A program made the translations under genes and the position numbers. A DNA stretch of 64,000 nt from Massalongia carnosa (lineage: Eukaryota): NCBI GenBank assembly GCA_965645245.1, contig OZ287068.1, forward strand, positions 2,790,001 through 2,854,000, given 5' to 3'. Positions within the stretch are counted from its first letter, which is position 1, and each line of letters begins with the position of its first letter. The notes below the pieces were generated by a model. That model was given only the letters and a program-made list of their open reading frames with translations, did not search any database and was not told the DNA's origin. Of the stretch, positions 1 to 64,000 are shown piece by piece.

Positions 1-312
1 GAGCAAAATCTGTGCCTAGCTTTCGAAAGCAATAGCTTTTCAACTCCTTCGTATGCTTGGAATAATCGCTTAACCCCATTAGCTCTAGCTCAGCCCTGCA
101 GGCTACCATGACTGTCGTGATGAGTCAGCTCCTTTTAGACGTCTCGAGCCAATAGTTGAATAAATGAAGCGCTATTGATCGATTTGTCTAGCCAATCAGA
201 CGAGTATTACCTCTTCTTGCTTGCGCCAAGGTGCAGTACAAAGCTGCGAATTTCTTTTCTTAGATGGATCGTACACTTTTCCAACTACAAGATCGCAAAG
301 TCTTGAATTGAG

Positions 313-3300
313 ATGCCGTTTAAGCTTAAAGGCCTTTTCCGCTCAAGAGAATCAAGGTCGCAATCATCACTGCCGACGCCTCCCCCGCCGATACCTGAAC
401 AGCCCTGCGGATCCTCCTCACAAGCCGCCGAATCGCAAGACCTAGCCGTCCAACTATCCCAGACGATCATCGGTCCGACATCGACTGCTACAAATATACA
501 AGCTTCTCCAGCACCCATCGGAGAAGGCCAGAACTATGGCGTCAAAGTGCTGTACGATGGTGGCGTGGAGGCGAGTGTCGATATCGTGTTCGTGCACGGG
601 TTGACGGGCAATGCGTATAACACCTGGCTTCATAAGGACAAGGGCACAAGGATGCATTGGCCGAGCGAACTTCTGAAACAAGACTTGCCGGATGCACGCA
701 TTTTGAGCTTTGGCTATGACGCAGATATCGTCAATTTCTGGAACCCAGCATCAAACAGTCGACTGAGCAATCATGCTGAGAATATGGTTGGCGATCTTGT
801 GCGAAAGCGAGAGAGAACGAATTCAGAAGCCAGAAAGATTCTATTTATTGCTCACAGTCTGGGTGGACTTGTTATTGAGCACGCTCTCGGCTATTCGAGG
901 AATACCGCAGATAAGTTCCTTCGTCAGATCGAGCGCTGCACGGCTGGGATAGTCTTTCTGGGAGTTCCGCATTGTGGGTCTGATTTAGCATCATGGGCAA
1001 GCTTCGGGACACGAATGATCAATCTCCTCAAACGCTCAAACTCAGACATCGTAGGAGTATTGAAGCCAGGATCCGAAATGCTTCGCATGGTGGGAAATGA
1101 ATTTCAAAACATCCTCAGACTAAGGAAGGATGAAGGGTCTGAGATCTCAATCACATGTTTCTATGAAGAACTTGGTGTTATAGGGGTTGGAGAAGTATGA
1201 ATGTCAATGAATCACACTAGACGTTGATCCTGATTCGTCTAGATTGTGCCTTTACATTCGGCAGAGATTAGGGGTTATAGCTGTTATGGCATTCACGCAA
1301 ATCACATGGTAATTCGGGTGATGTCATCGGTTGTTCTATTTGCTAATCATCATAGGACATGACAAAGTTCTCAAACCGAGAAGATCACGGATACGACGCC
1401 ATTCTAGGTGAACTTCAGCGCTGGGAAAAGTCAGTTCGCAGAGCATTGGGGAATGATCGACAATCAGGTCAGGCTCGAGTCTTTGTTCATATCCCCCGGT
1501 GATTTTACTTAAGACGTCGCAACCACTTTTAGTGGGTGTTGTCGAGAGCTCAGGATTCCTTCGCCTTGAATTCGTTTTTTAGATACTCAAAAGCTGATCT
1601 TCTTGTTTTTGTCAGCGGTGAATAAAGTCATAGATCAGCGAGAAGATACTTCGACCGGCATAAGGACCGAGATGGGTGACCGCAAACGGCTGACGTCGGG
1701 TACGATGGCCGAGCAGGTCTCGAATCAGTTTGGTGACAGTCATGCTCGGACCAGCCAAGTGGTCCAAGGAAACTTCTACAATGCAGTCTTTAGTCAGTCC
1801 TCTCGCCGCTAACGGTGCTTCAAATCTAACCGAGACCCACATTACAAGACCCCAAAACAACAGCGTGGTCAGACTCCACCGGTCAGTAATCTCATAACAT
1901 ATTGAGCCCCCTTGTCCGCTATGAACGCAGACCTTCGATTTACTACAAGACCAGTGACCACCTAACAGCTCCATATAATGTACACAGATTATAAAACGGC
2001 CAGCCAATGGATGGTGCCTCGTTCCGCCAGCCGTGTCTATACTGGACGAGGAGAGATTGCGGAGCGCCTTGCTCAAGTGCTTTCATTTGATGTCTCGAAG
2101 CCTGCGAAACAACAAAGACTTTTCGTCATCATCGGTATTGGTGGTACAGGCAAGAGCGAAGTCTGTCTGAAGTTTGCCGAAGATCATCGAGACGAGTAAG
2201 TGAAATTAAACGCCTTGCCGATATCCTGCTGACAAGCTAGGTACTGGGGGGTTTTCTGGCTTGACGTTAGGACCACCACCACGGCTGAGCAGGGATATAT
2301 CGAGATAGGGCGACGGTGCGGTGTAACTGAACCGACCCTTGAAAATGTGAAGTCATGGCTAGCCTGCAGTAGTCAACGGTGGCTTCTAATCCTCGACAAT
2401 GCTGATAATCTAGAAATTGACTACTCCGAATATATGCCACCCGGTAGGAGAGGCGACATCTTGCTCACTACACGCAATCCAGAATGCGCTACATACAACA
2501 CCGTGGGACGTGAAACGCTGAGTGGTCTCGAGCCTGAGCTTGCCCGGGAACTCCTACTCCGGGCTAGCTGTACAACAGAGAGTCGGTGGAAGGAAAAAGA
2601 GAAAGCTGCTATGGCAGTTGTCAGAATCCTTGAATCACATACGCTTGCAATTATTCAAGCAGGCGCGTTTATCAGGCAAAAGTTGTGTACTCTCGAGCAG
2701 TATCCGATCATCTTTCAGCAGCAACGAGGGCAGCTTCTGAAGTTTCACTCAAAGCAAAACCTGTCAGTGTATCGCAATGTGTATACGACATTCGAGGTTT
2801 CCGCAGAATATCTTCAGAACTCTAAATTGTCAGAGAATTTGAATGCTTTGAACTTTCTTCATACTCTTGCGTTCATGCATAACAGTGGAATTTCGGAGAC
2901 AATATTTCGGAAAGCTTCTGAATATGCCTCCGAGCTCAAGGAGACGGGGACAAGTAATGACGACGAAGTCTTATCTTTATCCGTGCGTCACGTCGCGAGG
3001 CTGCCGGAATATGCTCAGCAGGGATGGTCTAGGCTTCAAGACCGCTTGCGATGGCGCAAAGCTTGTACAATCTTGGAATCTTTGTCGATCATCACCGTGC
3101 ACGAGAATGACGATTCTATCACTATTACCGCGCATTCTCTGGTGCATGCATGGGCTAAAGAGCGGCAAGACAATCAAAGTCGATGTAGAGCGTGGCAGTC
3201 AGCCGCGACCATCGTCGCGCTATCATGTCAGGGATGGTACTCCTATTGTCCTTTTTTTAGCTTTCTCCTACCTCACGTGCGAGCCTGTGTGAACCACGAA

Positions 3301-6171
3301 ATCGAAGAATACACACAGACCATGTCCGATATCGAAGCTGCTCAAATACTTTTCCAACTTGCGTACGTTCTCTATACCATGAATGAGAGCTCGCTTGCTT
3401 TTCTTGTTCAACGCATCCGCTTGAGGCTGCAAAGTAAATATAGAGCCGATCAGGAAGTAGCACTACAAATCAAAATTTTTACTGGACGAGTATCATTGCA
3501 ACAGGGGAAACATGGAGAGGCGGTTAATGTTTTCAGAAACATTGTCGATTGTCGATCTCGAGCGTCGGCCGAAGACAATTCCTCTAGGCTTGCTTCGCAG
3601 CATGAGCTCGCCGGTGCTTATGAAGCAAACGGGCAAGTTGATGAAGCCGTCGAGCTGCTCGAGCAGGTCGTCAAGGTTGAAGAAAAGCTGGCCGAAGATC
3701 ATCCCTCCCGACTAGCTTCGCAGCATGCGCTCGCCGGTGCTTATCAAGCAAACGGGCAAGTTGATGAAGCCGTCGAGCTGCTCGAGCAGGTCGTCAAGGT
3801 TCAAGAAAAGCTGGCCGAAGATCATCCCTCCCGACTTGCTTCGCAGCATGCGCTCGCCGGTGCTTATCAAGCAAACGGGCAAGTTGATGAAGCCGTCGAG
3901 CTGCTCGAGCACGTCGTCAAGGTTCAAGAAAAGCTGGCCGAAGATCATCCCTCCCGACTTGCTTCGCAGCATGCGCTCGCCGGTGCTTATCAAGCAAACG
4001 GGCAAGTTGATGAAGCCGTCGAGCTGCTCGAGCAGGTCGTCAAGATTAAAGAAAAGCTGGCCGAAGATCATCCCTCCCGACTTGCTTCGCAGCATGCGCT
4101 CGCCGGTGCTTATCAAGCAAACGGGCAAGTTGATGAAGCCGTCGAGCTGCTCGAGCACGTCGTCAAGGTTCAAGAAAAGCTGGCCGAAGATCATCCCTCC
4201 CGACTTGCTTCGCAGCATGCGCTCGCCGGTGCTTATCAAGCAAACGGGCAAGTTGATGAAGCCGTCGAGCTGCTCGAGCAGGTCGTCAAGATTAAAGAAA
4301 AGCTGGCCGAAGATCATCCCTCCCGACTTGCTTCGCAGCATGCGCTCGCCGGTGCTTATCAAGCAAACGGGCAAGTTGATGAAGCCGTCGAGCTGCTCGA
4401 GCACGTCGTCAAGGTTCATGAAAAGCTGGCCGAAGATCATCCCTCTCGACTTGCTTCGCAGCATGCGCTCGCCGGTGCTTATCAAGCAAACGGGCAAGTT
4501 GATGAAGCCGTCGAGCTGCTCGAGCACGTCGTCAAGGTTCAAGAAAAGCTGGCCGAAGATCATCCCTCCCGACTTGCTTCGCAGCATGAGCTCGCCGGTG
4601 CTTATCAAGCAAACGGGCAAGTTGATGAAGCCGTCGAGCTGCTCGAGCACGTCGTCAAGGTTCAAGAAAAGCTGGCCGAAGATCATCCCTCCCGACTTGC
4701 TTCGCAGCATGCGCTCGCCGGTGCTTATCAAGCAAACGGGCAAGTTGCTGAAGCCGTCGAGCTGCTCGAGCAGGTCGTCAAGGTTGAAGAAAAGCTGGCC
4801 GAAGATCATCCCTCCCGACTTGCTTCGCAGCATGAGCTCGCCGGTGCTTATCAAGCAAACGGGCAAGTTGATGAAGCCGTCGAGCTGCTCGAGCACGTCG
4901 TCAAGGTTCAAAGAAAGCTGACCGAAGATCATCCCTCCCGACTTGCTTCGCAGCATGCGCTCGCCGGTGCTTATCAAGCAAACGGGCAAGTTGATGAAGC
5001 CGTCGAGCTGCTCGAGCAGGTCGTCAAGGTTGAAGAAAAGCTGGCCGAAGATCATCCCTCCCGACTTGCTTCGCAGCATGCGCTCGCCGGTGCTTATCAA
5101 GCAAACGGGCAAGTTGATGAAGCCGTCGAGCTGCTCGAGCACGTCGTCAAGGTTCGTAAAAAGCTGGCCGAAGATCATCCCTCCCGACTTGCTTCGCAGC
5201 ATGCGCTCGCCGGTGCTTATCAAGCAAACGGGCAAGTTGATGAAGCCGTCGAGCTGCTCGAGCAGGTCGTCAAGATTAAAGAAAAGCTGGCCGAAGATCA
5301 TCCCTCCCGACTTGCTTCGCAGCATGCGCTCGCCGGTGCTTATCAAGCAAACGGGCAAGTTGATGAAGCCGTCGAGCTGCTCGAGCACGTCGTCAAGATT
5401 AAAGAAAAGCTGGCCGAAGATCATCCCTCCCGACTTGCTTCGCAGCATGCGCTCGCCGGTGCTTATCAAGCAAACGGGCAAGTTGATGAAGCCGTCGAGC
5501 TGCTCGAGCAGGTCGTCAAGGTTGAAGAAAAGCTGGCCGAAGATCATCCCTCCCGACTTGCTTCGCAGCATGCGCTCGCCGGTGCTTATCAAGCAAATGG
5601 GCAAGTTGATGAAGCCGTCGAGCTGCTCGAGCACGTCGTCAAGGTTGAAGAAAAGCTGGCCGAAGATCATCCCTCCCGACTTGCTTCGCAGCATGCGCTC
5701 GCCGGTGCTTATCAAGCAAACGGGCAAGTTGATGAAGCCGTCGAGCTGCTCGAGCACGTCGTCAAGGTTCAAGAAAAGCTGGCCGAAGATCATCCCTCCC
5801 GACTTGCTTCGCAGCATGCGCTCGCCGGTGCTTATCAAGCAAACGGGCAAGTTGATGAAGCCGTCGAGCTGCTCGAGCAGGTCGTCAAGATTAAAGAAAA
5901 GCTGGCCGAAGATCATCCCTCCCGACTTGCTTCGCAGCATGCGCTCGCCGGTGCTTATCAAGCAAACGGGCAAGTTGATGAAGCCGTCGAGCTGCTCGAG
6001 CAGGTCGTCAAGGTTGAAGAAAAGCTGGCCGAAGATCATCCTGACCGACTTGCTTCGCAGCATGCGCTCGCCGGTGCTTATCAAGCAAACGGGCAAGTTG
6101 ATGAAGCCGTCGAGCTGCTCGAGCACGTCGTTAAGGTTCAAGAAAAGCTGGCCGAAGATCATTCCTCTTGA
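313..6171 (+). CDS. Fungal NLR: SesB-like alpha/beta hydrolase + NB-ARC (STAND) + TPR array; 6 predicted exons (313-1194, 1243-1308, 1356-1467, 1616-1792, 1988-2195, 2241-6171), 1791 aa
   Basis: Hydrolase motifs IVFVHGLTG, AHSLGG and HANHMDM; Walker A GIGGTGKS; Walker B WLLILDNAD; 41-aa TPR repeats. GT..AG introns with CTRAY-like branch sites join all exons in frame (5376 nt). Confidence 0.85.
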
Positions 6172-6476
6172 CTTGCTTCGCAGCATGCGCTCGCCGGTGC
6201 TTATCAAGCAAACGGGCAAGTTGATGAAGCCGTCGAGCTGCTCGAGCAGGTCGTCAAGCTTAAAGAAAAGCTGGCCGAAGATCATCCTGACCGCCTTGCT
6301 TCGCAGCATGCGCTCGCCGGTGCTTATCAAGCAAACGGGCAAGTTGATGAAGCCGTCGAGCAGCTCGAGCACGTCGTCAAGGTTAGTAAAAAGCTGGCCG
6401 AAGATCATCCCTCTCGACTTGCTTCGCAGCATGAGCTCGCCGGTGCTTATCAAGCAAACGGGCAAGTTGACGAGGC
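3568..6476 (+). repeat. Tandem array of ~23.6 near-identical 123-bp units encoding 41-aa TPR repeats
   Basis: Unit AEDHPSRLASQH[A/E]LAGAYQANGQVDEAVELLE[Q/H]VVK[V/I]xEKL repeats with a strict 123-bp period from 3568. Confidence 0.97.
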
Positions 6477-8329
6477 GGCAGGGATTGAGAGTAGGCCCAT
6501 ACCGGATCATTTTGGATAAGTCATGAAAGCTCTACTATGGATCTTTAAACTTTCTTTCTCCTTTAATCAAATTTAATTAAAGAGTCAACAGCATGTGAAG
6601 GAGAAAATTGAATTGGTGTTTCGCCGTCCTCTACCTTACAGTGATTCAGTCTATACGGGCTTAATGGATTTTCAAGGTATCAAATCATCAGCAGCGTTTA
6701 GTGTTGAAATTGCTACCCAGAACAAGAATATATAATAAGAGGCTCTGGCAATTTTTCTTTTGCAACATCCTTCATAATACTGAACGCGCGGTTCGAGCGT
6801 TCGGCCACGAACACAACAAGAGCCATTATGTACCTCCAGCTATCAGAGAGGGCTATGCGAGAGTAAATGAAGAGGATCGCTCCCCACGCGCTCTAGTGCT
6901 AGGGCAGCTAGTACTGGAATTGGAGCGGTTGATGCTGATGCTGGGGTAGCTGGTGTTGGGGGAGCTGGTGTTGATGCTGAAGATGGGTCTGGAATTAGCT
7001 TACGTCAATGGCAGGTCAAGCCCAATCTATCTAGTGATTACTACTACATGACGTGAAGATCCTAGATCCGAGCTGATTGTGATCCTCTGCCTGCCGTTTT
7101 TAGTTGTTCGTTTTTGAGAGCAATGTGAGTATGACATGACCGTCAAGATGACCTTCATGCTGACATAACAAGTTGTCTAGGATGATTGAGGTGAACATGC
7201 TGCTGATACGACGAATGATCGCTGATATGATGAGTGACTCACAGCGGATGACCCATGATGCTGATATGAAGGATGATCATGATGATTGTTGAGGTGACTT
7301 ATGATGAATGACTCATGATCGATAGATGACAGCAGGACTGTCTCATTTATCAAGCTATTCATTGGCCTTAGCGCCTCCTGCCCTTGGATCTCGGAATTCT
7401 CTGCTCTTGGCATGTTGAAACTGACTGCAACAGGCGGAATGATAGGACTGAGCGACAAACGAGTTTTGCTCATGCAAAGGAGACTGGAAGGAACGATTGA
7501 CTATCTACCACTATTTACGTAGGGTAAAACGGCTCATGTTCATACCCGTCCACCAGCTATGCTTGAAGCCTCCATTTCCATCTCGTCGGTCGCCTCTTCC
7601 GATGACTCCATGAAAGTTTGCCACCGGTGCAGACCTTTTATTGCTGAGATAGATGCAAATTGCTTGTCAGCTGGTTTCGGCACTTGACATTGCTTGCCCG
7701 TTTTAACATGTCACAGGTAGCCAGGAGTATCGAGAGGAAGATATAAATCGCCATGTCACCTAAGAAGAGTCGAGGGTTGGCCGTGCTTCGCGCCTAAGGG
7801 TGGTGTTAATATTCTATTAAGTTTGAGGGCGTGGTTGTTTTCGTTCATAATGATATTTTAAATGTTACACACATCTACACAAGGATATAGATTGAAAGGG
7901 CCCGAAAAGGAGCAGATAAGCAGTTGTTGGTATATATATTGTACTTCAAGAGACTCTGATGCAACCGGAATGGAGATCGTCCCCTCGTGGCAATGGAGAA
8001 CAGATGGGAGTATAACTATAACTGCGAGAAGAAAGATGCAAACTTAAGTCTTTGGACAGGCACAAACCTACCACTCTGTCAGCAAAACTTTGTCAGCACC
8101 TTGAAGAGGGTTTTATAGTCTGATTTGATATAATCCAGGACACGTGAACAAACCACCGCGATGGACACATGTTACCAAAAAGTACTCCATGCATGCATTG
8201 CTATCTATAAAATAGAGTTAAAGACAAAGAAACGCCCGCCATTGTATCATCAGCATCCTATCCTTCGTGAGAAATGTTCAAGTTTCAAACAAAATCAGGA
8301 CGCGAACCATGTCAATGATTTCGACAGAC

Positions 8330-9857
8330 CTAGCTTATGGCGTAGAGGCTGTGTCCGGTGCCCAAGTATTTGTGTACAGCATGCTGATAAGTCTGCTCGT
8401 CCAAAACTGCACCGAAGCTGTATCCAAGTTAGCGTCTACCAAAAGAAAGGGGTAATAGGAACAAGGACTTACCCATAACAAGTCACAACTAGACTCAGTT
8501 CATTCTTCAAACTGTCGAGACCCCGACGATCCAGTTTCCAGAAATCGAAATGTTTGCGAATACGATGCCATGCTTCCACCGGCGTGATTTCGCCATCAAG
8601 ATTGATACTCGATGAGAGGTTGAGTAGCTCTTTGATAACCGAGCCATTGGCTGTCCAGTTCCACGAGGTATTCAGCTCGGGTTGGCGTGGTGCGCTAGAA
8701 ATAAGTGGTGCCGAAGCCATGTGGACGTGGCCTGAGGGGTTGGTAGAAGACGAGCCCGCTGGGTGCTGAATATGCGTCATACATGGATGCTCAAGAGCAA
8801 GAACAAACTCTATTGCTATATCGGGAGTATCCAGATGCTTGGACGCTGTCTTGACAGAGGGGTTTTCGTGTTCTGGAGTACCAAAGTCTATTGGCTGTAA
8901 CGAGAATTCTTCTCCAGTTAGTAATTCTCATTTGGTAGTCGTCGAAACCAACATACCGTCTGGAAAGTTTTGAAGAGCTTCTTTGTCGGGCGGCTCACAG
9001 TAGCGGTGTGAAAACACTTTGGACGTCGGTCCTTGAGCAATGTTATAGGGCTTTTGGAGAATTTCCTGTGTTGACGTTGGAGTCCAGTTTAAATGTAGTC
9101 GTTCATGGCTTAGCTCATCTGTTCGATAGGAGACGGTCGCTATTTCTGAATCATTGAAGCCTATGATCTGATCTTCAGGCATCGTGGGCTGATCTATTCC
9201 AGGTGGAAGAGGAATGTTGGAGAACATCAAGGTAGTTCTTAGCATATTGACTTGGCCTCGAAGTCGGTCCTTTTCCTGCATCAAGTTTGTCTCCGAGCCC
9301 CTGAGTCGGACAACTTCAGATTCCAACGTCTTAATGTAATTCTGGGTGCGTTGTCGATGAACCCTGCGCATGTGAAATTAGCCAATGCATGATCGAAAAA
9401 TATAATCCATCATAGTGAATATGATTACTTCTGGGCATGGCGGACTTGTTCTCTTCGTTTGCTTGGCGCTGCCGGACCCGTACCAGAAGCAGAGGCATCA
9501 TTGGTTTTGCCTAGAAACAAATGCAACTATTAGCATAACCCATCTACGCTGAATAAGCTATTGGGAGGGTGTGTCTCAGCCAGGGTTGGCGAATGACGAC
9601 ATTTTGAAGTTGGTGTTGGGAGCATGAAATGAAATATCAGGTTTCATAAAGGCATGCGCACCGGGTGAGGGCCTGCTCTGAGGCTGCAGAAAGGTCAGAG
9701 AGTTTGTCCCAAGCGTTCTTTTAGCTCGTTTCCATAACGAATCGTTTCCTTCCTTGCGCGTTCTTGCGCGAGTGGTAGCAGACTTCACCACCTTTGCTGG
9801 AGGGGAGACAGGGGACAGCTGCGTATCAGATGGGGTTGATGGGGATGGTGCCGACAT
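8330..9857 (-). CDS. bZIP transcription factor (multi-exon; first intron boundary uncertain)
   Basis: Spliced basic region KRREQVRHAQK|VHRQRTQNYIKTLESEVVRLR followed by a zipper; C-terminal block GEITPVEAWHRI...VTCYG|FGAVLDE seen in fungal bZIPs; stop TAG at 8330-8332. Confidence 0.8.
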
Positions 9858-10288
9858 AGTTGCAGAGTTTGTCAGAAGTTAATGACGAAATGGTCTCAAT
9901 CACAGTTCTTGTCGGATTTGATTCGATCTTGGTTCCGAATAGGGGGTCTTGAGGGGGGAATAAATCCAATATCTTGTGACAACCAAGTCCATTGTGATTC
10001 GTCGAGATGGGCAAAGGAGGCTCATCAACTGGGATGCTCATAAGGCCATTGAGAGTTGACGGTAATTGTTATTGATGGATGAGGAATCATCCTTTCAAGT
10101 GTGACGCATAAACAGATACACAGGTGGAGTATATTGTATGTAGAGAGTACTTTATTACTCTATCATCTGGCTGTTAAACGTTTCGAGAAGATTTGGAATT
10201 ATGGTCGGAGGTTTCAGTTATTTGACTAGCCAAATGACTGAGGTTCCTTACTCATCAAAATAAGGTTCATTTGAGGCTGTGTACTCAT

Positions 10289-10387
10289 TAATCGTCGGCT
10301 CGCTTACCTCCGGGATCCGACTTGAAAAAATGTCGACCGCATGACATTTTTCAAGTCGGATCCCGGAGGTAAGCGAGCCGACGATTA
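10289..10387. repeat. Near-perfect 46/45-bp inverted repeat (hairpin, MITE-like)
   Basis: 10289-10334 is the reverse complement of 10343-10387 except for one A in a homopolymer run; 8-nt loop; both ends are TA. Confidence 0.9.
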
Positions 10388-10913
10388 CTCTAGAAATAAT
10401 AATATTCCGAGATGTCACGTGAAGGCGTCGTTGAGGGCGTGAGGGGCTCTTCTGAATTCTAGCTGAGCCTTAGCGATGCTTCAAGAGTTTCAAATATCTC
10501 CTTTGACGTCGGTAAAGCTGCCAAAACACCGTTTAATAACACTTTTCCTACGAGTAATGTAATGAAGCGGCGTTTTGGCCCCTAGATAGCGAAATGTGCG
10601 GATATTCTCGATCAAGTTCTTGCCAAATCATCCGAGGCCGTAGTCACAATTAACGCAGCAATGTACAAAAATCTACTTTTATTATTATACCCGTAAGCTT
10701 CAAATAAGTTCTATAAAGAAAGACTTATTATATCTTAATGGCTATCATGAAAATCAAAGAATTCACTCTAGTATTTAAAAAATAATTTTGTTGTCTTCAA
10801 TCGTGATCAAAATCACAGTTATCCTGGAATTACTTAAGCTACTTATCCCGTCACGTTAAGTTTTCCTTTCCTTTCACCCACATGCCACGATCTATCAATA
10901 GATCCTTCAGAAA

Positions 10914-11531
10914 ATGCGAGTCACGATCGAATCATATAATCCTGAATGGCCTAAATCCTTTGCTTTAGTTAAAGCTTCCCTTCATGACGCCCTTCGCTCG
11001 GTCTCCATCCTGGAAATTGAACACGTCGGTAGCACATCGGTTCCAAACCTTGCCGCGAAACCCATCCTCGATATCGATGTTGTCGTCACCCGCCCTTCTG
11101 TCCCCCTTGTCATAGCAGCTCTCAAACACAGCGGGTATACGTACTACGGCACTTGGGGCATTCCAGACCGGCACGCGTTTCAAGCCGCAGGCCAGGTTCC
11201 CGCCACGAACCTCTACGTTTGCGTGGAGGGTTGTCTTGCACTGCGGAATCACCTTGCGGTCCGAGATATGCTCCGTAAAGATGCGGGCTTGCGGGATGGG
11301 TATGCGGCTGTGAAAATGGCATTGGCACAAAGAGAGTGGGAAAATATGATCGCCTATACGAAAGCCAAAAATGGAATTTTGGGGAAGATTCTGGGAAAAG
11401 CCGGTATTGGCGAGTCGGATTTAGCAAATATTGAAAAAATCAATACCAGGGTTGTTGAAGTGCGACGCTGCCACATGTTGGTTACCGTACCGCTTGATGA
11501 AGAATTCGCGAAAGAGCGTGCGAAGCCCTGA
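10914..11531 (+). CDS. GrpB/UPF0157 family nucleotidyltransferase-fold protein, intronless
   Basis: IEHVGSTSVPNLAAKPILDIDVVV, NHLAVRDMLR and YAAVK..LA..Y..AK motifs. Confidence 0.9.
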   Translation: MRVTIESYNPEWPKSFALVKASLHDALRSVSILEIEHVGSTSVPNLAAKPILDIDVVVTRPSVPLVIAALKHSGYTYYGTWGIPDRHAFQAAGQVPATNLYVCVEGCLALRNHLAVRDMLRKDAGLRDGYAAVKMALAQREWENMIAYTKAKNGILGKILGKAGIGESDLANIEKINTRVVEVRRCHMLVTVPLDEEFAKERAKP

Positions 11532-13811
11532 ATCGCTAATTTCCAGAAGAGCATTGATAGTTTGGTATGACTCATTCCGATCATAGCAACACTAGAGCAA
11601 TCATTGTGGAAAACTCGCAGAGAATCCGGATGAGTTCCTGGGAACTGAGAAACCATAGGCGGTGTTGGTAAAACCTACTAAGGCCGGGATGTGCCTCTCC
11701 TATTCTCTTCAAGTCTACAGCCTCGCTATCTAGGTGTGGCCGAATTTCAAGTCATGCGCAATAGCGTAAGACCCTTCACAGAAAGGTCAGGCAAGTCAAC
11801 AACCTACGGAGTATTATTTTTGAGCATACATCTCGGATTTTGCATCGTCTCTCCATCCATCAACTTCCGGGAACGTCAATTTTCTGAATATGCCAATTTA
11901 GGGATTGTTCTTCTCTGAGGAATTTCCCAATCCAGATTCGAGAGTGGAATATAAGGTTGATTGGCGTCCATTCCTTGTATGCTCCTATATAACCTAGGCT
12001 GCAAGACTAAATGGGCGAAGACGCACATCCCTGTTATCTTCTTTGAACTCCATTGACCCTTCCTTTTCTGGGATTGAAAAATACAGAATCCATCCGGCAG
12101 AGAAGATAACCGGGAAAGCCTTTTTTCCTTGAGCACCTACCAAATTACCTTATGGTCTGAACCTCCAAGAGGCACCGGGTTGATGACAGCAGACAACTAG
12201 TCATAGTACTCGAGGGTTTGTGAACTGGGTTCTACCCGGATCTATAGCTTGCGGTAGAGTCGTTATTGAGGGCTCAAGGCTGTAGATGGTATTGCTTCTC
12301 TCCAAGTAGGAACCGCAAAGAGGATCTACTTAAGGGGGCGGGCATAATGAGGCAGGTCAAGATAATGTTTGCCTACTTTTGGTGGGTATCTCGTGGTTTG
12401 ATATTTGTTTATCTTGCTTTTTCATACTATCATCTGTTTTCCAATAATAATACTTCTCATCCATGTTGCGGAAACATGAAATTAAGTGTTCTGACTACGT
12501 TGCCGTTGGTAATCAGCGGTCAAAAGCCTGCAAATACTATGTGGCGGCGAACCAGGCTTGGGCCATACCTACATTGCACTCGTACTAGCCACCAAGACTT
12601 TCATTAAGAGTGCTCAAGATGCCATAAGCTGAAGATGGAACTGTCTACTTCCTATGGGAAAGCCTTTGGACCCTTTGCTATCGAGCTGAGTAGCGTTAGC
12701 TTCCTAAAGGACCCGCATTTTATATAACGATTTATAATCCGTATCGATTGTCTCCTTCTGCGAAAACCATATAGAAGTGGATGGCATGAGCCAATCAACT
12801 GAGGTTCAATCACTCCTAGGATTCAAGACTATTCAGCGCGCCTCGTTGGTCTACAAAGCGCTAAAAGGTGTAAATATTTCCATGTCAAGAAACGAGACCA
12901 AATGACAAGTTTCAGCAATAATAAAGAATAAAACACTGCTAGTGTAAGCTTTCACCTAAATCGTATATTGAATGCTCTCTTAATACATACGTTTCGCTAA
13001 ACTCTGATGCATATTGTGGTTTTGGGGTGGAAAAGCGGTTTAACCATCTCCCCAAAGCTAATGATGTTGAGAACCAGAATTTCTCCAACCAAATGGTTCC
13101 AGTACCCAGCTACCTGACATTTCAAGAATGTGAAAGAGGAATGATCCGGGACAGGGCAGCCTTCCTGTTTGGAAGAGCTAAGGAGTTGGTACAATAGCGT
13201 GCAGAGTTGGAGAAAGATGTCAAAAGACCACATCTCCACCATAAAAGTCCAGAGTTTCCTTTACTTCGTTGAGTTGTGTTCTTGTTGACGTTCTTGAAGT
13301 TTAACTAATGTGTCTAGTTTGAACTCTAAATCCTCCTATCGGATCTTGAACGGGGTCCGTTAAGCGCTTAGCACTGTTTCAAGAAAGATTTCCGAGATGC
13401 CAAACGCCGAAAGTCGGACGGAGTACAAGTACTTTGTTCCTAGTTCTTTAACGTTATCTTCATGGCTCCGGGATCTCCAAAGGCCGCCCCCGAGTCACGG
13501 TACATCGGCTTTTGGCGCAAAGTCCATCGTAATAACATAATACGCTAGTAGCGGAGCACAATCCACGGTCGGAGTACAGTCATCACCGACGCGTTCTGCT
13601 GTCATTTACAGACATTCATTCATCGGATACTCTCTACTTAAATGTCGTCCGTTAACTTACCCAGAGACAACTCTACTCTCAACATTTGACCTTATATTAT
13701 CTTCGTGGAAAGTGCTTTTGCTGCAATTCTATCTTTCTTCTCTCTATCATCCTTGATCTGAATGGGAAGTGGTAATTGTGCGAGAGCGTCAACGAGCAGC
13801 AGCTCCCAAGT

Positions 13812-16800
13812 ATGGAAATTGAAGGCGCCATGAGAGATGCTCAGGCATCTAGACTTGGAACTGGCGGAGGGGAAGCAACCATGAGCTCGTCGATGCGAAC
13901 GCTTGAGCTTTCAAGCACTGCTCATGAGATGCAAGAGAAGAGCTTCAGGAGCAAAGCCAATGACTGGAGCTTAATGCCAGAGCTTGAAGCAACTCAAGCT
14001 CGGGGGGAACAAATGGCGCTCAAGGCCCGGAAGCTTGGGCTTACCTGGAAGAACCTTACCGTGAAAGGGGTGGGTGCTGATGCAGCCTTCAATGAGAATG
14101 TGCTGTCGCAATTCAACATTCCTCTACATATCAAAGAGTCTCGTCACGCCCCGCCGTTGAAAACGATTCTTGACAACAGCCACGGATGTGTTCGACCGGG
14201 AGAGATGCTACTCGTACTGGGGCGACCTGGATCGGGATGCACCAGCCTTCTGAAGATACTCGCCAACCGAAGACAGGGATATGCCCATGTGGAGGGAGAC
14301 GTATCCTTCGGGTCTCTGAATGCCAAAGAGGCAGAGCAATACAGAGGACAAATAATCATGAACACTGAAGACGAGATTTTCTTTCCCACTCTTACCGTGG
14401 GTCAGACCATCGACTTTGCCACAAGGATGAAAGTGCCATTCCATTTGCCATCAACTATGAGCAAGGACGTCGACTTTCAACAAGAGCAACGTACCTTTTT
14501 GCTAAAATGCATGGGTATTGCTCACACAGAGGACACCAGGGTGGGCGATGAGTTTATACGAGGTGTATCTGGAGGCGAACGAAAACGTGTCTCCATCATC
14601 GAAACCCTTGCCTCTCGAGCTAGTGTGTATTGTTGGGATAACAGCACACGAGGCCTGGATGCTAGTACCGCCTTGGAGTTCACCAAAGCAATTCGAGCGA
14701 TGACCGATATTCTTGGACTAACCTCGGTCGTTTCGCTTTACCAGGCAGGCAATGGTATCTACAATCTGTTCGATAAGGTTCTTGTGCTCGATGAAGGGAA
14801 GCAGATTTACTATGGACCTTTAGACAAGGCTCGCCCTTTTATGAAGGGCCTTGGTTTTGTGTGCGAAGACTCAGCTAACGTAGCTGATTTTCTCACTGGC
14901 GTCACTGTTCCAACCGAGCGACGGATTAGAGAAGGGTTCGAGGATAGGTTTCCACGTACTGCCGAAGGGATCCGCAAGGAATATGAAAAGACAGAGATAA
15001 AAGCTGAAATGTGCTATGAGTACGATTATCCAAATACAGCCGAAGCAAAAACGAATACGGACATGTTTCGAGAGGCGATTCATCATGATAAGCATAAGTT
15101 TCTTCATGAGGGATCTCCATTGACTATAAGCTTCACGGCGCAAGTTAAAGCCTGTATCAAGCGCCAATATCAGATCGTCTGGGGAGACAAGTCTACTTTT
15201 ATTCTCAAACAAGCTGCAACTCTGGTCCAGGCACTCGTGGTTGGCTCGTTGTTCTACGCGGCTTCTGATGACTCGAGCGGTTTATTCTCCAAATCCGGAG
15301 CAATATTCTTCTCCCTTCTCTACAATAGTCTCACGGCCTTGTCCGAGGTAACTGACTCCTTTGCTGGAAGACCAGTTCTGGCGAAGCACAAATCATTCGC
15401 GTTCTATCATCCAGCAGCATTCTGCTTTGGCCAGATAACCTCTGATATTCCAATCTTGCTTTTTCAAGCCATCCTATTTTCCGTTGTCATCTACTTCTTG
15501 ACTGGTCTAAGGGCCGAGGCTGGAGCATTCTTTACCTTTTTGCTTATCATTTTCGCACTTGCCATGTGTATGACAGCTATGTTCCGAGCAGTTGGTGCGG
15601 CTTTCAAAACCTTTGACGATGCCACTAAGCTTGCAGGCTTTTGGTTATCTGCGGTAATCATGTACACCGGCTTCTTCATACCCAAGACGCAAATGCACCC
15701 ATGGTTTGTCTGGATCTATTGGATCAATCCTCTAGCCTATGGGTTTGAAGCGCTCTTGTCCAACGAGTTCCACGGTAAGATCATTAACTGTGTGAAAAAC
15801 AGCCTAATTCCCAACGGATTCGGCTATTCAGACCTGGCATATCAATCCTGTGCTGGTGTATCAGGCGCAAATCAAGGCGCAAATTTTGTCACTGGTGAAC
15901 AATACTTAGCCTCGCTTTCTTATAGCCATTCACACCTATGGCGAAATTTTGCCGTTCTTTGGGCATTTTGGGCATTGTGTGTTGGAATCACTATCTTTGC
16001 CACAAGTAAATGGGAGACCTCCTACGGCAAGACCGGCTTCTTGCTGCTTCCTCGAGAAAACGCAAGGAAAAACGCGCGACTATTACGCGACGATGCTGAA
16101 TCGCAAGCAAAAGAAGAATCTGGTTGGTCGCCTAGCGGGTCGTCGCTTCCTACACTCATGGACGAAAACCATGTCGACAAAAGTTTGATCAGAAATACCT
16201 CCGTCTTCACTTGGAAAAACCTAACTTACACTGTCAAAACACCATCCGGTGATCTAGTTCTTCTAGACAACGTGCATGGCTATGTCAAACCTGGTATGCT
16301 TGGAGCGCTGATGGGTTCCTCGGGCGCAGGCAAAACCACTCTCCTAGACGTCCTTGCTCAGCGCAAAACAGAAGGTTCTATACAAGGCTCGATTCTAGTC
16401 GATGGCCGAGAGCTCTCTGTATCATTTCAAAGGTCCGCGGGCTATTGTGAGCAGTTGGATGTGCATGAGCCTCTCGCGACAGTTCGAGAAGCTCTGGAGT
16501 TTTCTGCTTTACTTCGACAATCCCATGATATCCCAAAGAAAGAGAAGCTCAAATATGTTGATACGATTATCAACCTTCTCGAAATGAATGACATTGAGCA
16601 TACGCTGATTGGAAAAGCTGGGGCGGGATTGTCTATCGAGCAGAGGAAGAGACTGACAATTGGGGTGGAACTTGTGGCAAAGCCGAGTATTCTGATCTTC
16701 TTGGATGAGCCGACTTCAGGGCTGGATGGACAGGCTGCATTCAACACTCTTCGATTCTTGAGGAAGCTGTCTGAAGTTGGCCAGGCTGTCTTGGTTACCA

Positions 16801-18125
16801 TCCATCAGCCTTCGGCCTCTTTGTTTGCCCAGTTCGACACCCTGTTGTTGTTAGCAAAAGGAGGAAAGACCGTGTACTCGGGGCCTATAGGTGAAAATGC
16901 TGTGACGATTAAGGCCTACTTTGGCCGCTATGGCCGCCCTTGCCCAGTTGACACTAACCCTGCAGAACATATGATTGATGTTGTCTCTGGATCTCAATCT
17001 CAAGGAAGGGATTGGAATCAAGTCTGGCTAGAGTCCCCCGAGTATAAAGGATTTATTCAGGAACTCGATAACATCATTGACGAGGCCGCCGCTAAGCCAC
17101 CCGGTACCGAGGATGATGGAAAGGAATTCGCCATCCCATTATGGGAGCAAATCAAACTCGTTACCCAGCGCATGAACGTCGCTCTATACCGCAATACCGA
17201 CTACGTCAACAACAAGTTCGCTCTGCACGTTGGCTCCGCCCTCTTCAACGGCTTCTCCTTCTGGATGATCGGCTCCACCGTTGGCGACCTCCACCTGCGC
17301 CTTTTCACCATCTTCAACTTCATCTTCGTTGCTCCGGGTGTCATCAATCAACTGCAACCGCTTTTCATCGCGCGCCGTGAAATCTATGAAGCCCGGGAGA
17401 AGAAGTCGAAAATGTACTCCTGGATCGCCTTCGTGACCGGTCTCATCGTTTCGGAGATCCCCTACCTCTGCATCTGCGCCATCCTCTACTTCCTCCCATG
17501 GTACTACACTGTCGGCTTCCCCGCCGCGTCAGACAAAGCGGGCGCCGTCTTCTTCGTTGTGCTGGCATACGAGTTTGTCTACACAGGCATCGGCCAGTTC
17601 GTCGCTGCGTACGCACCCACGCCCGTCTTCGCCTCGCTCGTCAACCCCGTCGTCATCAGCGTGCTCGTCTCCTTCTGCGGTGTGCTGCTCCCTTATACCC
17701 AGATCCAGGCTTTTTGGCGCTACTGGCTATATTACCTCGACCCCTTCACCTACCTCATGAGTAGCATGCTTGTGTTCACCGTCTACGACGCTCCCGTTAC
17801 CTGCGCTCCGCACGAATTCGCCGTTTTCGACACCCCCCGCAACCAAACCTGCGGCGAGTATCTGGCCCCTTACCTTGAAGAGATAGGTGCCGGCGCGAAC
17901 CTCGTCAATCCCGGTGACACGGCCGCTTGTCGCGTGTGTCAGTTTCGGGGCGGGAGCGATTACCTGGCCACGGTGAACCTGGGGGCCTACAAGGACGGGT
18001 GGCGCGACGCCGCGATCGTGGTGATTTTTGCGTTCAGCTCGTACATGATGGTGTATTTGCTCATGAAGCTGCGCACCAAGGCTTCGAAGAAGGCGACGCA
18101 GATGAAAGGATTTAAAGGATCGTAG
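13812..18125 (+). CDS. PDR-type (ABCG) full-size multidrug ABC transporter, AtrB-like, intronless
   Basis: NBD1 [18 protein letters not shown] and [13 protein letters not shown]2 [23 protein letters not shown] and [10 protein letters not shown]; two transmembrane domains in NBD-TMD-NBD-TMD order. Confidence 0.95.
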
Positions 18126-18450
18126 AAGGATTTTAGAAGGTGGATGGCGGTGTTTGGGGTGGTTTGCATACCTAGAAATTGAATATTTCCTTTTTTTGGA
18201 GGGCTCGGGGGTCCCTCCTTGGAGGTAGGCGTCGCTAGTTGGATAGACTTGTAACTTGTAGACACACAAATGTAGACAAAATTATTCCTTGCGTCACAGT
18301 TCTCCATATATCTCTACACAATTTTCCTCTATTATCTTTCCTCATTCTACCTAATCCATCCGTCTATCCACCATCTCAGAACACCCCTTCACCTTTTGAA
18401 CCGAACCGAACCCCGTCCTTCTCTTACGAGTAGCCCCCGCCGAATTCGTT

Positions 18451-19115
18451 CCTCGCACGTTGTGGAAGGGTGGAGTGGAACTTCGCTAGGCCGGTGGCAG
18501 GTCAGGTGGCGAGTCAGGTGACAAATCAGGTCGTCCGGGTGCTGGCGTCTTAGCATTGGAGTTTTGTGCTGCGTTTTTCCTTTCATCTTTTCATACACCT
18601 TACACATCTTACATACATCTATTCATACTGCTATCAGCACATGTACAATTAGCTACACACATAGCACATATACACACATACAGCTAATCAGCTATACACA
18701 TGCTTGACGATTCATCTATTCAGTGAGGCTCTTTTTGATTATTTATTAGTTTGTTTGTTTAAGGCTCAGCTACTTCCGATCGCGCGGTGGTCGCCAAATG
18801 TGAAGGGATAAACTGGGTGGTGACGATCGATAGAAGAACTGAAACAAACAAACGAACAATCAAAAGGAGCCTCACTGAATAGATGAATCGTCAAGCATGT
18901 AAATAGCTGTGTATATGTGCTATGTGTGTAGCTAACTGTACATGTGCTGATAGCAGTATAAATAGATGTATGTATGTAAGATGTGTAAGGTGTATGAAAA
19001 GATGAAAGGAAAAACGCAGCACAAACCTCCAATGCCAAGACGCCAGCACCCGACCACCTGATCTGTCACCTGACCTGCCACCAACCTAATGGAGTTCCAC
19101 TCCATAACGTAGAGG
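18451..19115. mobile_element. Foldback/MITE-like element: imperfect inverted arms of ~270-310 bp around a ~80-bp spacer
   Basis: ~18451-18760 is the reverse complement of ~18842-19115, with substitutions and indels (e.g. catgcttgacgattcatctattcagtgaggctc / gagcctcactgaatagatgaatcgtcaagcatg). Confidence 0.75.
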
Positions 19116-19599
19116 GCCGTATTCTAAATGGAGACCACGAGAGAAAGAAAAATGGAAATGTAGAGCGTGTCGTGATAAAAGAATGCAAAGGAAAGAAATC
19201 GATTCCATGACCAGAATCTTATCTGACTGTGCCTAGCCAAGTCTCTCCTATTTAGTTAGTTGGTTGATGCAAACAATGGTTGATAGATAGGGCGGAGGTT
19301 CCGTCAAGAGGGCGTGAATACGTCGCCAAACGGAGGACGGGGGGAGGTAATATGTAGCTACTTATTATATATGACTAGCAACCTGGATTAACAATTCACC
19401 GACGACGCGACGGGGTTATGGCTCAAGATGAACGGTTGGGCGCTGAAGAGGAAGGAGAAGAGGGTTTTGGTCTGGTCCGGCTGAATCGAGTTGACTCCTG
19501 GCGTAGCGCCCGGAGTTTCGACGTTGAGGTCGAAAGAAAAGATGCGTGGCGGTTGGTTGAGCAAGCCTCTACCTACCTGCCCAAAACTGTACTAAAATA

Positions 19600-21461
19600 T
19601 CATTCCGGAATCCCACCATCTCTCGCGCTCCCTCTCTCCTGTTCGATCTCCCGCACCGTCTCGACTATACTACACATATCCAGCCAAACGCCATCAGCAA
19701 AAAGTCTGATCCTCACTACTACAACATCTATTCCATCTCTAGGGAAAAACAGAATACTACTCACCGCCGTAGCCCCTCTCTAAGCTGGCCTTTCTCGTAG
19801 GTGAACACGATCCGAAACCAGCCAGCCTGCTCGCTGGAGAAGTTCTCTCCGGTGCTGAGGCAGATGCCTGCGTCTAGGAGGCGCTTAGTGAGGAGGCGTT
19901 CGCGCGTGGTTGGGTCGGCGGGACCGGATGGTAGATAGGGAGATAGGTTTATCCAGAGGAAATAGCCGGCGTTTCTGTTGGGGAAGGAGGTGAGTTTGGA
20001 GAGCAGACTGTAACGCGATGATGGAAATATTGGTAGAGAAGGGAAATTGGGAAAAAGAAAGATGGGTGGAGGGGTTCGAACACTCCCTTGTAATACTCAA
20101 TTCCAGCACGCTCCAGAACCTCCGTTGTGATGGCATAGTTCTCGGCCAAGCGCTGCCGGTTTAAATCAAGGAGCCAGGCGGTCCATTCCGTGTCTTCCAG
20201 CATGGTAGCGGCAACCTCGCAGGACAGGTTTGAAGGCCATGCAAATCGTCTGTTTTAGGATTCAGCAACTCGATTAGGTTAACTTCCTCCCAAGAGCCGG
20301 TAGAACCGTAAAACCTACGAGAGGACGCTGAATGCGCTCAAAAGCTGCTTGCTGCGCGTTATCAGGCAGCCCAATCGTAACCCGGCGGCGCCAAAATCCT
20401 TGAGCGGTAGGTTAGCCTCAGGAAGCGGAGTCTCCAGGGGAGGGTAGAATACTTTACTCATACCATATAACACATGCAGATATTCTGGGTCAATTAGCCC
20501 TGCAGACTCGATTGATAGCACAGACGTAAAAGGAACTGGTGGTGCGGTGGAGTTGAAGACGGAAAGAGCATAGATCTCATCGCTGACGAGATGCAGATTA
20601 TACTTGCGACAGAATTGCATATACTCTTGTAGCACCTTGGTGGAATAGCATTGGCCTAATTAAGTCTTTGTCAGTGAGAAGATTACCGGAAAGCCTCTCG
20701 TAGGAACTATACCTAGAGGATTATGAGGGTTACACAGCCACAGAACGCGAACTCTGATACCACGTTGCTCCGCATTTTGCATTGAAAGTTCATACTTCTC
20801 GATAGCACCACTAGAGAAATAGTCCACTCCTTCCATACACACGTATAGAAGCTCAGCCCTATCTCAGATTTAGACAGCTTTTCAATCATCAGTTAAACCA
20901 TCATGCTGAATACGAACCCAGATTTTGCGGTTAGATCAACTCGGAAATCGCGATATATGGGCTTGCCGAGTAAAATGCCATCGCCAGGATCTGTTATATT
21001 CCACGTGACTATCTCATTAATGGCCGTGACGCCAGACGAGAACACCACCTGCTCGGCTAGAACTGGTTTACAAGGGAGAAAATATTGATTGACGTGCTTG
21101 GCCATTGCTTTTCGTACGCGATTGCTTCCGCTTGAGCCATCGCCATAGCCGAACGCGTGCTCGCTGATGGTGATCTATTAGTGTCAGCTCACACCGTAGA
21201 AAGGTGCAATGGGGTCTACTTTGCTATTGACGAACTCAGCAAGTTCGCTATGGATCAAGAACTGTTCTTGAAATTAGCCACGAGGAATATACTCTCCTTT
21301 GGTAAGCAGTATATGGTAATTGATACATTGTCTGCAGGTCCCAGGCTTATCTTGCCAGATGGATTGGTCTCCGCGTCGTAGGGGTTCTCGCCAGCGAAGC
21401 CTAGGAACTCTGCGCCAGCAGATGCATTCTTCTGCCCACGCCCAGACAGCGTGAAGACCAT
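19600..21461 (-). CDS. PLP-dependent class I/II aminotransferase, ACC-synthase-like, multi-exon
   Basis: Motifs YDAETNPSGKISLG, LCNPHNPLG, HLVSDEIYALS, LYGMSK|DFGAAGLRLG (PLP lysine) and GWFRIVF. Confidence 0.88.
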
Positions 21462-22572
21462 TGTACCCGGTATCGTAGTATTGAATGATACAATCTGTAC
21501 CAAGTTATGGTATGTAGTGCTTAAATCTTTCGTCTTCGGTCCTGTGACTCATCGATATGGCCCGCCAAACGTGCTTGTTTCAGGAATTCAGCCCTACCAA
21601 CCTACCCGCGTCTTCCACCCGTGCAAGAGGCGCTATTTTGGGGTTAGAGAGTTGCAGCGATATATTTGAGCGAAATTCTTCATGTGATATAAATTATAGC
21701 CAGGTTGGTCCTTAAGTACTCTGTACAGATTTCATGAGGATCAAATGCCAATGCCAACCAGCCTGCCAACCAGCCCGGGTCGATAAAGTACTGTATACTT
21801 CTGAGCCCAGCTATTAAACGGTAAGGTTCTCAATCATCGGGCTCCATTTCGATGTTTTTGCATTGTCCGGATAATTCTTGCAGATGAAAAGAACAGAGCA
21901 GTATATGTTACGGAACATGGATGATACTTCTTACATTTGAGAACGTAGTGAGATACATATGTCGAGAGACGAAAACCGTACAGCGCATGAAGAGAATCAA
22001 AAGGAGAACAAGGAAACTTATTAGAACGGCTGTTAATAGCAAGTCCATATATCCTCCTAGCTTAACGAGTACCTCTTGAAGACTGAAGGTCTATGAGAAG
22101 AAAAGATAAGAGATGTAGATAGCTATAGTAGAGTTGTGTCGTCACGCCGTAATGAGAGATACTCCTTGGAAAAGGGAATAAGACTGTTAATATAAAGAAG
22201 ATATGTTTTTTTCTGGCGTGGAAAACGCGGGTCAAAATCACCCAGCGGCCTTTGTAGCTTTTGCCTAGTTTCCGCAACAAGCTGAAAATAACAAGATGTA
22301 AGTAAAATTGCTTTGCATTTTATAAACATAAATATACATTAAAACTTATGACGAAAAAATCCACAATACACTAACAACCGTCACACTAGACGGGCGGTAG
22401 TGTAACGGTTCGACCATGCGTGGTGCGGACGGCAGCATCCACAGCGAACATAGCAGGAGTCCCAGTTATAGTAGAATAGAGCTTGGTCTGCGGACTAAGT
22501 ATTGTGCCTTTTGGTCGGGAGGACAGGTGACGCAATGGTAGAAATCTATTCACTATCTCGCTTCGTCACACG

Positions 22573-23053
22573 ATGCGTTTACAGTCGGAAAGAGCTCAAC
22601 GGGAGGCTGATAACTCTACTCAACGAAAGTTATCAGGATTCGAACATGTCGAGGAGGTGTTGGATGAGCCTCCGAGGCGGAGGCGGGGGCGGAGGCGGGG
22701 GCGGGGTCGAGGACGGGGGCGAGGGCGAGGACGGGGCAGAGGGAGGGATGGTGAGCAGTCACAAGGTGAAGAGGTGGTCTCCGGTGAAGTTATTCAATCG
22801 ATTGAAGTAGATGGAGTGGGTTTGTTTCAGGCCTTTCGAATGTAAACACGAAATGAAGCTCAATTCATTGAAAACGATCATCGAGAAAGCATCAAATGAC
22901 TGGCTAAAACACACCTGAATTTCATCAAATCGAAAATGTTTTCTTCAGTTGTTTCTGCGCCCGAGGGAAATTTATACCGAATCGGGTTAGCTTACCTGGG
23001 GGTTTTAACGGGGGTGTCAAAGTAGTGAAAAGGGGTATCCCGGTATTAGTTCC
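22573..23053 (+). mobile_element. Possible 3' remnant of a Mutator-like (MULE) DNA transposon
   Basis: Peptide NSTQRKLSGFEHVE plus an RG-rich tail resembles fungal MULE transposase C-termini. It is followed by a G-rich TIR-like end (ggggtatcccggtattagttcc). No catalytic domain or partner TIR was seen. Confidence 0.35.
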
Positions 23054-23905
23054 TTATTTAAATTTTAATTTCATTTTCATTTCGTGTAAATCATGACTAC
23101 CGAGGCGCGCTAATAACGCGATATGATGTTTTGTTGATGTTTGTTGTCGTGTCGCATGCGACGTGCGCGTGCATGCAGACATAAACTTGTGCAGTCAGCT
23201 CGGCGGCGCATACAAGAGTTGCTCAGGAAGCTCGACGCATATAGGGGGTGCTCAGGGATCTCATGAGCTACAGAATCGGCCCCGAGCCCACTGAGTCAAT
23301 CGAACTGGCATTCCCGAAATGCCGATGAAGTAACCCATTCTTAAGGATTTTACTGCCGCTTTTCCTAAAGAGGCAACAAGAATGAAGGATTGTGAGCGAT
23401 TACGAGAGTTTTTTGTCGCAGGAATTTGTATTGAGCTGAAGATCGTTTCCCAATTGTAAGCAACGCCATGTACTTAACGAGTTGAGTCGGTCATAATCCA
23501 AGCTTTGCATATGGACAGGATAAAATATGTAAAAAATAAAATTAAAAACATCTTAATGCTAGCCTCCCCGGAGTTTACTAAGGTGAACCAGCACAGGGCA
23601 TTATATTTGAAAGAAAAGAACAAGTGAAAGAGATGATGATTGAAGATGAGAAGATTCCAGACAAGAGACGGGTGTATTTAAGTAACCCTTTGATGAAGTT
23701 ACAGAAACTGAGCCGGATGGTTCAACAATCCATCCAATAGTTAGATAGAAAATCTAGTTTCTTGTCACGATTAGTGCCAGCCTTAATGATTAATTATTCT
23801 CTCCTCTACTAGCTAGTCCACAGATCCTCATTCAACAATTGATGCCGCGCACGTATTTACGTTTTACAGTTTCGCCTCAAGGAAATGCCGATACTTGCAT
23901 TGCGG

Positions 23906-24993
23906 CTACACTGGCACCCAATATGGCGATCCTGAATCCTGAAGCGCTCGGAAAACCTTCAATACCCAAACCGCCGTGAACGGACCCCCTTCGTTTGAGG
24001 AGGCAGGTGGTGGTATCTCGACTCCTTTCGCGAGGTTCTCGAACCAAGCCAGCGCAGCCTCCTTGGGTTCTCCTTTCTGTGGCACCAGCCAGCCGCGAGG
24101 CTCGAACCGAGCCAACTCGATGATCGTGTCCTGGTTCTTTTGCATGAAGCTGTAGCGGGGCAACTTCCTAAATACAAGAGTGCGACTCGTTGTGGAATGG
24201 CCAATGTCATACTTGATATCGATATGCAAAATGAAATCAGAGACAAGGATCGCCTGCGGATTGCGCCAGCGCACATTGGTTTTGTATTCAATCAGGCGAA
24301 CTAAGTAGGCGTCTTCGTTTTCATTGGGAAAGCGCGGGCATGACCTTTCGACGGGCCAGCTGGAAGGGGTTTTGATCAGCGTATTTAACCGAAACTTTGG
24401 CCTAAGGCAACATACCCAGTTTCGGGATCTTGTTGGATAGTGGGCGCAATCTTGTCGGCCACGGCAGCAACTTCAAAGTCAGCCGTTGTTCCTTCCGCGA
24501 TATTTGGAGAGAATGGTGCGTCTGTGGAACTCCAGGAGGGAGTATTCGCAGCTGGTCCGCTCAGAAAGTTGTCAATCAGGCTGTTCGTAAATTTATCTTG
24601 ATCCACGCCAAGATTATCTTGAGCTTGAGAAGCTAGGCTGACAGCGAGCTCGGTGGCTATATCTGGACTATTAAACCCATCTTCCCATTGGGCCATAGGA
24701 TGATTGTCAGTCAGTGGGAACTCGGAACTACTATCCGCCTTGGCTCCACAACTTCCATCATCGCACATAGTAAGCACTTGGCGCTTTCCTGGAGTGCCCA
24801 AGCCTACTCCGGTACCAGAGCATGACCATGATGCCCGAATCGCAAGTTTTACAAAGTTCGTATCGAGATCCGTGAGGTCGGCCGTAGATGCACTATTTGA
24901 GAGTGAAAGACCTGCAAGAACCAAAACATTGCTCTGGTAAATCAAAGAAGTCAGAATCAAGGCTGATATAATTTTACCTCGCATCATATCCAA
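23906..24993 (-). CDS. Putative secreted protein of unknown function, 2 exons (24993-24416, 24359-23906), 343 aa
   Basis: Hydrophobic N-terminus KIISALILTSLIYQSNVLVLA; KR dibasic site; intron GTATGT..GCTGAT..TTCCAG (24415-24360) joins the two ORFs in frame. Confidence 0.6.
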
Positions 24994-26569
24994 TATGTAT
25001 AGATTTGCCTAAAACAAAGGATCAACATTTGGGAAACGTGGCGAAACAACATACTTAAATTCTAGCTCCAACCCAGCCGCGGATGGAAGTACTGCATGTA
25101 CGGATGAATCGCCAGCACAGACAACGGGAACACAGCCGAAATAAAACCGAACACTGATACCACCCTAGATGACGCGGCGCGCACGGAAAGGAAGAAATTC
25201 AGAATACAGAGATAGGAATGTTATTTTTAAGACGCCTGAAGCAAAAGCCCTCTCTTCCTATCGCTTTATTTCGCATGTTTTTCCTTGAGACCACCTCTAC
25301 GCCAAACGCTAATTTCACCTTCCGTGCATGCAGAATAATGTGACGAAAAATAGAATGAATGCGAAAGAGAGGGTAATGGGCACGTGATGGGATGAAGAGA
25401 AGAAGAGAAGACGCTGCATGCAAAACGGGTTAGGTTAGTTAGCGTGAAAAAGCGGGCTAATCATCCGGTAGTTGCCTGATCGATGTCCGAAAACACTAAC
25501 TAGCAAGCGGGAAGAATTACTTCGTACTCCGTACCTAAAAGGTTGGTTCGGGCAGAGGCTCAACCCAAGGCTGTGGCAGAGAGCACAATGGTGAATGATC
25601 AGGCAACTGATCTGCCAATAGCCAAGGCCATCGGCAAGATAAAAGTTGAGGAACAAATAAAGTCAAAGCACCCTGCAGCAGGATATCTATCTCGAAACCC
25701 GTTAGCTTGTGGTTCCTGGAATTTTCCTGGTAGGAATCCAGTCCGGAATTTTTTCAACTAGTTCGATGGAATTAAGAGAACCCGCGTCATTACGGCGGTG
25801 AATGCACTGTTTAGGAGGGGATTGGTAGAGTTACTTTATCGTCGACATTGGAAATATGCATTCTTAAGGGGGTATGATATCTTATGGATGTACTGTGCAT
25901 TGTTCGGCAGTTGACGAAAAACTTGCCAAGAATGTATCTGGTGAGGATGAAGATCCAAATGGTATAATACTTTCCGGGCACCCTCCGCGTTTCGGGGTTT
26001 GTGACATATACTTAGTCCCTTTCCAATTTTGCTCACAGTTAATAAGCAGCTGGGGTCTATGGAAAACCGGCCAAGATAGGTTCCTGGATGCTACACTGTA
26101 GGTGAGTCATAAAAGACTTCTTCGGTGACTAGGACAGCTCTATGTGCCACCACAGAAAGATACACAATCTGGCGGTTTCCTCGAGTTCTAAATCTCAACG
26201 TCTAGCGCTATTCTTGCGAGAAATGGGACTGTTTTCGAGTCGACGCAGCGAAACACAGCGCACAGAACCTTTAGCTCGAGTCTCGGTTTAAAGCACAGGT
26301 CCCGCAATGTGGGGTTCGAAAATATCTGCCGTGAAAAAGAAAAAAAACCCTTTCATGGTGCCTGGACTGATTGATTGATTGATTTATTCTTATTCCGATA
26401 TGACACCGGCCGAAGGCCGGCCCATGCGGGCTGTCTATGTTTATCATACAAGGAAAACCCTTCTTGGGAATAAAAACCCCGTAGACTACGCACTACCTCC
26501 GGAGCCTCGCTGGCAACAGGCTGCTCTCTGTGATCGTTTTTCTTTAGAATCCTTGACGAAAATGAGAAG

Positions 26570-29500
26570 TTATATCTCGTATAACATTTGCGATGCTAGT
26601 GAGAACTGTGTTAACAAGTTTGCTTTTATTATCCATGCAGTTAGCTTTTTCAGCATTTTCGACGAACGCGTAATCGTCCGGTAGTCGTGGGTGCCCAATT
26701 GTCTGAGCAGCTCATATCTGCCTTCGATTAGTCTGCAGTGTAATATGATGTGTTTGGCAGTCTGTTTCTGCCAGCCACACGAGCAAGCTGGAGTCATAGC
26801 TCCCGGAACCCGACGATTGAACAGGAAGTTTGCCAAACCTATTTTCTCAGTGCGGATTTGCGTGGTTAGCGCGCTTTCCGCCTTCATCAAGTTGTCATGA
26901 ATCTTCAATCTAGTTCTGTTGAGTGGTCCGAGCTGTGCCTCTGTTGGGTAGGGAACGCGGTCCTGATACGTCTTCCACCTGGTCTCCCAACGCTCCTTGA
27001 TTCGTACTGTAATGGTCTTTGCGTGCTTTCCGATAATTCGGCGTGCCGTGATGTATTTCTCGAGACGGACAGGGTCGGGTCCTGATCAGGGTCGGGGCGG
27101 CGGCGGTATTGCGGCTGGGGCTTCGTTGTTTAGCATCTTGCTGGCCCATTCGTGTTTTAAATCTCCTAGGGTGGGGCGTTGTATTCTTTTGCGTCCTGCC
27201 TTGCCTCGTAGCTTGTTCGCTATTGTGCTGCAGGCAGTGGTGATCAGTTTCGCTTGCCCTGAGGCCCGTAGGCGGTATCTTGCTTTCATCTGCAGATGAT
27301 CCAAGTGTAGCTCCATAGGGGCGATGAAAGTTTCCGCTTCGAGAACCTCGACGGGTGTTGCTTTAAACGCTCCTGCCACAGTGCGTAGGCATTTGTTCTG
27401 CATGACACTGAGTTTGGACATCGTGGCCTTGTTTTTCTTGATTTCCTTGGGCGTGTGCCACACGGCGCTTCCGTATGTCATTGCCGGGCGGACGACGGAG
27501 GTGTAGACCTGCCGGGCCTTTGCGAAGGATGCTCCCCAGGTGGATGCCGAGATTTTTGTGAGCGCTAGCGACTGCGACGTCATCTTTTCCTGCGTCTTCC
27601 GTATATGAGCTCCCCATTTTAGTTTTGTGTCGATTTGTAGGCCCAGTACTCTTATGTCCGTTTTTGGTTCAATCAGATTGGTTTCAATTTGAATAGTGGC
27701 CGTCATGTTGAATTTCTTTGGATTTCTTGACAAATGAATGAGTTCATATTTATCCGGTGCAAATACGGAGCCATGCCGTGTCGCCCACAATTCGCATTTC
27801 CTGTGAATTCTTTCAAGAGTTCTGCAATTTTCTTCCATGCTTTTACCGTATGCCAACACGTTTACGTCGTCTACGAATCCCAGCGCACTCGTGTTCGTGC
27901 CGGGTCTCTGGCATATCTCTAATAGGTCCGCGTTGTAGAACAGATACAGAATAGGGGAAATGGGCGAGCCTTGAGGAATGCCCGTGCGCACTGCGAACTC
28001 CCCGGTTGCTCGCCGATTTATTGCTAATGTGGTTTTCCTATTCTCCAGAAAGCTTGCTGTCCAGTCTGTGATCCATTTCGGAAATTTCCTTTTCCGTAGA
28101 TTGTGTATTAGCCTACGGTGAGACACCGTGTCAAACGCACCTGCCACATCCATGCTGAGTAGGGTTGCCACCTTGTCGTTGCCTTGTCCCCATACGGTGT
28201 ATACCTGTTCTGTGAGAAGCTCGAGTGCGGACTCGGTGGATCGCCCTCGCCGAGCACCCATTTGCGTGTCGGGCAAGAGCCGATGCTGTTCCGCTATGTG
28301 GGTGATTTTCTTTGCGATGACCGCTTCTAGAACTTTACCCATTGTGTTCAGGAGAGCTATGGGCCGATATGCCTTTGGGCTGGTGTTGTCTTTCTTTCCC
28401 GGTTTTTTGAGCGTTATCGTGTTCGCTCTTTTGAACTCGCGAGGATGATACGCTTGCGTGACGCACGCCTGAAATAAAGGGGTTAGCAATTCTGCTAGCT
28501 TTGTAGAGCATGCCTTGAGGATTTTGTTGGTGATCCCGTCAGGACCCGGAGCCTTGTCGGACTTGAGGCATTGTATGTTTGCGATCACTTCGTTCTTTGT
28601 GATCATCATGGGACAATCCGCGGCAGCGGGGTAGAATGACCCAGGTATGTCGCTCAGGTCCGCCGGCGGTGGTGGGGGAAAGAACTTGGCTTTCAGCATT
28701 TCCGCTTTTTCTTCGAACGTCTCCGCCGTCTGCCCTCCGTGCCTCAGTGGCGGCATTTTCGGTATCTCGCGGGGCTTCTGGCTTCTATCTTTTGCCCATC
28801 TTGCCAGCTTCCATATGCCCAGCGGCGACTCGGTGACTGCACTGATCTCTTTGCGGAATGAGAGCATTTTTGCTTTTCGGATTATCTTTTGCTTCTTGTC
28901 GTTGGACTTCATGTACGCTTTCCAGTCGTCCATGTGACGCGATGACGACCAGGAACGGCGCAATTTGCGAGTCTCACGGATGGCGCGATTGCATTCTTCG
29001 TTCCAAAAAGGTTTCGCGTATTCGCTGGGTCTGGCCCAGGGGACGGAGGCGGCTATGATTTTCTGAAGATACTCTTGGATTGTCTGAGCGTACTGGTCAA
29101 TTTCCTCGGCGGAGCGGGGGTGGGTGACGGGCGGGGCGTTGCTTTCTGCCTCTCTCAGTTTCTCCATGTTCAGCAGTTTCCATGCTCTGCGCTTGACTTG
29201 CGTTAGCTGTTCACTACCGAGAAGAATGCGGGTGGAAATCGGGATGTGATCAGAGGATTGGTTCATTTCCGGTTTCGACATGCAGTGTTCTAGTCTTTCC
29301 GTCAGGAATTCCGACATAAATACTAGGTCTATGGTGCTAAAAGAGTTCCGAGCCTCCCATGTAACGGTCCCTTTGGGCAGTGTAAGTGAGAGATCGAATT
29401 CTTCTACTATATCCAGTAGTTGGTCCGCGGCTGCGTGTTGCGTTGGCCTTGTGACTCCGTTCCAAAATGGATGGTGAAGGTTGAAATCGCCGAGGAGGAC

Positions 29501-29932
29501 GTGCTGTGCATCTGCGGCGAGTTGCTGACGAACAGCCGGGAGCGTGGAGGGGCTGTCTGTGGATGAATAAGAAGACGGGGACGGGTTATACACGTTATGA
29601 ATGTGCAACGTTCTCGTAACACCGTCGGTGCTCACGTTCAATTTCAACGTGCATAGGTCTGCGGTTGGGAATTCTACTTCCCAGCTTTCCGGGTCGATTT
29701 TCTCGTTGACGTAGAAGCATACGCGTGTGTCGCCGCCGGGGCGATATAGAAGGTGGAATCCGCTTTGGTGAGAGCTAAGAGTGGTCGGGGCGTGCGTGCT
29801 CCGCCATGGTTCCTGTATTGCTATAACGTCGTAGTCCTGCGTGTTTGAATCTGCCAAAAGTGGTATCATTGTACTTACTCGGTCGTTTCTGACGTTGTAC
29901 TGTAGTATGTTAATGGAGTTTGTGTCCTTCAT
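26570..29932 (-). pseudogene. LINE ORF2 (APE endonuclease, reverse transcriptase, C-terminal Cys/His domain) with one in-frame TGA at 27086-27088
   Basis: IAIQEPW, LLGDFNLHH, SDH, KAPGPDG, YRPIALL, GIPQGSPISP and FVDD motifs. The frame continues past the stop to CSCGWQKQTAKHIILHC. Confidence 0.9.
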
Positions 29933-31551
29933 AAACATCCTTCTTCCATTACGTCCGTTGCAGGAGCGGTGCGGGTGATTAGTCCTTGGTCGTCGAGGGG
30001 GGGAGGTGTGTCGGGGGTCGGCGGGGAGGGTTGCAGCGGGTGGGCGGCGGGATTGGTGCGGGTGGGGGCGGGTGTTGCAGCCATCGTCGTTGACGTGTTG
30101 GGTGGTCTGCCTAGAATGGGCTTTGCCATTGCTCTTTGCATGTTCATGGGCTTCATGATCTCTGTGTCCTTCCACGACGTTCCTGTTGGGCGGCTTGGGC
30201 CTGCCGGCGATACTTCATGAGAGCCGGCTGGGGCGGTTTTTCTTTTCTTGCTGCTGGCAACTTTCGGGATACCATTGACGGGGCTTTCCGTTGCCTCTCC
30301 TAGTGCTGCATTGCTTTCTTTGTCAGTTGGGGCCTGGGACGAAAAGATGAATGATCGTGCTACGATCGGGTCGCCCGTAGCGAAGAGCTGCGACGAGCTT
30401 TTCCTAGCCTTCTCTATCTTGCTCATTTCTTGTATCCTGAGTTTGCATGTGGGGGCCCACGCTACGTGGCCTCTCTCGTCGCAGCATGCGCATCTCTTCT
30501 GTCTACCGGTTGTTTCCGGGTTGCATTCGTTGGTCGGATGCCCGCCGGCGCAGTGGCCGCACGCCGTAGGATTGCGGCAACGTTTTCCTATATGTCCGTA
30601 TTTGTAGCAGTTAAAGCACTGCGTCAGCTTGCAGCTCTTCGCAAATTTTTCGCAGTTCTTTATCTCGTGGTCGACCAGGAAGCCTTCGTTAATGAGGCGG
30701 TTGGCCATAGCAGGGGTCTCTACTTCTATGTGCAGCGATGAGTATGCCTTCTTTTCTTTGATAGCCCTGAACGACCAGGCGATCCTCGTGATTTTTAGGC
30801 CTGGGTGTAATCGTGCATTAGCTGTCTGCAGGTACTGTATGATTTGATTCTGATTGGTGGCATCGATATGTTCCACCTTGACTCCGCTAGCTCGTACTGC
30901 AAAGGTGCGGCGCTGGACCGTGGCTGACGCTGCGACCGCGGTGATCCACTTGGTGTTCTCGTGTAGGGTCTTCTTGATCTCTGCTGATTCTGCGTGGATC
31001 CGTATGTCCCCGCTTGTGAGTCGAGATATTCCCACTATTCCTCCGACATTTTTCTGCAGCGATTCCACCAGCTCCTGGGTGGGCAGCTGTCTTACTCTTT
31101 CTCGATCGGCCTCATTGGTGAACCGTAGTGTGACCTCCCGGGCTCTTTTGGCCTCGCTAGGGGATAGTTCTTTGGTTTTTTGAGGTCTTGGGTGTCTTAG
31201 ATTGTACGTTGGGTTGGGCCCGACTTGGGCTCGGGATGTCGATGGGGTTGCCGCGGTGGCGTAGCTTGTGGTGGGCTCGTTGTTCTTTCTAACGCCTTCC
31301 ATGCGATTGAGCGCGTTCTTTATGTCCCGTAGGGATTCCGCCACCATGCTGGTGTCTTCATTTTCCGAGTTAATATGGATCTGCGTCTGCAACGTGGCTT
31401 TTACCTCATTTAACAAAGAGTGCGCCACTGGGTCTCCTGAGCTGTTGCCAAGCTTTAAATACTCATCTATCTTTGCTCCCAAGAGCTTTATCGTCTTCTC
31501 CTGCTCCTTCTTGCGTCTCTCGCGGTCTTGTGTAGATTTGTTGATCATCAT
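29929..31551 (-). CDS. LINE ORF1, gag-like nucleic-acid-binding protein
   Basis: Three zinc knuckles: CFNCYKYGHIGKRC, CGHCAGGHPTNEC and CACCDERGHVAWAPTC. Confidence 0.9.
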   Translation of the reverse strand: MMINKSTQDRERRKKEQEKTIKLLGAKIDEYLKLGNSSGDPVAHSLLNEVKATLQTQIHINSENEDTSMVAESLRDIKNALNRMEGVRKNNEPTTSYATAATPSTSRAQVGPNPTYNLRHPRPQKTKELSPSEAKRAREVTLRFTNEADRERVRQLPTQELVESLQKNVGGIVGISRLTSGDIRIHAESAEIKKTLHENTKWITAVAASATVQRRTFAVRASGVKVEHIDATNQNQIIQYLQTANARLHPGLKITRIAWSFRAIKEKKAYSSLHIEVETPAMANRLINEGFLVDHEIKNCEKFAKSCKLTQCFNCYKYGHIGKRCRNPTACGHCAGGHPTNECNPETTGRQKRCACCDERGHVAWAPTCKLRIQEMSKIEKARKSSSQLFATGDPIVARSFIFSSQAPTDKESNAALGEATESPVNGIPKVASSKKRKTAPAGSHEVSPAGPSRPTGTSWKDTEIMKPMNMQRAMAKPILGRPPNTSTTMAATPAPTRTNPAAHPLQPSPPTPDTPPPLDDQGLITRTAPATDVMEEGCL

Positions 31552-32269
31552 TATAACTATATGAAATCCAATGATAAAAAACAGAAAATCATTCAAAAGG
31601 CATGGTGCCTGGACTAGTAAATCGAAATCCAGCAAATATTGTGGATTGGGTTTGGGCATTAGTTCATGCACAACCTAGGAGCATCAAAAGGTGGCTAGTT
31701 GAGCATAAGTCTCAAAGGTGCTTTGGGCTTGGATCGCGCATCGGAATAATTGTCTGGGAAAATCGACCTCCTGCTGGCCAACGATATGGAAGACGCGAAT
31801 TCTCACAGCCTGTGCCACGTGTAAACTAGCCTTCGCTACTACTGAAGGTATTCTATGATGAAACACAGCTGATTATCAAATATAAGCCATGCCAAGTATG
31901 GGTGCAAGCTGGCCAACAAAGGGAGCGTGTGTGCAGGTCATGTCAAGGGGAACCATTTATTCGCAAATTCCTCGTGAGACATGCTCATGACAGAATATAC
32001 ATATCGACTTAATCGGGTAGCATACTTTGAAGATAAAGTTACCTTCTCAATCGATGCCGTTCTTTTTGGCTCCAAGATTTTCGTGATCAAACGCATTTCC
32101 ATATAAACGTAAATGTGAAAGAAAATAATGACTTATTGCCTTTTAGCGTTTGGCGTTGCGTTTGGTCACCTTGAGCCCCTATCTTCCATTACTCACGGGC
32201 TTTGCCTCGCTTTTTGACGCTCCGGTCAGCTCCCACCGGTCCTTGGTCAGTTGTGCGTGTCTTTCTGCC

Positions 32270-34130
32270 CAATTGGTTTGTTCCCTAAATCTCTCCTTTT
32301 CCGTTCCCGTGAGATTCTGTAAACCGGTATTTCTAAGCTCCGAGAAGAGAGCTACGGCATCATTTTATCTGTCGATAGGAGTCCAACCATCTCGAGTTAG
32401 GAGTCCAGCAACAGAGCCCCAGAACTCTTGAGCCTCATTCCACCCTTCTCCATCCTTCATATGGGTTTCCAGTTCAGCCTCCGTAAACTGAATGGGGCAG
32501 GTAACTCCCATATCCAGCTCACTCCAGTGTCTGATCTTAGTCAATTAGGCACATGATTAAGGGATGAGGTGGGAGCGAGTTCACCTTTCTATCCTGATTA
32601 GCGATTATCTGAGAGGCAAAATGTCATCGACCAAAGTGTCGCCAGCGAACATTATTGGTTCCCACCTCGTACGTCCATGCTTGAATTGAAATACACTGTT
32701 CAGGCGCGGATTCTCTTTGGCCATGTAGATTTCGTAGAGATGAAGAATGATAGAATCGGCGACCTAGCTTTTGACTCGTGTCTTTTTGTCGTCTCCCAAG
32801 CTCCTGAAGTTCTCCGAAAGCTTGAGGACCATTTCACCCTGATAGTTTACCAGGCGCGGATGTCGAGCTTGGAGAAATAACGGTCCTACCCACACGCTCT
32901 GCCAGTCGATAATGCTTGTAATCCGACTACTTTCATTGAATATATCTTCAGACTTAAGGTCGGTGTGCCACAGATTAGAGGTCATGATTTCCGGGTCGGT
33001 GGGCGGCAAATATGGGCAAACCTTGAGAAACTTGTGAAGAAGAAGGATTTGGTCGTTGGGCGAATTTTGCGCAACAGAGGTTACCATCGGGTCGTCCGCA
33101 GGTCTTGGACAGCGACCCGAGTTATCTAGTCGATTTCTCGACGTGCTACGGCGGAGATATAATCTTTCGGGCTCGTCCCTCTTCTAGTCTCAGAAAACAG
33201 AAGTCAGCTTAAAAGGTCTCATAACTTACATGGCCCTCGATCAATATCCATCTCCGAGCGCTCTCCGCCTCAGAAATCTCTGGAAACCACCGGTCCAATG
33301 GTGAACCGTTTACGCACTTCTTCTTTGAGTTCGGATGGCGCGCTACCAACGAGTTGGGCTTCCACGGCACCTTCCACAGCATCGTCTGCGTAGTATAAAT
33401 TGCCATAGCTAGATCTCTAATCAGTAATACTGAGTAGAATGCATAGCTCTAGGCCATCGTGTACTGAGTGAAACACAGGAAAAGAAGCTTCTTCTCGACG
33501 GAGATCAGTTCTTTCATGGTGGCCACCCGATCTTCAAGCTCTAATCGATATCACGACTTTCCCACCTGCATCCCCACGGCCTCCTCCATGAGAATGTGCT
33601 CCGCTCCCGCTAGATTATCAATGCTCGCACTCCAGCCATAAACCTCCAAAACAGAGATATAGAAAACTATCCAAGACTAACACTTGTATCAGCTGATCTC
33701 CTGCTAGACGAACGCCTTGGCACTAAACTCTATGGGGGACAAGCCAGTCCATCGTGGCAACCTCTGAGGCTGTGGTAAGATATGCAGGTCCAGAGTTTGG
33801 ATTGGGGATCCGGACAATAACCACTTTTCCGTTATCCATGACAAGGCGAAAGACCTTGTTGAACGAGCCTTCGCCTAGTTTGGCTATATTGACGCATGCT
33901 CTCGCTCCGACGCTTTTGGCCGCAGCGCGCTGAAGTTCTGGGACGTTGAATTTTCTGTAGCAATCGCGAAGCTGCTGCTCTTCATCCCAAACCCACCGGC
34001 CGCTAGTATACCGGAAGAAGTCCGAATACTGGCTGGCAGAGTTCATAGAAATCTGATATCGAAAGGCGTGGCAGAGACTGCGAAGTTGAGCACGGAAGAT
34101 ATAGAGAGGGAGGCGGAAGTTTGTTAACAC
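32270..34130 (-). pseudogene. APH/AIM9-like phosphotransferase pseudogene
   Basis: FFRYTSGRW, KLGEGSFNKVF, ASEVATMD, LWHTDL and IIDWQ motifs; in-frame stops at 32764-32766 (TAG) and 32605-32607 (TAA); broken frames. Confidence 0.75.
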
Positions 34131-36699
34131 AGAAAAGGATCTTTGAAATAGCGACAGTTACCGCGCGCGTGTTATGTGGCTGCATAGTGGTATATGATGC
34201 CTTAAAAATATCTGCTGCATTGCATCTCTCATTCTGCTCTTCAGTCCAGGCTTCTTTTCATTATATCATTACTAAAAGTTGATCAATTTTTATTGTATAC
34301 AAACGAATAACACCAACTTTATAATAAATACAACACGTATTCGGCTGAAATTATCTTTTCTTTTGTAATATTGACCAATTGCGAAAATTAAAATAGGAGT
34401 TCATGTCATCCCAATTACTCTGTACTCTGTACATTCTGATCACATGGCCGCAATTATTACCTCAAGGTTCTTGTCAGAGGCACATCAAAATGGCGTGAGC
34501 GAAAGGACTGGTCAAGCTCATTTTGTGCTACCACTCCAAAGTCTCGTCGCCAAGTTGGTTGGACCGGATAGGGCGAGGCCAAAAACTGGCAGCCATCATC
34601 TAGCACCCAAGGGAAGTTATTGGCTGCAATTTGCCAGTTTAGACTTTTGATCTGCCCATGGCTCTTGCTTAAAACCTCATAGGAAGAACCATTCCTGACA
34701 TCGAACAGCGAAATGGTAAGCAATATACAAATGATAGCCGTTACATGAGTAAAAACTATTTTTCTACAGCAGATTCCAGCCTGCAAACTCGATGGAACGA
34801 TGCCTCTAACTTTATTTTCCAGAAACAGGGGCTCGTCAGCTTACATAGAGGCTCTGATTATTGTCCCCCAACAAATGTCAGAGCTATTTATGAAATCCTA
34901 GTAATATTTTGATCCCAACTGTTGAATATCCGATTCCTACCAGTACGGAGTACAATGAACACCTACTTGTTCAATCAACATAGCACTCACGACTACTCTA
35001 GATGAATACGGAAACTGTAGATGTTGCATTAGGCTTAGTCCTAGGATCGGTTCGGATGAACTTATCACCTCGCTTAGTAGGGTGGTAGGGAATGATAGTA
35101 ACTCTTCATTCTTAACATCACGGTCATACATATCTTTATTATTACATAGTCATATAGTCATAGTCATATATCTATTCAACACTAACAAGAGCCCCAACAA
35201 AACAAGAGCGTTCTGATCGTATTTAAATTTTCAGCCGGAGCGCACAAGAAAGGTCGTGTGCTGCCTCTCCGAGTTCAAATTGAGGATATCTTCTGGCTCC
35301 TGAATTCTCTGAATACGTGAATTATCATTAATTTTGGGATCTTCCCATCTTCCTGGGTATACTGAGGCCACCCGGTTTTATTTATGCGCATGTGATATGA
35401 AGATGTTGTGGACCATGACGTCAAAAAGTTAAAGGCGTCGAAACCAAACATCTGGCTTTTAAAAACATTATCATAGCTCCTCGAGCGTCGAGCCGGGTCT
35501 CAACAAAGTCTGTATCTACGAATCATCTGGAAGTTAGAGATGTGTTGCAGACATAGCTACATTCCATCAATGACAACTATCAAGGTGAATACCGTGCATG
35601 TAGACAATAGTCGACTATAAAATTGACGCAGGCATTGCATACTTCATCTCCTTCCATGCTCATCTAATATATGTATAGCAACGTTCTAGTCCTTGTACTA
35701 GAGCTACAGGGAGAAAACTGCTCATGCACGTTCCTTCAGTTCAATAAATCCCGTCTATTTTTCTGGCTTTGACGATTTCGATGGTATTGAACACAACGCA
35801 AGATATCAACGAGTCCTATAGACTGTATCATTTCGTATTACAGATGCATGAGAAAGTGGGTGAGGCCTGGATAGACAACGAATCCCCTCTATGGAATAAC
35901 GTAAGCAGAAGGGGTACCTAAACTGAGCGCTGTGGATCCAATCAGAGGAAAGAAGGTATACAATATGATCACGTCCTTTCCAGCAAGAAAATGCCCGTCC
36001 GTAGTGAAAACACCTGTATACCAGAAGATGGAAACCCCTGGCCTAGCTGAAGCTTCCAGTGTCAGTAAGAGAACCAGTCAAGGGTAGACAGGCTCCGAAA
36101 GACGTTATGTTCAGGCTACAATTTCCACGTCTTATCACAATGTCAATCCATTGAGCGCCGTTGAGCGGCATTGAAAAAGCATAGTTTGGAGTTCTCTCCT
36201 TGTTTACTCCTATTCAAGCTCTGGAGCTACATTAAGATCGAAATAGTTATATCCCGGTTCTGCCTAGGTACAATTATTAGAGGCTGAAACTCTAGAATAT
36301 CAGATATATTGGCTGGAGGTTGAACTCACCGAATCACCGGTAAAATCATGAGTGTAGATTCACGAGAAGTATCGCTATCTTCAGCAATTGATTCATCAAG
36401 CATATCATTGTAAAGTTCTAAATAATCGGATCAGTTCTTCAGTACAAGCAAAAGATAAATCTGAAAATGAGGTCTTAAACTTCATGTTGACAAGATAAGG
36501 TTGAAGGAAAAGAATGAAAATTTAGATGAAGATTTTCGTGAAGTGGCGAGGCCAAAGGTTCGAAATATTTGATTGATGATAATTTTTTATTCCGAAGGGG
36601 GGAGAATGTAGTAGGATCAATTAGGGGGTGCAGTAGCATAGCAAATGGGTGTATAGCGATAGTAGAATTAAGTTAAACCAATTGCAAAGATCCTATCTT

Positions 36700-38320
36700 A
36701 ATCTTTGTTTCAGTATTTCCACGAGTTCTTCGTTTTCTGCCATCTGATGATTTGGTAGATCGCTTTGCTCCTCGAGTTGAATCATAAGCTTTTCAATCTG
36801 CAGCTTGGGTCGATCGTTTTCTTGTTTCTGCCAGTCAAATTTTGGTTGTAATATGGCTTTTAGTAGCAACCTCGGTTTCTTGAAGCCAGCAGTGCCCTGG
36901 GATGAAGCAGCGCTTATAAGTGTTTCCTGTGAATCCCACTAATTCGTTAGGTCAACAATTGATGTAGACGATCTGTCAGAAGAGAATGGTGGATCCGTAA
37001 GTCTGATGATGGCCTTCTTGATTCGTTCCAGATTTTTTGGAAGAAATCTGTCATAAACTTTCCGAGCGAACTTATAAGCAGCCATGCAAGTGTTAGACTA
37101 AATGTTAGATATAATATTTTTGTAAACCTACCACTTTTCCTTGCCGTCTAGTTCGGTGATGTCGAATTTACGAATGGAATGACGATGAAAGAAGACTTTG
37201 TCTTCACTAATCAAGGGATAATGGCCGTAGATTCTCACACTCTCGTTATCGTGTGAAATTGAGAGAGTAAGAACCTCCCTATCAATCTCCTTTTCCAAGG
37301 AAACTGCTTTGTACAACTGAACAATGGCATTGGCTCCAATACTAGCGATGTGGGCATTCTATCGATTAGCGGTGGCAAGCCCGATCTCGCCACATTTCGT
37401 CTCGCATGTTAGGAACGGAAAGAAAGTATCGTTCGTGACTTTGACGTTGCAAGAATCTTTATAATTGCCAATTTAGGGTATAAGTTTTCTAAGCTCAACA
37501 ACGGTGAATACTGATGACTTCACTCCGGCTGCGAAATCGGGCTTTGGTCGTGGACAGGCGGCAAGACTTATACATTTAGTCCAGAGAGTGTGTCCAGGTC
37601 TTCTCGTACATGTTCGAGGTTTGTGAAGCCCTGAGCAAACAATAGTTCGGCCGAAGGAGCAATTAAAGGAGTAATATCTCGGAATATCATGGCTTCATTC
37701 CTATGTCGGTATATAGAACATGTTGCTCGGAAGAGGTTGTCTTTAAACAAGGAGGCCTTCGGAATTTCTTGATTACCATCAATCAGTTCCTAGCAAAAGG
37801 CCTTGGAGGCTTCGAGAATGGACGTTCATCGTCCATGTAAATTCAGACAGCGGTAAATTTTTTCCCATACTCTGGATTATGCTCATTTCCGAGTCTTCAC
37901 CAGGAAGCGAAACCAGGGATCTTTTTCTTCTAGGCTGCAGAGCCATACTATCCCGTCCAAAGTATTCCATAGGCCAACTTCCTCGCTAGATCCAGTGGCT
38001 GATGCAACTGCCGTTTTTGCTCTCGATCTTATTCACCACTTCTATGTTCTCAATAGAACTGCTAGACAAAATCCGCGGTCGCTTCTCGATAGGCTCGTCT
38101 TGGGCTGGTGGGACTGAACAATCTGAATCTTGTGATCGCTCCCGTTTATGATTAACCCTTGGGCATGTTTCGCGTCTGTTTTGGGAGGCCAGTTGCTCAC
38201 CGACCTCGGGAGTAGGGTCTGGAGAAGGTAGTGACTGCTGGGGCGGGGTTTTTTCCGTGGATGTGTAATGCTTCTGCTGGCACTGTATTGGTGCGTTCTT
38301 GTGGACAGATGGTTTTCCAA
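36700..38320 (-). pseudogene. Pseudogene of a widespread fungal hypothetical family (DUF7924-like from memory)
   Basis: Blocks RNEAMIFRDITPLIAPSAE, PRPKPDFAAG, FFPFLTCETKCG, ANR*NAH and LSISHDNESVRIYGHY; internal stops (e.g. TAG at 37359-37361) and frameshifts. Confidence 0.65.
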
Positions 38321-38510
38321 TACCTCGAGATATCTTCGCTATTGATAGTTAGGTAAGGTAGACTAAGTTGAGGAGTGATGAGTGATTAGTGTTAACCTCG
38401 GTACAGCCCAGTATATCCTTCTTTTTCGTCACCCCCAACGAACCTCGATTAACACTCTCCGCGTCGCTTTCGGAGGGTCATCCACGCTCTCGAATCTTGT
38501 ATCAGCAGCA

Positions 38511-39880
38511 ATGGGCATCGGCCGCCCCGCCAGCGCAATGGGTTCACTATACGAAAAAGCTCAATCCCGTGTCCCCGCCATCATCTCCATCCCCCCAACC
38601 TGGCTCCGCTCGTACGAGGAATTCGTTACCAAGAACGCAAGCCAAGTCTCACAGATCGAGTCCGCGCTGCGCTCTCTCTCGTACATAATTCCTGGTGTGT
38701 AATATGTTCATTCAGCTACCTACGGAAATACTAACCCCCTTCTATAGGCCGCTTTCGCGAATCCGAACTCGCCTCCGAGTCCCGTACGTCCACCTTCATC
38801 CTACCTCCCCCTTTCCACTTTAACCCAAATTTGACTCTCCTCCATCTACGTTCCTGCTAATGTCGCCCAAAAAGTCCACGCCACCCTCCTCCTCCTCTCC
38901 CACTACCACACCACCCTTTTCGCCGCCCCGCCCCGCCCATCCCCTCACACCCGCTACACCCGCTTCTGGACCCTCTCCTCTCCACTCTACGCGCGAATTT
39001 CTCTTCTCCTCCGCACAATCCAATACACTGAGCTCCTTTGCGAAATGTGCGCGAAACGACATTCAGACAAGCTACGCTGGCGCTTGGTAGTTGCAATCGA
39101 ACTGCTTAAAGCGGTCTGCCGCTTTATCATCCTGCGCGTCACGGGCGGGCGGATGGGCGTGAGCCCTCCTGTTGCGGAGCGTGAAGGGGTCGTGGTAGCT
39201 AGCGAGAGCAGTAGCAGTAGCCGCGACAACGACAACGACGAAAGTAACGACTCACAAGGCAAAAGCTGGTATATGCCCCGTACCGGAATGCAGCTCCCCG
39301 CTCTTCCCCCCTCAAGCGGCTCCTCCATCACTGAATTTCTCTCATCCCGCGTCATTAGTGCCGACGAGATTAAATCCGCACACCGGCTCATGCGGCGCAT
39401 CACGAGCGTGCAAGGCCGCCTTGGGGAAGCTATGTGGATCTTGAGGCCCGTGTTGTACGCACTAGCGATGCAGCGATTCCACCATAACCGGCGGGACTGG
39501 CGGCCCTGGGCGCTAGGGTTACTGATGGAATTGGCGGCTAGGGGGTTTGGTAGGCAAGATCTAAGAGAGAGGGGTGCGGGCGGGTGGAGGGGGGTGACGG
39601 GCCTAGAGAGGGAGGAGTGGGGGAAGAGGGGGTGGGGGGTAGCATGGTGGGGGATGAGGGGTGCGTTCTATGAGAGGGTTACGAGGTGAGCTGATTTTTG
39701 GATTTTAAGTTTATCTTTAGCTTTTGGACGCTGCTAATCTACGGATGAAAATGTAGGCCTTGGATCCAAGGGTTCGCTGGCAAACTGAAGGGGAAGCCGC
39801 TGCTGGATATGCTTGGCGCTGTGATAGAGGATTATGATTACCTCTGGGACGAGTATTATTTCTCCACTGCCACGATATAG
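38511..39880 (+). CDS. PEX16: Peroxisomal membrane biogenesis protein Pex16, multi-exon
   Basis: YEEFVTKNASQVSQIESALRSLSYIIPG|RFRESELASES, IQYTELLCEM, WWGMRGAFYE and C-terminal DYDYLWDEYYFSTAT. Confidence 0.92.
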
Positions 39881-40949
39881 CTCGTTCCTCGAGTTCTCCC
39901 TTACAGCTAGGGTTACCCGTTTTTTCCTTCTCGACCTGCTTTCTTCTAGTTTTGGGTTCTGGGATTTTAGGGGAAGTGCAAGCTTTGAGCTCCCATTGAC
40001 ATTCGGGTTGGCATCTGACTAGGGAGGATCAGGCTTCGCGATGCGCATTTTTGCATATTGCCTAGCTATCTATAGAAGAAATTGTGGGGTGTTAGGACCC
40101 GTTGAAAGGAATGTAAGAGTACACTTTTTCTCTTCTTCATTGAGGTAGTTGGTTAGGGGGGCAAGAGAATTCAGGAAACACATTTATTTGTCCCATTAAA
40201 GGGGGTTTCCCAAGCACTTTTAACCTATTTGTTAATTTAGAATTCTAGAACTTAGATAACTCTTGTGTCTGCGTGGGATTTTTTACTCCAATTTGCTGTT
40301 TAAGGAATCAGTTGATTTTTTTAGTTATTGTGAGTCAACCTAGGAAAGCGAAACTCGGGTTAAGAGATATCGCCCTAAGATTATCTGAAACCTTTACCCA
40401 TATTGGTCAGGTCAAACAAAAATATTTAATGACCTTGGCAGCTAATCATTTAGAGCGAGCTGTCCTGCCCACGCTCGGGCGCTATGCCCATTCTCGCGGT
40501 GCTTTTCCCGCCGCTTGGGGAAAGCTGCTGAGGATGGATTTTCCTGCTCCTTGGGTCGGTTCTTGGAATATGGCGATGGTAGTCAAGTGCCTTGGCCAAA
40601 TGGTGCCCTCAACTAAGATATTTGGTTCGGAGAAGATTAGAAAGGGGGGATATGCCGTAACAGGGTTTGGCTCAGCACGAGAAACTTCAGTGGTAGAGAG
40701 GTTGAAGCCTGAACTGATGCCGATTTTAGGATAATTGGGATTCCATGTCGTGATGGGCGATAGCTGCATCTTGCAATTTTTCTTTCCGATATTGGGTAGT
40801 GCTGCTTATGCAGTGACAAGGAATCTCGTTCCAGGGCCTGACAAGATACTTCGAAGCAGAAATGCCACCATCACTTAGGCTGATTTTTAAGCTTAGTTAG
40901 TTCCTTGCCGATGAGGCTTCCAAAAGACGATGTTAAGCAACATCATGTC

Positions 40950-42026
40950 TCAAAATATCTCCTCGACCGCAGGTCTCCCAAACCACATTGCAAGTTCGTC
41001 GAAAGCTTGCTTTGCTTCGCCCTCGGGAAAAGCGGCGAAGAAATCGGTCATTTGCATATGCTGGTCGCCTTCATTAGCTTTAGGCCAGTCAATCTTTGTC
41101 CCATTGCCTTCAAGGAGGTCTTTTGCGTTGCCTCCCCAGCTAAACCGACACTCGTTACCCCAGCCAAACAGCGGGTCCATGTTATCTTTCAACCAAGCGT
41201 TGCACCGCCCATCCGACGGATAGCCAGATCCCCAGCCCTCCGCGGACAGCTTTAACTTTTCCGTATCGCTTTTCGAAAAGGAGTAAGCCTGATAGCAGAC
41301 TTCGAGGGCGGCATCTCTGGTCACTTTTGCGCATACCGAAGCTGCTGAGACACAAGGGTAAAGGGAATCCGCCTTTTTCGCAACCGTGATCATGGTAGTG
41401 GGAAAGATTCGTTCTAATTTTTGCTGATAAGTCTGCGGATTTCCGATGGTATCGATGTAAATCTCTTTCACGTTTATACCTTTGGCAAAGACGTCTTTAA
41501 TCAGATCGATGGTGGCGTCCATGGCTTGAGCGTTCAGGTTGTACGTTCCAGCTGGTTTCAACATGCCAGAGGAAATATCTCGCGCTGACATGACCCTTGT
41601 GGCCCATCCACATTGCTCAAAAAGATCTGTGCCTGTCGTACATAGCGTTTTCATCAGAGAAGAACGAAATGTAGGCGTGAGGAGTTTTGAGTCGTCGAAA
41701 TGATGTGTTTCAGCCAGCAGAGAACGATGGCTGAAAAGTGGGAGATACAATAGGCCATACACCATGGGCCCTGATAATTATCAGTTAGCCTTAGACACGT
41801 TTTGGTTTGCACCATATGTGAATTTACCAAGTACTGGCCCTCTACCGGCCTCATCCACTCCAAGCACGCATTCTATCGATGTATCGTGGAGAATTTCAAC
41901 GGGTATGGGTGTGTGGTGAGTGTAGGAAACGCCTGCAAGAACTTCGACCTCATAAATTGACGGGGCAATAAAAACTTCATCAGTGGGAGTCTCTTGCACA
42001 ATTGCTTGAGAATTAGGTTCGTTCAT
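40950..42026 (-). CDS. RNH201: Ribonuclease H2 catalytic subunit A, one intron
   Basis: LGVDEAGRGPVLG|PMVY, DDSK, KKADSLYPCVSAASVCAKVTRD and GSGYPSD motifs. Confidence 0.95.
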
Positions 42027-42096
42027 TTCGAATTGAAATCTATTACTTTAGGGGATGTGCATAGTCACCATAATCTTCTCATCGTGTCAAAATGCA

Positions 42097-42116
42097 ACGC
42101 GAGCGCGTTTTCGCGA
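42097..42116. promoter_or_regulatory. Cluster of three CGCG (MCB-like) boxes in the RNH201/MIF2 divergent promoter
   Basis: acgcga-gcgcgt-tt-tcgcga within 20 bp, between two divergently transcribed replication/kinetochore genes. Confidence 0.55.
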
Positions 42117-42355
42117 TTACGTAATAGCGTGACCACCCAAATGTTTTGATCAGGACGTCCTACTTCCTATGCAACCCACTTCATCCACGATTTAGAATTG
42201 AACGAGACAAAGGAGTTGAGACTTTCAATATCTCAATTTATTAAGCCGGAGCTATTTGTGCTTGAGGAATCCTAAACTGTCGAAAGGGCTCAGACTAACT
42301 CCGGGCTTCACTACCTACGGTTACTACTGCGCGCATACCCTCGCACATAATTGAT

Positions 42356-45251
42356 ATGGCTCCTTCAAGGACACCGCGGCGCGCTAAAGTGCAAGAGCAC
42401 TGGGAGAATATTGGTGTTAGGGGAAGGTGCGTAACGGACCGAAGACAAGCAAATCTAACTTGATACTTGAGGGTTATGGACTTTGTTGTACATCACTTGC
42501 TAATTATATACAAAGAAAAACCGGAGTCATGCTCAAGCCCGGCCTTCGAGACGAACACGGCTTAGAAAATATTGAAGGCATATTTTCATCACCAGAAAAG
42601 TCTCCTGCCAGGCAGAACAGATTGAGCCAAATTTCTACAATATCCGAAGGAGAGTCTATGGATATTGGCCAAAGTAAGGCTTGTTACGCAATTATAGAAC
42701 CGTCCTTATTTGCCTGATAAGCGAATTCTGACAGCCACTTTCATCCTAGGCACAATTCCAGATCCTACCGAAGTCGTGGGTCGTGTTCGCAATGGTAAAA
42801 CTCTCCTGCCACCTCGGTCCAGATCACCTATCAAGACAAACATTGGCTCTTCCCCTCGAAGATCTATGGGGCCCATGTCTTCTCCGTCTCGTATCATGAA
42901 TGGGGCTACACCGACTCGGGCCATGTCGCACCAGCCGAATTCAAGTACATTAGAGATATCAAGGGGAGAAGTAAGCCCAAGCATTGAAGGCTCCAATATG
43001 AAAGGTCGAAACTCATATCTTAAAAGAGTCAAGAAACCCATATTTAATGGGAAAGGAAAGAAAAGAACTTTTGATTTGAGCCTGGCCGATGATAGCGATG
43101 ATGATGAAGGGAATTTGACCGTTGCGAATGGGGTCAATGAAGCAAATGAGAGTGGGTACAATAACAGCGGTTTAACGGACAATGTGGATGCTGCGCCTCC
43201 AATGCGAGGTCGCGGAAGACCTTCAAAGAAAGCCAAGAAAGATGCCTATAATGACGAAAACATGGATCCACAAACGGAGTCTTCGACAGCGGCAGTGACA
43301 GCAGCAGCACCTACTAACGAAGAAACAGAGCCAGCTTCTCTGAAGAAACGCAAGGGTTCTAAACCATCAACATCAGAACGGGAATCCAACGCTAAAATGA
43401 AGCCTCCTCCAAGACCTAGGCAGAAGTCAAATGTTACAAAGCCCAAGTATATGGATGGTGCTAAGTCCAAATCGCGCAGTATAATTACAGTTCGCAGCGA
43501 AACTCCTGCTGAGGACAATGGTGCTCGAGTGTTGAAAACAGGGAGAACGTCAGTTAAACCTGTGGCATTTTGGCGAAATGAATATATCCGTTATGACCGT
43601 GGGAATCTGGATGGAAAAATTCTTACACTTCCTGGCATCAAGGAAATCATTCGGACTGAGGAGATTATCGTTCCCAGACCAAAACGCCCAGCTGGCAGAG
43701 GATCTAGACCGAAACAATATCAGCGCGACGATACAGAAGAAAAAGAAGAGCGAGAGCTATGGGAGACAGAGACTGGGATAGTGCGTGCACAAGTTATGCA
43801 ATGGGATCCCATAGTTGGCAAATACGACGAGGAAACTACAGAAGAAACTGGTGAGCATATGGATAGTAGCACTTTCTGAAGAACCACATTAACAGCTCCA
43901 TGTAGAAGTCGCATATGCTTCTGAAGCCATACAGATGAGAGACATTAGCGGTGCAGAATTCCGGTTCGCGAAAACTCTAACATTGCCCTTCTTCGGCTCC
44001 GGTATGGTTGACCTACCTCCTGGCGGTGCCAAACGGGTTAAGAATTCGAGAAAAATGCAGATGGTCTTTTTCGTCTTTTACGGACGGGTCACAGTGGACA
44101 TTGGAACACCAACGACTAGCTTTAGCATCGGAAAAGGAGGAGTGTGGCAGGTTCCTAGAGGTAAGGATTTTTCACTTATTTTCATATATTTTGTACTACC
44201 AGCACTACTCCATATTTCATTTCTTTCATGCGATGTGATACCAAGGTACTAGATGATGCGGAATGTTTTGGAATCTGCCCAGTTAACGGCATCTACGCCA
44301 TTTCCTGGAGGGAGTAACATTTGTACGACTTCAAACTTCGGCTTCCCGTTTGATGAGCCACGTTTTGCATTACCTTCCCTTTACTCAGACCCGGACATTG
44401 ACCTTCGAGATATGATTCTGGTACTTGGGCCCCGTTCGCCAGGATCGCGGCAACCTCGCTGGCTTTGGTTAACATTTTGCTCCAACAACTTTGATAAATT
44501 TGTTCCATACCGAGGGTCAAAGCAACCGAGCTCCCGGATCGTTTATTCTGACCCTCTAAAGATGATAAACTAGGGTGGAGTGGTCGGACCGTAAAAAGCT
44601 ACTCTTAGACTCATCGGTTGCTCTTTAGCCTTATCGGAACTGGGCACGGTCTTTCTGCGATACCGGGAATTGTAAGGACTCTATCTTGGTCACCTCCCAA
44701 ACTACCGGTTCGAGGGGTTTCTAAGCTTTTTGAAAGAGCGACATGATCGGTTGTGCCATTCGGTCTATGGCATGTTCATGAGTCACCCTCCCAACTTACT
44801 AATCGATTACTCCGAGTCTTCAATGCGACAGACCAGCCGAGGGGACTGGCCACCCTAGTGGCTCCCCCGGTCAAGGGTCTCTTGCCGGCTCTAAGATTTA
44901 AAGAAAGATTAGGGCGAGGGACTGGGGCTCTGCACCCCCTGAGCGGGACCTGCATAAACGGCTGCTCCTCCACCAGTTTTCCCCTCCATTCATTCCCCTG
45001 TCTTTGCATCGTTCAACTAACCCCATCCACCATTCTTTGCATTTGATTTCCGTTCTGCTCAAAAATTATCCACTCCATTCTCCCTTGCTCAATCAATTTC
45101 AAACGAGGACCCGTTCGCTGATACCTACCCTAAAATAGGTAATTTCTATAGCATCACCAATAACTCGCTTACCAACCCCGCTCGCATCTTCTTCGCTCAA
45201 GGCTGCGAGGTCAATCCCGAAACTAATTTTGAGGAGGGCACGACCGCATGA
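42356..45251 (+). CDS. MIF2: Inner kinetochore protein CENP-C (Mif2/Cnp3); last intron 44161-45138
   Basis: N-terminal GVRGR|KTG..RDEHGLENIEGIFSSP; CENP-C motif GRTSVKPVAFWRNE; cupin domain KNSRKMQMVFFVFYG..WQVPRG|NFYSITN..ARIFFAQG. Confidence 0.92.
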
Positions 45252-46940
45252 TTCATTAGCCTTTTCCCGTCCTCAAAAACTACGCTAACACGGATGGTTT
45301 GTCAGCCTTGTGGTGCATCAGAGAGCACATGTTTGTGAGGGATAAAAAGTTATATGATGGTGGCGTGAGAATGGAACCATTTCTGCCGGAGTCTCTGGCG
45401 CTTGGTTTCTTTCCACATCTCCTGGTCTGAGAGGATGTTGGTCATTAGGTCCTGCCTGGCACTGCACTCTCTGTTTCCACCTTAATCAAATGCCTTGTTC
45501 TACCAACCGGACATTTACTTCGCCACGTCGATGATTGAGGGAGTTATCAATAAATAGGGAACAAGCAATTGACTTTCCCCACCCTACGCGCCTGCCTTCC
45601 TTTGTCACAGGTTCTCAGTGAAGCTCTAAGCTGGGAACTTGAGCTTAATTCTTCCTTTCATGTTCTAATTATTTTTCCTTATCTAACCTTCTACCGTGGG
45701 AACGGTATTCCGGGTTTGGGATAGGTTATCTTGGGGGCTTGAGGGTTGAAAGGTGGCGAGTCTATTTTTTTCCTATTTTATGATGATGGCAACGAGACAC
45801 AGATATTCGAAGTGGAGGAGAGCGAGTGCTTTTGGGAGGGGAGGAGAGGGTTGGAGTGGATGTGATGTGATGATGGGGATGGCCTGCGATAGGATCAGGC
45901 TTGGCTTGGTTTAGCAATAGTATCTACCTCTCTTCCCAAATAACTAAATAAATAGTAAAGGAGTATTTCTCCCCTCGCTACATCTTCATCCTGGGAAATG
46001 ACCGAGGAGGGTAAAACTGAACAATAGGAGTGAGCAAATCCGGTGATTTTTCAGAGTCTTGTGTTTTTCTTCTGGCTGGGAGCGCTGAGTTGAACGCGCG
46101 AAGGGGTCGGGGTGGTGAATAAACTTGCAGATGGAGATGGGGCAGACGATCGGCTTTGGAATTTCTACTCTATGACCCTTATCGGTGCCGTTACCTTCGC
46201 TTGCGCTGGGGGGGCTTTTAATTGGATGAATTGATTTGAATGCTTGAATTTGATTGGGCATGGGAACGACACAGGTCAGCCCGGGCAGGCCTAGGCACGT
46301 GACTCGGGGTCGGTGCTGAGGTGAGAACCTCATCTTCTAGGCCCGAGGCGTCTGCTGACGCTCAACGATCCGATAGATGATGCCCGACGGCAGTGCCCGA
46401 CGGCGATGATCTAGATGGAGGTGCCCGGCGGCGCTCCGGATCGATGCCCTGGTTGACCTGTACGCCCATCGCTCACTTAAGGTGGCTTCTAACTAGCTAT
46501 GAATCTCGGGTGGCCGAGGGTGGGGAAAAGCAGCAAGCACTGACAGCGAGGTAGGGGCACCGAGACAACGTGGGGTCGACGACGAGTCAGTGAGATGGAT
46601 GAGGCCGAGTGAGAAGAAGTGGATGAGGAAAGAATTTTCAGAGGGTGATTCTTAATTTACTTTGACTCAGGGGCCTCACGTGACATAGAACCATCTCATC
46701 TATGACCCTTATCGGTGCCGTTACCTTCGCTTGCGCTGGGGGGGCTTTTAATTGGATGAATTGATTTGAATGCTTGAATTTGATTGGGCATGGGAACGAC
46801 ACAGGTCAGCCCGGGCAGGCCTAGGCACGTGACTCGGGGTCGGTGCTGAGGTGAGAACCTCATCTTCTAGGCCCGAGGCGTCTGCTGACGCTCAACGATC
46901 CGATAGATGATGCCCGACGGCAGTGCCCGACGGCGATGAT

Positions 46941-48104
46941 CTAGATGGAGGTGCCCGGCGGCGCTCCGGATCGATGCCCTGGTTGACCTGTACGCCCAAT
47001 GGAATGCCCAATTGAGTAGGGGTAGGAGTTTGTAGGATTCGTCTCGGCGACGACAGCACGTGGGACTGCTAGAGGGATGCCTTTTTGAAAACTGAGGTTC
47101 AAATTGAATAGTGAGGCCTGGGACGTCTGAAAGTATAGCTGAAACGCGTTTGATGACCATCTTCCGAGTCTCTGAATACTCTCATCCAGCATCCCGTGGT
47201 CGGCGGCGTGTTGTGCTGCTCCTTTTCTGAAGCTGTGTCCCGAGTATGCCGAGTCGTTGATGCCGACGGCTATCAGTCTCTTTTTCAGGGATGCTATGAC
47301 GGAGGCTCTGGTGAATGCGGTGCCGAGACGAAAAAGCGGGGATGTAGATGGCTGAGGATCATTTCTGAAAAGACGCCGTAGTGCTGTCACGGGGCAAGTG
47401 CTCTCATTGGTCGCTGCCAGCACTATCTGAACTCCTGAGTGATTTGTGTCTGTTTTGCTTCTTTTGAGACGTAATGTCGCGTATTGATCGTTCTCGGCGA
47501 ATGAGATGTCACCTCGTGTAGGTTTCAATCTCTGAAAAGATGTCTTCTTACGATCAGCGACAGTGTAGGTGATTTCCCCGAGTCTGAGGAACCCTGCCCA
47601 TGCAACTTTGAATGTCGCGTCGATGTTGAGGTCTTCGGCCGAATGAGCGGGAATACTGGTGATTTTTGTCAGTAATTCTTTTGAAATGGGTAGGCGTCTT
47701 CTTTTTGTCTGAGAAAAGATCCTTTTTCCCCCTTTCAGCATCAATTGAAGTCTCGGCCCCTCGAATGGGGTGAGGCCGTATCCTCGGTCTACATGGTATG
47801 ATCTGAGGCCGGCGAGGTAGCTCGCTGCCGTCTCTGGTTTTATCTTTCCCTGCTTGGGTGTGCCGCCCCCGTATAGTCGACCGGCTAGCCATTCCTCGAG
47901 GGACTCGGTTGTTGCAGGCCACGACGTGCGTCCCGTCGTCGCGCAGAATGCCTCGTATGAGTCGATCGCCGTCCCGTACCATTTTCTCGTGTCCGCCGAG
48001 TGTCCGTGCCAGACGAGACGTTTTACCAGGGCTGACCCTGGTGTGGAGGATAGGTAGGTGGAGGGAGGTTCATCGAATTGTATGGGTTCTGCCAATGAGG
48101 GCAA
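46941..48104 (-). CDS. Tyrosine recombinase (integrase) of the retrotransposon; start uncertain
   Basis: Catalytic residues R (FLRLGE), K (RSKTD), H-x-x-R (GHSFRKG), W (GRWSS) and Y (FQLY). Confidence 0.95.
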   Translation of the reverse strand: MPSLAEPIQFDEPPSTYLSSTPGSALVKRLVWHGHSADTRKWYGTAIDSYEAFCATTGRTSWPATTESLEEWLAGRLYGGGTPKQGKIKPETAASYLAGLRSYHVDRGYGLTPFEGPRLQLMLKGGKRIFSQTKRRRLPISKELLTKITSIPAHSAEDLNIDATFKVAWAGFLRLGEITYTVADRKKTSFQRLKPTRGDISFAENDQYATLRLKRSKTDTNHSGVQIVLAATNESTCPVTALRRLFRNDPQPSTSPLFRLGTAFTRASVIASLKKRLIAVGINDSAYSGHSFRKGAAQHAADHGMLDESIQRLGRWSSNAFQLYFQTSQASLFNLNLSFQKGIPLAVPRAVVAETNPTNSYPYSIGHSIGRTGQPGHRSGAPPGTSI

Positions 48105-49726
48105 AAGTTAGCCAATCTTTCATCATCAAAACGTGACAGGGCATCTGCTAGTCCATTGGAAGTGCCACTGATCCATTGACAACGTAGTACGATGTCCCAC
48201 TTTGCAGCTATGGACAGTATTTCTCGTAGAGGCGCGTTGGCCGGTCCCTTGAGGGTTAGATTCGTGAATCCTGTGTATGCTGTGTTGCTGTCGGTAAAGA
48301 CAAGGATCTGTCGATGTCGCCATGTCGGCGCCCATTTCTGAAGGATTAGAAGGATAGCTTCGACTTCTCGGACGTTTATGCTCGGTGATCCTTCCTGATT
48401 GAGGACTAGGACTCGGGCCCTACATGCGTTTTTTTGATTCACGAGCTCGTTGTCTTGTTGAAAATAGCCTCCGAGACCCGTGAGGCATGCATCCGTATGC
48501 ACCTTGATCGTGTCTCGTGTTGACGTCTCGAAGAAGACAATACCGTTGAAGTCCACTAGAAGTTTTTTCCACCAGATGAGATCCTGTCTGACCCATGTGG
48601 GAATTCTTCTTTTGACCCGACGATGACTGCCCGAGGGAAATGAGGCTATAAAATTCCAGAATAATCGTAAGAAGACTCGGCCCAATTTGACTGCCTGTGC
48701 GCAGAAGCTTAGGAAGCCCGCTATTGACTGCATGTCGCCGAGGCTGATTGTCGTCTCGTTTAGTGCCTTTGTAGTGATGATTCTCGCTTTTTCCAGCTTG
48801 TCCGCTGGCAGACGAATAAGACTGTTGATGGTGTCGACCTCGAGTCCGAAGACTGTCGCTGTCGTTCCCTCGGCGTCTTTTGAGTCGTTTCTCGGGATGC
48901 CAAGAATGTCGGTGAGAATGTTGTAGGCTTTTGTTTCTTGGTGCAATCGTTCTGACGATGTCTCGGATGGGAAAATTGCAACGAAGTCGTCTAGATAGTG
49001 ATGTAATCTCCATTGTAGAAAGGATTCCAAAATCCAATGAAAGCCTTCCGCAAAAAGATTGAAGATGAACGGGGCCGTCGACAGTCCGAACGAAAGGCAT
49101 GTCTCGGTGTAGAATTCGTCATTCCATCCGAAACCCAGAAGCCATTGATGATGAGGTGCGACGGGAACGTTTCGAAAGGCGTCTTTGACGTCTCTTTTCA
49201 CTATGACAGCACCTTTGCCCGCTGACAGAATCAATTGAATAATGTCGTCGAGTCTGGCGTATTGTAATTTGGATGCCTCTTCTGGAATGTTGTCGTTGAC
49301 TGATGTTTGATTGGGATGAGACAGATGATGAATGCGTCGCCATCCTCCGTCATGTTTCGGGACCAAGCCGAGGGGGGAGGCCACAAATGGCTGACTCGGG
49401 GCGGCTATTCGTCTGACTCGGCCCTTCCTGAGGTCCTCTTGGAGCTTATTCTCGATCGTTTCCGGGTCCTCATTCGCTGATGTCAGATTTTTTTCGATCC
49501 GAAGGATGTCTGTGGGGCCTTCGTATCCGATTTGTACTCCGAAACGAAGGATCATGGGCAGATGGACTCGGAGGGGGCCCGGATACTCTTGAAGTAGAGT
49601 TGCCCATGCGGACGGTACGAGGGGAGATGGGCTGTCTTTCAAACGCTGACGAGATGCGTCTACGAGTTGAAACGAAGGGATTGTATTTGGTCTGATTGGT
49701 GCAGGTAAGCAGGGATGGGACGTCAT
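48023..49726 (-). CDS. YR-retrotransposon reverse transcriptase-RNase H
   Basis: SPLGLVPK, DVKDAFR, LSFGLSTAP and YLDDF; RNase H motifs TDACLTGLGG, REVEA, FTDS and NGLADALSR. Confidence 0.95.
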   Translation of the reverse strand: MTSHPCLPAPIRPNTIPSFQLVDASRQRLKDSPSPLVPSAWATLLQEYPGPLRVHLPMILRFGVQIGYEGPTDILRIEKNLTSANEDPETIENKLQEDLRKGRVRRIAAPSQPFVASPLGLVPKHDGGWRRIHHLSHPNQTSVNDNIPEEASKLQYARLDDIIQLILSAGKGAVIVKRDVKDAFRNVPVAPHHQWLLGFGWNDEFYTETCLSFGLSTAPFIFNLFAEGFHWILESFLQWRLHHYLDDFVAIFPSETSSERLHQETKAYNILTDILGIPRNDSKDAEGTTATVFGLEVDTINSLIRLPADKLEKARIITTKALNETTISLGDMQSIAGFLSFCAQAVKLGRVFLRLFWNFIASFPSGSHRRVKRRIPTWVRQDLIWWKKLLVDFNGIVFFETSTRDTIKVHTDACLTGLGGYFQQDNELVNQKNACRARVLVLNQEGSPSINVREVEAILLILQKWAPTWRHRQILVFTDSNTAYTGFTNLTLKGPANAPLREILSIAAKWDIVLRCQWISGTSNGLADALSRFDDERLANFCPHWQNPYNSMNLPPPTYPPHQGQPW

Positions 49727-49771
49727 GAATTCAGCTATTGAAGCTATTCTACTGCCTCCTGCACCAACCCC

Positions 49772-50785
49772 CTATTTCTTCGTTGGGCATGTCTTCTGGC
49801 CATGCCCAGCCGCGCCGCACGATTTACATTTGTGCTGTCGGTAGCACGACGGCCAGGTGCAGGTGCCGCTGTTGTACTTGTCGCAGATTTCCCCCGCTGC
49901 CTTCTCGGCCCTATCGGCCCTGTCTCCTCTCGGGGTCGGTCGCCGGGACGGCGGGGATCGTGAGCGGCGACGGCGTAGGACTGTGAGGGGGGTGCAGAAT
50001 CGAGCTTGGAATTCGTCGGGCATTTTCCATTGGGATGCGTCGGATGGCTGAGACGCGATGATGTGAGTGTGGGTTTCGATGGCGAGGGGGAGGACTGCTT
50101 CCTGCCACTCGTACACCTTGGCCAGCGTGAGGATTTTTCCGTGGAATGCCGACATGGTGGCGTGAAGCTGTTGACTCGATTTCCCGAAAAGACTGACCAT
50201 GATCGAGGTGTAGTTGATGAAGCTCTCGGTCCAGACGTCATGAACTGTCTTTCCGAAATCTTTGTAGGTCCCGGATGCCTTTCTCAACCTCAAGGCGCCG
50301 TCTTCGATGCCGATGCGGTCCTGATCCTTGTAGGACTCGTATTGCATGCCGTGCATGTGTCGGAGGCGGGAGAGGTTGATGGCTTTGAATTTATTTGAAA
50401 AGATCTTGATGATCTCGTCCTGTGGTAGGCCCGCGAAACGGGGTGCTATACTTCTTACTTCGAGAGGGATCTCACCTAGGTCCTCGTCGTCATCGCCGAC
50501 GACACGACTCGGCTTGCCAGCAGGAATGACGGCCGCTATTCGGGCGTCAGATTCTCGGCGCATGCAGTCGATTTCTAGCTGCATTTTTTCCACCTCCTTC
50601 TCGGCGACCAATGCCTTGGACTCGGCAATTCTGGCCTCAGCCTCGGCCGCCTTCGCTTCTGCCTCGGCTTTCTTCTTTTGTAGGGCGAAGATTTGATTGG
50701 ACTGGGCCTGCGTCAATCCGACAATCTCCTGGGAGTCGGGGACTATGTCGTCCATCGGGGTGCTTTGGGAACGGGTGTTCGTCAT
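49772..50785 (-). CDS. YR-retrotransposon gag-like ORF1
   Basis: Coiled-coil N-terminal half; C-terminal Cys/His cluster CDKYNSGTCTWPSCYRQHKCKSCGAAGHGQKTC. Confidence 0.85.
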   Translation of the reverse strand: MTNTRSQSTPMDDIVPDSQEIVGLTQAQSNQIFALQKKKAEAEAKAAEAEARIAESKALVAEKEVEKMQLEIDCMRRESDARIAAVIPAGKPSRVVGDDDEDLGEIPLEVRSIAPRFAGLPQDEIIKIFSNKFKAINLSRLRHMHGMQYESYKDQDRIGIEDGALRLRKASGTYKDFGKTVHDVWTESFINYTSIMVSLFGKSSQQLHATMSAFHGKILTLAKVYEWQEAVLPLAIETHTHIIASQPSDASQWKMPDEFQARFCTPLTVLRRRRSRSPPSRRPTPRGDRADRAEKAAGEICDKYNSGTCTWPSCYRQHKCKSCGAAGHGQKTCPTKK

Positions 50786-51555
50786 TGGGAAAAAGCACCG
50801 ACAGCGAGGTAGGGGCACCGAGGACAACGTGAGGTCGACGACGAGTCAGTGAGATGGGAAAAGCAGCAAGCACTGACAGCGAGGTAGGGGCACCGAGACA
50901 ACGTGGGGTCGACGACGAGTCAGTGAGATGGATGAGGCCGAGTGAGAAGAAGTGGATGAGGAAAGAATTTTCAGAGGGTGATTCTTAATTTACTTTGACT
51001 CAGGGGCCTCACGTGACATAGAACCATCTCATTTTTTGATGGGGGTTTTCTTTTTCTCCCCCTCCCTCCAAAAAACATGTTTTAGTAAATGCTCGGTGAA
51101 AGTTCCTCCCTCCATTAGACCTGTTCTGTTCCAACGTGTACATCTCTCTCTTTTCGGAACTTCAAAGCTCAAACGCTTCACCAAAAATGGTATCTATACA
51201 ATTCGCTTCTTATATGCCCCGATATTCTTACAAAGCTTCCCCCCACCCCCCGACTGACTCATAATGCTCCTGTATGACATAGCGGTAAAACAAAAAAATA
51301 TGGGGATAAAATCTATCGGTAGAATAACGATAATGGATGTTGTGAAGTGAAAATGGTAAACAGAACCGAAACCCAAAAAAAAAACCGAGATCAACTTTTC
51401 GTGCTTTCAAGCGTGGGCACCTCGTGCGGTTTCGTTGGTTCGATTTGCGTCGCGTCGCCCGAGTTCTGTGTACCACCAGCGTAGTTCATGTCCGTCCTGT
51501 CCCGATGCCGCGATCGTATCCTGTATGTATCTCCTGCAATACTTCCCAAAGAGAA

Positions 51556-52701
51556 TCATCGGCCCCCATACCTCGATCTTTGCTCTTCTTCTTCTTCCTC
51601 CTCATCCTCCCCATCATAAACCCCGACTCCGCCTTCCAGCTCTGCAAGACTAGGTAATACGGTTCCCTGCCCACTCCCGTCGCCTCTCCGTCGTCTCCTT
51701 CGAGCCTCACCTCTTCCCTCGTTCTCGCCACTTCTTCCTTCCATCGCTGCACCAAGTCCGCCATCGCCGCCGCCTCCAGGGCTGTGTGATGGGTTAAAAG
51801 CAGAATTGCCGCCCGGTGCAGAAGAAGGGTCAGAAACCCGAGCGGCGTCCATGGTGAAGGGAGTGGCGCCGGCTCGCTTAGCCATTTCTTCAACGCCGAG
51901 GGACCAATGCATCGCTTCGGCCGTGCGCCATGGCACGCCAAGGTCACGGGCTAAGTTGGTCCACATTTCTTGTTTCATCCTAAAGTATTCGTTAGAAGAT
52001 TGAAGGAGAATCGCAAGCTGGGAGCTAAAGAGTTACTGAGGTAACCGTAGGGAGTTTTAGATGATCTAAACCAAAATGCTGCTGATGATCCTCAAATTTA
52101 CAGAGCTGACAGGGCCACAATGATGGTAAAGGACTGAGGATACGACGGGAAACACGTACCTGTCATACAGCCTCGCCAGCTTATTCTTTTTCTCATCGTC
52201 CCATTCACTTTTCCGCTCAAGATAGTTTTGATAGTGTAACCTGCAACTAATAGCGCTCCGGCCGGGTAGCCTGGTGGATATGTCGTCCCACTTCATCCCC
52301 GATCCTCTGAGGGAGACAATCAGGGCGTTTTCGCTAGCGGTCCACTTCGACTGTTTTTTAGCTGGGGACGCCAAGGGATGTGGGGAGAGAGACGGAGGTC
52401 GTTTGGCCGAAGTGGCTGTAGAGGACGAGAACGGGGCAGCGGTGGTAGACAGCAAGCAACCTCTTGTTTCTTGCTGGCTGAAAGAACTTGGCGGAGCAGT
52501 CGCGGTGGAGAAGTGAGATGTCGTGGAGGTGGAAGGGGAGGAAACTAGCGGATGGAGAGATGTCGACGTCGGGACAGAGATGGATCGAGAGAACGGAGGG
52601 GGTTGGGAAGTGTGAGGCGGCGGAGGAGAAGGGCTCGACTTGACAAGGAGTGAGGAGATGTCCAGCTTGGCGGTGGGGATGACGAGCACTGCTTGAAGCA
52701 T
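51556..52701 (-). CDS. Myb/SANT-domain DNA-binding protein, one intron; start uncertain
   Basis: KWTASENALIVSLRGSGMKWDDISTRLPGRSAISCRLHYQNYL...ARLYDR|MKQEMW..LGVPWRTAEAMHW. Confidence 0.85.
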
Positions 52702-55700
52702 GTGCGCGATTCCTGCAAAAATGGTTGAAAGAGTATCGGTGGACTTTCCACAACGGCGGCTGGCGGGTCAAACGTCTAGAAACCTGCAACGGCGGCGACG
52801 GGATATCAAGGGGCGTGTCGAGTATCACGAGCTAGGTCTGAAACAATGCCGTAGACGTTGCCGGACCCTCGTGCGGTTTGCGTGAATGAGCGATGAAGAA
52901 CAACAATACCATGAGCTTGGGGTTACTCATCGCTATAAAGGCAAAGCTCTACATGAAGAGAAAGACGGTCTGACTTAGTTTAGTCTGGGAAAAGGTTCCA
53001 CATCCGGCTTTTGGGAGCTAAGGGAGAGCTTCGATTTCATGAACCAATAGGGTTCGTAACAGACTCGTCGAGCTTAATATTGGCTGAGCCTGTTTTCGCA
53101 AGCTAACCCATGACCTCCACTCTCGAAAGCTTTCTGGAGCATCTCCATAGCAAGTTACCGCGATGCACCGCCAAGTGGGAGAATGTATGGTTGTGGGCGA
53201 TGAGGTCGATGGACAGGGATTGCTCCTGCAATTAGCAAGCATAGCCCTAGTTGAGTTAGGCTGTATGTTCGAAGGCATCGCCCGTTGATTATTGCATCCG
53301 TGCAGTTCGCAGGAGATATTGAGAGTTTGTTTTTGGGCAAGACGTGGTAGGGCCCAAGCTTTTTCGTTCGGGTAGTCTGAGCCCTGACAAGCTGAGTTTA
53401 GGCGAACTAGGAAAGGGGAGGGCAAATCCGAAGCTATTGAAACAAGGTGACGAGGTGGAAAGCACAGATTGGTGGATGACGCAGTCGTAAGTAAACGGAA
53501 AAAGAAGGTTGCTTGCAAAGACAAGACTTTCCACTTCAACCAAGAGGATTCGTGGTTCTCTCACAGTTGGCCAAAACTGCGGTGAGACAAGCGAAAAGTG
53601 CAAAACCTCCCTATAGGCCGACAAGGCCAGGGGTTGGATGACTACTCTCCTTGAACGAACCGTGATCTTCCACACTTGCACTTGATCAAGTCGCGATTTC
53701 TGCTCTTTTGCCCTGCTAGAATGATCTTCCAGCCCGACGAACGCTCTAGTGATGGGTTTTCTCTTTAGAAAAAAGCCATCACGTTGATGAAGTGTCATGG
53801 CATCATCAGGCTTGTTTGATGCCAGGTTGGTTGGGCGGTGAGCTGACCGATACTCCGCAAATCATGGCAAAGGGGAGGAAATCATAAACTGACAAACATA
53901 TACCTAGTACATCTTTCTCGATCAACATCAGCCGTTGGGACGATGAAGGGAAATTCATCGCGCACACGCGACGGCAGGACCCTCGCTGCACACAGCGTGC
54001 TCTGAAACCCGATCAGAGACGCAGTGCAAAAGCAGGTCCGCAAGCGTCTCAGGCAAATACATCCCTTCGGTCCTTGGGGTGCACATCCGTTGCATGAAGT
54101 AGGTTGTTTAGTTTTTTGGTTTTTGATTTTTTTTTTCATCTTCTTCGCCTGGATCTTGGTAGGTTCCGTAAGGCGGTGAAGAAGGCGCTATTTTTTGATG
54201 GTGCGAATTCACCGAGATTAGGGTCAAAAGGATGGGGGACGGGAGGGAAAGGGGAGAAGGGGGGGGGTTTGTTGGGTATGTCTGTGGCTTTCATTGTTGG
54301 CATTGTCCGGAGGTAAGGAGTATCATATGCAGAACATAATTTAAGGCAGGAAGAAGGGAGAAAGAAGAGTACAATCAGGCAAGGTGGGCAAGGTGGATAC
54401 TGGGGGAGAGTGAGGGTAGGGTGTCTGTAAGGTGGGCAGTCTTACTCTGGCGGATGCTCAATGCTCGATGCTGGATGCTGGATCTCTGATGCGTTGGCCC
54501 GTGTCCCGCTTGCTCGTTTCTCGTTGTGGAAGGGGAATGTCCTAACCTCCAATCCGGCCTAGAGGGAGACAAATATAGCGTAAAGTGATCGCAAGTAGCC
54601 AAGGTCGCGAAGAATACCTTATGCAACGAGTAAGGCGATTCTGCCAACGCAGGAATGACGTTGCCCGTTCTCCGTCATGCTCAAGTGTCCAGTGTCACAT
54701 ATCCTGCCTGCCTCCGTCGCTGCCTCGTTGTACACGCAACACCAAAGCCAAGCAGACGGCCAAGCAAGCGAGACGGGCAGCAGAACAGTAGCTGTAACAG
54801 CACCGGCAACCACACCGGCAGCCCCCAGCAGCAGGAGCAGCAGCAGATAGGCAAGGCACCGCGCTCCGATCAGCGAATTGATCTATCACTGTAGTCATTT
54901 GCATAGGTCATCATTAAACTGCAAGGCATCTCATCGTCCCCATCGTCTCCATCGTCTCTCCTCTCCCTTGCCATAAGCTGGGAATCCAACATTTCCTTTG
55001 TATCACCAACGTTGTTGATTTCCCTGGTTTGAGAATGCGACGACAGCATTTCTTCCCTGACGATGCAGATGCAGCCAACGGTGATTGTTTGGCTGGAGAA
55101 GCGGTGAATCTTTTGGGGCTGCATTGAAGCTAGAGCCAGATAGGGCCGACTGAGGGTTTTGGCACTTGTAAGGCTTTGGGCGTGAAGCATCTGGCGAACG
55201 TGTCTTTCGGTCGTGTTCTACCCCCGTCTCTCTCTTCAGCATCACACCCCTCGCCGGAAGGAACAGGAGGGTTTCAGCTTGGATGGAAGAACTGTGCATG
55301 AATGGCAAAAATCATTGGAGTGGGTTCCGTGTTTTTCACTAGGTGGTTGCTAGCTAAGGAAGTTGGAGTTTTTTTTAAATGATTGATTTACAATTGCCTT
55401 GGTTTTGCTGATTGTGGGCCATGTTTCATCCAAGCCCTAACCCCTAACTCTGACTAACTACATTTGGCTCCGAACCCAGTCCTGCTGATTGAGAGGCACC
55501 TCCCGACCAGCTTTATCTTTGTTATCGACACCTTCTTGACGCTTTTCGTAAGCACCGGTACCTGAATGCATTATGTTCCACTTGGTATGCACCTTTGATG
55601 TTGAACGGCTTTCCGAAGCTTTGGGGGTCTTTGGGGGCTGTCGGATGCTACCCCTTCTCCCCCTCCCTTTCAGATGACCACTCACTGCAACGATTTTTCT

Positions 55701-56422
55701 TGAATTCTATCATCTTGGCCCTAGAGTACTCCTTGGCACCTGCTTCTCTGAATCAGCTGGCATCATCAAGTCCATGTTTCAGGGAATTGGGAGTGGAAAT
55801 GTCAGTCGGTTTTTCGCAGCCTCTACTCTCCACTCCAACATGCAGCCCAGATAGCATGAACCTATCTGATTCAAGCTCATCCAGGACGCGAAGCACGAAG
55901 ACCTGGGCCAATGGCCTAAAGTCCACCTAAACCCTCTTTAGTCATGTATGAATAGCTGATACGTAACGTGCAGCATTTGATTGCTGTGGCTCTCTTTTTA
56001 GGTATTCTGTACGGAGTACGGAGTACTCTGTACAGCATACAGATTAGGTGCAATGTGTACTCTTTCCCTCCAGCCTCGTACTCGTACCACGTATGTAATA
56101 CAACTGCCCCGATTAAGGCGTTTGCTGCCTCATCGGGTCCTTCCGTCCCGATCGATCAAGCCCTACCACTCGCCCCTCCACCTTTGAGCGTAATGATCAG
56201 CCTTGCTGCATCAACCAGACCCTTGCAGTTCTTTGTTCCTCGCGCAAATCTGTTCATTGCCATTTGCTCTCCCTCGGTCGGAGAACCCGAAACCGGTCCT
56301 ATTCATTGTTGAGCCGCTTCCTAACTCGGCAATCCCCCCTCCCCCCCCCCACCCAAAAGTCGCGCTCCCATGCTCCCACCCGTTACCCCCCGGCCCTCCA
56401 TACCCTCAATTCTTCCACAATA

Positions 56423-57590
56423 ATGGCAACCGCCCGTGATATCCCCCTTATCATCACCTCTCCGTCCTCCTCGTCCGAACGTCGCATTACCCCCTCATGG
56501 ACCATCGCCCATTTAAAGCAGAAACTCGAGCCTGTGACCGGCATCCCGCCGTCTGCCCAGAAATTGACCTTGCGGCTTCCCGATCAGCAAGAGGTTGCCA
56601 TTGAGGCTGAGGATGAGGACGCGGTGCAAGTGGGAAGGTGGGAGTTGATAGCTTATGCCGAGATCAAGGTGCGTGCTTTCATTAAGATTTTTAATTCGTG
56701 GATTTGATGAAAGACTGGTGGCCTGAGCGATATTTTGTGTTTTGACTCGACCAGTGCTTGTTGCGGGGAATCTTTGTCGTGTCACGAAAGCTTCACATGC
56801 CAACCACGTTATCTTCTCCCCAAAATACACCCCCCATCCAATCTTCCACCCCTTCATTCCACACCGAACCCCACCCCCTCACCTTCTGCCATGGCAGGTA
56901 ACATCCGCCGACCCCCTCTCCACCCCGCAAATCCCCGCCGCCTCCACCGTCCCCAAATACATCATGCCCACTGAAACCTACTCGGCCCTCCCCTCCACCG
57001 TCCTCGCCTACAAGAAATCTCACCAAATCGGCCGTTTCGACCCTTCCGCCCCGGAGATCCGGGAGCGGAAAATCCAAGACATGTGGCGAGAAATCAAAGA
57101 GCGAGGTTCGTGGATGATTTCAATTCCGCTTTCAATCTTCCATATCGCCCAATTCCTCTCTCCTCCCCTTTCCTTTTCCTTGCCTCTTGGGAAATCACAA
57201 CAAAGGCTCCTTTCTCCACCCGCACGTACCACCCCAACTCTCCATCCAACCTTCTACCACCACCAATCTCACACCATCCCTCCCCTTTCCAAATTAAAAG
57301 GCATCTCCCCCCCTTCTCGCTGCCGCCTCTCCCCCACCCGCCGCGGCTCAATCCGCTACGTCGGCCCCGTGCCCCAACTCCCAGGCCTTGGCCCTTGGAT
57401 TGGCATCCAGCTCGACGAGCCCGTAGGCAAGAACGACGGCAGCGTGGCAGGGATGCGCTATTTCGAGTGCGAGCCCAACACGGGGGTTTTCGTAAGGGCG
57501 GCCAAGGTCGAGGTGGGCGAATGGGGGGTTTTGGGAGTGGGGGAGGATGGGGAAGATGGGGACGAGGGGGAGGATATGGAAGAAATTTGA
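56423..57590 (+). CDS. ALF1: Tubulin-folding cofactor B (ubiquitin-like + CAP-Gly), with introns
   Basis: SERRITPSWTIAHLKQKLEPVTGIP, STVLAYKK..IGRFDP and CAP-Gly motif WIGIQLDEPVGKNDGSV..RYFEC..GVFVR. Confidence 0.92.
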
Positions 57591-58552
57591 GATGGGAAGA
57601 AGGGAAGAGGTGAGGGGGAGTGATGGATTTGATAAGGGAGAAGGAGAGAGATATAGCTGAAACGCGAAGAGGAGTTTAAAATCTTCGTTCGTGTGTGTAT
57701 ATATGTTTGTTTCCCTCCCCTCAATCATGACACCATCAACTAATTCAACTCTCCTCCCTTGCCCGCCTTTGGTTCCGCCGGAGTACTTTCTCTTCCTCAT
57801 TCCTTCCATCCTGCCATCGCAGCAGGCGTGCGCCATTTTTAACCCCCACCCCCTTTTCCATTTCTCCTCATTTTCTCCATCCTGTCTCCTTAAATCATCT
57901 TTTATCTCATCTATTCTATTCCTGTCCTCGTAGAAAAAATTCTCATCTTGCAAGATTCTCCTCCCAAGACCGAGTTCTCTGTCTGTTTTTTTTTCCCCGG
58001 AGGATGGTGACCAACCGACTGATTGGCTGGTTGGCTGACTGGATGAGTGAGAGATAGACAAAAAGGAACCCGAGAGGGGTTGGAACGATAGGACGAAATA
58101 AATGAAAAGGGAGTGTACGTTCTGGTGGAAATTTACCTACCTACTTACATAGATTATATATGGGTGTGGAGAGGGGGTTCGGCGGAAGATTGGATTGAAC
58201 GGTTGGGTTGAACGAAGGGTTAGAAGAAGAAGAGGGCTGTTGAATGGTGATTAATGAGCGGGCTGATATAAGGAAGGGAATGAGGAAGGGAGGGAAAAGA
58301 TAGGTTAATTAGGTCGGGTAGGTAGGTAGGTAAGTGTTGGCTGTTCAGGAATGGACAGTGCATCGGGCACGGCGACCCAAAAATTGTAGCTGATGAAGAA
58401 GAGATTGAAATAACGGTGAAAACGGATGGATAATTTAATCTTTCATTTAGTAGATGATATAACTCCTAATCACCGGTCTTAGGAAGAAAGAAAGCATTAA
58501 AAAGAAGTAATTTAAAAAGAAAAAGAACCTCCCCCCCCCCTAAACCCCAAAG

Positions 58553-58880
58553 AAAAAGCTTCACCACAGAGGATCGAACCTTTGTCCTCCTCCTCCATAA
58601 CGGCAAAGACTTCGGATCCCTTAAAGGAGCTTCTATACAGTTCTCCCGAAGGAGAACTGTACAAGACGCTCCCCAAAGGGACGGCTTCCTAATTTCTCCG
58701 GTCTAGATTGAACTCCAAGAGTTCCTTGAGTTCCGTCCTCTCTACCCCTCAGTGGCCCCCGATGTGAGTGTGGTGGAACTCAAGACAGAGCAGTATGTTC
58801 TACAGCGGTAGTTGTCGCTGTAGAACCATCTGATGGAATCTGGCAAACCTTCCAACTGAGCTAGCTAGGTTCACTGGTGA
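58553..58880 (-). ncRNA. tRNA-like Pol III unit with a ~240-nt structured insert (atypical tRNA, pseudo-tRNA or novel ncRNA)
   Basis: A box TAGCTCAGTTGG, B box GGTTCGATCC, T-run terminator and four internal helices, including a C(UUCG)G tetraloop on this strand. Confidence 0.65.
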
Positions 58881-59202
58881 TGAAATAGTTTCTAATTCTA
58901 ATTTTAGCTTCGACGGGTTTGGTTGGGAGATGGGGCTCTAGGGCGCCAACCATCGGAATATTCTGGGGGATGGCTTTCTCGACACTTTTTCGAAAGGGGT
59001 AATGGCTTATGGTTTATGGGAATTGGCTCTTGGAGTCTTTTGGTACCTGGTTTTTTTGTGAGCGAGATGGTACACGGTGGATGAAAAGGGATCACGACGG
59101 CTTACATATATTATGCCAAGGTATGTTAGCTTCTTCAAAGGCTTGGGGCCATCTTATTTAACTCATTCCCTCAAGTAAGATTGAGCCACGGGTTCCAGCT
59201 TC

Positions 59203-60188
59203 TTATTGCCCCACGTTATCCTCACATTTCCTATAACAGACCCTCCCCTCCTTTCCTTGCCTCACGCTTTCCAACTCTAAGCCCGGATCAGGGGCTGGTC
59301 TTCGAGTCGCAATGACCCACCAATTATCTTTCTCATATCCAGAACTCTCAACTTTACCTCCTGCTTGAAGGATGTCATCCTCGAGCTCTCCTCGACGGTA
59401 AAGATGATAATAACGGTTGAAGGTCGTTGACCCTTCCTTCCCATCTGCATTGCCATTCTGCTTCAACACCCATGGAACCATCACATCCTGCTCATCACCT
59501 TCATCCCACCCTCGACGGCTATTTTTCTGCTCAAGCGCCCACACATATATCAGTGCGCTGGCCAGTGGACGATCATTGGAAAGACTTTTATTAGGGTGAT
59601 TTGGTACGAGATGGAGAGTCTCCAGTATAGCGGCAATGGCTCCGATTCTTCTGGCATTCGTGGATAGATGGTGGACTACAGCAATGGAAATAGCAAAGTC
59701 AAAGGAGGAGCGGGGATGAGGCAAGGAAAGATTGTCCGCAATGATCGCCTCCTGGGGTCGATGGCGAGATGCAATCTGCACCAGATTCGGTGAGCTTATG
59801 CCATGTCAGCAAATTATCTATACGGCTGCCCGTTGTGATTCTGTTTACAGCTTACCGGTCAGAACCAATAATGAAAACCTTAGGATTCACGTTTAGGTAT
59901 TTTCCGTTGCCACACCCAACATCCAAACCAACTGCTCCATCCAGAAGACCGCGAAGGAATTGCTCGACAATGGGCCAAGGCTACCGAAGGACTATAATCA
60001 GCTGATGTGACCAGTATAAGAGGGGGTGGGGAAGGAGGTTCGCATAGCGTAATAGGGCCTCGTTCCCATACTAGGAGAAATACCTTATATCGGGTGGATG
60101 AAAAATGAGAAGCTATCTGATCATACACACGGTGGACATGAAGCTCTTCGTATTTTTCACTATCTGGCTGAGAAAGAAGAGTCGCCAT
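59203..60188 (-). CDS. TRM9: tRNA wobble-uridine methyltransferase Trm9, two introns
   Basis: HVHRVYDQIASHFSSTRYK|PWP, LDVGCGNGKY, AISIAVVHH, YVWALEQ and RYYHLY motifs. Confidence 0.95.
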
Positions 60189-63153
60189 GAGATATTCTGC
60201 GTATCTTCATCCTCCTACAGCAGTCCTACCAAAAATGATGGTGGGGTATGGAGTAATGGAGCCGTCATTGACTAGGAACTTCAGGAACTGTAGGGGAAAA
60301 CTTCCTGCAGTTAGCATCCTCGGCCTGTTTGAATAACACGACGCCGTGGGAGCATTTCTATAGGAGATATAGTTAAGATGTTGGCTGCCCGCTTAGTCAG
60401 CGAGCGAGCTTGGTGGACAGGGCCGATTCGGCTTGTACGAGTGCAATCATCGAACACACTTAATCACTAGATAGGTAATATACATAGCTTATTTACTATT
60501 AAATACCGAGAATTAACGATAAGGATGTGTTGTCAGTGTTTCGGACAAGACAAATTCAAGCTAATAAGTTCCCAAACCAGTCAACCAAATTTGGCTTGTT
60601 AAGACTCAAAGTCCCCCGCTCACTGAATAGCTTTCTCCTATAATCCTTCGAAAGACTTTAGTACCTTCTCCCGTTTAATTAGAACGTCTGACCAAGAAGG
60701 CTTGATATGCGAGATCATTGCAACACCACGCAAATTTTCTATAACTATGACAATGTTAGGAGTGAGATATTCTCAAACGTTTTTATAGCTGAAGATATGT
60801 CTTCTGCCTAGTTTTTTTGCTTAGAAGCACCTCTGCAAGTGAACGCCATAGGCACCGGTCACTAGATATGTGTCTTGTAACCGTATTACTTTTGCGAGCT
60901 TGATTTCCTCTTAAGAAGCATCTGTGCTATGCACGGCTTGCCCAGCTCACAGAATACATCGCTGCGACGAATCAGTCCACCAACTAGGCGTCCTTGTATG
61001 AGGGAAGTATTAGACGCTCTCATACTAGCTAGGTTTGCCCGGAGAACGGTTTATTTTCTTACAGTGGCTTGTTTTTTCTTGAAGCAGAAGTTGCTCTATA
61101 ATCGAGGGACGGTTGATATTGGACAGTAAGGGTTAATCTAGGACAGAGTGGGCACGTCGTAGTTTGCTCCGCGAAATCTTGTTTGCCACGTAGGATAGGG
61201 CCAATTTTCCTTAAAAAGCATTTGACCTTGCCTCGATATAGCCACGTTGTTTGATAAATGGCTAATCCTTTAATTTAATATCCACTTTCCAGGCATTCGA
61301 AGTATACCCTGCAGGTTTGCCCCTATTTGCCCCTATTTGCAAATAGCCCATAAGCTCATCTACTATTCTTTTTAAGCTTGTTTGAATATTATACGGAGGA
61401 CTTTAGTTCGATATCCCGGGTTCTTAATGGAAATGAATGCTGCCGAAGGCTTTATGTAAGCAGGGTTTACACTCCACCTCATTGGTTTTCAATTTTCTTG
61501 GCCATACTGATGGCTTCTTCCTTGGTTGGCGCAACTGTGACATGGCAGTTTTGGATCAAGGCTCTGCTCAAGGGCATGATAGTAGATCTAGACATGAGAA
61601 GAGCGCAAAGGGGAAGCATCACTACCGCGGTTCACAAAATCCATTGGCGACATCAGCAAAGACTCATTAGCCACTATCAGTTATACCAGCTCGCTAAGCA
61701 CCTTTTCACGCGATATTTGCAGAAAATGACATGCTACATCGATATATCATTCCCCTGAAGATCATGAGCTAGATCCTTAAGGGCGAAGTATGTAGGGCGT
61801 ACTCGAAGAGCAGCTTCGAGGATCTTTGCATGGTCATTTCAAAGCTTGTTTCTTCTCTAACAGTTGGGGTCTCATAGATATACGTAGCATCGTTTTTCTC
61901 GTTTACATATACTTTATAAATAGTCATGGCAACCTCCTCTTTCAGAATCCATTAAACGATACGAGAGTCAAGAGGCAAGTTGTCAGGATAATTAATAGAA
62001 TCGACGCTGTCCTCAGGAGCGATCTTGATCCCCCTCTAGGAGAAGCGTTTGGTAAAGAGTCAATCTGATAGAGGCTCGAAGCTTTCTAGATTTTTTTCTG
62101 AGATGTACTTAGATGAAACAAGGTATAAGGCTCAATATTTAGGGTTTGAGAGTCTTGCTAGGGTGTTTTCTGGGTATACAAGGAACAAAAGCATAAGTAA
62201 GGTTTTTGTCTTTCATTTTTTTATCATGTATAAAACTTTAACGTTCTTACCTGGAATCTTTCTCAGCGTGATCTTCTGTTTCTTGAGCGGAACGCTATGG
62301 ATTATCGAGCATTAACCTCTTTTAACTGATCTTTGTATCTCATTTTTGGTTGATTCATGTGCCATCGTTGATTTTTCCTGGATTCGATCTGAAAATTTAT
62401 GAGGCATTCTATTCTGTTCTGTTCAATCTCATCAGAGGTCGATTAGTCTCTAAAAGCCTGTAGGTCTTGTAGCTTAATTTGCGCTTTAAGACATGATTAA
62501 GCCTTTGAGGGAACATAATAACCTCCATCAGAGATGAGCCGCGCATTCGATGTCCGGAAATATCTGCATGAAGAACAGAGGCCAAGCTTTCCGTGGTGTA
62601 GACAGCCCTCATTTACGGGGAGTGACGTAGCTTCAGAGCCTGAAGTGAGGTTTTTATACTGTTTGTGGCGACAACATGCGGTTGGTAAACGAGCGCGCTT
62701 AAGGCGGCGCTGATCCGATGGCCTCAATTAGGTAATCTTTGCAGCGGGAGACACCTTAAAGTCTTCACTTTTCAACTACAACTTCAGGAACTCGTCAACA
62801 CTATTGTACTTGCAAAGCATTCATCACATTTACATAGTATCAAGCTAAAAATCGGTCTCTCTCTCTCCTCAAACCTTGGCCTTCTCGCGGAATCAATGTG
62901 CCAACATATTCGTACATCACACTGTTAGATTACCCTGTATCCCAATGTCGAAGAAGTTGCGAATCCACCAAATATCGCGTGCCTGTTTACCCCCTGGAAA
63001 GTGGTTTTTGTTGATTTATGATGACTTATAGCGGCATATATTGTCCAACGTTACTGCAGTTCTATTGTTCCTCCTATTGACTGTTTACTCCGGCGGTTGC
63101 CGATTCTGGCTGCTTAAAGTCAATCCTATTGTCCCAATTGTCTCAGCAAGAAT

Positions 63154-64000
63154 ATGAAGCGCTCTTTGGACATAAGCGAAGAGAAGCCGCGAAAAACCCG
63201 CCGTACAATACCCCTTCGTCTCTCATCCCCTGATACTTCTACAGCTTCTGCACAAGCTCTGAAGATTCTCTTGCAAAATCCAATTCAATTCGTCCCTGCC
63301 ACACAGTTCACAATACGAAATGAACAAGCCATGACTATGAGCCATTTTAGCCAGAAAGAAACGCAGTCACATTCCATAGCTCAAGACGAAAAAAACACGA
63401 CCTCAAGCGCACCTGGGCAGAACGAAACGCAGCTACAGCGGATACGTCAAGAAATCGTGAGCTAAAATTTCCAAGAAACCACTATCTACTTGCTTAAACT
63501 GAATCTACAGGTCGAAAAAATATCGCCGATTTGGAATATACAAGAAAATTCCGTGGTTGAGCCGGGCGGTCTCGTCAATCCACGCAATCTGTGCTACCAA
63601 AATAGCGTTATTCAATGCCTTCTTCATGCCCCGATTTTCGTCAATTGGCTTCAGAACCATCATGTTCGGTGCACGATTAGGTATTGTTTAGCCTGCTCGT
63701 TCAGCCAACTGTCATCTGTATACTGGAACGAGGCAAAAAATGCGCGCCAACTTTACGATCGGCTGCGTCTTCTACGTACTAGAGCTTACCAAGGTAACAC
63801 CGCCTGTGGTGTTTTGCCTATGTCTATTTCTAACTTTTTCATTGAGGTGGTTGGAGTTCTACTAGGCAGGAGGATGCAAATGATTACTATATGGCTATTA
63901 TCACGCGAATGAAGGCACAACTCAAGGCTGAGTAATTGCACCACCGACTCCTGTCCGATACTTCATGCTAATTCTTATCGTAGGGACCGCAACATCATTG
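63154..64000 (+). CDS. Ubiquitin-specific protease (USP/UCH) family protein, 5' part; truncated by the window end
   Basis: Cys box GLVNPRNLCYQNSVIQCLLH followed by CLACSF; spliced from an upstream exon at 63154. Confidence 0.7.

Follow-up and report, generated by a model that had tools for sequence, protein, structure and literature searches.

An internal HRAM5-like motif between the hydrolase and NB-ARC-type domains of a lichen SesB-NLR family

Section 17 of PMC3321046 treats the interconversion of all-in-one NLRs and NLRs wired to a separate effector gene as an open question. A locus of Massalongia carnosa raises it within a single gene. The preliminary description of a 64,000-nucleotide stretch of contig OZ287068.1 (positions 2,790,001 to 2,854,000; hereafter the window) proposed that an amyloid-like peptide between a hydrolase and an NB-ARC domain is shared by two products of one gene, made by intron retention and internal starts. 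Here, we ask whether the peptide is conserved, what kind of motif it resembles, and whether it would act within one protein or between separate ones.

The gene and its copies

Positions 313-6171 of the window (plus strand) hold one fungal NLR gene, in which a linker joins a SesB-like hydrolase to an NB-ARC-type domain with a P-loop and a TPR array follows; its closest named relatives are proteins of lichen-forming ascomycetes. Pfam identified the N-terminal domain as a DUF676 alpha/beta-hydrolase (38.4 bits versus a cut-off of 20.3), and the GxSxG nucleophile motif is intact (residues 180-185 of the model), as in the N-terminal hydrolase of a SesB-like NLR. The P-loop is found at residue 473, and the NOD domain shares one reading frame with the C-terminal repeats, which were matched by TPR_10/12. 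The Pfam NB-ARC model had no match on the split exons of the window; PF00931 is present in homologues. A seven-exon model is open across 1802 amino acids and closes at a premature TGA. The features, in window coordinates, are as follows.

313..1194, plus strand: exon 1, Pro/Ser-rich N-terminus and most of the SesB-like hydrolase (DUF676, GxSxG)
1243..1308, plus strand: exon 2, hydrolase; splice sites kept in all lineages compared
1356..1467, plus strand: exon 3, end of the hydrolase and start of the linker
1468..1615, plus strand: intron 3, 148 nt; missing in group C (defined below), 88 nt in the motif-less paralogs
1616..1792, plus strand: exon 4, a fast-evolving stretch of linker, then Met1705 and the motif
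1705..1707, plus strand: candidate internal ATG, at model residue 384, with A at -3 and G at +4
1717..1791, plus strand: HRAM5-like single repeat (the repeat itself spans about 1717-1776, the conserved block 1723-1791)
1793..1848, plus strand: intron 4, 56 nt; donor GTCAGT, branch site 1826-1830, AAG acceptor 1846-1848
1849..1881, plus strand: exon 5, an in-frame micro-exon of 33 nt, conserved in length and fast-evolving in sequence
1882..1987, plus strand: intron 5, 106 nt; common to the motif-less paralogs
1988..2195, plus strand: exon 6, start of the NB-ARC with the P-loop (residue 473)
2241..6171, plus strand: exon 7, remaining NB-ARC, helical domains, and TPR array; the TGA lies inside a repeat
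3567..6470, plus strand: high-identity TPR array, 123-nt period, 23.6 copies, 96% matches; untranslated beyond 6171 in the window copy

With the TGA at 6169-6171, the window copy loses its last two to three TPR repeats and the C-terminus.

The peptide at 1705-1791 lies where the preliminary description had placed it, behind a Met and in frame with the upstream hydrolase exons, with DUF676 on one side and the P-loop exon and then the TPRs on the other. The donor at 1793 and the readthrough to a TAA at 1810-1812 after six codons were likewise confirmed. The single 195-nt intron drawn from 1793 to 1987 had to be revised, because sequence comparison indicates two introns (1793-1848 and 1882-1987) around a conserved 33-nt exon. 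The branch site, the AAG acceptor, this exon, and the second donor are kept in all four motif-bearing lineages with DNA. The micro-exon gave a separate tblastn match (82% in L061-L065); the paralogs without the motif read it as coding sequence, and the predicted proteins P0121 and P0003 each contain a counterpart. With a micro-exon and conserved splice signals inside it, we rejected the 195-nt intron as the main splice; a junction from 1793 to 1987 would be an in-frame exon-skipping product.

Four copies in the genome carry the motif, one internal copy each: the window gene, L005 (C2), L006 (C7), and L007 (C15). L005 is an intact inverted copy 54 kb away, with an open last exon and 19 repeats, and L006 is frameshifted by a 1-nt insertion near the equivalent of window position 2688. 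The 5'-truncated pseudogene L007 has a degenerate motif and lies beside PIF1-helicase and copia-type ORFs. Two C7 paralogs (L073 and L074), at 78-79% in the hydrolase exon and with an open last exon of 906 amino acids, are without the equivalent of approximately 1685-1846, that is, the motif and the following intron together, and read directly into the next coding segment. Because these paralogs are intact without it, the motif is not essential to the family. In a hydrolase tree of 16 rows, the motif-less paralog fell into one group with four motif bearers (80/95) that leaves Sticta out; this sequence-based topology weakly favours loss of the motif in the paralogs. The NB-ARC tree (13 rows, with P0004, P0006, P0143, and P0144 left out because they lack the anchor) has a polytomy at the node in question.

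Just upstream of the window copy, a stretch that is missing from L005 holds a Tc1/mariner-type transposase (L008, 5536-7144; DDE_3, HTH_Tnp_Tc3_2), and a DDE_3 ORF is also found upstream of both L073 and L074. The NLR copies have the appearance of recent duplications associated with transposons. Genome-wide, there are 118 SesB-like exon matches, 25 HeLo matches, and 16 HeLo-like matches, many of them in near-identical multi-copy families.

Conservation and identity of the linker peptide

The preliminary description had made conservation in homologues a test of its proposal, and the peptide is indeed kept across lineages where the flanking linker is not. A metagenome scan with motif-derived patterns yielded 189 candidate stretches, 12 of which were confirmed; they fall into three lichen-fungal lineages with approximately 88, 82, and 70% nucleotide identity, and all 12 have the order hydrolase-motif-NB-ARC. 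The most distant motif-bearing lineage, group C (L067-L072), is the one with ~70% identity to the window. The same fused architecture was found in P0121 from Stereocaulon, which carries the motif, and in P0003 from Sticta, whose degenerate motif has a score reached by 0 of 5000 shuffles. Stereocaulon and Sticta belong to different lichen orders. The public gene model of P0121 starts late, within the hydrolase, and apparently reads through intron 5, which is likely a mis-annotation.

Between the window and group C, 18 of 23 motif residues are identical compared with 6 of 28 in the flanking linker (Fisher p = 7e-5; p = 0.007 without the 8 search-pattern residues), a conservation that is partly ascertained because group C was retrieved through motif-derived patterns. 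Identity is 0.76 in the hydrolase and 0.67 in the NB-ARC. In the motif, 7 of 55.7 non-synonymous sites (13%) and 10 of 13.3 synonymous sites (75%) have changed, giving a pN/pS of 0.17-0.24 against near-saturated synonymous divergence. As far as substitution counts can tell, this shows that the motif is under purifying selection. The three closer lineages add no support for selection: their motif counts are very small, and pN/pS comes to 0.5-1.0. The window copy itself differs from the motif family at three motif positions.

Five close homologues with a visible linker were found without use of the motif. Two of these carry it (P0121, and P0003 in degenerate form), in a third the peptide is a different one, rich in G/N, and the remaining two show no such peptide, although their gene models may skip the motif. 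A profile search of 1.84 billion representatives returned eight short ORFs, all with the linker upstream of the motif, and a word-based search with the linker alignment returned P0121 alone (1 of 76 candidates). On these alignments, the linker peptide is real, conserved, and not a product of chance, and it is about as conserved as the hydrolase.

By its pattern, with F-G and Q-G hallmarks, the motif resembles a single HRAM5/HELLF-like repeat. HRAM5 is marked by QxFG and QG (bioRxiv 2020.07.06.188508), and supplement 2 of PMC4518210 tabulates an HRAM group with F-G and Q-G sub-motifs; this Q18 group is HRAM4 in the 2015 text (PMC4518210) and HRAM5 in the HELLF paper. In our alignment of 11 rows, Q-G is invariant, as are Ala10, Ser at repeat position 14, and the Gly at HRAM position 19 that belongs to the general HRAM definition (PMC4518210, section 5). 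The QxFG sub-motif is incomplete, with F in 8 rows, G in 10, and Q in none (N in 9, S in 2). No row has the preferred R/K at position 15, and the repeat is 20 residues long throughout, compared with 21 in HRAMs. If one gap is allowed, the hydrophobic core reads F/L/Y at position 5, Ala at position 10, and V/M at position 16 in all 11 rows, with S/T/N at position 8; without the gap, most positions fail. Natural repeats of the QG group have an equal one-residue gap (PMC4518210, supplement 2, rows 36, 38, 40, 61, and 63), and the same table includes r0 exceptions with Thr at position 8 (row 61) and Gln at position 15 (row 36). We call the motif HRAM5-like and not a member of HRAM5, because it is one residue short and its hallmark Q is replaced, so that two defining features fail.

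A degenerate motif pattern had seven control matches genome-wide, or ~1e-5 per exon-sized stretch, for a pattern that was shaped after the fact. No Pfam amyloid family matched the motif stretches, nor did NACHT_sigma or Ses_B, and on inspection, the sigma/PP/PUASM patterns GxQxG and FxGxGxQ are absent from the motif. Against PDB sequences, the motif profile had a single match, attributed to chance (E = 1.7), and matched no solved amyloid chain, and the ESM Atlas had no usable match or cluster. No exact motif word occurs in the searched supplements of PMC9815663, a set without files 9 and 10; the HMM/FASTA files of that paper may hold a matching profile. The comparison supports the preliminary description in taking the conserved peptide for an amyloid-signalling-like motif, with HRAM5/HELLF repeats as the closest by pattern.

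Other G/N/Q-rich, amyloid-like linker peptides were seen by eye in 8 of 120 SesB-NLR homologues (P0002, P0050, P0051, P0070, P0078, P0080, P0089, and P0118), and no Pfam amyloid family was shown for these eight. Internal motifs may be recurrent among SesB NLRs. Two related NB-ARC-TPR proteins, P0145 and P0196, have a short amyloid-like stretch at the N-terminus, and for P0196 this stretch corresponds to an r0 entry of PMC4518210 supplement 2 (rows 35/42), which indicates that this NB-ARC group includes ordinary motif-NLRs.

A role in cis and its alternatives

The most likely explanation, to which we give roughly even credence, is an all-in-one NLR whose linker repeat works in cis, as an internal switch or scaffold. 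This explanation builds on the observed architecture, exon structure, conservation, selection, pattern, and paralog dispensability; folding, activation, and cell death are steps that we infer by analogy. Following the model of NWD2/HET-S and FNT1/HELLF, a ligand on the TPRs would cause oligomerisation of the NB-ARC domains. The clustered repeats, one per subunit, could then stack in register into a beta-solenoid, which would lock the oligomer and bring together or release the hydrolase domains ~45 residues upstream. Stacked repeats might also recruit unliganded copies and motif-sharing paralogs. Lipase output would thereby be amplified and all-or-none, with regulated cell death as a probable outcome, for which SBP offers a further analogy. 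Internal motifs as oligomer scaffolds have been proposed in sections 28 and 40 of PMC9815663. Against an amyloid acting in cis are the N or S in place of the hallmark Q in 11/11 rows, the missing R/K15, the S/T/N at position 8, and the failure to match any profile searched. The cis explanation accounts for the conserved Met and the AAG acceptor only as inheritance: our preferred reading is that an exon with the motif once formed the N-terminus of an NLR and came to be placed behind the hydrolase, leaving the Met in front of the motif and the intron behind it as traces.

The proposal with which this locus was first described is a one-locus, two-component system, which we regard as unlikely. Retention of intron 4 would yield hydrolase plus motif (419 amino acids), and/or a start at Met1705 would yield motif plus NLR (1419 amino acids), with amyloid templating between these products or to the full-length protein. 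In a regulated form, unlikely to a similar degree and likewise drawn from sequence features, retention of an intron with a weak acceptor would let one motif copy serve both receptor and effector; splicing would set the gain of a cell-death switch, and the Met route would operate in most lineages. The intron position directly after the motif is conserved in 4/4 lineages, and its AAG acceptor is present in 4/4 lineages versus 1 of 19 other intron cases. AAG acceptors are rare. Motif and intron were also lost jointly in the paralogs, and there is a precedent for a single HRAM on an enzymatic effector (NLR12 on PNP_UDP; PMC9815663, section 24).

The early in-frame stop, which had been presented as distinctive, proved ordinary: a stop within six codons follows retention of 4 of the 6 window introns and occurs in 9 of 19 other intron-by-lineage cases. 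Intron 4 has such a stop in 4/4 lineages, in group C with a TAA/TAG exchange and at a shifted position, and the same holds for 6 of the 7 representative ORFs that could be interpreted. The excess is marginal (binomial p = 0.047 against all other introns and 0.12 against phase-1 introns; the rows are not independent), and a phase-1 GTTAG donor gives an early stop automatically. Compared with group C, 4 of 6 bases at +7 to +12 of intron 4 are kept and 0-3 of 6 in other introns, too few to weigh. No AATAAA occurs within ~450 nt after the intron 4 stop in any of the four lineages, so a retained transcript would have a 3' UTR of ~4.5 kb and would be a likely NMD target.

Of the two internal starts suggested, Met1672 was rejected because it is not conserved. 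Met1705 fared better: 10 of the 11 rows in the alignment have it, a count biased by the inclusion of the Met in the search profile; it lies six residues before the motif Asn, and N-terminal HRAMs sit at positions 5-9 (PMC9815663, section 19). However, group C retains the motif without this Met and without intron 3. Furthermore, the features that suggest isoforms would be expected equally from an ancestral N-terminal motif exon, as under the cis explanation.

A constraint unrelated to amyloid, such as autoinhibition by a beta-hairpin or docking motif packed against the hydrolase or NB-ARC, or splicing signals at the exon end, is in our view a rather improbable account of the conservation. It would fit the several failed HRAM positions, the absence of a profile match, the Trp conserved in 8/11 rows, which is no HRAM5 feature, and the low synonymous divergence of the motif among the closer lineages (3/13.8 versus 0.45 in the hydrolase). 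Against group C, however, synonymous sites are near saturation and the residues are kept, which points to constraint at the protein level. The spacing of F-G, Ser, and Q-G agrees with HRAM5 repeats, and the clean loss in intact paralogs speaks against an integral structural element.

Doubtful, and slightly more so, is an internal r0 that would template a separate, unlinked HeLo-like or other HRAM5-type effector, with the gene's own hydrolase acting in cis and the second effector in trans. In its favour, the motif is most closely related to HRAM5 repeats from HELL effector/NLR pairs, control of two effectors by a single NLR is reported in PMC5485727, and unlinked pairs are suspected. Such an effector would carry one more motif copy, and none was found in our searches, which have limited sensitivity for diverged or intron-split repeats. 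In its own genome, all four matches of the protein searches are the known copies, and three DNA patterns gave only these and chance-looking matches (those other than the known copies among L054, L058-L060, L077-L085, and L090-L099 were rejected as chance contexts). The motif is absent from the HeLo-like and HeLo loci examined with their 1.5-kb flanks (16/16 and 20/25, respectively, one locus being covered in part), and no partner was seen among neighbour genes in the metagenome loci. On C17, a HeLo gene lies close to one of the SesB-like type; it was considered as a partner and rejected, as it has no motif. Thus, the free copy at an NLR N-terminus or effector C-terminus that the preliminary description suggested looking for did not appear in the genome or the metagenome loci. 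Two-component systems have the motif on separate, usually adjacent genes; here, each gene has one internal copy, in the four copies of this genome and in 12/12 metagenome loci.

Finally, it is highly improbable that the motif is the functionless vestige of a two-gene system or a transient fusion intermediate, as had been suggested: two paralogs have lost it, the versions in Sticta and the C15 pseudogene are degenerate, and that of the window copy is altered at three positions, but the pN/pS of 0.17-0.24 over near-saturated synonymous divergence and the retention across named genera contradict an intermediate, and the best reading is a stable fused architecture.

Known systems and significance

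The nearest counterpart of the repeat is FNT1/HELLF of Podospora anserina (HRAM5; bioRxiv 2020.07.06.188508, PMC7889193), where FNT1 is Pa_3_9910, a PFD/NB-ARC/TPR protein (PMC4986451). As described there, FNT1 also has a single F-G/Q-G repeat before an NB-ARC-TPR receptor, with a Met a few residues upstream. The window repeat differs in being internal, behind a hydrolase in the same frame, in its N/S for Q, and in being one residue shorter; its gene also has no adjacent HELL effector with two repeats. In domain order, hydrolase motif, TPR array, and paralog expansion, the gene agrees with all-in-one SesB-like/NB-ARC/TPR NLRs such as Pa_2_10340, as presented in PMC4986451 and PMC12258605. Compared with these, the window family adds a conserved amyloid-type linker motif at an exon end, followed by an intron and a micro-exon.

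Internal motifs between an effector and a NOD domain have already been reported for other effector/motif pairs. The cases given in the consulted sections of PMC9815663 are a BaMLKL-motif-NACHT-TPR protein in Fibularhizoctonia, four HeLo-like proteins with sigma, and one with PP. They share with the window gene a motif between the effector and the nucleotide-binding domain, for which a scaffold role is proposed there, and differ in their pore-forming effectors, NACHT domains, and other motifs; those sections contain no SesB plus HRAM5-like case, selection analysis, or isoform model. SesB/HET-eN (sigma) and SBP/PNT1 (PP), as described in PMC5485727 and PMC3321046, also wire a SesB-type hydrolase with a motif on its C-terminal side to an NLR. 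These systems comprise two to three genes with at least two copies of a sigma or PP motif and no HRAM, whereas the window has one gene with one copy.

In the literature searched, which lay mostly outside subscription papers, we found no SesB NLR with an internal HRAM-type motif and no isoform-based amyloid signalling. Within that literature, this is the first HRAM-type motif linked to a SesB hydrolase, and the HRAM5-like internal motif of the lichen SesB-NLR family is apparently undescribed so far. Internal motifs have until now been noted only in passing. This family provides a clean test set, with motif-bearing and motif-less paralogs in one genome and a selected motif without a visible partner, in which cis amyloid scaffolding becomes directly testable. 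If isoforms exist, alternative RNA processing would be a third wiring mode of amyloid signalling.

What the first reader, a model, noticed from the sequence alone, without database searches (positions are those of the whole stretch)
58553..58880. tRNA-shaped Pol III gene whose anticodon region is expanded into a ~240-nt multi-hairpin RNA, just downstream of TRM9
Seen on the minus strand: a 5' tRNA-like half (acctagcTAGCTCAGTTGGaagg..gccaga), a 3' half with B box GGTTCGATCC, then a T run. The D, anticodon and acceptor stems are imperfect, although terminal tcacca/tggtga can pair. The insert has an 11-bp perfect hairpin (58797-58826), a 10-bp helix (58725-34 / 58775-84), a 6-bp hairpin (58710-24) and a long stem capped by C(UUCG)G (58617-58681). 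I found no U6, SRP, RNase P or MRP hallmark. Inference: promoter boxes and insert structure are maintained while the cloverleaf has decayed, suggesting a tRNA-derived ncRNA (e.g. a small-RNA precursor or stable tRNA-intron RNA) rather than a decoding tRNA.
Basis: partly seen in the sequence, partly recalled or inferred. Interest (0 to 1): 0.72.

Follow-up and report, generated by a model that had tools for sequence, protein, structure and literature searches.

The report
Orphan tRNA-derived Pol III-type RNA gene
A single-copy stretch in a lichen-associated fungus has intact tRNA-type promoter boxes and a terminator around a strongly folded ~320-base RNA that cannot be a tRNA, but neither its expression nor any deeper conservation could be shown.

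Summary
On the minus strand (58882-58553) lie a perfect tRNA A box (58863-58852), a B box (58580-58571) 283 bp downstream, and a T5 run (58557-58553) followed by three more. The RNA between them folds far better than shuffles (z -5.68).

It is not an ordinary or intron-bearing tRNA: ARAGORN finds nothing, with or without introns. It matches no Rfam family. It is not a young multicopy repeat: there is one copy in the window, and 6-17 kb contigs of three assemblies run through it.

My best reading is a lineage-restricted, tRNA-derived type-2 Pol III gene for a non-decoding structured RNA. It may be a small-RNA precursor, through its ~28-bp UUCG-capped hairpin.

Function is unproven:
- The only relative found is ~98% identical (a lichen metagenome). 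Its six changes show no sign of constraint.
- 80 TRM9-bearing fungal loci from metagenomes, six of them syntenic, hold no homologue.
- No RNA data were available.

A decayed tRNA relic remains a serious rival. Interest is moderate. I rate it a new variant of a known kind.

The parts
58883..58906 (-). AT-rich upstream stretch holding TAAAAT (58906-58901), 19-24 nt before the first base of the terminal helix region. This is a possible TATA-like TFIIIB site.
   Evidence: Sequence. The role is inferred, not tested.
58875..58880 (-). 5' strand of the terminal (acceptor-like) helix, UCACCA.
   Evidence: MFE and pair probability 0.87 for UCACC/GGUGA.
58843..58874 (-). Hairpin 1 (8 bp plus 5 bp). It encloses the A box, so it is a new fold and not a D arm.
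   Evidence: Pair probabilities 0.98 and 0.92.
58852..58863 (-). A box TAGCTCAGTTGG.
   Evidence: The only match in the window; 0.29 expected with one mismatch allowed.
58786..58842 (-). Hairpin domain 2, with the 11-bp perfect hairpin 58797-58826.
58725..58784 (-). Hairpin domain 3, closed by the 10-bp perfect helix 58725-34/58775-84.
58710..58724 (-). 6-bp hairpin GAACUC-UUG-GAGUUC. It repeats the GGAACUC/GAGUUCC word of the neighbouring helix.
   Evidence: pair probability 0.97.
58599..58703 (-). Long rod-like hairpin. Its core 58617-58681 has 28 bp (6+7+3+12) capped by a UUCG loop, which gives it a pre-miRNA-like shape.
   Evidence: Rfam gives only sub-threshold miRNA-precursor look-alikes there (best is let-7, 20.4 bits against a gathering score of 53.5).
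58566..58598 (-). 3' hairpin holding the B box. It sits where a T arm would, but it is not a T arm.
   Evidence: outer helix pair probability 0.59, inner 0.97.
58571..58580 (-). B box GGTTCGATCC.
   Evidence: The only match in the window; 0.11 expected.
58561..58566 (-). 3' strand of the terminal helix, UGGUGA.
58499..58557 (-). Terminator zone with four T5 runs (58557-53, 58524-20, 58518-14, 58503-499). There is no T4 run inside the 322-nt body.

Best explanation
This is a single-copy, lineage-restricted transcription unit of the tRNA (type-2) Pol III kind that descends from a tRNA gene but no longer makes a tRNA.

Inferred mechanism: TFIIIC anchors on the intact B box (58580-58571). Through its flexible linker it reaches the intact A box 283 bp upstream (58863-58852). 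TFIIIB is then placed on the AT-rich stretch upstream. Pol III starts near 58882-58875 and stops at the T5 run 58557-58553, giving an RNA of about 320-328 nt.

Predicted fold: a closed multi-helix junction. It has a 5-6 bp terminal helix, a hairpin around the A box, three internal hairpin domains, a 105-nt rod with a 28-bp UUCG-capped core, and a hairpin around the B box. It cannot decode.

The most likely use, which I hold weakly, is as a stable structured ncRNA or as a Pol III-driven precursor whose long hairpin feeds a Dicer-type small-RNA pathway, as known for tRNA-linked milR-4 of Neurospora.

Shown here: the motifs, their order and rarity, the fold and its strand bias, non-membership of tRNA and of Rfam families, and low copy number. 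Inferred: transcription, RNA ends, any processing, and any function.
For: - A box, B box and T5 run lie in the right order on one strand. Each box is unique in 64 kb, and the joint pattern occurs in 0 of 100 shuffles.
- A loose A/B/T descriptor run over 636 kb (the window plus 80 loci, both strands) returned 6 rows: this element, one true tRNA seen in three near-identical loci, and two rows with mismatches.
- The 22 promoter positions are canonical, while the D, T and acceptor stems of the cloverleaf can no longer pair (read) and no tRNA model finds an anticodon arm. This is the pattern expected if transcription, not decoding, was kept. That step is inference.
- Fold z is -5.68. It is the third most structured locus of the window and the only one of the three that favours one strand (-135.3 against -119.9 kcal/mol, 14 against 8 G-U pairs).
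- There is no T4 run inside the 322-nt body, and four T5 runs lie just after it.
- No ORF of 60 aa or more overlaps it.
- Contigs of 15.6, 17.2 and 6.3 kb from three assemblies cross it with 0 differences, so it is not a high-identity repeat.
- Precedents: Neurospora Pol III milRNAs with T-run ends and tRNA-linked milR-4 (PMC3547838, passages read). TFIIIC has a flexible tauA-tauB linker that bridges variable A-B distances (PMC11811891, passages read).
Against: - No conservation beyond a ~98% identical relative.
- That relative has 6 substitutions in the 330-nt element against 3-5 in 742 flanking nt (Fisher p 0.03-0.10), so the element is not slower than its flanks.
- Of the six changes, 3 keep a pair through G-U, 1 lies in a loop and 2 break pairs. 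The variant's MFE (-133.3) is matched or beaten by 27% of 400 random 6-substitution sets.
- No homologue by blastn or nhmmer in 0 of 80 TRM9 loci at 50-65% protein identity. This includes 6 loci that keep the convergent CAP-Gly neighbour, and no bona fide tRNA sits at that position in any of them.
- The A-B distance of 283 bp is far outside natural tRNA genes: 30-67 bp in human, and whole genes of 71-133 bp in yeast (PMC11811891). Efficient TFIIIC use is therefore assumed. That yeast TFIIIC tolerates a few hundred bp in vitro is my recollection, not a call.
- The absence of an internal T4 run is shared by 26% of window tiles.
Confidence: 0.45

Rival explanations
1. It is a non-functional relic. 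A tRNA gene was disrupted by an insertion or rearrangement in its middle and then decayed. The A and B boxes survive by chance or recency, or because a TFIIIC-bound site is useful in itself as a boundary between the convergent TRM9 and CAP-Gly genes, without the RNA mattering.
For: - The element evolves at least as fast as its flanks in the only relative.
- There is no sign of structural constraint.
- No homologue in 80 related loci, 6 of them syntenic.
- It lies in a convergent intergenic region.
Against: - All 22 box positions are canonical, while the D, T and acceptor stems no longer pair. That is hard to get by neutral decay (inference).
- Perfect 10-12 bp helices and a z of -5.68 would erode in an old neutral sequence.
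- The strand bias with 14 G-U pairs points to an RNA-level fold.
Confidence: 0.3
2. It is a copy or fragment of a tRNA-derived SINE or another repeat family of this genome.
For: - It has tRNA-type boxes, and fungal tRNA-related SINEs exist (PMC5063351, abstract only).
- A 6-bp word, GAAGCT, occurs at both borders.
- The whole genome was not available, so old diverged copies cannot be excluded.
Against: - There is one copy in 64 kb; other blastn matches are 18 nt or shorter.
- Three assemblies bridge it in long contigs.
- The B box sits at the 3' end next to the terminator, not in a 5' tRNA head followed by a body and tail.
- A flanking shared word at least as long as the 6-bp one arises in 276 of 2000 shuffles.
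- No copy in the 80 loci.
Confidence: 0.1
3. It is a very divergent member of a known Pol III RNA family (SRP RNA, RNase P or MRP RNA, U6) that Rfam models fail to see in this clade.
For: The size (~320 nt), the Pol III signals, and a closed multi-helix fold in which the 5' and 3' ends pair.
Against: - No hit for any of these families even at E up to 10 on 346 and 801 nt.
- By eye I found no match to the RNase P CR-I or P4 pairing, the SRP helix-8 motif or the U6 ACAGAGA box. Those motifs are recalled, not tested by a tool.
- The architecture is five separate hairpins, not an SRP rod.
Confidence: 0.05
4. It is a real decoding tRNA gene with an exceptionally long (~240 nt) intron.
For: A box, B box and terminator; the terminal UCACCA/UGGUGA can pair.
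Against: - ARAGORN with introns of 0-3000 nt finds nothing at the default or 95% thresholds. Below 80% it gives only spurious models that do not use the A and B boxes as D and T arms.
- The Rfam tRNA model gives no hit at E up to 10.
- In A-box/B-box register the acceptor, D and T stems do not pair (sequence).
Confidence: 0.02

Closest known systems
Canonical nuclear tRNA genes (type-2 Pol III promoters)
   Same: [quoted passage not shown]
   Different: The A-B distance is 283 bp, against 30-67 bp in human tRNA genes (PMC11811891). There is no cloverleaf and no anticodon arm. The A box is buried in a new 8+5-bp hairpin. tRNA finders reject it.
Pol III-transcribed, tRNA-linked small-RNA precursors: Neurospora milR-4, and the MHV68 tRNA-miRNA units mentioned in the same paper (PMC3547838); also the type-2-promoter miRNA hairpins of bovine leukemia virus (PMC12498455, abstract only)
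   Same: A Pol III unit of tRNA ancestry that carries a pre-miRNA-sized hairpin and ends in a T run. It occurs in a filamentous ascomycete setting.
   Different: In those systems intact tRNA or tRNA-like modules lie beside the hairpin and RNase Z releases it. Here the hairpins lie between the boxes and no tRNA module is left for RNase P or Z. No small-RNA data exist here.
tRNA-derived SINEs of fungi (such as AfuSINE2 of Aspergillus fumigatus, PMC5063351, abstract only) and exapted tRNA/SINE-derived Pol III ncRNAs such as rodent BC1 (recalled)
   Same: tRNA-derived promoter boxes drive a non-tRNA transcript of a few hundred nt.
   Different: SINEs keep both boxes in a 5' head, carry a tail, have target-site duplications and are multicopy. 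Here there is a single copy, the B box is at the 3' end, and no significant flanking duplication exists.
   Same: The same idea: Pol III signals with a hairpin domain in place of the anticodon arm.
   Different: That case keeps an intact tRNA upper half. Here the upper half is also lost and the insert is more than twice as long. The organisms are unrelated and no sequence relation was tested. It is an AI note, unchecked here.

Membership tests
tRNA (Rfam RF00005 / ARAGORN model), with or without an intron | Cloverleaf with acceptor, D, anticodon and T arms that scores above a tRNA finder's threshold. | tested here: not met
   ARAGORN finds 0 genes in the window and nothing with introns of 0-3000 nt at the default or 95% thresholds. 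Rfam gives no tRNA hit at E up to 10.
Type-2 Pol III gene | [quoted passage not shown] | tested here: met
   TAGCTCAGTTGG and GGTTCGATCC are each unique in the window. The joint pattern occurs in 0 of 100 shuffles.
Type-2 Pol III gene | Oligo-T terminator after the B box and none inside the body. | tested here: met
   T5 lies 14 nt after the B box, three more T5 runs follow, and there is no T4 run in the 322 nt. The last point alone is shared by 26% of tiles.
Type-2 Pol III gene | A-B spacing within the range that TFIIIC uses in natural genes. | tested here: not met
   283 bp here, against 30-67 bp quoted for human tRNA genes and 71-133 bp for whole yeast tRNA genes (PMC11811891). Tolerance of longer spacing is recalled only.
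Type-2 Pol III gene | Occupancy by TFIIIC or Pol III, and a Pol III-dependent transcript. | not testable with these tools
   No RNA run was listed for this organism, and there are no ChIP data.
Known Rfam families (SRP, RNase P, RNase MRP, U6, ribozymes, snoRNAs) | Covariance-model score at or near the gathering threshold. | tested here: not met
   0 of 4227 families at gathering. At E up to 10 there are only generic miRNA-hairpin look-alikes far below threshold.
tRNA-derived SINE | Multicopy, dispersed. | tested here: inconclusive
   One copy in the 64-kb window, and long contigs bridge it in three assemblies. The whole genome is not held.
tRNA-derived SINE | Target-site duplication and a tail. 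| tested here: not met
   The only flanking shared word is 6 bp, and one at least as long arises in 276 of 2000 shuffles. No A-rich or simple-repeat tail follows the B box.
Fungal milRNA precursor | A hairpin long enough for Dicer. | tested here: met
   A 28-bp core (58617-58681) inside a 105-nt rod.
Fungal milRNA precursor | Discrete small RNAs mapping to one hairpin arm, bound by Argonaute. | not testable with these tools
   No small-RNA data.

The most novel reading that the evidence does not exclude
A lichen-associated ascomycete has turned a tRNA gene into a new Pol III gene. TFIIIC boxes held 283 bp apart, several times the natural tRNA spacing, drive a ~320-nt 'giant cloverleaf' RNA. 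Its promoter boxes are kept inside new hairpins, and its 28-bp UUCG-capped hairpin yields a Pol III-made small RNA. It would be a cellular counterpart of viral tRNA-miRNA units and a case of a young ncRNA gene born from a tRNA.
Probability: 0.25. Interest if true: 0.65.

Novelty: new variant of a known kind. Interest (0 to 1): 0.42.

Why it matters
If it is transcribed, this would be a clean, single-copy example of a tRNA gene exapted into a different structured RNA in a fungus. It would also be a natural test of how far apart TFIIIC can use its two boxes. It would add a cellular, non-viral case to the short list of Pol III units that carry miRNA-like hairpins. If it is silent, it is an unusual tRNA relic and of little consequence. 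The question can be settled with one Northern blot or one small-RNA library.

Tried and rejected
- Whole-genome copy count: no genome is held for this window.
- RNA evidence: no RNA holder was listed among the 4 runs found. All laid runs are contigs, so they say nothing on expression.
- Metagenome scan with an exact A-box+AAGG / gap 252-282 / B-box pattern: 0 hits.
- TRM9-anchored loci from metagenomes: 527 stretches matched a pattern, 265 are relatives and 80 were kept, at 50-65% identity.
  - blastn at E up to 0.01 found 0 of 80, and nhmmer --max at E up to 10 found 0 of 80.
  - Regex and mismatch descriptors found no second element. The L007, L012 and L037 rows look like coding or chance sequence.
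- The six syntenic loci (L017, L024, L025, L026, L032, L033):
  - Their TRM9/CAP-Gly spacer has no Rfam hit.
  - The spacer folds weakly (best z -2.8, L025 5720-5919).
  - Its 11-bp helix acquires mismatches rather than compensations between loci (by eye), so I do not call it a positional orthologue.
I did not build part-models.
- Searching the full contigs behind the loci was not possible, because those records are not held.
- Earlier-findings look-ups by place and by sequence gave nothing.
- Target-site duplication: only a non-significant 6-bp word.
- Ideas considered and dropped for lack of motifs or Rfam hits:
  - a group I intron in a tRNA;
  - box C/D or H/ACA snoRNA cargo;
  - self-cleaving ribozymes;
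  - a mitochondrial DNA insert (the element's 50% GC argues against it).
- A regulatory link to the adjacent TRM9 gene is pure speculation and was not pursued.

Full report
**What is there**

Read on the minus strand, the stretch 58882-58553 runs as follows.
- It begins after an AT-rich run (58906-58883, containing TAAAAT).
- The A box TAGCTCAGTTGG lies at 58863-58852.
- The B box GGTTCGATCC lies at 58580-58571, with 283 bp from A-box start to B-box start.
- UGGUGA follows, and can pair with UCACCA at the 5' end.
- It ends in TTTTT at 58557-58553, with three further T5 runs within 62 nt.

Each box is the only match in the 64-kb window (0.29 and 0.11 expected). The joint pattern occurs in 0 of 100 shuffles. 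A looser A-box/B-box/T-run descriptor, run over the window plus 80 fungal loci (636 kb, both strands), returned 6 rows:
- this element;
- one genuine tRNA, seen in three near-identical loci;
- two rows with mismatches.

The Pol III-type signature is therefore real and not a chance pattern.

**The fold**

The 330-nt RNA has an MFE of -135.3 kcal/mol, against -103.9 +/- 5.5 for 100 dinucleotide shuffles (z -5.68, none as good).
- the 11-bp perfect hairpin 58797-58826;
- the 10-bp perfect helix 58725-34/58775-84;
- the 6-bp hairpin 58710-24;
- a rod whose 28-bp core 58617-58681 is capped by UUCG.

The terminal UCACC/GGUGA helix has pair probability 0.87. The A box lies inside a new 8+5-bp hairpin, and the B box lies inside a 3' hairpin.

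Among 1158 GC-corrected 330-nt tiles of the window, only 7 are more extreme. All 7 belong to two inverted-repeat loci that fold equally on both strands. This element favours the minus strand: -135.3 against -119.9 kcal/mol, and 14 against 8 G-U pairs. That is what an RNA-level fold looks like. No ORF of 60 aa or more overlaps it.

**What it is not**

*Not a tRNA.*
- ARAGORN finds no tRNA in the window.
- With introns of 0-3000 nt allowed it finds none in this region at the default or 95% thresholds. Below 80% it gives only spurious models that ignore the boxes.

*Not a known RNA family.*
- Rfam gives 0 of 4227 families at gathering.
- At E up to 10 on 801 or 346 nt it gives only generic miRNA-precursor look-alikes to the long hairpin. 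The best is let-7 at 20.4 bits against a threshold of 53.5.
- There is no tRNA, SRP, RNase P, MRP, U6 or ribozyme hit.

*Not a cloverleaf.* In A/B-box register the acceptor, D and T stems do not pair (read from the sequence).

*Not a young repeat.*
- blastn finds one copy in the window; other matches are 18 nt or shorter.
- Contigs of 15.6, 17.2 and 6.3 kb from three assemblies of the same organism cross it without a difference.
- The only flanking direct repeat is a 6-bp word, and one at least as long arises in 276 of 2000 shuffles.
- A full copy count was impossible because no genome is held.

**Surroundings**

- Upstream on the same strand is TRM9. Its last exon (59206-59805) matches PDB 5cm2_Z 'tRNA methyltransferase' at E 6e-41, with a weak Methyltransf_11 hit.
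- Downstream, and convergent, is a CAP-Gly protein gene.
- The element sits about 320 nt past the TRM9 stop codon.

**Relatives**

Four public runs hold the stretch. Three are from the same coded organism and may be the source of the window. One is a lichen metagenome (X4) that holds 0.48 of the sampled words. Laid on the window, X4 is a ~98% identical relative.
- It has 6 substitutions inside the 330-nt element.
- It has 2 substitutions plus one 3-nt deletion in the 327 nt downstream (toward CAP-Gly).
- It has 1 listed substitution in the 415 nt upstream (toward TRM9). One further difference was counted but not listed in table 3, so its place is unknown.
- The element therefore changes at least as fast as its flanks (Fisher p 0.03-0.10, depending on how the flank is counted).

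Mapped on the MFE, three changes keep a pair through G-U, one is in a loop and two break pairs. The variant's MFE (-133.3) is matched or beaten by 27% of 400 random six-substitution sets. None of the six changes touches the boxes or the terminator, but with 27 such positions out of 330 that carries no weight. This relative gives no evidence for constraint, and no strong evidence against it.

**Looking further out**

- An exact-pattern scan of the metagenome collection found nothing.
- Anchoring on TRM9 gave 80 loci at 50-65% protein identity.
- None of the 80 holds anything like the element by blastn, nhmmer --max or the descriptor.
- Six of the 80 keep the convergent CAP-Gly neighbour (L017, L024, L025, L026, L032, L033).
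- Their spacer has no Rfam hit and folds only weakly (best z -2.8). Its one long helix picks up mismatches rather than compensations between loci (by eye).
- No genuine tRNA gene sits downstream of TRM9 in any locus. ARAGORN finds 4 tRNA-Arg genes, and all are upstream.

On present data the element is therefore restricted to one narrow lineage.

**Most likely mechanism**

The anatomy is that of a type-2 Pol III gene. TFIIIC binds the B box with high affinity and searches for the A box through a long flexible linker (PMC11811891, passages read). TFIIIB would then sit on the AT-rich 5' flank, and Pol III would run to the first T5.

The spacing of 283 bp is far beyond natural tRNA genes (30-67 bp between the boxes in human; whole genes of 71-133 bp in yeast; same paper). 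That yeast TFIIIC tolerates a few hundred bp in vitro is my recollection only.

The argument for retained function is internal. All 22 box positions are canonical while the D, T and acceptor stems have gone, and the RNA has acquired perfect 10-12-bp helices and a strand-specific fold.

I cannot show what the RNA does. The one Dicer-sized hairpin, together with the Neurospora precedent of Pol III-made milRNAs with T-run ends and tRNA-linked milR-4 (PMC3547838, passages read), makes a small-RNA precursor the most concrete guess. A stable structured RNA is equally possible.

**Rivals**

- A decayed relic, perhaps kept only as a TFIIIC site (0.30), fits the lack of conservation. It fits poorly with intact boxes and perfect helices.
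- An old repeat copy (0.10) cannot be excluded without the genome.
- A divergent known Pol III RNA (0.05) and an intron-bearing tRNA (0.02) failed their tests.

**Verdict**

It is a new variant of a known kind (tRNA-derived Pol III ncRNA genes). Interest is moderate. One Northern blot or small-RNA library, plus a genome-wide and sister-species search, would decide it.

Noticed in passing
window 10289-10387: A 41-nt, 100% complementary inverted repeat with a 17-nt spacer. Its tiles are among the most strongly folding of the window on both strands.
   Followed up: no
window 18471-19104: A foldback of about 630 nt made of nested inverted repeats (83 nt at 98%, 67 nt at 97%, 77 nt at 86%). It folds strongly on both strands and looks like a foldback or MITE-type repeat.
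   Followed up: no
window 58531-58540: A G10 run just past the terminator zone. The relative's contigs in run X4 break exactly here (records end at 58529 and start at 58531), probably because homopolymer length varies.
   Followed up: no
L017, L024, L025, L026, L032, L033 (for example L025 5620-5700): In these syntenic relatives TRM9 seems to have an extra short 3' intron (GTAAGT ... CTAAT ... TAG) after the conserved domain (by eye). The window's gene runs on in frame there.
   Followed up: no
L018 1437-1509, L019, L020 (minus strand); L034 4030-4132 (plus strand): Genuine tRNA-Arg genes lie 0.9-3.2 kb upstream of TRM9 in some relatives: CCG in L018-L020, and ACG with a 31-nt intron in L034. 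None is at the position of the element.
   Followed up: partly
window 58769-58780 with 58557-58568: On the RNA, CACCACA inside hairpin domain 3 can pair with UGUGGUG at the 3' end (7 bp). This competes with the 5'-terminal UCACCA and is a possible alternative closing helix (I3).
   Followed up: no
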